Shown here: positions 1 through 41,633 of the stretch, piece by piece
Numbering within the stretch: the first letter of the stretch is position 1
How the letters are laid out: each line of letters opens with the position of its first letter
DNA from: Congzhengia sp.
Lineage (GTDB): Bacteria; Bacillota; Clostridia; UBA1381; UBA9506
NCBI GenBank assembly: GCA_045657065.1
Contig: JAZOSI010000051.1
Location: 1 to 41,633 of the forward strand
Direction of reading: 5' to 3'
DNA: 41,633 nt
Notes under the pieces: generated by a model
The model's database searches: none
What the model was told of the DNA's origin: nothing
The model's input: the letters and a program-made list of their open reading frames with translations, nothing else
Translations under genes and position numbers: made by a program

Positions 1-793
1 AATTTTAGGTGCCGTATTCGGTGTGCTTTTAGGAATAGCGGCAAAAGTCTTCCGAGTATCAAAAGACGAAAGAATAGAAAAAATCACAGATCTCTTAGCA
101 GGCGCAAACTGTGGCGGATGTGGTTACCCAGGATGTGGCGGTTTTGCAGAAGCCTTATGTAAGGGCGTTGCAAATATCACAGACTGCCCCAGCACAAAAC
201 CTGAAAACAGAGAAAAAATTGCAGAGATTTTGGGCGTTACTGCAGAAGAAACAGCTCCAAAAGTTGCAATGGTAATGTGCAGCGGTACTTGCGGTACAGT
301 AGCATTAAACCACAAATACGAAGGGCTCACAAACTGCGTAGCGGCTGCCCGTTACGGTGGCAGCGACAAAGCCTGCAGTTTCGGTTGTATAGGTTTTGGC
401 TCATGCTCTGATGTTTGTCAGTTTGATGCTATACACATAGAAAACGATGTGGCAGTAGTAGACCGTTCAAAATGTGTTGCCTGCGGTGCCTGTGTAGATA
501 TCTGCCCTCATAATGTAATTAAGCTTGTGGCAGTAAAACAGAGAACATTCGTAAAATGTGTATCAAAGGACAAAGGCGCAACAATTAAAAACACCTGCTC
601 TGCAGGATGTCTTGGCTGTAAAATCTGTGAAAAGAACTGTCCCAAAGATGCAATTCATGTAATAGACAATGTGGCAGTGATTGATTACGCAAAATGCGTA
701 AACTGCGGTATTTGCGCAAGTAAGTGTCCCAAGAAGATCATTGACTTTACGAAACCTGACGGAACAAAACCACATCTTAAAACAGAAGAATAA
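1..793 (+). CDS. rnfB: Rnf electron transport complex subunit B (5'-truncated)
   Basis: LAGANCGGCGYPGC FeS motif, CSFGCIGFGSC and several CxxCxxCxxxCP ferredoxin motifs. The frame stays open upstream of the GTG at 23 (ILGAVFG), so the true start lies outside the window. Confidence 0.93.
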   Translation, partial: ILGAVFGVLLGIAAKVFRVSKDERIEKITDLLAGANCGGCGYPGCGGFAEALCKGVANITDCPSTKPENREKIAEILGVTAEETAPKVAMVMCSGTCGTVALNHKYEGLTNCVAAARYGGSDKACSFGCIGFGSCSDVCQFDAIHIENDVAVVDRSKCVACGACVDICPHNVIKLVAVKQRTFVKCVSKDKGATIKNTCSAGCLGCKICEKNCPKDAIHVIDNVAVIDYAKCVNCGICASKCPKKIIDFTKPDGTKPHLKTEE

Positions 794-826
794 AAAATAC
801 AGCACTCCGTAAGGAGTGCTTTTTAA
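794..826. terminator. Bidirectional intrinsic terminator between convergent rnfB and DHHW gene
   Basis: agcactcc-gtaa-ggagtgct hairpin (801-820) flanked by A and T tracts. Confidence 0.85.
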
Positions 827-827
827 T

Positions 828-1925
828 TTATCTTATTGCCAAACTGTTATTCAATAGCGTTGTGCTATACAGGAACAACACATCCGCGCCCTCAAAATCC
901 ACCAGATTTCCAAGCATTTCGCTTGCCGTATATCTTGTGTCGATGACGGTTATTTTGTCATAACCCTCCAAAAACAGAGGCGCAATGGATGAGCCGAAAG
1001 AGTCACGGAAAAGGACCAAGTGATTTTTTGGGTTTCCGCCTTGCTTCTCTATAGTGATAAGCGGCATCGTACCTGATAAAAACATTTCATAGGGATCTTT
1101 TCCCGATGCTTTTTCCATATTGTACATTTCGCCCTTTTGGGGAAGTCCTGACGGGTAGTAGGTAACGATGGCGTTATCTATGGTATCATTTGTAAGATAC
1201 TTAATCTCATCAGGCTCAACGGGTAAAGCGTACTGTCCCGAATATACTCCGTAGAAAGGATATGGAGAAGTGTTTTCCTGATAACTACCGCCGTTTATTC
1301 CTTTTCCCATTTCGTTTAAAATATGGTCAGAAATGTCTGTGATTTTTTCCTGACGCCAATGTGTGTCTGTTCGGTAATAGTCATCAGCAGACAATAAGTC
1401 CGTCACATCAATATACTCCATAAATGAAAGTTTTTCGCGCATTTTTCCGATAAAGCTTTCATAGTCCAAAGACGGATAACCGTTTTTATTTGCCAACACA
1501 AAATTCTTATCGGGAACAATGGTAAGAAATACGCGATTGTCTTTTAGATACTTTTGATAGATAAATGTGAATCTTTCCTGTGCGTGACTCATCATAGCGG
1601 GATTTTCGCTACTATCAATCTTTGAAAGATGCCCGTCGGCTACAAAAACACCGTTGTTATCGCTTTTGAATAATACACTTTTTACAAAGGCAGCCTTAAC
1701 TCCGCGCAAGATGTCACGTGCAGGGAAACGGTCGGTAGAATAACTTTCAAAGCCTTTTTGCCATTCTCCGCTTTCAATATTTTCAGCGCTGACCTCAGGG
1801 AATTTTGCCAATTCTCTGCGCTCTGAGTCTGAGTAGTCGCCCTCGGGGAAAGCAAGACACAAAGCAGACACGCTTAGGAAAATCACTGCAAATAAAATGG
1901 TTATAATAATACTTTTATTTTTCAT
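828..1925 (-). CDS. DHHW-family (AlgX/AlgJ-like SGNH) extracellular acyltransferase
   Basis: N-terminal membrane anchor, YYRTDTHW (DHHW-like) and FRDSFG motifs; directly downstream of an MBOAT gene. Confidence 0.85.
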   Translation of the reverse strand: MKNKSIIITILFAVIFLSVSALCLAFPEGDYSDSERRELAKFPEVSAENIESGEWQKGFESYSTDRFPARDILRGVKAAFVKSVLFKSDNNGVFVADGHLSKIDSSENPAMMSHAQERFTFIYQKYLKDNRVFLTIVPDKNFVLANKNGYPSLDYESFIGKMREKLSFMEYIDVTDLLSADDYYRTDTHWRQEKITDISDHILNEMGKGINGGSYQENTSPYPFYGVYSGQYALPVEPDEIKYLTNDTIDNAIVTYYPSGLPQKGEMYNMEKASGKDPYEMFLSGTMPLITIEKQGGNPKNHLVLFRDSFGSSIAPLFLEGYDKITVIDTRYTASEMLGNLVDFEGADVLFLYSTTLLNNSLAIR

Positions 1926-1937
1926 CTTACTCCCTCC

Positions 1938-3347
1938 TTAAAATCTGAAATACAAGAACGGATTGAATGATCCGTCAACCAAAAACGCTGTAACTACAAC
2001 CAAAAGTACAACGAGTAAAAGAATTTCTAAAATGTCGGTGACTTTTTGTGTACGGGGATTCTCAAGCAACGATTCGCCTATTTTTTTTGGTAAGGGCGTT
2101 GCGCCTAAAATTGCTAAAATCAGCACAAATCCGTAGTTTTTAAAAGCATAAAGTACGCTACTTGAAACAAAAGGAATACCACCAACACCAAAAAGACCGC
2201 CAACTCGTGCGAATGCCTCAATCGCACCATTTCCGCTGAATATCACAAAAGATACTGCAATAAAGAAAAGGGTGTACAGGCGCGCAAGTACTTTTGATTT
2301 TTCAATATATTTTAACAAGAATGTTTTTTCTATTAAGAGTAGCACGAAGAAGTACAGTCCCCATATAATGAAGTTCCACTCTGCGCCATGCCAGAAGCCT
2401 GTCAAAAACCATACTACAAACAGATTGAAAAGAAGCCTTACCTTGCCAACTCTGTTTCCGCCAAGGGGAATATACACATAGTCGCGGAACCATGAGCCAA
2501 GGGAAATATGCCATCTTCTCCAGAATTCCGAAAGACTTTTTGAAATAAGGGGATAACGGAAGTTTTCTAAAAATTCAAATCCGAATATTTTTCCCAGACC
2601 TATTGCCATATCAGAATAACCCGAAAAGTCAAAGTAAATCTGAAGCATAAAGCTTACGGCAAAAAGCCAGTAATACACAACTGACAAATCAGTTGATGCG
2701 TAAAAACTCTCACAAAACTCGCCTAAAGTGTTGGCAAAAATTACTTTTTTAGCAAGACCGAAAATAAACCGTCTTACACCTGATGCAATCTTTTCAAAGG
2801 AATGTGTGCGCTCTCTGAGTTGGTCAGCAACATCCTTATATCGTACGATAGGACCTGCAATCAACTGTGGGAAAAGCGCAATATATGTGGCAAGAGTTAT
2901 GGGGTTTTTTTGAGCAGGCACTTCGCCACGATAAACATCCACAGAGTAGCTCAACACCTGAAAAGTATAAAAGCTGATACCTATGGGAAGTACGGGAAGA
3001 TAAATATCCATAAGCTCTAAAGGCCATCCCATAAGGCGCCCGTAATTCATCACAAAAAATCCTGTATATTTAAAATACAGAAGTCCTGATAAAGTAAGCC
3101 CTATGGTAATAAAAAGAAAAAGCTTTTTAAAGATTTTCTTTTGTGCTTTTTCTATCAAAATGCCAAAAATATAATTTACCAAAACTGTTGCAAGCATCAA
3201 AAATACGCACTTTGGCTCGCCCCAGGCATAAAAGAAAAGGCTTGATACCAAAAGTACAGGATTTTTAAGTTTTCGTGGTGCCAGAAAGTACAAAATCAAT
3301 ACTATCGGCAGGAAATAATAAAGAAAAGATATACTTGAAAACAGCAT
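1938..3347 (-). CDS. MBOAT family O-acyltransferase (AlgI/PatA-like)
   Basis: LPIGISFYTFQ, FPQLIAGPIVRY, DFSGYSDMAIG, FWRRWHISL, GFWHGA and the terminal NPFLYFRF; aaggag RBS. Confidence 0.93.
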   Translation of the reverse strand: MLFSSISFLYYFLPIVLILYFLAPRKLKNPVLLVSSLFFYAWGEPKCVFLMLATVLVNYIFGILIEKAQKKIFKKLFLFITIGLTLSGLLYFKYTGFFVMNYGRLMGWPLELMDIYLPVLPIGISFYTFQVLSYSVDVYRGEVPAQKNPITLATYIALFPQLIAGPIVRYKDVADQLRERTHSFEKIASGVRRFIFGLAKKVIFANTLGEFCESFYASTDLSVVYYWLFAVSFMLQIYFDFSGYSDMAIGLGKIFGFEFLENFRYPLISKSLSEFWRRWHISLGSWFRDYVYIPLGGNRVGKVRLLFNLFVVWFLTGFWHGAEWNFIIWGLYFFVLLLIEKTFLLKYIEKSKVLARLYTLFFIAVSFVIFSGNGAIEAFARVGGLFGVGGIPFVSSSVLYAFKNYGFVLILAILGATPLPKKIGESLLENPRTQKVTDILEILLLVVLLVVVTAFLVDGSFNPFLYFRF

Positions 3348-3370
3348 AGGATTTCTCCTTTTTTATAAAA

Positions 3371-3678
3371 AAAGCGGGCAGACTTGGCCACCACCAGATA
3401 AGGAAGTATTGTCCTAAAAATCGTATTTTTGGCGAATTTCTGCGTTGAAAAAGTTCCATATCCGTCAGGATGATGGAACTTTTTCGCCTTAAACCTCATC
3501 CAAAAATCCTGATTTTAGGATGCGATGCAGTTTTGAATCTCATATTTTTAGAATTAGACAAGGAATAAAAATGCCGTAATACTATGACGTATTTCGGCAT
3601 TTTTTGACGCAGTATAAACTGAAAATATGGTTTCAAAACCAACACTGCCTTATTTGACGGTGGCCATTTGCCCGCTTT
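3371..3678. repeat. Palindromic MITE/REPIN-like element with ~40-bp imperfect terminal inverted repeats and two internal long hairpins
   Basis: 3371-3411 aaagcgggcagacttggccaccaccagataaggaagtattg versus the reverse complement of 3640-3678 aaagcgggcaaatggccaccgtcaaataaggcagtgttg; internal stems gaaaaagttcca/tggaactttttc and aaaaatgccg/cggcattttt. Confidence 0.75.
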
Positions 3679-3689
3679 AAAATTTTTGA

Positions 3690-4331
3690 TTATTCTTCGA
3701 ACTGTTCAGGACACATTACAAAGAATACTTTGTTGCCTGATGTTGCTGTTACCATTTCGTCTGCTGTTACACAGATGTTCCAGCGGAGGTTGGCGTTAGC
3801 CTTTAAATTAGAAACGAAGTCAGATGCGCTCACTCCGTCAGCAAGTTCAAACACATAACCGATAAAGGGGATTGAGCCAATCATAGGCATAAATACGGCA
3901 CCTGATTTGAAGCCTTTTACTTCGAAATTGTCAAAGCCTGAAAGTAAACCTTCTTCTACTTCCATAGCACCTGCCATAAAGGGAAGTGAACCGCCGTTAG
4001 CGATTGATTCTGCGATAGAAAGTGCTGAACCTGATGCTTTAGAACGGAATTCTTGAGCGAGCTTCTGACCAACTGTTTTAGGTTCTTCAGCCGGTTTTTC
4101 TGCAGGCTTCTCTGCAGGCTTCTCTGCAGGTTTTTCAGCAGGCTTTTCAGCCGGAGTTTCCGCTTCAACCTTTTCGTCTTCTTCCGCAGGAGCTTTTTCA
4201 TCTTCTACGGGTGCTTCGATTTCTGAATTTTCAACGGGTGGTTTTTCGTCTTCTGCAACTTCGGTCTTTCCGCAAGCTACAAAAGATGCAGTCGTTGCTA
4301 TTACTAAAAGTAATGCGAGTAATTTTTTCAT
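3690..4331 (-). CDS. Lipoprotein with PAEK-repeat linker, first gene of the MBOAT operon
   Basis: Start reassigned to MKKLLALLL at 4331 (RBS agaaagg); lipobox FVAC; acidic Pro-rich linker then a globular C-terminal domain. Confidence 0.85.
   Translation of the reverse strand: MKKLLALLLVIATTASFVACGKTEVAEDEKPPVENSEIEAPVEDEKAPAEEDEKVEAETPAEKPAEKPAEKPAEKPAEKPAEEPKTVGQKLAQEFRSKASGSALSIAESIANGGSLPFMAGAMEVEEGLLSGFDNFEVKGFKSGAVFMPMIGSIPFIGYVFELADGVSASDFVSNLKANANLRWNICVTADEMVTATSGNKVFFVMCPEQFEE
4084..4154 (-). repeat. 12-bp coding tandem repeat (PAEK x5 plus PAEE)
   Basis: Units such as cctgcagagaag / cctgctgaaaaa seen directly on the minus strand. Confidence 0.9.
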
Positions 4332-4462
4332 ATTTATCTTTACCTTTCTGCCCGAAAAATATTTATAGAGCATAATCTTTTGCGGGCAAAAAAGTTATGC
4401 TGATATTTAAAACCTTAATAGCACCTTGCCCGGCACGGCAAGGGGAGACATACTCCAAAATA

Positions 4463-4491
4463 ATTATACTAAAAGTGCGCGTATATGTCAA
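4463..4491 (-). promoter_or_regulatory. Consensus sigma-A promoter for the lipoprotein-MBOAT-DHHW operon
   Basis: Minus strand TTGACA (4491-4486), 17 nt, TATAAT (4468-4463). Confidence 0.88.
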
Positions 4492-4493
4492 TA

Positions 4494-4522
4494 AAAAAAG
4501 GAATGCCAAAGCATTCCTTTTA
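4494..4522 (-). terminator. glgP terminator
   Basis: aaaaggaatgc-caaa-gcattcctttt hairpin just past the glgP stop, with a T tract on the minus strand. Confidence 0.85.
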
Positions 4523-4525
4523 AAA

Positions 4526-6928
4526 TTATTCGACGGGTTTTGTATGCCAGATTTGTTCTGCATAATCGGTGACACTACGGTCTGACGCAAACATTCCCGC
4601 ATTTGCAATGTTTTTGAGCGACATCTTCATAAATCTGTCACGGTCAGCATAAGCTTCGGATACTTTTTCGTGAGCGTTGCAGTAGGATTCAAAATCTGCA
4701 AGGTTCATATAGGGGTCAGAGTTCACCAGATAGTTGTAGATAGAGTCAAAGTTCTTACCTGGGATGCCGTCTTTAATAAAATCTACAACACGACGGATTC
4801 TGGGGTTACCTTCATAGTAACTTCTGGGGTTATAGCCACGACGAGCAAGGTCATTTACCTCATCTGTGCTCATACCGAAGATGAAGATATTTTCATCGCC
4901 TACGCATTCGTAAATCTCAACATTGGCACCGTCCATAGTACCAAGTGTTACTGCGCCGTTTATCATAAGCTTCATATTACCTGTACCTGATGCTTCTTTA
5001 CCAGCTTGAGAAATCTGCTCTGAGATGTCAGCTGCAGGGATAATGATTTCAGCAAGTGAAACTTTATAATCCGCGATAAACACAACTTTCATATAATCAC
5101 GAACATCGGGGTCGCGCTCAATCATATCAGATAAAGCACAGATTAAACGGATGATTTCTTTTGCCATAAAGTAGCCTGCAGAGGCTTTTGCTGCAAAGAT
5201 AAATGTCTTCGGAGCAGGTTTTAATCCGTCGTATTTAATTCTCAAATAAAGGTCAATAATGTGCAAAGCATTTAACAACTGACGCTTGTACTCGTGAAGT
5301 CTTTTTACCTGAATGTCAAAGAGTGAATCGCAGTTAAGCTCGATACCGTTCTTCTTTGCAACATATTCAGCAAGGCGTTTTTTGTTTGCGCGCTTGATTT
5401 CGTAGAGAGCATCAAGTACCTTTTTGTCGTCTGCAAATTCATTGAATTTTTCAATATTTTCAAGACTCTTTTTGAAAGAGTCACCGATTTTTTCTTCCAA
5501 CAATTCGGACAGCAACGGGTTTGCCTGACAGAGCCAGCGTCTGTGAGTGATACCGTTTGTTACATTTGTGAATTTATCGGGGTAAACCGCGTTGAAATCA
5601 CGGAATGTGTCGCGTTTTAAGATTTCAGAGTGGAGCTTTGAAACACCGTTTACATTGTATGAGCCTGCAATACACAGGTTCGCCATTTTCACCATTCCGC
5701 CCTCAATGATAGCCATATTGTTGATGCTACCACCAAGATTTGCGTGGTTTTCGTAGATGTATGCACAGAAACGACGGTTAATCTCTTCGATTATGGTGTA
5801 GATTCTGGGAAGATGTGATTTTACCAAATCTACAGGCCATTTTTCCAGCGCTTCGCTCATTACTGTGTGGTTTGTGTAGGCAAGTGAAGCCGATGTTATT
5901 TCCCAGGCTTCATCCCACTTGTAGTTGTACTCATCCATAAGAATTCTCATAAGTTCGGGAACGCAAAGTGACGGATGGGTATCGTTTATATGGATTACAG
6001 CGTAATCGGCAAAATTATCAAAAGTGCCGAAACGCTTGAAATGTCTTTTTGTTATCTGCTGGAGCGATGCACTTACGAAGAAATACTGCTGTTTTAAACG
6101 CAATGATTTACCCTCGTAGGTGTTGTCAGCAGGGTATAAAACCTTTGAAATTGATGATGCTATAGCTTCGTTTTCTGTTGATTTTACATATTCGCCTTTT
6201 GAGAAAAGGTCCATATTAAAGCCTGATGTAGCCTTTGCACTCCATAGACGAAGTGAGTTAACAGCTTCTGTATCATAACCCGAAATAAACAGGTCATAAG
6301 GTGTAGCGATTATGCTTACATAGTCTTTGTGCTCGGTTTTTAAGCCGTCGTCTGTCCAGTGTTCGTCAACTGTTCCGAAGAAATGTACTTCCACTTCTTC
6401 GTCATATCTGGGGTTCAGCCAGTAACCTGCTTTATCAATCCAACTGTCGGGGAATTCGTTCTGCCAACCGTCGATGATTACCTGTTTGAAGATACCGAAT
6501 TCGTATCTGATAGAGTAACCTGTAACAGGGTAACCGAGTGTGGTAAGAGAATCCATGTAGCAGGAGGCCAGACGACCTAAACCGCCGTTACCAAGACCTG
6601 CATCGGGCTCCATTTCATAAAAATCTTCAATATCTATTTTGTGGTCTGAAAGATATTTCTTTATATCGTCTTCCACACCTAAATTCCACAGGTTATTCTT
6701 TAAAGATGTGCCAACCAAAAATTCCATTGACATATAGTAAACCTGTTTTTTGTTCTGCTCTTTTACTTTTTTAGCGTACTTTGCACGCTTTTCTGCCAGT
6801 GCCTGATTGGTGGAAGTCATGAGAGCTTCGTAAATCTGACGGGGGTTAGCACTATCAATATCAGTACCGTAGTTAACCTCCATAATTTTTTCCATATTTT
6901 CTTTTAAGTTCTGAGATAATTTGTTCAT
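4526..6928 (-). CDS. glgP: Glycogen/starch phosphorylase
   Basis: EPDAGLGNGGLGRLA, INDTHP, QVKRLHEYKRQ and the PLP-lysine motif EASGTGNMK. Confidence 0.97.
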   Translation of the reverse strand: MNKLSQNLKENMEKIMEVNYGTDIDSANPRQIYEALMTSTNQALAEKRAKYAKKVKEQNKKQVYYMSMEFLVGTSLKNNLWNLGVEDDIKKYLSDHKIDIEDFYEMEPDAGLGNGGLGRLASCYMDSLTTLGYPVTGYSIRYEFGIFKQVIIDGWQNEFPDSWIDKAGYWLNPRYDEEVEVHFFGTVDEHWTDDGLKTEHKDYVSIIATPYDLFISGYDTEAVNSLRLWSAKATSGFNMDLFSKGEYVKSTENEAIASSISKVLYPADNTYEGKSLRLKQQYFFVSASLQQITKRHFKRFGTFDNFADYAVIHINDTHPSLCVPELMRILMDEYNYKWDEAWEITSASLAYTNHTVMSEALEKWPVDLVKSHLPRIYTIIEEINRRFCAYIYENHANLGGSINNMAIIEGGMVKMANLCIAGSYNVNGVSKLHSEILKRDTFRDFNAVYPDKFTNVTNGITHRRWLCQANPLLSELLEEKIGDSFKKSLENIEKFNEFADDKKVLDALYEIKRANKKRLAEYVAKKNGIELNCDSLFDIQVKRLHEYKRQLLNALHIIDLYLRIKYDGLKPAPKTFIFAAKASAGYFMAKEIIRLICALSDMIERDPDVRDYMKVVFIADYKVSLAEIIIPAADISEQISQAGKEASGTGNMKLMINGAVTLGTMDGANVEIYECVGDENIFIFGMSTDEVNDLARRGYNPRSYYEGNPRIRRVVDFIKDGIPGKNFDSIYNYLVNSDPYMNLADFESYCNAHEKVSEAYADRDRFMKMSLKNIANAGMFASDRSVTDYAEQIWHTKPVE

Positions 6929-6938
6929 TCTTTTTTCC

Positions 6939-8366
6939 TTACTTTGCTATTATTTCTTTGTAAATTTCTATATATTCTTTTGCAGGTACACTCCAGCTGT
7001 ATTCCCCTGACATAGCGTTTTTGCGAAGGGCACGCCAGAGGGGTTTGTTATTGTACAAATCTACTGCACGGCGGATAGCGTCTAACATATCGTAGGCGTT
7101 GTAGCTTTGGAAAGTCACACCGCGTCCCTCTTTTGTCTGGGGGTTAAATGAAGGCACGGTATCGTGCAGTCCGCCTACTGAATGTACAATCGGAACTGTA
7201 CCGTAGCGCATTGCAATCATCTGTGAAAGACCGCAGGGTTCTGATTTTGATGGCATCAGGAACATATCTGCTCCTGCATAAATTTTCTGTGCCATAGCGC
7301 CTGAAAAACCGATATAGCCACGGATTTTATCGTGTCGTGACTGTTCCCAGTTGTGGAAAAAGTTTTCAAAATGCTTGTCGCCAGTTCCCAATGCAATCAA
7401 CTGTACGGGAAGGTCTGCGATTTCTCCTGCTACTTCGCACAAAAGGTCAATGCCTTTCTGATTGGTAAGTCTTGTTACCATACCGATAACGGGAATGTCG
7501 TTGTTGACTTCTAATCCCATTTCTTTTTGCAGTGCTTTTTTGTTCATTGATTTGAAACGGATGGTTTCATAGTTGTAATTTTTAGCTATCGCACTATCTG
7601 TTTCGGGGTTAAACACTTCTGTATCTATACCGTTTACTATTCCGCGGAGTTTATATCTCCTTGGAATTAAGATATTATGAAGACCGTGGGAATGAGCCTC
7701 AGTTAAAATCTCTTCGGCGTAGGTGTTACTTACTGTTGTCACCATATCACAAGCTTCGATGCCGCCTTTTAAGAGGTTTATATTTCCGTCATACATAAGA
7801 AGCGAACGGAAGTTCACATCAAGACCGAAGATACTGCCCAAAATGATTGGGTTATATTTTCCCTGAAACTCGATGTTGTGAATCGAAAGAACGGTCTTTA
7901 TATTTCTGTATCGTTCGTCAGCTCTGTAAAATGCTTCAAGATATATGGGAAGAAGAGCCGTCTGCCAGTCGTTTACGTGAATCACATCGGGGAAGTAGTT
8001 TATGAGATTTAAAACATCCAGAACTGCTTTTGAAAAGAAAGCAAAACGCTCGGAATCATCATATTCGCCATAAATTTGCTGGCGTGCAAAATACTGCTCG
8101 TTGTCGATAAAGTAGTATGTTACTTTGCCTACTTTTGAACGAAAAACTCCGCAGTATGTTTTTCTCCAGCTTATAGTTACATAGAAGTTGTCGATAAACT
8201 CCATCTGACTCTTTAGTGTATGAGGAATATCAGAATAAAGGGGCATTATGACAGATGCTTCAATCCCTTCTTCTGCCACTGCTTTAGGAAGCGCTCCCAA
8301 AACATCGCCAAGACCGCCTGTTTTTAAAAACGGTGCGGCTTCTGATGTGGCATATAAAACTTTCAT
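6939..8366 (-). CDS. glgA: Glycogen synthase
   Basis: KTGGLGDV, NDWQT and MPSKSEPCGLSQ motifs; ATG at 8366 with aaggag RBS. Confidence 0.97.
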   Translation of the reverse strand: MKVLYATSEAAPFLKTGGLGDVLGALPKAVAEEGIEASVIMPLYSDIPHTLKSQMEFIDNFYVTISWRKTYCGVFRSKVGKVTYYFIDNEQYFARQQIYGEYDDSERFAFFSKAVLDVLNLINYFPDVIHVNDWQTALLPIYLEAFYRADERYRNIKTVLSIHNIEFQGKYNPIILGSIFGLDVNFRSLLMYDGNINLLKGGIEACDMVTTVSNTYAEEILTEAHSHGLHNILIPRRYKLRGIVNGIDTEVFNPETDSAIAKNYNYETIRFKSMNKKALQKEMGLEVNNDIPVIGMVTRLTNQKGIDLLCEVAGEIADLPVQLIALGTGDKHFENFFHNWEQSRHDKIRGYIGFSGAMAQKIYAGADMFLMPSKSEPCGLSQMIAMRYGTVPIVHSVGGLHDTVPSFNPQTKEGRGVTFQSYNAYDMLDAIRRAVDLYNNKPLWRALRKNAMSGEYSWSVPAKEYIEIYKEIIAK

Positions 8367-8513
8367 CAAAAATCACTCCTTAACACAGCGAAAGCGGAAA
8401 TTCGCCACTAAAAATCGTGGTTCGGATTACTCACTTTCGGTTAACACTATATATTATACGAAAAATTACAAAAATAATCTATTGACATATTACATAAAAG
8501 CAAAGGGCAAAAC

Positions 8514-9626
8514 CTAAACGGTTTTGCCTTTATTTACAACAACAGGTAAATTCAGTTCGCCTTTTAATATTTTATTTTCTGAAACTACTGCATTTTTGTC
8601 TACTATCACACAGTCGAGGGATGCGTTGTTTTCAACAATTGAGTTCTGCATAATAATTGAGTTTCGGATTTTAGCACCCGATTTTACTTTTACATTTCTG
8701 AAAATAATGCTGTTTTCCACATCGCCGTCAATCACACAACCATCAGCAACATAACAGTTTTTAATTTTTGCGTTGTCGCCGTATTTTGTGGGTACGGAGT
8801 CTTTTGTACGGGTTAAGATTGGCTGTTCGGGATTAAAAAGTTCTGCACGGACATCACGAGAGAGAGTATCAAGGTTTGATGCCAGATAAGTCTCAAGGTC
8901 GTCAATAACCTTAAAATATCCATTGTGTTCATAGGCGTAGATATTGAGTTCGGAAAACTTTTTAGCTATAACATCTTTTTTGAATGTTTTCCAGCCGTAT
9001 GTTACACCGTAGTCAATAAGGTCGTAAAGTAAAGATTTTTTCATTACATAAACATCTTCAGCAACTAAAACCTCACTCTGTTCAGGACGAGCCTTTATAA
9101 TTGCGCTGATGATTTTACCGTTTTCGTCCAGCGTCAGCTCTGTGTCAGTTTCTTCGGGAACAGACTTTGTGGCTAAAACTGTGATGTCGGCACCGCTTTT
9201 TATATGAGCGTCAAAAATCTCATTAAAGTTGATGTTTGCCACCATATTGCCCGATGCAATTACACAGTATTCTTCCAACATACTGTCAAAATAACCGTGT
9301 ACGCTCTTTAAGATTTCAAACTGATTGTCATTGTATGAAAAATCTGTTGTAGCAAAGGGGGTAAGTATTTTAAGACCGCCGTTTTTACGGTCTAAATCCC
9401 AGTCTTTTCCCCAGCCTAAGTGGTCCATCAAAGAACCATACTTGCTCTTTGTAATAATACCGATATCACGGACTTTTGCTCCAACTAATGATGAAAGCAT
9501 AAAGTCGATGAGTCTGTATCTTCCGCCGAAAGGCACGGAAGCAAGAGTTCTTTTGGCTGAGAGTTCGTTTAATTTATTTTCTGTACTGTCATAAACATCT
9601 GTAAATAATATGCAAAATGCGTCCAT
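8514..9626 (-). CDS. glgD: Glucose-1-phosphate adenylyltransferase regulatory subunit
   Basis: SVPFGGRYRLIDF and HLGWGKDWDLDRKNGGL; lacks the catalytic LAGG motif; follows glgC. Confidence 0.95.
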   Translation of the reverse strand: MDAFCILFTDVYDSTENKLNELSAKRTLASVPFGGRYRLIDFMLSSLVGAKVRDIGIITKSKYGSLMDHLGWGKDWDLDRKNGGLKILTPFATTDFSYNDNQFEILKSVHGYFDSMLEEYCVIASGNMVANINFNEIFDAHIKSGADITVLATKSVPEETDTELTLDENGKIISAIIKARPEQSEVLVAEDVYVMKKSLLYDLIDYGVTYGWKTFKKDVIAKKFSELNIYAYEHNGYFKVIDDLETYLASNLDTLSRDVRAELFNPEQPILTRTKDSVPTKYGDNAKIKNCYVADGCVIDGDVENSIIFRNVKVKSGAKIRNSIIMQNSIVENNASLDCVIVDKNAVVSENKILKGELNLPVVVNKGKTV

Positions 9627-9661
9627 TTCGGACCTCCGTTTCTGCCGTATGGCCGTCTATT

Positions 9662-10870
9662 TTATCGGCATTCGCCTGGGGCTAACATTTCCTTTGGAAG
9701 GACTTTTTGTCCTTTCTTCACCCTTGCGCCCTGACCGATTACAGCAATTCCCCACTGATCGCGGTCGGGGTAATCTTCAGGGGGAGCACCGACAACAGCA
9801 CCCTCTTCAATCACAGCATCGTCAGCGACGATTGCATACTGAACTTTTGCGCCTGATTCTATGTGAACATTTCTCATAATAACCGAGTAGTCGATGATTG
9901 CCTCCTTATCCGCTTTTACATCAGAGAAAAGCACCGAATTATTGACCGTTGCCTCAACATCACAACCTTCTGTAATCATAGAGTTTGTGATGGTGGCGTT
10001 ACTGCCGATATAGTGAGGCGTGGTGAGTGAATGTTTGCAGTAAATACGCCATAATGGATCGCCCAGATTCAAGGGAATTGTGGGATTTAAAAGGTCCATA
10101 TTCGCTTCCCACAAATTATCTACTGTACCAACGTCCTTCCAGTAACCGTCAAAAGGATATGCAAACATCTTTTCTCCTGCATTTAACATATTGGGAATGA
10201 TGTTTTTACCAAAGTCGTTAGCAGACGCAGGGTTAGCCTCATCCTCTATCATATATTTTTTGAGTTTTTCCCAAGTGAAAATATACACACCCATTGATGC
10301 TTTTGTTGACTTGGGAACTTTGGGTTTTTCTTCAAATTCATATATGGACAAGTCTTCGTTTGTATTCATAATGCCGAATGCAGAAGCCTGGTCAATGGGA
10401 ACATCCATAACTGCAATTGTGGCATCGGCTCCCTTTTCTTTGTGGAATTTAAGCATTTTTGCGTAGTCCATCTTATATACGTGGTCGCCCGAAAGAATTA
10501 AAACATAAGTAGGAGAGTATTGCTCGATGAACTCTATATTCTGGTAAATTGCATTGGCTGTACCTTTGTACCACTGACCGTCAGAACCTGTAACATAAGG
10601 CGGAAGCACCTGAATACCACCGTTCATACGGTCCAAATCCCAGGGCTGACCTGTGCCGATGTATGCGTTTAATTCCAAAGGCTTATACTGTGTAAGTACA
10701 CCTACTGTGTCAATGCCTGAGTTTGTGCAGTTTGACAGAGTAAAGTCAATAATGCGATACTTCCCGCCGAAAGGTACTGCGGGTTTTGCACGGCTTGATG
10801 TTAAGACGTAGAGTCTGCTGCCCTGACCGCCGGCTAGGAGCATTGCAATCATCTCTTTTTTTAGTTTCAT
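9662..10870 (-). CDS. glgC: Glucose-1-phosphate adenylyltransferase
   Basis: [31 protein letters not shown] and YWKDVGT. Confidence 0.97.
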
Positions 10871-10901
10871 TCGTTACGCCTCCTGATAATGTATTGTGAA
10901 T

Positions 10902-12791
10902 TTATTTTGTTTTTTTATTGGGTTTCTTTTTGTAAAAGTAAACAGTGGAAAAAGGCGGGACAGTAACAGATATATGAAAATTTTGTCCGTTCCATTCACC
11001 TTTTTTGGCTGTGATTTTTCCGTTTTTAATTCCGCTTCCGCCAAAGGTTTCATCGTCTGATGAAAATACTTCGGTATAAACACCCGAACGGGGCACGCCG
11101 ATTTTGTAGTTTTCCTGTTTTACGGATGAAAAATTCGACACTGAAAGCAGAGAGTTTCCGTCCTTGTCGTGGCGGAAAAATGCAATCACATTGTTTATAT
11201 TGTCGTCTACTGTTGCCCAGGAAAATCCTTCCCAGGATTTATCGACCTCAAACATAGCGGGAGTTTTTAAGTAGAAATTTGCAAGTGATTTATAAAATTC
11301 CTGCTGTTTTTTGTGGGCGTCGTAGGAAAGTAAATTCCAGTCAAGCTCTGCTTCTTCGTTCCATTCTATAAACTGTCCCAGTTCTGCGCCCATAAAGATA
11401 AGCTTCTTTCCGGGATGAGCGTACATATAAGATAGATATGCACGAAGATTGGAAAACTTGTCTACATATTCGCCCGGCATTTTAGAAAGTAGTGAACATT
11501 TTCCGTGAACAACCTCATCGTGAGAAAGGGGCAGAATGAAATTTTCTGAAAATGCGTAGGTCATAGAGAAGGTCAGCTTATCGTGAACGCCTTTTCTGAA
11601 AAATGGGTCCTGCGACATATAAAGGAGAGAGTCGTTCATCCATCCCATATTCCATTTGTAGTTAAAACCAAGTCCGTCCACATCGGCAGGATAGGTAATC
11701 AAAGGCCATGTGGTAGATTCTTCTGCAATCATCAGAGCTTCGGGAAAACACTCAAACACACGGGTATTGAGCTTTTGCAGGAAGTCTTTTGCCTCTAAAT
11801 TTCCGTTTCCCCCGAATTCGTTGGGAGTCCATTCGCCGTCGCGTTTTCCGTAGTCAAGGTAAAGCATTGAAGCTACTGCATCAACGCGAAGACCGTCTAT
11901 GTGGTATTTTTCAAGCCAGAAGCAAGCATTTGAAATTAAGAAACACCTTACTTCGTTTCTGCCATAGTCAAAAATCCTTGTGCCCCAGTCGGGATGCTCG
12001 CGTTTTTTGGGGTCAGCGTATTCATAACAGCTTGTGCCGTCAAAGTCTGCCAATCCGTGAGCATCTTTTGGGAAATGCGCGGGAACCCAGTCTAAAATTA
12101 CGCCGATACCTTCCTTGTGACAGGCGTCTACAAACTTCATAAAATCTTTCGGTGTTCCGTAGCGTGATGTAGGCGCATAGTACCCTGTTACCTGATATCC
12201 CCAGGACTTGTCGTAGGGGTATTCGCTCATGGGCATAAGCTCAATATGTGTAAATCCCATTTCCTTTGCGTAGGGGATGAGTTCTTCTGCCATTTTGTCA
12301 TAGGAAAAAACCTCGCCGTCAGGGTATCTTCTCCAGGAACCGAAATGCACCTCATAAATATTGAGAGGGCGTGAAAAATCATTACCTGAACGGGTACTCA
12401 TCCATTTTTTGTCGCCCCAGCGATAGCCCTCAATGTCATATATCTTTGATGCGGTTTCGGGCTTTGTTTCGCTGTGGAAAGCATAGGGGTCTGCTTTGTG
12501 AAGAGTTCGGCCGTCACGGGTGACTATTACGAATTTATAGGAATCAAATTCTTTTACGCCGTCTATAATACACTCGTAGATACCGCCGTTTGTTATTCTG
12601 TAGGCTTCATAGGCGTAATCGTTCCAATCGCAAAAAGCCCCTGTCACAAACACTTGAGAAGCGTTCGGGGCCCAAGTTCTGAAAACGCACTTGTCGTCTC
12701 CGATAAAATGCGCACCAAGATAATCAAAAGCACGGTAGTTTGTGCCTTCGTGGAACAGATATTCTGCCAGGTTGTTGTCATTGATGTTCAT
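10902..12791 (-). CDS. glgB: 1,4-alpha-glucan branching enzyme
   Basis: SWGYQVTGYY, DWVPAHF, DGLRVDAVASMLY, IAEEST and LSHDEVVHGK. The stop overlaps the minus-strand peptide that leads to glgC. Confidence 0.97.
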   Translation of the reverse strand: MNINDNNLAEYLFHEGTNYRAFDYLGAHFIGDDKCVFRTWAPNASQVFVTGAFCDWNDYAYEAYRITNGGIYECIIDGVKEFDSYKFVIVTRDGRTLHKADPYAFHSETKPETASKIYDIEGYRWGDKKWMSTRSGNDFSRPLNIYEVHFGSWRRYPDGEVFSYDKMAEELIPYAKEMGFTHIELMPMSEYPYDKSWGYQVTGYYAPTSRYGTPKDFMKFVDACHKEGIGVILDWVPAHFPKDAHGLADFDGTSCYEYADPKKREHPDWGTRIFDYGRNEVRCFLISNACFWLEKYHIDGLRVDAVASMLYLDYGKRDGEWTPNEFGGNGNLEAKDFLQKLNTRVFECFPEALMIAEESTTWPLITYPADVDGLGFNYKWNMGWMNDSLLYMSQDPFFRKGVHDKLTFSMTYAFSENFILPLSHDEVVHGKCSLLSKMPGEYVDKFSNLRAYLSYMYAHPGKKLIFMGAELGQFIEWNEEAELDWNLLSYDAHKKQQEFYKSLANFYLKTPAMFEVDKSWEGFSWATVDDNINNVIAFFRHDKDGNSLLSVSNFSSVKQENYKIGVPRSGVYTEVFSSDDETFGGSGIKNGKITAKKGEWNGQNFHISVTVPPFSTVYFYKKKPNKKTK

Positions 12792-12974
12792 ATATTAAAT
12801 CCTCCGTGGAACAAATAATCATACCATTTATATATTATATAATTAGTATATCATAGTACATATTGAAAATAAAGAGATTTGTAATATTTTAATAATTTTT
12901 TTATAAACTTTGTGAATTTTTTATAAAAAATCTACAAAAACTTGGTAACAATTTAAGGTTTAAACAACTCCTAT

Positions 12975-13003
12975 TTGACAAAAAACAATATTAGTAGTAT
13001 TCT
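12975..13003 (+). promoter_or_regulatory. Sigma-A-like promoter for the GH13 gene
   Basis: TTGACA (12975), 17 nt, TATTCT (12998). Confidence 0.65.
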
Positions 13004-13039
13004 TTTTATGTAAAAAAATATGCCAAGGGGGAACATGAA

Positions 13040-14863
13040 ATGGAAAGAATAATATACAATTCGAAGCAAGAAGAATATAAATGCCCTTTTGGTGCCATCG
13101 AAACACACGAATTATGCACATTCAGCATAGATATAAACAAAGCGGAATCCCCCGAAACAGTAACGCTCTGTATGCGCGAAGACGAAAAGAGCGAGTGTTC
13201 GTCGTACAAAATGGATTTTGTGGAGGAAAGAGGAGACTTTCTGCGGTATTCCTGCAAAGTTTCTTTTGAAAAGGCAGGACTATACTTTTATCGTTTTGAA
13301 TTTACTTGCAATGAGGGTACAAGGTTTTGCGGTGAGCGTGACGGGAAAGCTTTTGTTGAGGATTGGCTCTCCGAGTGGCAGTTGACCGTGTATGATAAGA
13401 ATTTTAAAACACCCGACTGGGCGAAAAATAAAGTTATGTATCAGATTTTTCCTGACAGATTCTGCCGTAGCCAGAATTTCAGTTACCTCCCATCTGTAAA
13501 TGAAAGAAAAATTGTCGATGACTGGTATGCAGTTCCTGAAACACAGGGAAAAGACTTTTTTATGGGAAACATCAGGGGTATTATCGAAAGACTTTCCTAT
13601 ATAAAGGAAATGGGTGTTGACATAATATACTTAAATCCCATCTTTGAAAGTCCCGAAAATCACCGTTACAGTACGGGTGATTATATGAAGATAGACCCCT
13701 ATCTTGGAACGAATGAAGATTTTCGTGAACTTTGTTGCAAGGCGGAAGAACTGGGTATAAAAGTGATTTTAGACGGTGTTTTTTCCCATACGGGAGCAGA
13801 CAGCAGGTATTTCAATAAATTTTCTCATTACGACAGCATTGGCGCTTGGCAGGGCGAAAGCTCGCCCTACTATAAATGGTACAATTTCAACCAGAGCGCA
13901 GTAGGCTATGAATGTTGGTGGGGATTTGAAAATCTTCCCAATGTGAACGAAACCCACCCCGATTACCTTGAATTCATTACGGGGGATACGGGTGTTTTAC
14001 CCTACTGGCAGGATCAGGGTGCATCAGGTTGGAGACTTGATGTGGCAGACGAATTGCCCGATGAATTTTTGGACGCTCTTCGCTCGCGTGTCAAAAAGAC
14101 CGACGAAAACGCGCTCATTATCGGAGAAGTGTGGGAAGATGCTACAAATAAATTTGCTTATGGCATAAGGCGCAGATACCTTTTGGGCGAACAGCTCGAC
14201 TCCGTTATGAATTACCCCTGGCGAAATGCCATAATTGATTATGTGAAATACGGTGATGCACAGGGATTAAAAGATGAAATTCTGACGATTGAGGAAAATT
14301 ACCCCAAGCCTGCTATTGATTGCCTCATGAATATAATATCAACCCACGACACCGAGCGCATCATAAATGCTATTGGGGTAGACAACCAACCCGAAAGAAG
14401 CGTGGCAAAGGATTATATTTTGTCATCAGATGAATGGGAAAAAGGAAAACAGGGCGTGTATTTTGCGTTCTTTCTGCTTTTTGCATTACCCGGAATTTCC
14501 TGCATATATTACGGCGATGAAGTAGGGCTTGATGGTTTCCGTGACCCGTACTGCCGAAAAGGATACCCTTACGGGCGGGAAGATTTTGAAGTTTTTGAAT
14601 TTGTAAAAGAATTGTCAGCGCTTAAAAGAAAATACCCTGATAATTTTTCAGAACTTATAAAAGATATAACAATCCAAAACAAGGCTCTTTGTTTTATGCG
14701 CGGTGACCTTTTATTCTGTATAAATGTGGGAGAAAATGACGAAAATATTAAAATCGACGGTGAATTTGTAACAATTTTAGGCAGAAACACGCCCGAAATT
14801 GTAAACGAAATATTAACAATTCCAAAAAAATCATACAGTATATTTTTACGAAAAACCCGATAA
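13040..14863 (+). CDS. GH13 amylopullulanase/neopullulanase-like glycogen debranching enzyme
   Basis: YQIFPDRF, LDGVFSHTG, GWRLDVADE, GEVWEDA and STHDT conserved regions; divergent from glgB. Confidence 0.9.
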   Translation: MERIIYNSKQEEYKCPFGAIETHELCTFSIDINKAESPETVTLCMREDEKSECSSYKMDFVEERGDFLRYSCKVSFEKAGLYFYRFEFTCNEGTRFCGERDGKAFVEDWLSEWQLTVYDKNFKTPDWAKNKVMYQIFPDRFCRSQNFSYLPSVNERKIVDDWYAVPETQGKDFFMGNIRGIIERLSYIKEMGVDIIYLNPIFESPENHRYSTGDYMKIDPYLGTNEDFRELCCKAEELGIKVILDGVFSHTGADSRYFNKFSHYDSIGAWQGESSPYYKWYNFNQSAVGYECWWGFENLPNVNETHPDYLEFITGDTGVLPYWQDQGASGWRLDVADELPDEFLDALRSRVKKTDENALIIGEVWEDATNKFAYGIRRRYLLGEQLDSVMNYPWRNAIIDYVKYGDAQGLKDEILTIEENYPKPAIDCLMNIISTHDTERIINAIGVDNQPERSVAKDYILSSDEWEKGKQGVYFAFFLLFALPGISCIYYGDEVGLDGFRDPYCRKGYPYGREDFEVFEFVKELSALKRKYPDNFSELIKDITIQNKALCFMRGDLLFCINVGENDENIKIDGEFVTILGRNTPEIVNEILTIPKKSYSIFLRKTR

Positions 14864-14920
14864 CAATCGGGTTTTTCTTGTTTTTCCATTTATTGTAACA
14901 ATAAATTAACATAAAAAAAC

Positions 14921-14980
14921 TTGATTTTTTCGAACAAATGTAGTATATTAGATTTAACAACTTTGTAATAATTTTGTAAT
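14921..14980 (+). promoter_or_regulatory. Promoter plus WalR-type direct repeat upstream of the M23 peptidase
   Basis: TTGATT-17-TATATT (14921-14949); TGTAAT-aattt-TGTAAT (14964-14980) matches TGTWAH-N5-TGTWAH. Confidence 0.55.
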
Positions 14981-15025
14981 TGTTACATAAAATATTGTTG
15001 TAAGAAAAAAATCAAGGGTGGTTAA

Positions 15026-16432
15026 ATGTTAAAAATCAAAAGTTCAGCAGCGGCAAATATCCATGCAATGCTGAAAAGATACATAAAGCGTGCTTTTTGT
15101 ATCAGAAAAACAAAGACATACGCCATAAGAAAAAGAAGTCGTATGTCAGCGGCAATCATTTCCACATCATTTTTAATAGGTCTTGCGGTATTTTCTGCTA
15201 ACTTCAGTATCGGTTATACTGTAATGGTGGAAGATAAGGTAGTGGGAACTGTTGCTACAAAAAGTGAATATTACGAAGTATTAGATGAAGTAAAGACAGA
15301 AGTAGAAACAATTTCAGATATTGAATTTGCACCGAAAGCAGAAGTTTTCAGCGTAGAAATAATATCAAAAGATGATTTCACAGAAAAAGAAGAGCTTATC
15401 GACAATATAAAAGCAACCTCTGAAGAAATGACAGAAGCTTTTATCATAACATCGGATGGTAAATTCGTTGTAGCGCTTACCACGGAAGAAGAAGCGAATG
15501 CCTTGGTACAAAGTTACCTTGAAAAGTTCAAAGAAGGGGAAAATGTAGAAGTTTCCTATGCAACTGAGGTAAAAGTTGAAGCAGGCCACGCTCCGAAAGC
15601 GGAAGTTCTGAATTTGGAAACTGCTCAGGAAAAATTTGCACTGGGTGAATGTATCATTCATACAGTAGCCGAAGAAGAAACAGTGCAGACAATAGCAGAA
15701 CGCTATGCTGTATCAGAAGAAAAGTTAGTCGCAGATAATGAAATTTCAGAGCTTGCAGTCAGCGATACATTAAAAGTTTACACCGAAAAGCCCATTATTC
15801 CCATAAAGACAGTGGAATATATTGACGGCGAAATTGATATTCCTTATGAGATTATCGAAAAAGAAGACCCGACAATTTACGAAGGTCAGAAAAGAATTGA
15901 AACCGCAGGCGTAAACGGCAAAAAATACTTAAACGCATATATAACCCGTGTAAACGGAATAATACTTCAGGAAAACATAATAAAATCAGAAGAAATCACA
16001 GCCCCCACGGCAGCGGTTGTTCTGGTAGGAACCAAAACACCTCCTCCGTCGGTGGGAACGAAAGAGTTCATAATGCCTGCCAGCGGACGCCTTTCCTCAA
16101 CTTTTGGCAGACGCTGGGGCAGAACTCACGAAGGACTTGATATTGCAGCCGTTACAGGCACAAAGATAGTTGCAGCTGATAACGGTATTGTTATAGAAGC
16201 AGGATTTAAGAATAACGGATATGGCAATATAGTGAAGATAGACCATCAGAATGGGTTTGTCACATACTATGCTCATTGCTCAAAAGTCTATGTCAACGAG
16301 GGCGATGTGGTTGCAAAAGGCGATAAAATTGCCGCAGTTGGTAACACAGGCCGTTCCACAGGTCCCCATCTTCACTTTGAAATAAGAGAAAACGGAACAC
16401 CGCACAATCCGTTTAATTATATTGAAAGATAA
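15026..16432 (+). CDS. M23 family peptidoglycan endopeptidase with LysM and G5 domains
   Basis: N-terminal TM segment, LysM-like HTVAEEETVQTIAERY, G5-like region, and M23 zinc motifs HEGLD, YAHC and GPHLHFE. Confidence 0.92.
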   Translation: MLKIKSSAAANIHAMLKRYIKRAFCIRKTKTYAIRKRSRMSAAIISTSFLIGLAVFSANFSIGYTVMVEDKVVGTVATKSEYYEVLDEVKTEVETISDIEFAPKAEVFSVEIISKDDFTEKEELIDNIKATSEEMTEAFIITSDGKFVVALTTEEEANALVQSYLEKFKEGENVEVSYATEVKVEAGHAPKAEVLNLETAQEKFALGECIIHTVAEEETVQTIAERYAVSEEKLVADNEISELAVSDTLKVYTEKPIIPIKTVEYIDGEIDIPYEIIEKEDPTIYEGQKRIETAGVNGKKYLNAYITRVNGIILQENIIKSEEITAPTAAVVLVGTKTPPPSVGTKEFIMPASGRLSSTFGRRWGRTHEGLDIAAVTGTKIVAADNGIVIEAGFKNNGYGNIVKIDHQNGFVTYYAHCSKVYVNEGDVVAKGDKIAAVGNTGRSTGPHLHFEIRENGTPHNPFNYIER

Positions 16433-16473
16433 AAATGATGAGTAGTGCCACAGCACTACTCATCATTTTTTTT
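16432..16473. terminator. Bidirectional terminator between the M23 gene and spoVM
   Basis: Perfect stem aaaaatgatgagtagtgc-caca-gcactactcatcattttt. Confidence 0.9.
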
Positions 16474-16539
16474 GATTTTAAAAATACTCCGTAACAACCC
16501 GGTGATAACTTTTGGAAACTGCAAAACAACAATCTTCAT
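16456..16539 (-). CDS. spoVM: Stage V sporulation protein M (27 aa; absent from ORF track)
   Basis: Hand translation MKIVVLQFPKVITGLLRSIFKIKKNDE; Pro9 and amphipathic helix as in SpoVM; aggagg RBS. Confidence 0.85.
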   Translation of the reverse strand: MKIVVLQFPKVITGLLRSIFKIKKNDE

Positions 16540-16560
16540 AAAAGACCTCCTGACTATGTA

Positions 16561-16707
16561 TTAACCGCACAAAATGCAAAAAGCAATAAAGACCAAAAGA
16601 GCACATTGCATTATTACAAGCCATATAGCAGGAAGGAGTAATCCTGCAAAAAGCCCGAAAGAAAAAACTCCTGCAATTAAAGCTAATAATCTGCAAGTTA
16701 TGTGCAT
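16561..16707 (-). CDS. 48-aa hydrophobic small membrane protein (absent from ORF track)
   Basis: MHITCRLLALIAGVFSFGLFAGLLLPAIWLVIMQCALLVFIAFCILCG; RBS aaagggtg; ends 21 nt before spoVM. Confidence 0.7.
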   Translation of the reverse strand: MHITCRLLALIAGVFSFGLFAGLLLPAIWLVIMQCALLVFIAFCILCG

Positions 16708-16737
16708 CTTTTATCACCCTTTCGCTTTCTATACTGC

Positions 16738-16768
16738 ATTATATGTAAATTTTCAAAAAGTGTTATAA
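16738..16768 (-). promoter_or_regulatory. Putative mother-cell (sigma-E/K type) promoter
   Basis: Minus strand ttataac...CATATAAT (16745-16738) upstream of the small ORF-spoVM pair. Confidence 0.5.
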
Positions 16769-19087
16769 ATTTTTTTCTAATTTACATACGCACACAGTTA
16801 AATCGTCGGTTGCGATGCCTCCTGAACGGGCAAGAGCCAAGTCCAAAATCTTTTGGGAAAGCTCATCGGGGTTATCGTAAACTTTACAAAGTTCAAAAAT
16901 TTCGTTTTTGTCAGGACGGTCTAAGCAATCAGTAATTCCGTCTGATGCCAAAATCAAAGTGTCCCCTGACTTAAGATATTTTATTGAAAAATCCGCATCG
17001 GGCGAAGAAATCAGACCTGCAGGTAGTGATGAGGAAGAAATTGTTATTTCTTCTTTTTCTTGCTTTATATATGAGGGTGCAGCACCTGTTTTTACAAATT
17101 CTGCAATTCCCGAGTATAAATTCACTACGCATAAATCCACAGTAGCAAAAGTCTCGCGGTCGGCATTTGTCATCAATATATTATTTATAAGTCGTACACA
17201 AGTCTGGGTGGAAAAACCTGATGTCAGGAGTTTTTTTGCCAATGTCACCGCCACATTGCTCTGAAAAGCTGCCGCCTCTCCGCTGCCCATACCGTCGGAC
17301 AAGACAATGGCAAGCTTGCCTGTGCCGAATGTAAAGTATGTACAGTTATCGCCGCAGAAAGCAGAGTTTTTACGGGGAAGCGATGCAAGGGACAAAACAG
17401 GCGTGAGCTCTGTTTTCTGGCTGTATATAAGCTTTTCTGTATTGGCAGTTGTTAATACCATAGGCACATCAAAAATGTCGGTAAGTTCTTCTGCAATTTT
17501 TTCTTCTGCATTTGAATTTATGTAAAAATCAGGGTTATGAATTTCTACCATAAAACCGTCGGCACAAAAAATCCTGACACCTGATGTGGTTACACCGATT
17601 TTATCTAATGCGGTGAGAATTTTTGTTTCTGTGTTATGAGAAATTGCAGTCTTTTCCAGCAAATTTTCCTGAATATCCTTTAAAATCATAGAGATATTTT
17701 TAAATTGCTCGACAACTAGTTTTTTACCTTCTGCCACTTTTCCCGACCACATTTTTGTAACTTTGTAGGCTTCAAAATTCTTATTAAGCTCGGTCAAAAA
17801 TCCGTCACATCTGATGCACATATCGGAAAAATCTTTTGGAACATCGCTTTTCCTAAGTGTGCTTTTCTTTTCCATGGAGGACATAAGTTCGGAAAGTAAC
17901 GAAAGACTTTTTTCTTTGTCCTTATGCCAGCAAAAACGGCACAGAGAACAGTTTTTACACACTGTATCCACAGTATTCTGAAAGACGGTGTTGCGGTCGG
18001 CGACTTCTATTTCACAACCCTCTTTTACAATGCCTGTGAAGATATCAGACACAGAATCTACTGTACTTATGGCATCACTAAAGCTTATTTTTACCTCTTC
18101 TTTTATGCGGGTTTCTTTTCTTTTAGTATTTTGGGGGTTGGCTGAGGCTGTGCCAAATGAGTAAATAAACTTATCAGGAATAAAGTACAACAAAATGCAT
18201 GATGCCGCAACGTACGATACGGCGATAAAACCGCTTGATTCGGGCGAAAGTAATATGGTGACAAAAAAAGTGCAAAAAGCAAAAATTCCCGAAACCGAAA
18301 GTCTTCCGTAGCGCGAAACCAACCCCGAGAACAGAGAGGACAATGTATATGAACAAACTGCCTGTGCAGGAAATGCTGATGCCAACCCCAAGGATAACCC
18401 CAGTACTGCGCCTGCAGGAGTAGAAATTGAAAAACCGCAGGAAAGGCTTAAGAATAAAATACAGAAAGTGGCCATGATGTGTGCAAGGGGAACGAGATTT
18501 TCCACCAGTGATATGCTCAAGACACAGCAGGCAATCAAAATTACCAAAGACACGATTTCTTTGGGTTCAAAAATTTTTCGTGATGTAATGTTGGAAAGAC
18601 ACCCTGCTCCTGAAGAAAATATAAAGAACGAAAGGTAACACACCCCGCACTCCATTAGAAGAAGCAGTATGTCGTATAGGAAGAAACCCTCTACCATCAC
18701 ATAGACTCCGCCGTTTAAAAACAGGGCAGAAGACGAAAGAATAGCCACAAGTCTTTGGTTTGACTTTAGTTCCTTGGAAAAAATAATAATAACAGACATT
18801 ATTATAAGAAGTGTGCCTATGTACTTAAAGTAGAAAGTGGGGTACCCTGAAAGGATTGCGCCAAGGGCAGAAAAAATCACATAAGAGGGACGGCGGTTTC
18901 TGTAAAAAAGTACAGAAAAAAACGCTACCCCAAAAGGCGATACCAGATATTCCATAAAACAAATACGGCAAAGCAAAAGCAAAATTACATTTTCTAAAAG
19001 CTCTGTTCTTGTCATAATGTTAAATGCTTCCTTAAGTGAAAAAGTTCTCATAGTATTTTTCGCAGTTTCTAATTGTTGTTTCATCAT
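16763..19087 (-). CDS. spoIIE: Stage II sporulation protein E (membrane PP2C phosphatase)
   Basis: About 10 TM helices, CKNCSLCRFCW motif, PP2C motifs CGD, LSDGMGSG, FATVD, SDG and DDLT; ggagg RBS before ATG 19087. Confidence 0.93.
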   Translation of the reverse strand: MMKQQLETAKNTMRTFSLKEAFNIMTRTELLENVILLLLCRICFMEYLVSPFGVAFFSVLFYRNRRPSYVIFSALGAILSGYPTFYFKYIGTLLIIMSVIIIFSKELKSNQRLVAILSSSALFLNGGVYVMVEGFFLYDILLLLMECGVCYLSFFIFSSGAGCLSNITSRKIFEPKEIVSLVILIACCVLSISLVENLVPLAHIMATFCILFLSLSCGFSISTPAGAVLGLSLGLASAFPAQAVCSYTLSSLFSGLVSRYGRLSVSGIFAFCTFFVTILLSPESSGFIAVSYVAASCILLYFIPDKFIYSFGTASANPQNTKRKETRIKEEVKISFSDAISTVDSVSDIFTGIVKEGCEIEVADRNTVFQNTVDTVCKNCSLCRFCWHKDKEKSLSLLSELMSSMEKKSTLRKSDVPKDFSDMCIRCDGFLTELNKNFEAYKVTKMWSGKVAEGKKLVVEQFKNISMILKDIQENLLEKTAISHNTETKILTALDKIGVTTSGVRIFCADGFMVEIHNPDFYINSNAEEKIAEELTDIFDVPMVLTTANTEKLIYSQKTELTPVLSLASLPRKNSAFCGDNCTYFTFGTGKLAIVLSDGMGSGEAAAFQSNVAVTLAKKLLTSGFSTQTCVRLINNILMTNADRETFATVDLCVVNLYSGIAEFVKTGAAPSYIKQEKEEITISSSSLPAGLISSPDADFSIKYLKSGDTLILASDGITDCLDRPDKNEIFELCKVYDNPDELSQKILDLALARSGGIATDDLTVCVCKLEKNL

Positions 19088-19115
19088 TTGTGCCTCCAAA
19101 TCTTAATTTATTTCC

Positions 19116-19265
19116 ATTATATACCAATTTATGGGAGAAAAATGTAAATATTTGGAAAGACACTCCTTGTTTTTTTCGACAAAAAAAGAGTTTTAGAAAC
19201 TAAAACTCTTTAAAAAATGCATATATTTTATTGTTTTTTGGGGGAATGTGCGACATTCAGTCGCA
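19116..19265 (-). promoter_or_regulatory. spoIIE promoter with Spo0A boxes
   Basis: TATAAT (19121-19116); perfect 0A box TGTCGAA (19181-19175); near matches TGTCGCA (19255-19249) and AGTCGCA (19259-19265, + strand). Confidence 0.7.
19184..19212 (-). terminator. Probable terminator of the PHP-ending operon
   Basis: aaagagttttag-aaa-ctaaaactcttt hairpin with a T run on the minus strand. Confidence 0.65.
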
Positions 19266-19273
19266 TATTGCGA

Positions 19274-19993
19274 TTATTTGTACGAATATTTCAAAGCATT
19301 GATTAACGCCTGTGTCGTAGGCTCGAGTAACTCTATTGGATTTTCCTTTTCATAGAATGTATCTAAATAGTGTGAATCAGAGTCCGTGATGATATTGTAC
19401 TTTTCAAGGTATGGGTAAAGAGAAAGACACTCTTCTTTTGTGATATTTTTTGAAATTTCCACCGTTGTAAAGCATAAATCATCAGGCACAAACCCTAAGT
19501 TTGAAATAACACTGTATGAGCTTCTGTCCACATGGGCAGGGATTATTACGGCAGGGAGTGTGTCTATTTTTTTCTTTACATCATAGATGGAAACCCCGGT
19601 TGCTACCACCAGAAGATTTTCTTCCGTTCCTGTCACTTCGTCGTTTTCGTCCATATACTGCTGCTCACCGAAGATTTCGGGGCGGTTTTTGTGAGTTGCT
19701 TTGTACGGAGCGAGCCATTCATCAAACTCACGGGCAATATCAATATTTTCAAAAAGGCACAGAAAATGTACTTCTTCTGATGTTTCCAACTCCATAGCGG
19801 GAACAACCGTTATGGGAAGATCACTTGCTACTTTCATACAGGCTTCAACATTTCCTATGGAGTTATGGTCGGCAACAGCAATAATATCAAGCCCCGAAAG
19901 GCACGCCATATTGACGATGTTGTTCGGTGTCATATCAGTGTCACCGCAGGGAGATAAGGCGGAATGAATGTGCAAATCACAGTAATATTTCAT
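19274..19993 (-). CDS. PHP domain metal-dependent phosphoesterase
   Basis: DLHIHSALSPC, ADHN, PAHVDR and SDSH. Confidence 0.9.
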   Translation of the reverse strand: MKYYCDLHIHSALSPCGDTDMTPNNIVNMACLSGLDIIAVADHNSIGNVEACMKVASDLPITVVPAMELETSEEVHFLCLFENIDIAREFDEWLAPYKATHKNRPEIFGEQQYMDENDEVTGTEENLLVVATGVSIYDVKKKIDTLPAVIIPAHVDRSSYSVISNLGFVPDDLCFTTVEISKNITKEECLSLYPYLEKYNIITDSDSHYLDTFYEKENPIELLEPTTQALINALKYSYK

Positions 19994-20011
19994 TTTGCCA
20001 CCTCCGATAAA

Positions 20012-20335
20012 CTATATAAGTTCTGATATTTTTAATGCAAGCTCGTATGCGGTTTTTTCCGTTCTTAAAATTGTGATTTCCTGCTCCTGTGCTTTTTTTA
20101 CTGTGGCGTCGTCGATTTCCATTCCTTCTACCACAATAACGCAGGCAAGACCTACGAGGGCTGAAACCGCTGTGATATTGATATTTGTCTGAACAGTTAG
20201 CCATGCACCGCCCTCGGGCGCTTTTGACATAACCACAGACAACATATCACCAATATAACAATCGGTGATGTTTGTATCTTCTGCCATATTTATACATTCT
20301 AATGAGAGTTTTTCTGCTAATTCTGATACTTTCAT
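20012..20335 (-). CDS. DRTGG domain protein
   Basis: YIGDMLSVVM and WLTVQTNIN pattern typical of hydrogenase-associated DRTGG proteins. Confidence 0.8.
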   Translation of the reverse strand: MKVSELAEKLSLECINMAEDTNITDCYIGDMLSVVMSKAPEGGAWLTVQTNINITAVSALVGLACVIVVEGMEIDDATVKKAQEQEITILRTEKTAYELALKISELI

Positions 20336-20339
20336 AGTT

Positions 20340-21626
20340 CTACTCCTGTTTATCCATGAGAATATGTACTTGCTCTTTTAATTTATGTATGCAGTCAATT
20401 TCTTCAGCCATTCCCCTGACGATATCCTCTGCAAAGCATCTGCAGGAGGGAGAACCGCAGGAACCGCAGTCTGTATGGGGGAGACGGCTGTAGATTTCTT
20501 CTATTTTTTCAAGTTTTTTAAGTGCTTCCGAAAAATCACTGTCTAAAGGATGCACATCGCGGTACACAACGGGTGAGTTCCACAAAAGGTCTTTACTTTC
20601 TACGGGTACGGGTGAAGATGCGAGATTTTTTTGTTTCTGGGCTTTTCCCAGTTCTACAATTCTCATTTTTGCCACATATCCGTTTTCCACAGACAAAGGG
20701 CCGCTTACACAACCGCCTTCGCAGGAAAGTGCCTCGATAAAATCTATATCTAATGCTTCATTGTCTTCGATTTCTTCAAAAAGAGCGATGATATTTTCAA
20801 TTCCGTCAACAGAAATGCAACGTCCTGCACCGCCTAAAGCTTTGATTTCGCCGCCTGAACGCGCCCAGTTTATACCCTCGAGAGTCGAATCCGAAATGGT
20901 TTTTATTTCTTTTAATTTGCTCATGGCGGGCGCAAGTTTTAAATACACAGCCCCTATAGAAAGCACCCCGCTTACGGGAGATGATTTGATTCCCAAAGGA
21001 TTTGAAAGGGTGGTGGCTTTGGCCGTACAGGGCGAAATAAAGAATACGCCGATGTCGTCAGGCAAAAGACCGGTCTTCTTAACAGCTTCCGAGCGCGCTG
21101 CCATTGCAGCCGCCTCGAATGGCGCAATAACAGGCAGTAAATTATCTATGAGGTTAGGAAAACGCACCGAAATAAGCCTTACAACTGCAGGGCAGGCAGA
21201 GTTTATCACGGGTTTTTTGAGCTTGCCTGATGAAAGCAATTCTTTCGATACTTCTGTAATTGCTTCAGTTGCTTTAGCGGTTTCATAAACATCGTCAAAG
21301 CCTATTTCGAGCAATCCGTTCAATACATAATCTATATCTGTAAGATTTCTGAACTGTCCGTAGAGTGCCGGTGCAGGCAAAGCGATATTATATTTATAAT
21401 TTTTTAATGCATCAAATGTATCAGTAAGTGCAACTTTGGCGTGATAAGGACACACCTTTATACATTCGCCGCAGTCAATACAGAGCTCTGTTATGATGCG
21501 TGCTTTTCCGTCGTGTATTCTTATAGCTTCTGTGGGACACCTTTTTAAGCAGGTGGTACAGCCTTTGCACTTATCTTTATCTAATGTAACCGAGTGATGT
21601 AGGTTATTTCTGTTCAAATAAAACAC
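20340..21626 (-). CDS. Sensory-type (group C/D-like) [FeFe]-hydrogenase-domain protein
   Basis: Two N-terminal 4Fe-4S motifs; variant H-cluster motifs INSACPA, SPCTAK and EALSCEGGCVSG; C-terminal DCGSCGSPSC FeS domain. Confidence 0.85.
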   Translation of the reverse strand: MFYLNRNNLHHSVTLDKDKCKGCTTCLKRCPTEAIRIHDGKARIITELCIDCGECIKVCPYHAKVALTDTFDALKNYKYNIALPAPALYGQFRNLTDIDYVLNGLLEIGFDDVYETAKATEAITEVSKELLSSGKLKKPVINSACPAVVRLISVRFPNLIDNLLPVIAPFEAAAMAARSEAVKKTGLLPDDIGVFFISPCTAKATTLSNPLGIKSSPVSGVLSIGAVYLKLAPAMSKLKEIKTISDSTLEGINWARSGGEIKALGGAGRCISVDGIENIIALFEEIEDNEALDIDFIEALSCEGGCVSGPLSVENGYVAKMRIVELGKAQKQKNLASSPVPVESKDLLWNSPVVYRDVHPLDSDFSEALKKLEKIEEIYSRLPHTDCGSCGSPSCRCFAEDIVRGMAEEIDCIHKLKEQVHILMDKQE

Positions 21627-21639
21627 CCCCGTTTTTCAA

Positions 21640-22059
21640 TCAGCCCAAGTTAATAGTAATCTGGATTTTTGTTCCTTTTCCTACTTCTGATTCAACGAGT
21701 AAATCGTCTGAATATCTTTTCATATTGGGAAGCCCCATACCTGCGCCGAAACCAAGCTCGCGGGCTTTCGTGGTGGCAGTGGAGAACCCCTCCTGCATTG
21801 CGCGTTTGATGTCGGCAATACCGGGACCGCTGTCAGTAAATGTGATAACAATTTTATCGGCAGAGATTTCAACATCACAAGCTCCGCCTTTTCCGTGGAT
21901 GATGGTGTTGATTTCGCCTTCGTACATACAGATAGCAGAACGCCTGATGATTTCAGGAGAAAGTCCTAACTGCTTCAAGACTTTCTTGAAGTTGCTCGAT
22001 GCAAGTCCTGCCATGGAAAAATCATCACCGCTTATATCGTAGTGAAGTGTATGTGCCAT
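21640..22059 (-). CDS. RsbT-like anti-sigma/Ser-Thr kinase (HATPase_c)
   Basis: YEGEINTIIHG, DSGPGI and GFGAGMGLPNMKR boxes. Confidence 0.88.
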   Translation of the reverse strand: MAHTLHYDISGDDFSMAGLASSNFKKVLKQLGLSPEIIRRSAICMYEGEINTIIHGKGGACDVEISADKIVITFTDSGPGIADIKRAMQEGFSTATTKARELGFGAGMGLPNMKRYSDDLLVESEVGKGTKIQITINLG

Positions 22060-22068
22060 AAGCGCCTC

Positions 22069-22416
22069 CTATTCACCGTTTCCGGCAAGGCCCTCTGAAA
22101 AGAGCTTGCCTGATGAAACATAAAGGGAGTTTTCTGTGCACATAATTATCATATTGAGTTTATTTGCAATATCTATCATTTCTTCTGTGGGAGTTTTGCC
22201 TCTTACAAAAACGATAACGCTGATGTCAAGCATTTCTGCGGTACGGATAACCTGTGGATTTACAAGACCTGTCAAAAGAAGCGACTGGTCCTGAACGAAT
22301 GCTAACACATCGCTCATAAGGTCACAGCCGAAAGCAGAGTTGATTTCTACATCTTCAAAAGGTGTGTCGGTTAAAACTTTTGCGTCTAAAAGTTCTTTTA
22401 CTTTTGATAATTTCAT
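22069..22416 (-). CDS. DRTGG domain protein
   Basis: FGCDLMSDVLAF and LLTGLVNPQVIRTAEM. Confidence 0.85.
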   Translation of the reverse strand: MKLSKVKELLDAKVLTDTPFEDVEINSAFGCDLMSDVLAFVQDQSLLLTGLVNPQVIRTAEMLDISVIVFVRGKTPTEEMIDIANKLNMIIMCTENSLYVSSGKLFSEGLAGNGE

Positions 22417-22436
22417 AATATTGGTCCTTTCTAAGG

Positions 22437-23147
22437 TTACTTGGTTAAGAGTTCTGATGTTCTTTCATATACGAAATCAGAAAAACCGTTACCGATTTTT
22501 TTCTCCATAAGCGCCCTTGCTTTTTCCATATCAGGAGACCTTGTGTCCATATTATGACAGTCAGAGCCTATTGCCCAGATAAGTCCCACTTTTGCCAAGG
22601 CTTTTATAATATTTCTTCCCGACCGAGTCAGAAATGACGGTGCATTTACCTGAAACTTTACTCCGAAAGAAACCAGCCCTGCAAGTTTTGCTAAATCCCG
22701 GGGACTGTCAAGGTACCTCTCAATATGTGCCATTACGGGCGTCACATTGTGGGCGGTTATGATGTTGTATATTTCATTGTTATACCAGTGTGACCAGGAC
22801 ATATAAGGAAGCTCTAAAAGGATCAAATCAGTTCCTTCAATCAAAAGAGGTGAAATATCAGAAAATTCAGATAAACTGCCGTCTAATGCTACCTCTGCTC
22901 CGGCAAGAATTTCGGGAAAGTCCTCGGGATTTTCGCGCATGGCGTCTTTTAGCTGTCCGATTCTTTTTTCGCGCAGAGAAAAAAACTCCCCAATGTCCGC
23001 ATGAGTGCTGTAATGGGGAGTGAGTATTACTTTTTCGGCGCCGCTTTTGCGCGCAGTACGAAGCATTGCCAAAGATGTGTCTATATCCTTGGCACCGTCG
23101 TCAATCTTCGGAATAATATGTGTGTGAAAATCTATATACATACACAT
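22437..23147 (-). CDS. CpsB/CapC/YwqE-family protein tyrosine phosphatase
   Basis: IDFHTHIIPKIDDG, TPHY, AHIERY and GSDCH; start may be the ATG at 23141. Confidence 0.92.
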   Translation of the reverse strand: MCMYIDFHTHIIPKIDDGAKDIDTSLAMLRTARKSGAEKVILTPHYSTHADIGEFFSLREKRIGQLKDAMRENPEDFPEILAGAEVALDGSLSEFSDISPLLIEGTDLILLELPYMSWSHWYNNEIYNIITAHNVTPVMAHIERYLDSPRDLAKLAGLVSFGVKFQVNAPSFLTRSGRNIIKALAKVGLIWAIGSDCHNMDTRSPDMEKARALMEKKIGNGFSDFVYERTSELLTK

Positions 23148-23158
23148 ACCCTCCTAAT

Positions 23159-23899
23159 TTATTGAATGTTATTTTGATAGTAATAGTCCTTGCTGTAATT
23201 CTGAGTTTTTTTACGGGGAGAATCAATGGTAATAAATCCAAGGATTCTAGCGTGTGCAAATTCCAGCGTATCAACAGCCTTTTTAACTTCTGATGTGATT
23301 GATACACCGCAACGGCATACAAATACCACATTCTTAACATGTGAAGAGATAGAAAGTAAATCTGCAACAACATTTACGGGAGGAGTATCGATAACAACAT
23401 AGTCATACTGTTCTTTAACTAATTTCAGGAATTTTCCGCATTTAGCAGATGAAAGCAATTCTGCGGGGTTGGGCGGAATGTTACCTGCTGTGATATAGTC
23501 AAAATCAAAATCTGAAGATTTTTTGATGATAGCCTCAATATCAGAAAAACCACCGAGGTGATTTGCAAGACCTTCTGTATTTTTAACACCAAGACATGTA
23601 TGCACACGGGGCTTTCTCATATCAGCATCAATGAGTAAAACTTTCGCATCTGTCTGTGCCAAAGTTGCTGCTAAATTTATGCAGGTTGTGGTTTTGCCCT
23701 CTGCAGAAAACGCAGAGGTAACCAAAAGCGCCTTTCCACCTTCTTCGTCAGCAAGAGTGTACATAAGGTTTGTTCTTGCCGCCTTTAGAGATTCTGCCAG
23801 CATACTATTGGGATTTTTGATAATTAAATCGGCATCTGAAAGTATATGTAAACCTTCGCCGTCAGCTTTTTTCTTAAAGAAAGGAAATTTCATTTTCAT
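23159..23899 (-). CDS. CpsD/CapB-family BY tyrosine kinase (cytoplasmic domain only)
   Basis: Walker A EGKTT, LLIDADMRKP, IDTPP and a C-terminal Tyr cluster NYSKDYYY; gaggag RBS. Confidence 0.92.
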   Translation of the reverse strand: MKMKFPFFKKKADGEGLHILSDADLIIKNPNSMLAESLKAARTNLMYTLADEEGGKALLVTSAFSAEGKTTTCINLAATLAQTDAKVLLIDADMRKPRVHTCLGVKNTEGLANHLGGFSDIEAIIKKSSDFDFDYITAGNIPPNPAELLSSAKCGKFLKLVKEQYDYVVIDTPPVNVVADLLSISSHVKNVVFVCRCGVSITSEVKKAVDTLEFAHARILGFITIDSPRKKTQNYSKDYYYQNNIQ

Positions 23900-23982
23900 A
23901 CTCCTCAAACAACATATTTATACAATTCCAAGTATATTCTATCACACCTGTTTCACTTTTTCAAGATTTTTTCAAAAAAAGG

Positions 23983-24035
23983 TTGACAAATGAAACTTCA
24001 TACTGTATTATTTGACATAGTACAGTTAATACAGT
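23983..24035 (+). promoter_or_regulatory. Sigma-A promoter overlapped by a YtrA-type GntR operator
   Basis: TTGACA (23983), 17 nt, TATTAT (24006); actgtatta inverted against tagtacagt and taatacagt. Confidence 0.75.
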
Positions 24036-24051
24036 GAAAGGAGGACAAACT

Positions 24052-24423
24052 ATGTTTCAGTTAGACCACGGCGACCACAGACCCATATACGAGCAGATAA
24101 AAGAAAAAATAAAAGAGCTGATAATTTCCGGCGTGCTCAAGGAAAATGACAAGGTACCGTCGGTCCGTGAACTTGCGGCAATTCTCACAATTAACCCCAA
24201 CACAATACAGAAAGCTTACAGAGAACTTGAGTTTGAAGGCTACATTTATTCATTGAGAGCAAAAGGCAGTTTTGTGTCGCCAAAGGGCGAAGTTGTGAAA
24301 AAAAGTGACACAGACGGTATAACAAAAGAATACCGTGACATTGTTTCCAAAATTAAATTTTTGGGCATCTCAAAAGAAGAATTGCAGGCAATTCTTGATG
24401 AAGAATATAAAGGAAAGGAATGA
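24052..24423 (+). CDS. GntR family (YtrA subfamily) regulator
   Basis: PIYEQI and PSVRELA...INPNTIQKAYRELE; short C-terminus; aaggagg RBS. Confidence 0.93.
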   Translation: MFQLDHGDHRPIYEQIKEKIKELIISGVLKENDKVPSVRELAAILTINPNTIQKAYRELEFEGYIYSLRAKGSFVSPKGEVVKKSDTDGITKEYRDIVSKIKFLGISKEELQAILDEEYKGKE

Positions 24424-24428
24424 GGTAA

Positions 24429-25328
24429 GTGATTAAAGTAAAAAATGTAACCAAAAAGTTTGACGACTTTCTGGCATTACAAGGACTTGATATAAATGTA
24501 GAAAAAGGCTCTGTCTATGGGCTCGTAGGCCCTAATGGGGCTGGAAAAACTACCATACTTAAAATTCTTTCAGGCGTTTACAGACAAAATGACGGAATTG
24601 TAGAAATTGACGGAGCTCCGGTTTTTGAAAATATGAAAATAAAAGAAAGAATGACTTTCATCAGTGATGATTTGTTCTTTTATTCTACATATACAATAAA
24701 GGATACTGCAAAATACTATGCAGGAATTTATGAAAACTGGAGCTGGGAAAGGTTTAATGCTTTAAAGGAAATCTTTAAAATTGATATAAACCGCAAAGTG
24801 CGCCGACTTTCAAAAGGTATGCAAAAGCAGGTTGCTTTCTGGCTTTCTGTTTCGGCACAGCCTGATATTATGCTTTTGGACGAACCTGTTGACGGACTTG
24901 ACCCTGTAATGAGAAGAAATGTATGGAGACTTATGCTCTCTGATGTGGCAGACCGCGGTACAACAGTTATTGTTTCAAGCCACAATTTGCGAGAGCTTGA
25001 GGATGTGTGCGACCATGTGGGTATTATGCACGAAGGGAAAATCGTTTTAGAAAAAGCGTTAGACGACCTAAAAGGCAATACCCATAAACTTCAGGTGGCC
25101 TTCAGCGGTGAAGTATCTGCCGATTTAATTGCCCAAATAAAGCCGATACACAGAGAATCCTATGGCAGTGTAAATATATTTATAGTAAAAGGTGAAACAG
25201 AAGAAATTCTCAGAAAAGTAAAGGCATATTCACCCCTTGTATGTGATATTCTGCCTTTGACTTTAGAAGAAGTATTTATTTATGAGTTGGGAGGTTCAGG
25301 TTATGAGTTTGAAAACATCATTCTTTAA
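24429..25328 (+). CDS. ABC transporter ATP-binding protein (YtrB-like)
   Basis: GPNGAGKT, LSKGM, LLDEP and SSH. Confidence 0.95.
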   Translation: MIKVKNVTKKFDDFLALQGLDINVEKGSVYGLVGPNGAGKTTILKILSGVYRQNDGIVEIDGAPVFENMKIKERMTFISDDLFFYSTYTIKDTAKYYAGIYENWSWERFNALKEIFKIDINRKVRRLSKGMQKQVAFWLSVSAQPDIMLLDEPVDGLDPVMRRNVWRLMLSDVADRGTTVIVSSHNLRELEDVCDHVGIMHEGKIVLEKALDDLKGNTHKLQVAFSGEVSADLIAQIKPIHRESYGSVNIFIVKGETEEILRKVKAYSPLVCDILPLTLEEVFIYELGGSGYEFENIIL

Positions 25329-27348
25329 TAAAACTTTAGTAAAATCAGACTTCAAACGCCTCTGGTGGATACCTGCACTTCATACGCTGGCACTTTTTAT
25401 GATGACGGTGTTCCGTTTTATGGAGCGTTTTTATAACAGTCCTACAGTAGGCGCTGTTGCCGTCAGATTTGTAAAAGAGGCAGAGTTTATCTATACTACT
25501 CTTCATGATTATATGTTGCCTGCATTTGTGCTTGCGTGCATCGTGCCTGTGATTTTAGGGGTATTTCTGTTTTCATATTTACAGACACAAAAAGCATCAA
25601 CTTTTTCCCATAGTATACCTGTATCGCGTATGTCAGCGTATGTGTCCCATACAGTATCAGGAATATTGATGTTTTTGTTGCCTCTCGTTATAAACGGAGT
25701 AATTTTACTTGTTATGCGAACAGACCCTGCATTTGCACAGACTTTTAAAGTAAGTCATCTTTTTGGTTGTATGGGTATTGCATCGCTCTACAGTTTTGTG
25801 GCGTTTGCCCTTTCGGTAATTGTATCAATGATTACGGGAAATGTTTTGGCAAACTTTATTTTCACCTACGTTTTCGCAACTCTTCCCATAGCGGTGGAGA
25901 TGTTTATGGACTTTTTTGCACATACACAGCTTTACGGATATGTGCAGGATACTGATTACTGGTGCGTAAATCACTTGTACCTTTCAAGTGAAAAACTCAC
26001 TACCGCAGGTGGAATATCACTCTACATAATTATCGGTTTGGTATTATTGATCGCAGGATATTTCATTTACAGAATAAGAAATATTGAAAACCATTCATCA
26101 GTAGTGGCGTTTTCTGCACTTCGTCCCGTGTTTATATTTGGGGCGGCGATATGCTTCAGCGCAATCGGATTTTTATATGTAAATGCACTGTGGGGATTTT
26201 CAAACGCTTTTGTAATGTTGCCCTTCGGTCTTCTGGGGCTTATTATCGCAACAATGCTTGTAAAGAAAAGCTTCCGCGGGTTAAAACTCTTAAAACCGAT
26301 TATCGCATACTGCCTGATTATTGTGTGTGTATATACTGTATATCACTACGATTTGACGGGCTTTGAGACGAGAGTGCCCGAGGCGAGCGATGTGGAATAT
26401 GTCACATTCGACCAGAACGGCATCAACGATTATAGCGGAATATACTACAGCCTGGACGGAAAAAAATACACTTATGATGATAAATTTTCTCCTGATTTAA
26501 AAGGCGAAGATGCAAAATCGGTAATCGCACTTCATCAGTATCTCACAGGAGAAGAAAAGGTTAAAGAAAACTTTAAAAATCCCTGGTCTCTGACACTTTC
26601 GTATAAGTTGAAAAACGGGAACGTATTAAAAAGAATATATACAATTGATTATGATGAGTATAAGGCACTTTTAGAACCCGTTGTAACATCTGATACAATC
26701 AGAAAAACTTATTTCCCTGTTCTTCGGGACAGCGAAAGGTCATACATCAGAATAGAAGTCCGTGACGGAAGAGTTAGTGATGATTATCTGGCATCGTTCA
26801 GTGACGAAGAAACAATCAATAAGTTTATTGAAGCCTTGAAAAAGGACACAAGCAATGCCATCTACGACGAATATGCTGCAGGAAACGGAACATATACTAC
26901 CGTAGAGGTTTGCTATAAAGAAAGCGCAACCTATGAAGACGGCACCAAAGTTCCTATGGATAATCTTATGGAACGCACAGAAACCTATTATATAAGACCG
27001 TCATACATAAATACATTAGCCTTAATAAATGAATGGGATATTCTCTCATTAGTACCCAAGGCGGAAGACATCACGAAAATCGGTATAGAGTATTACGGCT
27101 ATGGTTCAGAAATGGTGTCATATAAAGAAATTCAGGACATAGACGGCTGGAGTTTCCATTATATAATAGAAGACAGTGAAGAAATTGCACAAATTTACGA
27201 GTATTGTCAGCATGGGGGCACAAGTCGTATCAGCGATATGACTCTGGTGTTCTTCACAAAATCAGGTAAACACTTTATCTGTGATTTAAACAGTGAAGAT
27301 GCAAAACTTCCAAAAATTTTAAAACCTGATATGGTAACGTATAAATAA
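25303..27348 (+). CDS. ABC transporter permease with large C-terminal extracellular domain
   Basis: About 10 TM segments then a soluble domain; ggagg RBS; overlaps the end of the ATPase gene. Confidence 0.85.
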   Translation: MSLKTSFFNKTLVKSDFKRLWWIPALHTLALFMMTVFRFMERFYNSPTVGAVAVRFVKEAEFIYTTLHDYMLPAFVLACIVPVILGVFLFSYLQTQKASTFSHSIPVSRMSAYVSHTVSGILMFLLPLVINGVILLVMRTDPAFAQTFKVSHLFGCMGIASLYSFVAFALSVIVSMITGNVLANFIFTYVFATLPIAVEMFMDFFAHTQLYGYVQDTDYWCVNHLYLSSEKLTTAGGISLYIIIGLVLLIAGYFIYRIRNIENHSSVVAFSALRPVFIFGAAICFSAIGFLYVNALWGFSNAFVMLPFGLLGLIIATMLVKKSFRGLKLLKPIIAYCLIIVCVYTVYHYDLTGFETRVPEASDVEYVTFDQNGINDYSGIYYSLDGKKYTYDDKFSPDLKGEDAKSVIALHQYLTGEEKVKENFKNPWSLTLSYKLKNGNVLKRIYTIDYDEYKALLEPVVTSDTIRKTYFPVLRDSERSYIRIEVRDGRVSDDYLASFSDEETINKFIEALKKDTSNAIYDEYAAGNGTYTTVEVCYKESATYEDGTKVPMDNLMERTETYYIRPSYINTLALINEWDILSLVPKAEDITKIGIEYYGYGSEMVSYKEIQDIDGWSFHYIIEDSEEIAQIYEYCQHGGTSRISDMTLVFFTKSGKHFICDLNSEDAKLPKILKPDMVTYK

Positions 27349-27409
27349 TGTACACAGGAGACGATTTTTTCGTCTCCTAAATTTTTTTAAAAATTTTTTT
27401 AAAAAAGTA

Positions 27410-27463
27410 TTGACAAAGGATATATGTTCGTATATAATCAAATTGAAAATGATAATCATTATT
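27410..27463 (+). promoter_or_regulatory. Consensus sigma-A promoter followed by a Fur-family box
   Basis: TTGACA (27410), 17 nt, TATAAT (27433); GAAAATGATAATCATTATT (27445-27463) matches 17 of 19 positions of GATAATGATAATCATTATC. Confidence 0.88.
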
Positions 27464-27493
27464 ACTTTTAAAACTAAACAAGGAGGTGCTGAC

Positions 27494-27859
27494 ATGAATT
27501 TTTCAAGACAGCGAGAGAGCATCTTAGAGTATCTTAAAAATACTACAGCTCACCCCACTGCAGAAATGATTTACGCAGATTTAAAACAGGAAATGCCGAC
27601 ACTTTCCCTTGCTACTGTTTACAGAAACTGTAATAAACTGGCAGAAACAGGTACAATCATCCGACTTGACGCCGGCGGAAAAACTCACTTCGACGCCGAC
27701 ACATCTGACCATCAGCACTTTGTATGTGAGGTTTGCGGAAGAGTTTACGATATGTTTTTCTCACTTCCTAAAGAAGTGATAGACACAAACCTTCCCGATG
27801 GTTTTTCCCATCAGAACCACAGACTTTACTTTTTTGGAGTCTGCAAACATTGTAAGTAA
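27494..27859 (+). CDS. Fur/PerR family transcriptional repressor
   Basis: HPTAE, SLATVYR, HQHFVCEVCG and CKHC; aggagg RBS. Confidence 0.93.
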   Translation: MNFSRQRESILEYLKNTTAHPTAEMIYADLKQEMPTLSLATVYRNCNKLAETGTIIRLDAGGKTHFDADTSDHQHFVCEVCGRVYDMFFSLPKEVIDTNLPDGFSHQNHRLYFFGVCKHCK

Positions 27860-27902
27860 TTTATTTTAAAAAATATATTTATAAAAAAAGGAGTTAATCA
27901 CT

Positions 27903-28490
27903 ATGAAAAAATTTGTTTGTCCCGTTTGCGGTTATGTTCACGAAGGCGCAGAGCCCCCTGTGGCTTGTCCTTTATGTAAGGTACCCGGTGAAAAATTCAC
28001 AGAAATGGTAGCAGGCGGAAAGCTCGCTGCTGAACACGAATACGGCGTTTACGCAAAAACAGTTAAAAACAACCCCGACATTTCAGAAGAAGATAAAAAA
28101 TATATCTTTGACCAGTTAATGGCAAACTTCAACGGCGAATGTGCAGAAGTTGGTATGTACCTCTGCATGGCTCGTATCGCACACCGTGAAGGTTACCCCG
28201 AAGTAGGTCTTTACTGGGAAAAAGCAGCTTATGAAGAAGCTGAACACGCTGCAAAATTCGCAGAACTCTTGGGCGAAGACTTAGAACCCAACATGAAAGC
28301 TACAACAAAAGAAAACCTCGCTTGGCGTGTTGATTGCGAATACGGTGCTACACAGGGTAAATTTGACCTTGCCGCTTGCGCTAAGAAAAACGGACTCGAC
28401 GCTATCCACGATACAGTTCACGAAATGGCTCGCGACGAAGCTCGACACGGCAGAGGCTTAGAAGGTCTTTTAAAGAGATATTTTAAATAA
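27903..28490 (+). CDS. Reverse rubrerythrin (NADH peroxidase)
   Basis: N-terminal CPVCGY...CPLC rubredoxin domain plus diiron motifs EEAEHA and DEARH. Confidence 0.93.
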   Translation: MKKFVCPVCGYVHEGAEPPVACPLCKVPGEKFTEMVAGGKLAAEHEYGVYAKTVKNNPDISEEDKKYIFDQLMANFNGECAEVGMYLCMARIAHREGYPEVGLYWEKAAYEEAEHAAKFAELLGEDLEPNMKATTKENLAWRVDCEYGATQGKFDLAACAKKNGLDAIHDTVHEMARDEARHGRGLEGLLKRYFK

Positions 28491-28536
28491 AATCGTAAGG
28501 GTGGCAACTGCCGCCCTTATATAAAAGGTGATAGAA

Positions 28537-28743
28537 ATGGTAGAAAATTACACAGTATGCAACTGTATGCAGGTAAGTTACAATGACATTGCAGATGCAC
28601 TTCACAATCTTAAAAAGTTTGATGATGTTTTAGATACATTCAAAAAAATACAGGAAGCTACACACTGCTCCACAGGATGCGGTGGATGTCATCAGAAAGT
28701 TTTAGATTTGATATCTGAAATTATGAGTGGCGAAACTGCATAA
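28537..28743 (+). CDS. BFD-like [2Fe-2S] protein
   Basis: VCNC ... CSTGCGGC. Confidence 0.85.
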   Translation: MVENYTVCNCMQVSYNDIADALHNLKKFDDVLDTFKKIQEATHCSTGCGGCHQKVLDLISEIMSGETA

Positions 28744-28787
28744 TAAAAACGTCATCGTTTAAAATATTAAAAAAAGAGGTGATTCTT

Positions 28788-29300
28788 ATGCTGGATGCTA
28801 AAGTTTCAAAATTAATTAACGAACAAATAAATAAAGAATTATATTCTGCGTATTTGTATCTGGATTTTTCCATATACTATGAAGAGCAAGGTTTAGACGG
28901 TTTTGCCAACTGGTATATGATTCAGGCGCAGGAAGAAAGAGATCACGCAATGCTGATGCTCAAATATTTGCAGAACAACGGTGTAAGGGCAACTCTTGAT
29001 ACTGTTGCAAAGCCCGACAAAGCCCCAAAGGATTTAATGGATCCCTTGAAATTTGGGTTTGAGCACGAGCAATATGTGACGGGTCTTATCAATGATATTT
29101 ATGCTGTGGCTTACGATGTACGCGATTTCAGAACAATGCAGTTTCTGGATTGGTTCGTAAAAGAACAACTGGAAGAAGAAAAGAGTGCCGATGATATGAT
29201 CAAAAAAATGGAACTCTTTGGCAATGACTCAAAAGGTCTTTATTCATTAGACGCAGAATATGCCGCAAGAATCTATACGGCACCGTCATTAACGCTTTAA
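28788..29300 (+). CDS. ftnA: Non-heme ferritin
   Basis: QINKELYSAYLY, QAQEERDHA and FLDWFVKEQLEEE. Confidence 0.93.
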   Translation: MLDAKVSKLINEQINKELYSAYLYLDFSIYYEEQGLDGFANWYMIQAQEERDHAMLMLKYLQNNGVRATLDTVAKPDKAPKDLMDPLKFGFEHEQYVTGLINDIYAVAYDVRDFRTMQFLDWFVKEQLEEEKSADDMIKKMELFGNDSKGLYSLDAEYAARIYTAPSLTL

Positions 29301-29317
29301 AAAAGGAGAAATGAAAA

Positions 29318-29473
29318 ATGGAAAAAATGGTTTGTCCCTGCGGATATGTATATGATCCCGAACTTGGCGATCCCGATAACGGAGTAGCACCCGGTACGGC
29401 TTGGGAAGATGTTCCGGAAGATTGGGTTTGTCCTGTTTGCGGTCTCGGAAAAGATGTTTTCGAAGCAGAATAA
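29318..29473 (+). CDS. Rubredoxin (51 aa; absent from ORF track)
   Basis: [51 protein letters not shown]; aaggag RBS. Confidence 0.93.
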
Positions 29474-29505
29474 AAATCATAAATTTTAAAAAAATATCTG
29501 GGTAT

Positions 29506-29540
29506 AATAAAGCCGTGCAGACTTTGCACGGCTTTATGTT
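29506..29540 (+). terminator. Hairpin after rubredoxin (probable terminator)
   Basis: ataaagccgtgca-gactt-tgcacggctttat. Confidence 0.7.
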
Positions 29541-29557
29541 TAAAAAGGAGGTATTTT

Positions 29558-30025
29558 ATGAAAAGAACAGTTTCAATTTTTGCAGCAATAATTGCATCTT
29601 TTGCTCTTTTGGCAGGATGTATGGGTATGGACAATAACAACACCGTAACACCAGGAACTAACGGAACAAACGCGACAGATAAAGGAAATCTCACTGACAA
29701 CAACACCGAAAATAATAACGGAAACAATAATGATTTAACAGGTGGAATCACAAAAGACCCAATGGGCGAAAACCAGAATCACACCACAGGAAATATGACC
29801 GTTGATACAGGCAATTTTATAGGCGAAGAAAAAGCCAAGGAAGAAGCGCTTGCAAAAGCAGGAATAACTGCCGATGGTGTAAAATTTGAAAAAGTTGATT
29901 TAGAACTTGACGATGGTGTCTGGGTGTATGAAATTGATTTCACAAAAGACAAGCATGAATACGATGTAAAGGTAAAAGCAGACGACGGAATAATCTTAGA
30001 GTACGAAAAGGACAGAAAAGATTAA
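29558..30025 (+). CDS. PepSY-domain lipoprotein
   Basis: Lipobox LAGC, Asn/Thr-rich linker, and PepSY pattern IGEEKAKEEAL...YEIDF...YDVKVKADDGIIL. Confidence 0.85.
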   Translation: MKRTVSIFAAIIASFALLAGCMGMDNNNTVTPGTNGTNATDKGNLTDNNTENNNGNNNDLTGGITKDPMGENQNHTTGNMTVDTGNFIGEEKAKEEALAKAGITADGVKFEKVDLELDDGVWVYEIDFTKDKHEYDVKVKADDGIILEYEKDRKD

Positions 30026-30029
30026 GCCA

Positions 30030-30260
30030 TAGAAAAACGCACAGACCACACAAGGCAAAAAGAAAAAAGATATTGAAGAAATTCGTCTTTTGACGAATTT
30101 CTTTTTTTGTAGCCTTGTGTTTCGAACAAACTTCACCTCTCGGCGTACTTTTGTACGCCTTCGGGTAACCCTTTCGGTTCAGTTTGTCCAATCTGCACTG
30201 TTTTTCGTCCGGCCTCAAACAATAAGGAACGCCTTGACATTTGTCAAGGCGTTCCTTATT
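30030..30260. repeat. Cluster of nested inverted repeats / terminators
   Basis: aagaaattcgtc-tttt-gacgaatttctt; ggcgtac-tttt-gtacgcc; perfect 19-bp stem at 30221-30260. Confidence 0.75.
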
Positions 30261-30378
30261 ATGCATTATTAAGAACTGAAATGAGATATCTTGCAAGTTT
30301 GACACAGCATTTGTCGTAATCTTCTTTTATGGCTTTTGCGATTTGTCTCGTCAGCGTGGACATCTTTCGATTGTTTGT

Positions 30379-31269
30379 TTATTTTTTGGGCAATATTACA
30401 GTTATTGCCTTTTGATAGTTTTTGATTGTTTCTTTTTTATTTGCTTCGAAGCATTCTCCGTCCAGCGACCATTGGATAGCTTCTTGTGATTCTATTACCA
30501 GTTTTTTTGCATGGAAGAAGTTGATAGACGGGTTTTCAAAATCGTTTGTATTAAGAGAAATTACGATATTGTTTAGATCCATAATGTTCTTGGGGTATTT
30601 AACCAAGAGCACTTCAAACTCGCCGTCCGACATATCAACCCTTGCGCTGTCGAGTTTTATAATTCCTGCAATTGATGTGGAGTTTGCAACAGCGCCGAGC
30701 GCGTACTCATCAGAAAAAACTTCGCCAGTTTCTGTGGTAATAGTGAGTTTTATGGGTTTTAAATAGGGAAGCTCTTTCATGCCCTCAAGAACATAGGCAA
30801 AATGTCCCAGGGTGTTTTTCATATTCTGGGGTGTTGCGTATGAACTCTGTGTAAAAGCACCAAATGATGCCACATAAGAAAAATATGAATTTCCGAATTT
30901 GCCGACATCTAAAGATTGCGGTGTGCCTGAAATTATATCCTTTGCGGCTTTTATTACATTTTTTGAAAGGCCTACAGAAGATGCAAAATCATTTGTAGTA
31001 CCACAGGGAATGTAACCGATGGGAAGGTCTAACTTTGCATCCATTATGCCGTTTATGATGTCATTGAGCGTGCCATCGCCACCTGCACAAATTATGATAT
31101 CTTTGTCGTGTGCGGCACTTTTTATTATTTCCTGGGCAGAGCCTTTACCTGATGTACAGCGGATGTCGAGGGTGTAGCCTGCATCTTTCAATAATTGTGT
31201 GATTTCCTTGAAATGGCGGATAAATGCCATTTTTCCCGAAACGGGATTCATAATCATTAAAGCATTCAT
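30379..31269 (-). CDS. Diacylglycerol kinase family lipid kinase (YegS/DagK-like)
   Basis: NPVSG, GGDGT, PCGTTNDFA and DGE; start reassigned to MNALMIMNP at 31269. Confidence 0.92.
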   Translation of the reverse strand: MNALMIMNPVSGKMAFIRHFKEITQLLKDAGYTLDIRCTSGKGSAQEIIKSAAHDKDIIICAGGDGTLNDIINGIMDAKLDLPIGYIPCGTTNDFASSVGLSKNVIKAAKDIISGTPQSLDVGKFGNSYFSYVASFGAFTQSSYATPQNMKNTLGHFAYVLEGMKELPYLKPIKLTITTETGEVFSDEYALGAVANSTSIAGIIKLDSARVDMSDGEFEVLLVKYPKNIMDLNNIVISLNTNDFENPSINFFHAKKLVIESQEAIQWSLDGECFEANKKETIKNYQKAITVILPKK

Positions 31270-31537
31270 ACCAAAACTTCTTTCTTTTAAAAGTTTACAG
31301 TGCACATACAAGTCAAGTATATCACAGAGCATATTATTTTTCAACAAAAAATAAATATTATTTAATATCTGATTGTGAGGTGACAGGAAAATAGATGTGG
31401 GGAAATATAAATTTAAAGGCACTCCTTATGGATTACCTTTGATATGAAAAATTCTTACTTTATTTCAGGTAATGATGCCGCTGCAACTGACTGTCATTCA
31501 CTATCAGCCCTTTAAGTCCTGCTATTCCTTTTAAATA

Positions 31538-31577
31538 AAAAAACACGGCACACCCATAAAGGGCATACCGTGTTTTT
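31538..31577 (-). terminator. tRNA terminator
   Basis: aaaaacacggcacaccc-ataaa-gggcataccgtgttttt immediately after the CCA end. Confidence 0.8.
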
Positions 31578-31630
31578 GGTGCGGGCGAGGAGACTTGAAC
31601 TCCTATGCTCTTGCGAGCACATGGACCTGA
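31577..31630 (-). pseudogene. 3' half of tRNA-Leu(CAG), i.e. an att site
   Basis: Minus strand TCAGGTCCATGTGCTCGCAAGAGCATAGGAGTTCAAGTCTCCTCGCCCGCACCA has anticodon CAG, a long variable arm, T-loop GTTCAAG and CCA; the 5' anticodon stem, D arm and 5' acceptor strand are missing. Confidence 0.88.
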
Positions 31631-31840
31631 TGATAGCGTCCCTTCGGTGAAAAATGAAAAACCGCATAAAATTAGGGGTTTCAGGTGTATATAACCTACA
31701 AAAACTCCTGATTTTTTATGCTAATTTCATTCTATGGAATTGGTAGAATGAAATTGAAAATGAAATATAATTCAAATAAAAACAAATTAGTCGTATCGTA
31801 ATGATGCGGCTTTTTTAATTACAGAAACGGAGGAATTAAA

Positions 31841-32143
31841 ATGCCAAAATTAAATAGCAATTTTACAAACATATTAAACAAACTTATCACAGATAAAAAC
31901 ATTACTACCGCGGAATATCGCATACTATGTTATCTGCTTATGAGAGCAGGAAATCAAAATGTTTGTTACCCTTCTCTTAATACAATATCCAAAGATATAG
32001 ACATTAGTTTAAGTACGGTTAAAAGAGCAATTCCTGAACTTGTGGACAAAGGTTATCTAAAAAAGATAAATCGAAAAAGGAAAAATGGTTCCTCTACATC
32101 AAATCTCTATAAATTTACAGGCAAGGTTTATGGAACAGGCTAA
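31841..32143 (+). CDS. Helix-turn-helix (HTH_36-like) protein
   Basis: CYPSLNTISKDIDISLSTVKRAIPELVDKGYL...SNLY is typical of the N-termini of replication-initiator-like winged HTH proteins; ggagg RBS. Confidence 0.8.
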   Translation: MPKLNSNFTNILNKLITDKNITTAEYRILCYLLMRAGNQNVCYPSLNTISKDIDISLSTVKRAIPELVDKGYLKKINRKRKNGSSTSNLYKFTGKVYGTG

Positions 32144-32801
32144 AAATATAGTGGCTCATATTTTGCTGAGGTAGTATCAGGATGGGCTACAAATAATACT
32201 TAGATAATAATACAATAATGGATATTGCAAAAGAATAATATAAGCAATAAAATACATCGATGATTTAATTGATTGGCACTTCTTGTAGAGATTCGCAAAT
32301 TAATTATTTTTTATTCCAATATCCCTTCAATACAAACTTTCGCAATGTACCATGGCTCGACAATGGAGGCTTGAAGTTAAAAAATAGCGGTAAGGTAATT
32401 ACACACCCTCGATCAGTTTAGTCGCTCGTACCCAAGGTTGAACAGGGCTACTGAGGCGTTAAAATCGATGTTGTGTTCCTGATTAGAATAAATATATTTT
32501 TAATCCAATAACCCTATCTGTATAAAAATCATATAGAATACACCGCTGCTAAAATGATAAAACGATACATGAAAATCACTGCAGTTAGACTGAAAATCAG
32601 TCAAAATAAATTGAAGCAGGAAAAAGCACAGGTGCATTTTGATGCCCCTGAGCCTCTAACACCGCACGGCAGAGCCGTTCGGGGTGGTGCTTTAAAAGGC
32701 AGTTTGGTGATAATTCGGGTGCTATATATGGTAAAACGAAGAATTAAAGCAATAAATATCAGGTGCTTCGCAGTGTGAAGCACCCAAAAGGAGGATTTTT
32801 A

Positions 32802-33230
32802 ATGAGTAAACAAAAAGAAAGTAAACACATAAGCATATGGATTCCCGACAGCCTGTTAAAAGAGTGTGATATCAATCAAATTAGATACGATGTTAAGACT
32901 CGCAGCGAGTTTGTTGTGCAGGCGCTTGAATTTTATAATGCGTATTTATTTAATAGACACATTTCGGAATATGTGAATGTTGAAATTCTAAATCGTATGG
33001 AAGGTATGTTGGATAGTCTTGAAGACAGAATCGGTAGACAGATGTTCAAATTGATAGTTGAATCTGCAAAGATATGCAGAATATTATTTGATCATCTTGA
33101 ACTTGATTTTGATGATTTTGATGAACTACACGAAAGATGCGTTAAAGAAGCAAAACATCTCAACGGAGCGATTACTTTTCCATCGTCAATGAGAGGGAAA
33201 AAGCTCGCAGAATTAGATGAGGAGGATTGA
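32802..33230 (+). CDS. Ribbon-helix-helix-like protein (putative relaxosome accessory), copy 1
   Basis: HISIWI strand followed by TRSEFVVQALEFY helix; aaggagg RBS. Confidence 0.65.
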   Translation: MSKQKESKHISIWIPDSLLKECDINQIRYDVKTRSEFVVQALEFYNAYLFNRHISEYVNVEILNRMEGMLDSLEDRIGRQMFKLIVESAKICRILFDHLELDFDDFDELHERCVKEAKHLNGAITFPSSMRGKKLAELDEED

Positions 33231-33234
33231 AAAA

Positions 33235-33648
33235 ATGGCAAAGAAACATATAAGTTTTTGGATTGAAGATAAGGATTTAAAAGAGTGTGATGCAAATGTA
33301 ATTGCATCAGATTATGAAAGCAGAAGTGAATACATTGCCGAAGCTGTTAGGTTCTATAATTCATACTTACATAACAAAAATAATGAAGAATATATTAATC
33401 AATATATCAGAGATAATTTGTCAGGATTGATGAAAAAGTTTGAAAATCGTACTGCACGATTAATGTTCAAACAAGCAGTCGAAACTTCAAAAATATTTTG
33501 GTTGTTGATTAAACAATTTAAAATCAATTATGAGAACGCTGACACTCTCCATAATAGTTGCATTGAGGAGGTGAAAAAAATCAATGGTGCAATACAATAT
33601 CCATTCGTAAAAGAAGAAAAGAATTACGATGATGATTGGCTGTTATGA
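33235..33648 (+). CDS. Ribbon-helix-helix-like protein, copy 2 (paralog)
   Basis: KHISFWI...SRSEYIAEAVRFYN...RLMFKQAVE...CIEEVKKINGAI aligns end to end with copy 1. Confidence 0.65.
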   Translation: MAKKHISFWIEDKDLKECDANVIASDYESRSEYIAEAVRFYNSYLHNKNNEEYINQYIRDNLSGLMKKFENRTARLMFKQAVETSKIFWLLIKQFKINYENADTLHNSCIEEVKKINGAIQYPFVKEEKNYDDDWLL

Positions 33649-33718
33649 TTGAAGATTTAAGGCTGGAGAGTCACTGCTATATATGCATAAAAAAATCTTA
33701 TCAAATTTTCATATATCA

Positions 33719-33747
33719 TTGACAGACTATCACTTTGGTGATATAAT
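33719..33747 (+). promoter_or_regulatory. Extended -10 sigma-A promoter with palindromic operator
   Basis: TTGACA (33719), 17 nt, TGnTATAAT (33739-33747); TATCAC-tttg-GTGATA (33728-33743). Confidence 0.85.
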
Positions 33748-33774
33748 GTTAAATGTAAAGTTAGGAGTGATAGA

Positions 33775-34452
33775 ATGAAAAAAATAATATGGCATGGCTC
33801 TCCGGAAATAATCGAAAAGCCTGTATTCGGATTAGGCAAAGAAAATAATGACTATGGCTTGGGATTCTATTGCACAGAAACTTTGGAACTTGCAAAAGAG
33901 TGGGCTTGTCAGAAACCTGCCAAAGATGGATATGCTAATTGCTATGAACTTAATATAGATGGACTCACTACACTTGATTTATCGGGTGATGAATATACAA
34001 TACTGAACTGGCTTGCGGTTCTTGCCAATAACAGAAACTTCAGAGTATCAACTGCAGTGTCAAAACAAGGCAGAGATTATCTGTTAAATAACTTCCTGCC
34101 CGATATATCAAACTATGATATAATCACCGGCTATCGTGCAGATGACTCATATTTCTCATTCGCAAGAGCTTTCGTAAATAACCAGATATCCATTGAGCAA
34201 TTGTCCGAGGCAATGAAGCTCGGGAAACTCGGTGAGCAGATTGTATTAAAGAGTGAAAAAGCATTCGATGCAATCAAATTCCAAAAGTATGAAATTGCTG
34301 ACAGTGCAGAATATTATATCAAGAGAAAAAAACGAAACGAAGAAGCTAATAAGCAGTTCAGACTTCAGCAAGAGGTTGATGATATCAACGGATTATTTAT
34401 GCGTGATATAATCAGGGAAAGGATTGATAATAATGATTCACGCTTACGATGA
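33775..34452 (+). CDS. DUF3990-family protein (ADP-ribosyltransferase-like fold; putative toxin)
   Basis: IIWHGS...NDYGLGFYCT...LAKEWA and YDIITGYRADD. Confidence 0.8.
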   Translation: MKKIIWHGSPEIIEKPVFGLGKENNDYGLGFYCTETLELAKEWACQKPAKDGYANCYELNIDGLTTLDLSGDEYTILNWLAVLANNRNFRVSTAVSKQGRDYLLNNFLPDISNYDIITGYRADDSYFSFARAFVNNQISIEQLSEAMKLGKLGEQIVLKSEKAFDAIKFQKYEIADSAEYYIKRKKRNEEANKQFRLQQEVDDINGLFMRDIIRERIDNNDSRLR

Positions 34453-35071
34453 AATGTATGTTGACAGTGCAATGAATAACTTAGGTGATGCCTTTGATTA
34501 TGTCGCAAGCGACCTTAATATGGATAAGGATGAATTCCTGAAATTATTTATATCTACCGGAATTGCAGAAGAATTCGGCAATGGCAACCCGAAATATATA
34601 ATGGGAATGTCAGGACCAGAGCTTGTTGAAGAAGTGCTAAATGAAGCAGGCATAGAAAGACTTGTTCCGCCGAGTAGTGAGAATATAAACAAGCATAGAG
34701 ATTACTGGTGCGGATGGATACTTGCATTTTATCAGTGGTATTCCAAAAGACCATTTAATAATATAGCAAGACATATTAAAATGAGCGATATTGAAGTTAT
34801 GTTTGACCTCTACCACGAAGCACCCGAAGAAAAGTTTGCAGACACAGTAGAGAAAATGATTAAAGAAAAAAATGAGCCTACAAGACTTCAGGTAATCAGA
34901 AAAAGCTGCGGAATAACCCAAAATGAGCTTGCACAGCAGTCAGGCGTATCACTTCGCTCTATCCAGATGTATGAGCAGAGAAACAAGGATATAAATAAAG
35001 CCCAAATGGAAACCGTCAACAATCTTGCAAAAGTTCTTGGCTGCAAGATGGAAGATTTGATGGAGTATTAA
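34433..35071 (+). CDS. Putative antitoxin: DUF3791-like N-terminus plus C-terminal XRE HTH
   Basis: Overlaps the DUF3990 gene; RKSCGITQNELAQQSGVSLRSIQMYEQR HTH. Confidence 0.8.
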   Translation: MIHAYDEMYVDSAMNNLGDAFDYVASDLNMDKDEFLKLFISTGIAEEFGNGNPKYIMGMSGPELVEEVLNEAGIERLVPPSSENINKHRDYWCGWILAFYQWYSKRPFNNIARHIKMSDIEVMFDLYHEAPEEKFADTVEKMIKEKNEPTRLQVIRKSCGITQNELAQQSGVSLRSIQMYEQRNKDINKAQMETVNNLAKVLGCKMEDLMEY

Positions 35072-35146
35072 AAATTAGAATAAAAACTTAAGAGAGTCCG
35101 TTTTTAAGGACACTAATAATGTTAGAATTATACTGGAGTTGTTAGT

Positions 35147-38100
35147 ATGAATACAAATAAAAACACAGTAGCGTTTAGCGGTTATAGAACCGAGAAACTA
35201 CCTGAAAATATAGATCCAATAAGAATGAATTTGAGAGATACAGTTGTTAAATGTATTGAAGATGGTTATGATACCTTTCTGTGCGGTATGGCAGACGGGT
35301 TTGATTTGATGGCAGCGGAAGTTGTTTTAGACTTAAAAAGAACAAAGGCTATCAAATTGATTTGTGTTATTCCTTTTGATGATGGCAGAGAGAAAAACTT
35401 AACATATAATTCTATACTCGAAAATGCGGATGAAAAAGTAGTTCTTTCTGACAAGTTCAGTTATGATTCATACTACAAAAGAAATGAGTATATGGTAGAT
35501 AATTGCGATAAACTCGTCTGCTATTATGACGGTAGATACGGTGGAACTGAATATACAGTTGATTATGCAAATAAAAAAGGTGTTCCTGTAATTAATTTAT
35601 GGGATAATATTACACCCGAACTTCGTATGCCAAAACAGATAGACAACAAAAGAGAAAAAGTTGTTGATGAACTGAAAGATGCTCTTAGAAAAGGCTCAAA
35701 TCTTTCGGTTATTTCTGCATATTTTACTATTTATGCCTATGCAGAATTAAAAAAAGAATTATCTCGAATAGACAACATGAGATTTCTCTTTAAAGAACCC
35801 ACATTTGTTAAAAAAGATGATGAACTGCTCCGTCAGTATTATATAGACCATAAGGGCGAAAAAGATATTTCAGGAAATGAATTTGAAATAAGACTTCGTA
35901 ACGAATTAAAGCAAGGATCTATTGCGAAGGAATGTGCTAAATGGATAAGAGAAAAGGTTGAAATGAAATCATTCAAGAAACCAAATCCTGCACAACCCAG
36001 AATGATACATATTGATAACCCCAAAGATGCTGTAATGATAAATGGCACAGTTGACTTTACAACAGACGGACTTGGTATTACTCCTTCTAACAGAATTGAC
36101 AGTAATATGTGTATCTATGGTAAAGAAATGACATCAAACTTTCTTCGTCAGTTCAATGAAATCTGGACAGACGATATGACAGTTGAAGATGTCAAAGAAA
36201 AAGTATTGGAACAGATGCAGATTTTGTACAAAGAAAATCCTCCTGAATTTATATATTTTATAACCCTTTATAATCTGTTTTATGATAGCCTGAGTGAACT
36301 TACAGAAGAAAATATTATAAAGTCTAAAACGGGTTTTAAAGAAACACTTATATGGAATAAACTCTATAAGTTCCAGCAAGACGGTGTGCTTGGAATTATA
36401 GATAAAATGGAAAAATGGGGCGGTTGTATTTTAGCTGACAGCGTTGGTCTTGGTAAAACTTTTACTGCACTTGCAGTAATAAAATACTACGAACTCAGAA
36501 ATTCAAGAATACTTGTTCTTGCACCTAAAAAACTGCGTGAGAACTGGACAATCTTTACCCAGAACGATACGAGAAATATCTTCACGGAAGATAGATTTGG
36601 TTATACTGTTTTAAATCATACTGACCTCTCTCGTACAAGTGGTTTTTCGGGTGATGTTCCTCTTGCCACGCTTAACTGGTCCAACTACGACTTGGTGGTA
36701 ATTGACGAAAGTCATAATTTTAGGAATAATCACCCTGTTAAAGGCAAGGTAACACGCTATGAAAAGCTGATGAATGATATTATCAAGAAAGGCGTTAAAA
36801 CAAAGGTTTTGATGCTTTCTGCGACACCTGTAAATAACCGAATGAACGATATTAAAAATCAGATTGGTTTTATTACCGAGGGGAACAATAATTTGTTCCA
36901 GGATGCAGGCGTTCCTAATGTTGAAAATATCCTCAAAAAAGCACAGATGGTGTTTAATAAGTGGCAGACACTCCCTGAAGATAAAAGGACATCTGACCGT
37001 TTTGTTGAGATGATGGATTTAGACTATTTCAAACTTCTTGATACTGTTACCATTGCACGTTCAAGACGACATATTGAGAAGTATTATAATCTTGCGGAAA
37101 TAGGCAAATTCCCTGAAAGAATGCCTCCCAAGAATTTGTATCCTGATATTGATACAAAACACGAGTTTCCTAAAATCGAAGATGTTAATAAACTCATAAA
37201 GAAACTCACTCTTTGTGTATATTCTCCACTCGGATATGTGCTCCCTGAAAAAAGAGCAGAATATAGCAAAAAGTATGATGTGGCTGTTGCAGATGGCAAG
37301 TCTATCTTTAAACAGGTTGACCGTGAAAACAGCTTGGTAGATTTGATGCGTGTAGGCATCTTGAAGAGAATGGAGAGTTCTATCTATTCTTTCGGTCTTA
37401 CGGTTGAAAAGATTATTGAGAAAATCAATTTCACATTAGAGAGAATTGAACAAAATCAGTATGAATTTAACGACACTCTTTCTATTAACGATATAGACCT
37501 TGATGACAACGAACTCGATGATCTTATGCTTGGTAATACTGTTAAGGTTCTTTTGCAGGATATGGACCTAATCCGTTGGAAACAAGATTTGCTTTCAGAC
37601 AAAGAAAAACTCGAACAAATACTTAGTGCGGCAAAAGAAGTTGGACCAGACAGAGATAACAAGCTTTTGGAGCTTAAAAAAGTTATTAGAGAAAAACAGG
37701 CAAACCCAATAAATAAAGGCAATGAAAAAATAATTATATTTACAGCTTTTGCAGATACTGCCGAATATCTTTATAAGAATATTGCGGAAGAAATGAAATC
37801 ACAAGGCAAATACACCGCAATGGTGTCTGGTTCAGGGGATAATAAATCTACTGTGCCGATACCAAAAGAATTGAGAAATCTGATTAAGGTGAGCGATCTA
37901 AACAGTGTTCTCACACTATTTTCGCCAAAATCAAAGGAAATGGCAAAAGTATTTCCTGAGATGACAGAAACTATTGATATTTTGATTGCAACAGACTGTA
38001 TTTCAGAAGGTCAGAACTTGCAGGACTGCGACTATCTTATCAATTATGATATCCACTGGAATCCTGTAAGAATTATTCAGAGATTTGGTCGTATAGACCG

Positions 38101-38881
38101 TCTTGGCAGTACCAATGATTATATTCAGCTTGTGAATTTCTGGCCTAATATGGAACTTGATGAATACATAAACCTCGGACAAAGAGTTAAAGGCAGAATG
38201 GTGCTATTAGATGTTTCTGCAACAGGTGATGATAATGTCATTGATGAAAGCAAGGAAAAGAAAGACCTTGAATACCGTAAGAAGCAGCTTATGAAACTCA
38301 AAAACGAAGTTGTTGACTTGGAAGATATCGCAGGCAATATTTCTATCACAGACCTTACATTTAACGACTTTAAGATTGACCTTATGGAGTATATGAAAAC
38401 CAATCGCAAAAAGCTTGACGATGCTCCTATGGGAATGTATGCAATAGCACAAATACCTGATAATCTTAAAGATACTATTCAGCCTGGTGTAATATTCACA
38501 TTAAAGCAGATTGAAGGTCGTGAGCAGACAAAAGAGCAAAATGCCTTTTATCCGCATTATCTTGCTTATGTTAAAGAAGATGGCGAAACCGTGATGAACT
38601 TTGTTCAAAGCAAGAAAATTCTTGACTGCTATAAAAAACTGTGCAATGGACAGACAGAAGTATTAAAAGATCTTGCTGATGAATTTAATCGCACTACAGA
38701 AGACGGCAAAAACATGGGCATATATTCTGATTTGCTTGAAAATGCTATCGATAACCTTATCGGCAAAAAGCAAGAAGCCGGTATTGCAAGTCTTTTCTCG
38801 AAAGGCGGCGGAATTATTGATAATGAAGCGTTTGATGGCATTGAAGATTTCGAATTAGTAAGTTTCTTGATTATGAAGTAG
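35147..38881 (+). CDS. SLOG(YspA/DUF1273)-degenerate PLD-SNF2/SF2 helicase fusion
   Basis: aa 1-152 SLOG motifs VAFSGYR, GMADGFD, RNEYMVD and GGTEYT; PLD-like ISAYFT...GTVDFT; helicase motifs ADSVGLGKT, DESH, SATP, SEGQNLQ and QRFGRIDR. Confidence 0.88.
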   Translation: MNTNKNTVAFSGYRTEKLPENIDPIRMNLRDTVVKCIEDGYDTFLCGMADGFDLMAAEVVLDLKRTKAIKLICVIPFDDGREKNLTYNSILENADEKVVLSDKFSYDSYYKRNEYMVDNCDKLVCYYDGRYGGTEYTVDYANKKGVPVINLWDNITPELRMPKQIDNKREKVVDELKDALRKGSNLSVISAYFTIYAYAELKKELSRIDNMRFLFKEPTFVKKDDELLRQYYIDHKGEKDISGNEFEIRLRNELKQGSIAKECAKWIREKVEMKSFKKPNPAQPRMIHIDNPKDAVMINGTVDFTTDGLGITPSNRIDSNMCIYGKEMTSNFLRQFNEIWTDDMTVEDVKEKVLEQMQILYKENPPEFIYFITLYNLFYDSLSELTEENIIKSKTGFKETLIWNKLYKFQQDGVLGIIDKMEKWGGCILADSVGLGKTFTALAVIKYYELRNSRILVLAPKKLRENWTIFTQNDTRNIFTEDRFGYTVLNHTDLSRTSGFSGDVPLATLNWSNYDLVVIDESHNFRNNHPVKGKVTRYEKLMNDIIKKGVKTKVLMLSATPVNNRMNDIKNQIGFITEGNNNLFQDAGVPNVENILKKAQMVFNKWQTLPEDKRTSDRFVEMMDLDYFKLLDTVTIARSRRHIEKYYNLAEIGKFPERMPPKNLYPDIDTKHEFPKIEDVNKLIKKLTLCVYSPLGYVLPEKRAEYSKKYDVAVADGKSIFKQVDRENSLVDLMRVGILKRMESSIYSFGLTVEKIIEKINFTLERIEQNQYEFNDTLSINDIDLDDNELDDLMLGNTVKVLLQDMDLIRWKQDLLSDKEKLEQILSAAKEVGPDRDNKLLELKKVIREKQANPINKGNEKIIIFTAFADTAEYLYKNIAEEMKSQGKYTAMVSGSGDNKSTVPIPKELRNLIKVSDLNSVLTLFSPKSKEMAKVFPEMTETIDILIATDCISEGQNLQDCDYLINYDIHWNPVRIIQRFGRIDRLGSTNDYIQLVNFWPNMELDEYINLGQRVKGRMVLLDVSATGDDNVIDESKEKKDLEYRKKQLMKLKNEVVDLEDIAGNISITDLTFNDFKIDLMEYMKTNRKKLDDAPMGMYAIAQIPDNLKDTIQPGVIFTLKQIEGREQTKEQNAFYPHYLAYVKEDGETVMNFVQSKKILDCYKKLCNGQTEVLKDLADEFNRTTEDGKNMGIYSDLLENAIDNLIGKKQEAGIASLFSKGGGIIDNEAFDGIEDFELVSFLIMK

Positions 38882-39577
38882 GTGAAGATGTTGTTTGGCA
38901 TAAATGAAAATTGTAAGCTAGATCAGTTTGTAGCAAAGAAAAACTTTTATACATACGGGGATTTGACAAGTAGCGATAAAACGCTTTTTACAGACAACAT
39001 CTCAAAGATAACTCTTTTACATCAGATTGCACCAAACAAGATAAATATAGCACCATATAAAGATGATAAAAGAGAATATCCTATGATAAATGTCTTTAAG
39101 GTTGAACTGAATAAAGATGAGAAGATAAAACGCATAGCGGAAATTATTATGAAGTCAATTCCTTATCCTATGCTGCTTATCTTTGAATTTGAGGAAAAGG
39201 TTCAGCTGTGGACAGCTCATCAGCGAATTAATCAAAATGATGAAAGCAAGAATGTGCTTGATGAATTTGTCTTTTCCGATTGGGAAAATGATATAACCTG
39301 GTTTGATGTTTCTAAAATGAATATGACAAACTTCTATGCCCTATACTCCGCTATGGTGGATTGCATTTCAGTACATAATGCTCAAAGTATAGTTCAAATA
39401 GACAATATAACCGGAGCGGAGGCTCGGGAACTTACCGGTAAATTAGAGGAAATAGAAAATCAGATTACAACCTTAAGGGCAAAAATAAAAAAAGAAACCC
39501 AGTTTAATAAGCGTATTGAAATCAATATCGAAATTAAGAAACTGGAACAGAAGAAAAAAGAGATTCTGGAGGGATAA
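38882..39577 (+). CDS. DUF4391-family protein
   Basis: SIPYPMLLIF and C-terminal KETQFNKRIEINIEIKKL; usual position between the helicase and type III mod. Confidence 0.8.
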   Translation: MKMLFGINENCKLDQFVAKKNFYTYGDLTSSDKTLFTDNISKITLLHQIAPNKINIAPYKDDKREYPMINVFKVELNKDEKIKRIAEIIMKSIPYPMLLIFEFEEKVQLWTAHQRINQNDESKNVLDEFVFSDWENDITWFDVSKMNMTNFYALYSAMVDCISVHNAQSIVQIDNITGAEARELTGKLEEIENQITTLRAKIKKETQFNKRIEINIEIKKLEQKKKEILEG

Positions 39578-39578
39578 T

Positions 39579-40691
39579 ATGGAGAAGAAAAAAGTTTTTG
39601 TTATAATGCCTTTTGACGATGAATTCTTTGATGTTTATGAAATGCTAAAAAAGGAATTTCAAGATGATTTTGAATTTTCAAATGCAGGCGTTGAAGATAA
39701 CCAAACAAATATTTTGGCAGATATAATTCAACCAATATTTGAAGCTGATGTTATCCTTGCTGATTTAACAGGCTTGAATCCTAATGTGTTATACGAACTT
39801 GGAGTGGCACACGCTTTTAACAAGAAAACAATTATCATTACGCAAGACGAACTTTCAAAACTTCCGTTTGATTTGAAATCATATAGAACAAAAGACTATT
39901 CTACCCATTTTAGAAAGTTTGCGGATTTGATTGAATACTTAAATAAAAATTTAAAGGGTGCTATATCTGGCGAAGTTGTGTTTAGTAATCCTGTAAAAGA
40001 TTTTATTAATTTAAACAATATAGATTTAGAAAAGAGCTTTTCTGAGGATAAAGTCATTGTAGATATTCCACAGGACGAAAAAGGATTTCTTGACTTCTTG
40101 GCTGATGTCGAAGAAAACACCGAAGAACTAACAAATAACATTAATACGATGTCGCACGAAATAACTGTTATGAATGCCGGTGTGAATGATTGTACATCTG
40201 AAATAAATAGAGTTAATAAGACTGGTGGTAGCGGTACTGCATCATTCGTTAGAAAGCAGGCAAAAAAAGCTGCAGGATATATGGATGATTATTGTAGATC
40301 CTTGAATGATTACAACAAAAAGCATGAACCTTTATGGGATAAAATCGAAAAAGATACTCTTGGATTATTAGAAAACGAATTTGCAACAAATGAAAATAAC
40401 AAAGAGAATCTTATAAAATATTTAATTAGTTTGGCTAATATGAAAAATTCGATTGTTGGCACAATAACATCGTTTACATCTATGAAAACTGCATCTCTGA
40501 ACAATAGAGGTTTGGAAAGAACACTTACCCAATCCATAAATGCAATGGATCAGGAAATAGATGTATATCTCGAATTGTTAAACAAAACTATATCTTCTAT
40601 TGATAAGATTTTGCAAAGAAGTAAATTTGTTGTTGGTGATATTGATTTTGAAAATGTAGAGCAGGAAACGGAGGAAATAGAAAATGATTGA
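39579..40691 (+). CDS. Nucleoside 2-deoxyribosyltransferase/TIR-like domain plus long helical C-terminal domain
   Basis: VFVIMPF...ADLTGLNPNVLYELGVAHA...LPFDL; ggaggg RBS before ATG 39579. Confidence 0.8.
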   Translation: MEKKKVFVIMPFDDEFFDVYEMLKKEFQDDFEFSNAGVEDNQTNILADIIQPIFEADVILADLTGLNPNVLYELGVAHAFNKKTIIITQDELSKLPFDLKSYRTKDYSTHFRKFADLIEYLNKNLKGAISGEVVFSNPVKDFINLNNIDLEKSFSEDKVIVDIPQDEKGFLDFLADVEENTEELTNNINTMSHEITVMNAGVNDCTSEINRVNKTGGSGTASFVRKQAKKAAGYMDDYCRSLNDYNKKHEPLWDKIEKDTLGLLENEFATNENNKENLIKYLISLANMKNSIVGTITSFTSMKTASLNNRGLERTLTQSINAMDQEIDVYLELLNKTISSIDKILQRSKFVVGDIDFENVEQETEEIEND

Positions 40692-41633
40692 AACAAAATT
40701 AAACGGACAGACGCTTGATGTTGTTGCAGAAAATGTAAAAAAGCTCAGAGAGTTATTTCCGGAGATTGTAGTTGAAGATAAAATTGATTTTGACAGATTG
40801 CAGGATGTTTTAGGAAATTACATAGAGAGAAACGATGAAAGTTATCGTTTTAATTGGTATGGTAAAAGCGATGCTTTCAGAAAATCGCAGACCCCCTCTA
40901 CCGGTACCTTGCGTCCTTGCGTAGAAGAAAGTAAAAACTGGGACGCAACAGAAAATCTTTATATTGAAGGCGATAACCTTGAAGTATTGAAGATTTTGGA
41001 AAAGAGTTATAGTGGTAAAATCAAAATGATTTACATAGATCCTCCGTATAACAAGGATAAAGATTTCATTTATCCCGATAAATGGAGCGATCCTATCAAA
41101 GAGTATAAGAAGATTACAGGTCAAATTAATGATGATGGAACAATGACCGATACAGAAAACGAAACCGAAGGTGGTCGTCATACAAATTGGTTGAGCATGA
41201 TGTATCCACGCCTTCGAAAAGCAAGAAATCTACTTAAAGAAGACGGTGTTATCTTCATAAGCATCGATGATGTAGAACTTTCAAACTTAAAAAGATTATG
41301 TAATGATGTATTCGGAGAAGAAAATGTAGATGTTTTAGTTTGGCAAAAAACCGATCCGTGGGTAGATAGAAATACAAATGCAAAACAAATAAGTCGTTTT
41401 CTAGAGTTTAAAGAATATATAGTGATAGCCTATAAAGATAAATCTATCACATCATTTAACAAAATAAGCCGTTTACCTGACTGGAAACACTCACAAAAAA
41501 ATCCCGATAATGATCCGAGGGGAAATTGGCAATCTGGAATATTTTCATATGAGGAAGGACACAAAAACGAAGATGTTACTTCCGATTCATATTTTGAAAT
41601 AACTACACCAGGCGGAAAAAAATATACTCGTAT
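40684..41633 (+). CDS. mod: Type III R-M DNA adenine methyltransferase Mod (3'-truncated; absent from ORF track)
   Basis: Hand translation MIETKLNGQTLDVV...NLYIEGDNLEVLK...IYIDPPYN...HTNWLSMMYPRL...FISIDD; open to the window end. Confidence 0.93.
   Translation, partial: MIETKLNGQTLDVVAENVKKLRELFPEIVVEDKIDFDRLQDVLGNYIERNDESYRFNWYGKSDAFRKSQTPSTGTLRPCVEESKNWDATENLYIEGDNLEVLKILEKSYSGKIKMIYIDPPYNKDKDFIYPDKWSDPIKEYKKITGQINDDGTMTDTENETEGGRHTNWLSMMYPRLRKARNLLKEDGVIFISIDDVELSNLKRLCNDVFGEENVDVLVWQKTDPWVDRNTNAKQISRFLEFKEYIVIAYKDKSITSFNKISRLPDWKHSQKNPDNDPRGNWQSGIFSYEEGHKNEDVTSDSYFEITTPGGKKYTR

What the first reader, a model, noticed from the sequence alone, without database searches (positions are those of the whole stretch)
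35147..41633. Candidate composite defence system: type III R-M-like operon augmented with SLOG and NDT/TIR-like nucleotide-handling domains
Seen: four tightly coupled genes. The helicase stop at 38881 abuts the GTG at 38882, there is a 1-nt gap to the ATG at 39579, and the mod ATG at 40684 overlaps the upstream stop. Established: helicase-DUF4391-mod-res is a recurrent Firmicute arrangement; SLOG and TIR/NDT folds act as nucleotide sensors or base/NAD-cleaving enzymes in conflict systems (e.g. Thoeris). Here both are built into the same operon. Inference: a back-up abortive or nucleotide-signalling layer that guards or is wired to the R-M machine. I do not recognise this combination as a named system.
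Basis: partly seen in the sequence, partly recalled or inferred. Interest (0 to 1): 0.82.

Follow-up and report, generated by a model that had tools for sequence, protein, structure and literature searches.

The report
Restriction operon with swappable defence passenger
A likely restriction-modification gene set on a bacterial genomic island has a DNA motor with a conserved, predicted nucleotide-binding head, and carries an unstudied enzyme gene in a slot that related DNA fills with other genes, so that enzyme likely acts as its own anti-phage gene and not as part of one wired system.

Summary
The four genes, their junctions and both extra domains are real. The proposed SLOG-NDT coupling is not supported. 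The backbone is the widespread SNF2 helicase / DUF4391 / type III mod / res cassette; res is cut off by the contig end but follows in 43 of 45 related loci with 8 kb or more downstream. The NDT/TIR-like gene is a passenger. A locus 93% identical in DNA carries a Lamassu-like trio in that slot, and one run contig holds 719 other bases between the same borders. None of 79 helicase loci has the gene, and its own homologs sit beside prophage integrases, tRNAs, an ICE or housekeeping genes. It is a good candidate for an undescribed single-gene abortive defence: invariant Glu73, predicted NDT-type dimer, helical bundle. The YpsA-type SLOG head is a separate, conserved fusion (26 clusters, dN/dS 0.03-0.13) found on two distant helicase subfamilies; its ligand is unknown. 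This scan already noted the cassette many times and the SLOG-headed helicase once, on other DNA. Verdict: new variant of a known kind, moderate interest.

The parts
35147..38881 (+). SLOG-headed PLD-like/SNF2 helicase gene (1244 aa)
   Evidence: One open frame; PADLOC C3a139 'HKD+Snf2' over aa 165-1242, E 1.5e-138; GLGKT aa 434, DESH aa 520, LSATP aa 557, QRFGRIDR aa 978
35147..35626 (+). YpsA-family SLOG head (aa 1-160), joined just before Met161, where the match to unfused helicases begins
   Evidence: PF06908 E 1.4e-15; model matches YpsA 2nx2 at Z 21.6, rmsd 2.4, 156 aligned; Y13, G51, D53, N113, G132-T134 invariant in 26 aligned proteins; dN/dS 0.03-0.13
35627..36202 (+). PLD-fold domain without the HxK nuclease motif; likely catalytically dead
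   Evidence: Fold match to SauUSI 7clg, Z 15.3, rmsd 4.1, 159 aligned; one of 44 rows shows an H-x-K string in that stretch, and not at the motif position
38882..39577 (+). DUF4391 gene (231 aa), fixed part of the cassette
   Evidence: PF14335 E 1e-62; found by tblastn in 42 of 45 loci with 8 kb or more downstream
39579..40691 (+). Passenger gene: NDT/DRHyd- or TIR-like Rossmannoid domain (aa 1-130, Glu73 codon at 39795) plus four-helix bundle (aa 167-352), in an exchangeable slot with borders near 39569 and 40670-40682
   Evidence: Model pLDDT 83; MilB Z 13.6, TIR Z 13.3, NDT Z 13.1, tied; E73 invariant in 55 of 55; slot skipped or replaced in run contigs and in L008
40684..41633 (+). 5' part of a type III mod (DNA methyltransferase) gene, cut by the contig end
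   Evidence: PADLOC MTase_III E 2e-106; DPPY at aa 119, nt 41038; contig ends at 41633
31577..31630 (-). 3' fragment of a tRNA-Leu gene, likely the left attachment site of the island that carries the operon
   Evidence: 40 of 42 nt match a tRNA-Leu(CAG) on another contig; GC falls from 0.398 to 0.344 beyond 31422

Best explanation
The region is a likely type III restriction cassette (SNF2 motor, DUF4391, Mod, and an inferred Res beyond the contig end) with two independent additions: a conserved SLOG head on the motor, predicted to bind a nucleotide, and an exchangeable passenger gene that likely works alone as an abortive anti-phage enzyme. Mechanism, step by step. (1) Mod marks host DNA and Res cuts unmarked DNA: established for type III systems, inferred here. 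(2) The SNF2 motor with its dead PLD domain and DUF4391 likely assist Mod/Res on DNA: inferred from constant linkage. (3) The SLOG head likely binds an adenine- or NAD-derived nucleotide in its intact YpsA-type pocket and tunes the motor; it is optional, since most cassettes lack it. The pocket and the selection are shown; the ligand and the effect are inferred. (4) The passenger likely dimerises through the helix that bears Glu73 and hydrolyses the N-glycosidic bond of NAD+ or a ribonucleotide once its helical bundle meets a phage trigger, so the infected cell stops. Fold, invariant Glu and exchangeability are shown; substrate, trigger and defence are inferred. The passenger rides in the slot because it is transcribed and spread with the cassette, as described for genes embedded in other defence operons. 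Rough odds: independence of the two additions 0.8; passenger is a defence gene 0.6; NAD+ or ribonucleotide hydrolysis is its activity 0.45; SLOG regulates the motor through a small ligand 0.45.
For: Backbone: of 45 related loci with 8 kb or more downstream, 44 have mod, 43 res, 42 DUF4391. Slots: inserts over 300 bp in 15 of 56 DUF4391-mod and 14 of 47 mod-res junctions (one of the 15, L085, is probably only a longer mod), holding AbiD, SIR2-HerA, Menshen, AbiJ, PDC-S02, PDC-S05, Lamassu-like and SieB genes among others. Exchange at this very slot: L008 is 93% identical in DNA over 35161-39597, then carries HNH-CTD11/MC7/LmuB-like genes. One contig of run X7 has 719 other bases between 39569 and 40670, with 255+ matching letters on each side. 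NDT family: 0 of 79 helicase loci by tblastn and by HMM; upstream neighbour seen in 4 homolog loci, never DUF4391; downstream neighbour seen in 3, never mod. Order-wide: 3 and 3 of 239 genomes, overlapping only in G000. Enzyme: E73 aligns with the YELG glutamate of DNPH1 (weak, E 0.025). Homodimer model through residues 66-80: score 0.55, best of 3 controls 0.00; the mark was reached by 20 of 30 solved pairs and 1 of 23 single chains; runs agree in 84% or more of contacts, pLDDT 80 or more; the pass may reflect likeness to solved NDT dimers. DNPH1 dimerises through the same third helix (PMC10603095, passages). SLOG: 26 fused clusters, purifying selection, GxD motif kept (motif per PMC6459960, passages).
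Against: No activity was measured. Res is not seen in this genome, so the copy could be broken downstream (L009 has a truncated mod). NDT-type versus TIR-type is not settled by fold: the Z scores are tied and Pfam is below cut-off. Of the DNPH1 triad only the glutamate is clearly matched. One homolog (L192) lies alone between housekeeping genes, which does not by itself suggest defence. The NDT gene does stay in the slot in several strains of this lineage (runs X1, X8, X9). Only 4 SLOG-headed loci with a visible slot were available, two from one genome, and the assemblies are incomplete. The X2 joint that skips the gene has only 38 letters on its short side at 85% likeness, so it is weak.
Confidence: 0.7

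Rival explanations
1. Wired signalling layer: the NDT/TIR-like enzyme makes an NAD-derived messenger that binds the SLOG head and switches the motor or restriction on, as ThsB signals to ThsA in Thoeris.
For: Both domains belong to the TIR-DrHyd-SLOG class, and YpsA-like SLOGs are proposed sensors of ADP-ribose derivatives (PMC9503650, passages). The genes are tightly packed. They stay together in strains of this lineage. Both active-site motifs are conserved.
Against: Three of three other SLOG-headed loci with a visible slot lack the gene, and the genomes of L007/L008 and L009 gave no full-length member. Five of five informative NDT loci show no helicase cassette in the DNA held. The SLOG model is far closer to YpsA (Z 21.6) than to ThsA SLOG (Z 9.3). 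Other passengers are packed just as tightly.
Confidence: 0.1
2. The SLOG head binds single-stranded DNA, as DprA and ShosA do, and helps the SNF2 motor load on incoming or damaged DNA; no small-molecule signal is involved. The NDT gene is still an independent passenger.
For: The next best fold matches after YpsA are ShosA (Z 15.4) and DprA (Z 14-15). ShosA needs ssDNA binding (PMC12961424, abstract). The head is fused to a DNA motor, and the two-domain model has pTM 0.80.
Against: Sequence and fold place it in the YpsA clade, not with DprA. The conserved residues are those described as the predicted nucleotide pocket (PMC6459960, passages).
Confidence: 0.2
3. The passenger is not a killer but a nucleotide-pool cleaner of the DNPH1/MilB type that removes modified nucleotides (for example phage-made ones), or it is a neutral hitch-hiker.
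For: Best fold matches are MilB, NDTs and DNPH1. L192 sits among housekeeping genes.
Against: It has a conserved 190-residue helical bundle that those enzymes lack. It is patchy (3 of 239 genomes of the order) and mostly sits at mobile-element edges. The slots it shares are filled largely by defence genes.
Confidence: 0.2

Closest known systems
Type III restriction-modification (Mod/Res; EcoP15I type, recalled)
   Same: Type III mod with DPPY; res follows in 43 of 45 long related loci.
   Different: Led by an SNF2 helicase with a dead PLD domain and by DUF4391; here also a SLOG head and a passenger. Res is not visible in this contig.
Defence genes embedded in other systems ('guilt-by-embedding', bioRxiv 10.1101/2024.01.29.577857; parts 1-3 of 5 read)
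   Same: Variable defence cassettes nested between the core genes of a DNA-modification system, functioning on their own and also found outside it.
   Different: The parts read cover Hma, BREX, DISARM and type I R-M, not this type III cassette. The passenger matches no PDC or HEC model in PADLOC-DB 2.0.0, only a partial TIR effector profile.
Thoeris type I (ThsB TIR, ThsA SIR2-SLOG)
   Same: A TIR-like Rossmannoid gene near a SLOG-bearing protein.
   Different: The SLOG is YpsA-type and fused to a helicase, not to SIR2; the two genes do not travel together.
Swarozyc (DUF4062 TIR-like NADase plus auxiliary domain; bioRxiv 10.64898/2026.05.01.722283, passages)
   Same: A TIR/NDT-like domain with a catalytic Glu and an accessory domain in one protein that gives abortive defence: the best working analogy for the passenger.
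   Different: No DUF4062 match in 55 of 55 family members; activity here is untested.
Retron Ec86 NDT-like effector (bioRxiv 10.1101/2023.08.16.553469, passages)
   Same: NDT-like domain, catalytic Glu, dimer through the Glu-bearing helix.
   Different: No reverse transcriptase among the genes scanned from 29558 to the contig end; the second domain is a long helical bundle.
Bacillus subtilis YpsA (PDB 2nx2; PMC6459960, passages)
   Same: Same fold (Z 21.6) and GxD/E motif.
   Different: YpsA stands alone beside gpsB; here the domain heads a 1244-aa motor.

Membership tests
Type III R-M | Mod subunit with type III profile and DPPY motif | tested here: met
   PADLOC MTase_III E 2e-106; DPPY at aa 119
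Type III R-M | res gene downstream of mod | tested here: inconclusive
   Contig ends inside mod; no res found in the 83%-complete assembly; present in 43 of 45 long related loci
Type III R-M | Site-specific methylation and ATP-dependent cleavage | not testable with these tools
   Needs a methylome and an assay
YpsA-family SLOG domain | YpsA profile and fold | tested here: met
   PF06908 58 bits vs cut-off 27.7; 2nx2 Z 21.6, rmsd 2.4, 156 aligned
YpsA-family SLOG domain | GxD/E motif and aromatic residue in the first loop | tested here: met
   G51-F52-D53 aligns with YpsA G-V-E; G51, D53 and Y13 invariant in 26 rows
YpsA-family SLOG domain | Nucleotide binding or hydrolysis | not testable with these tools
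   No ligand data
NDT/DRHyd N-glycosidase | Five-stranded Rossmannoid fold of the NDT/TIR class | tested here: met
   MilB Z 13.6 (rmsd 3.1, 133 aligned), NDT 7o62 Z 13.1, TIR 4c6t Z 13.3, tied
NDT/DRHyd N-glycosidase | Nucleophilic Glu in helix 3 | tested here: met
   E73 in 55 of 55, aligned to the YELG of DNPH1
NDT/DRHyd N-glycosidase | Rest of the triad (Tyr in strand 1, Asp in helix 2) | tested here: inconclusive
   Strand 1 has F7 in 52 of 55 rows (3 gaps) and no Tyr; D48 is invariant but its register against DNPH1 D80 was not fixed by a residue-level superposition (DNPH1 numbering partly recalled)
NDT/DRHyd N-glycosidase | Pfam PF05014 curated cut-off | tested here: not met
   23.6 bits vs 28.8; all 55 members hit it at E 0.01 or better
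Thoeris type I | SLOG fused to a SIR2 effector | tested here: not met
   The domain after the SLOG is PLD-fold, then SNF2
Thoeris type I | Constant linkage of the signal maker and the SLOG effector | tested here: not met
   0 of 3 other SLOG-headed loci with a visible slot carry the gene; overlap only in G000 among 239 genomes
Swarozyc / DUF4062 | DUF4062 profile match | tested here: not met
   0 of 55 members at E 0.01
PLD-helicase nucleases (SauUSI; HKD-helicase of type-2 BREX-related systems) | Intact HxK...D nuclease motif | tested here: not met
   The stretch reads AQPRMIHID...NGTVDF in the window; no conserved HxK in 44 rows
Retron with NDT effector | Adjacent reverse transcriptase and ncRNA | tested here: inconclusive
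   No RT profile among 11 proteins scanned; ncRNA not searched; DNA beyond the contig end unseen

The most novel reading that the evidence does not exclude
The SLOG head is a portable receiver that has been grafted more than once onto the restriction motor so that restriction responds to nucleotide or NAD-derived alarm signals made by whatever passenger the operon carries (the NDT-like enzyme here, a PRTase/DprA-like pair in L007 and L008): a restriction system switched by a second messenger.
Probability: 0.1. Interest if true: 0.85.

Novelty: new variant of a known kind. Interest (0 to 1): 0.42.

Why it matters
It turns one striking-looking operon into two smaller, testable leads. First, a family of at least 875 protein clusters with an NDT/TIR-like domain and a helical bundle that behaves like an embedded defence gene and that I found described nowhere. 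Second, a SLOG head under strong selection on two distant helicase subfamilies, which hints that the unstudied SNF2-DUF4391 module of these type III cassettes can be regulated by a ligand. It also shows that this cassette has two cargo slots like those known in Hma, BREX, DISARM and type I R-M, so it can be mined for new defence genes.

Tried and rejected
Search for res and the rest of mod in the own assembly: nothing. The contig end has no overlap with another contig. One metagenome scan with the single NDT protein gave 1 locus from 121 pattern matches. Viral scans for SLOG-headed helicases gave none; 118 plasmid and 5 phage records hold the helicase, and the 25 listed rows all start at residue 159-165, i.e. 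headless. Plasmid search with the NDT protein: 29 records, none covering 80% of it. Extra genome searches gave no new SLOG-headed locus: own family 0 of 54 others, class sample 0 of 398 others, family and order of G623 only G623 itself. L214 (G535) is SLOG-headed and followed by a DUF4391-like start, but its contig ends before the slot, so it was left out of the slot count. L111 holds only the NDT-like gene on a 1.5-kb contig and was left out of the neighbour count. Runs: 8 of 24 listed were laid; all had small word shares, X6 was uninformative for the slot and X12 looked mixed; parts without cover were not used. Promoter and terminator scan: 48 promoter-like sites vs 42 +/- 6 in shuffles, no signal overall. 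Repeat search: nothing beyond chance-level pairs. Foldseek gave no match at E 0.001 or better for the NDT model. The helical bundle matched only generic bundles and was not folded alone. An accidental read-through fusion was rejected: 26 clusters share it and it is under purifying selection. Literature: DUF4391 occurs in 2 listed papers, neither about this cassette; SLOG+YpsA+helicase 2 papers; type III restriction+SNF2 helicase+phospholipase D+anti-phage 0; SLOG domain+SNF2+restriction-modification 2 listed, not read; searches showed no description of the NDT-bundle family or the cassette in their listings. The 2015 SLOG survey (Burroughs et al., recalled) was not held, and no supplements were read; either could list this fusion.


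Full report
Observation. The window is the whole of contig C51 of an 83%-complete assembly. No res and no mod 3' part were found elsewhere in the assembly. The operon lies on a lower-GC island (0.344 vs 0.398) that begins at a tRNA-Leu 3' fragment near 31577-31630.

The backbone is common. A scan of species-representative genomes with the helicase core found 590 relatives in the part scanned and kept 79 loci from many phyla and from archaea. Of the 45 with 8 kb or more downstream, 44 have mod, 43 res and 42 DUF4391 by tblastn. Res therefore most likely lies just beyond the contig end; that is an inference. The helicase keeps its ATPase motifs. Its PLD-fold domain resembles that of SauUSI (Z 15.3) but has no conserved HxK in 44 aligned rows, so it is probably not a nuclease. 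Earlier notes of this scan describe the same cassette on several other genomes; I saw them after forming this reading, and they are not independent support.

The cassette has two cargo slots. Inserts over 300 bp occur in 15 of 56 DUF4391-mod junctions (one, L085, is probably just a longer mod) and 14 of 47 mod-res junctions. I scanned 45 downstream proteins picked by eye from these loci, plus 9 upstream or core proteins. They include AbiD, AbiEii, AbiJ, SIR2-HerA twice, Menshen, PDC-S02, PDC-S05, a Lamassu-like trio and SieB-like genes, as well as integrase-like, transposase-like and unassigned genes. This is the embedding pattern described for Hma, BREX, DISARM and type I R-M (bioRxiv 10.1101/2024.01.29.577857, parts 1-3 of 5 read).

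The NDT-like gene is such cargo. It is absent from all 79 loci by tblastn and by an HMM of its family. L008 is 93% identical to the window in DNA from 35161 to 39597 and then carries HNH-CTD11, MC7 and an LmuB-like ATPase before mod. L007 has a SieB-like gene there and L009 has nothing. I laid 8 of 24 listed runs. One X7 contig matches the window up to 39569, holds 719 other bases and resumes at 40670. An X10 contig leaves the window after 39581, and an X12 contig joins mod at 40670 from other DNA. An X2 contig skips 39569-40682, though with only 38 letters on its short side. Against this, X1, X8 and X9 have contigs that join DUF4391 to the NDT gene, and X1 and X9 join it to mod, so the gene is a common allele of the slot in this lineage. 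These are pieces from mixed communities, not whole loci. Conversely, full-length homologs lie beside prophage integrases (L112, L113), alone between DUF6198 and DegV genes (L192), directly behind tRNA-Pro and tRNA-Ser genes (L200) and at the edge of a repA/parA-bearing element (L201); three of these five end near the gene on one side. Among 239 genomes of the order, 3 have the NDT family (G000, G566, G620) and 3 a SLOG-headed helicase (G000, G473, G535), overlapping only in the window's genome. Many of these genomes are incomplete.

What the passenger is. The family has 875 clusters at E 0.001 or better; the best 120 align over 96% or more of the length at 54-91% identity. The model (pLDDT 83) has a Rossmannoid domain at 1-130 and four long helices at 167-352, and no membrane segment stands out (highest 19-residue hydropathy 1.4). 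Fold matches to MilB, NDTs and TIR domains are tied at Z 13. E73 is invariant in 55 of 55 rows and aligns with the YELG glutamate of DNPH1. A homodimer is predicted through residues 66-80: score 0.55 against a best control of 0.00; that mark was reached by 20 of 30 solved pairs and 1 of 23 single chains, the runs agree in 84% or more of contacts, pLDDT is 80 or more, and the pass may come from likeness to solved NDT dimers. DNPH1 uses its third helix for dimerisation, and MilB has Phe where DNPH1 has Tyr24, which admits ribose substrates (PMC10603095, passages). Strand 1 here has Phe7 and no Tyr, which would fit NAD+ or a ribonucleotide, but I did not fix that register by superposition. Working analogies are the retron Ec86 effector (passages) and the DUF4062 NADase Swarozyc (passages); the family is not DUF4062 (0 of 55). 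I therefore read it as a likely stand-alone abortive defence enzyme. This is inference from position, patchiness and fold.

The SLOG head is real and separate. All 26 long proteins that matched residues 1-160 are SLOG-helicase fusions of 1224-1273 aa. The head is YpsA-type (Z 21.6 to 2nx2, 15.4 to ShosA, 9.3 to ThsA SLOG) and keeps the GxD/E motif and first-loop aromatic residue described for YpsA (PMC6459960, passages). dN/dS in the head is 0.03 (window-L008), 0.10 (window-L007) and 0.13 (L007-L008); pairs with L009 are saturated. The 26 fused heads in the tree form one starred clade against 23 stand-alone SLOGs of the window's family, a narrow outgroup. The helicases that carry them do not: 7 belong to a distant subfamily (about 52% identity in the motor, 31-39% in the PLD domain), the label needs at least 3 changes on a 92-row tree, and one clade is rejected at p 0.005 on a 29-row subset that I chose after seeing that tree, so the test is post hoc. 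Repeated grafting of one head onto different motors is the simplest reading; one gain with many losses is not excluded without a root. A free-standing 93%-identical head also exists (P0177). Sporadic SLOG fusions to nucleic-acid enzymes in phages have been read as ligand-regulated (PMC9503650, passages), which is the basis for my step 3. The scan noted this fusion once before on another genome (e1-4090195), and a different SLOG on the tail of an R-M-linked SNF2 (e1-3609489, not checked here).

Verdict. The sequence observation stands; the composite-system reading does not, at about 0.1. The best account is a type III-like cassette with an optional SLOG head and an independent passenger. I found no paper on the cassette, the fusion or the passenger family in ten searches of an open-access library (several were for background), but subscription papers, the 2015 SLOG survey and all supplements were unseen. 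New variant of a known kind; interest 0.42.

Noticed in passing
window 33775-35071 (+): DUF3990 gene plus HTH gene match PADLOC candidate PDC-M42A (E 7e-43) and PDC-M42B (E 2e-9), with a perfect sigma-70 consensus at 33719-33747. In run X1 the pieces covering this pair stop near 35074 and begin among other DNA, so it looks like a separate module.
   Followed up: partly
window 31577-33648: tRNA-Leu 3' fragment, then a small HTH_36 gene (31841-32143) and two small genes without a family match (32763-33230, 33217-33648): likely the remains of an integrated element. No integrase is seen in this part.
   Followed up: partly
L007 15104-16247; L008 9820-10975: Both SLOG-headed loci with an intact mod-res junction carry a PRTase gene plus a DprA/SLOG-like gene there (ShosTA-like); none of the other 45 mod-res junctions does. 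Both loci come from one genome, so this is a lead only.
   Followed up: partly
L009 13962-14381: mod is cut short just before the DPPY motif and followed by an ArsR-like gene and a permease-like gene (labels by eye), which looks like an insertion into the methyltransferase gene.
   Followed up: no
L031, L035, L045 (Methanobrevibacter records): mod appears as repeated short N-terminal frames each followed by a frame of about 460-480 aa (three times in L035).
   Followed up: no
proteins P0177 and P0183: P0177 is a 152-aa protein 93% identical to the window's SLOG head but with its own ending; P0183 joins the head's first part to a SieB-like tail. Both point to recombination within the head.
   Followed up: partly
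G000 contig C117, 1094-1549 (-): A stand-alone YpsA-like SLOG gene, 36% identical to the head; similar genes occur in 17 of 54 other genomes of the family.
   Followed up: partly
L113 165-1235: The NDT-family homolog beside the prophage integrase is split into two frames (215 and 115 aa), while the one in L112 is whole.
   Followed up: no
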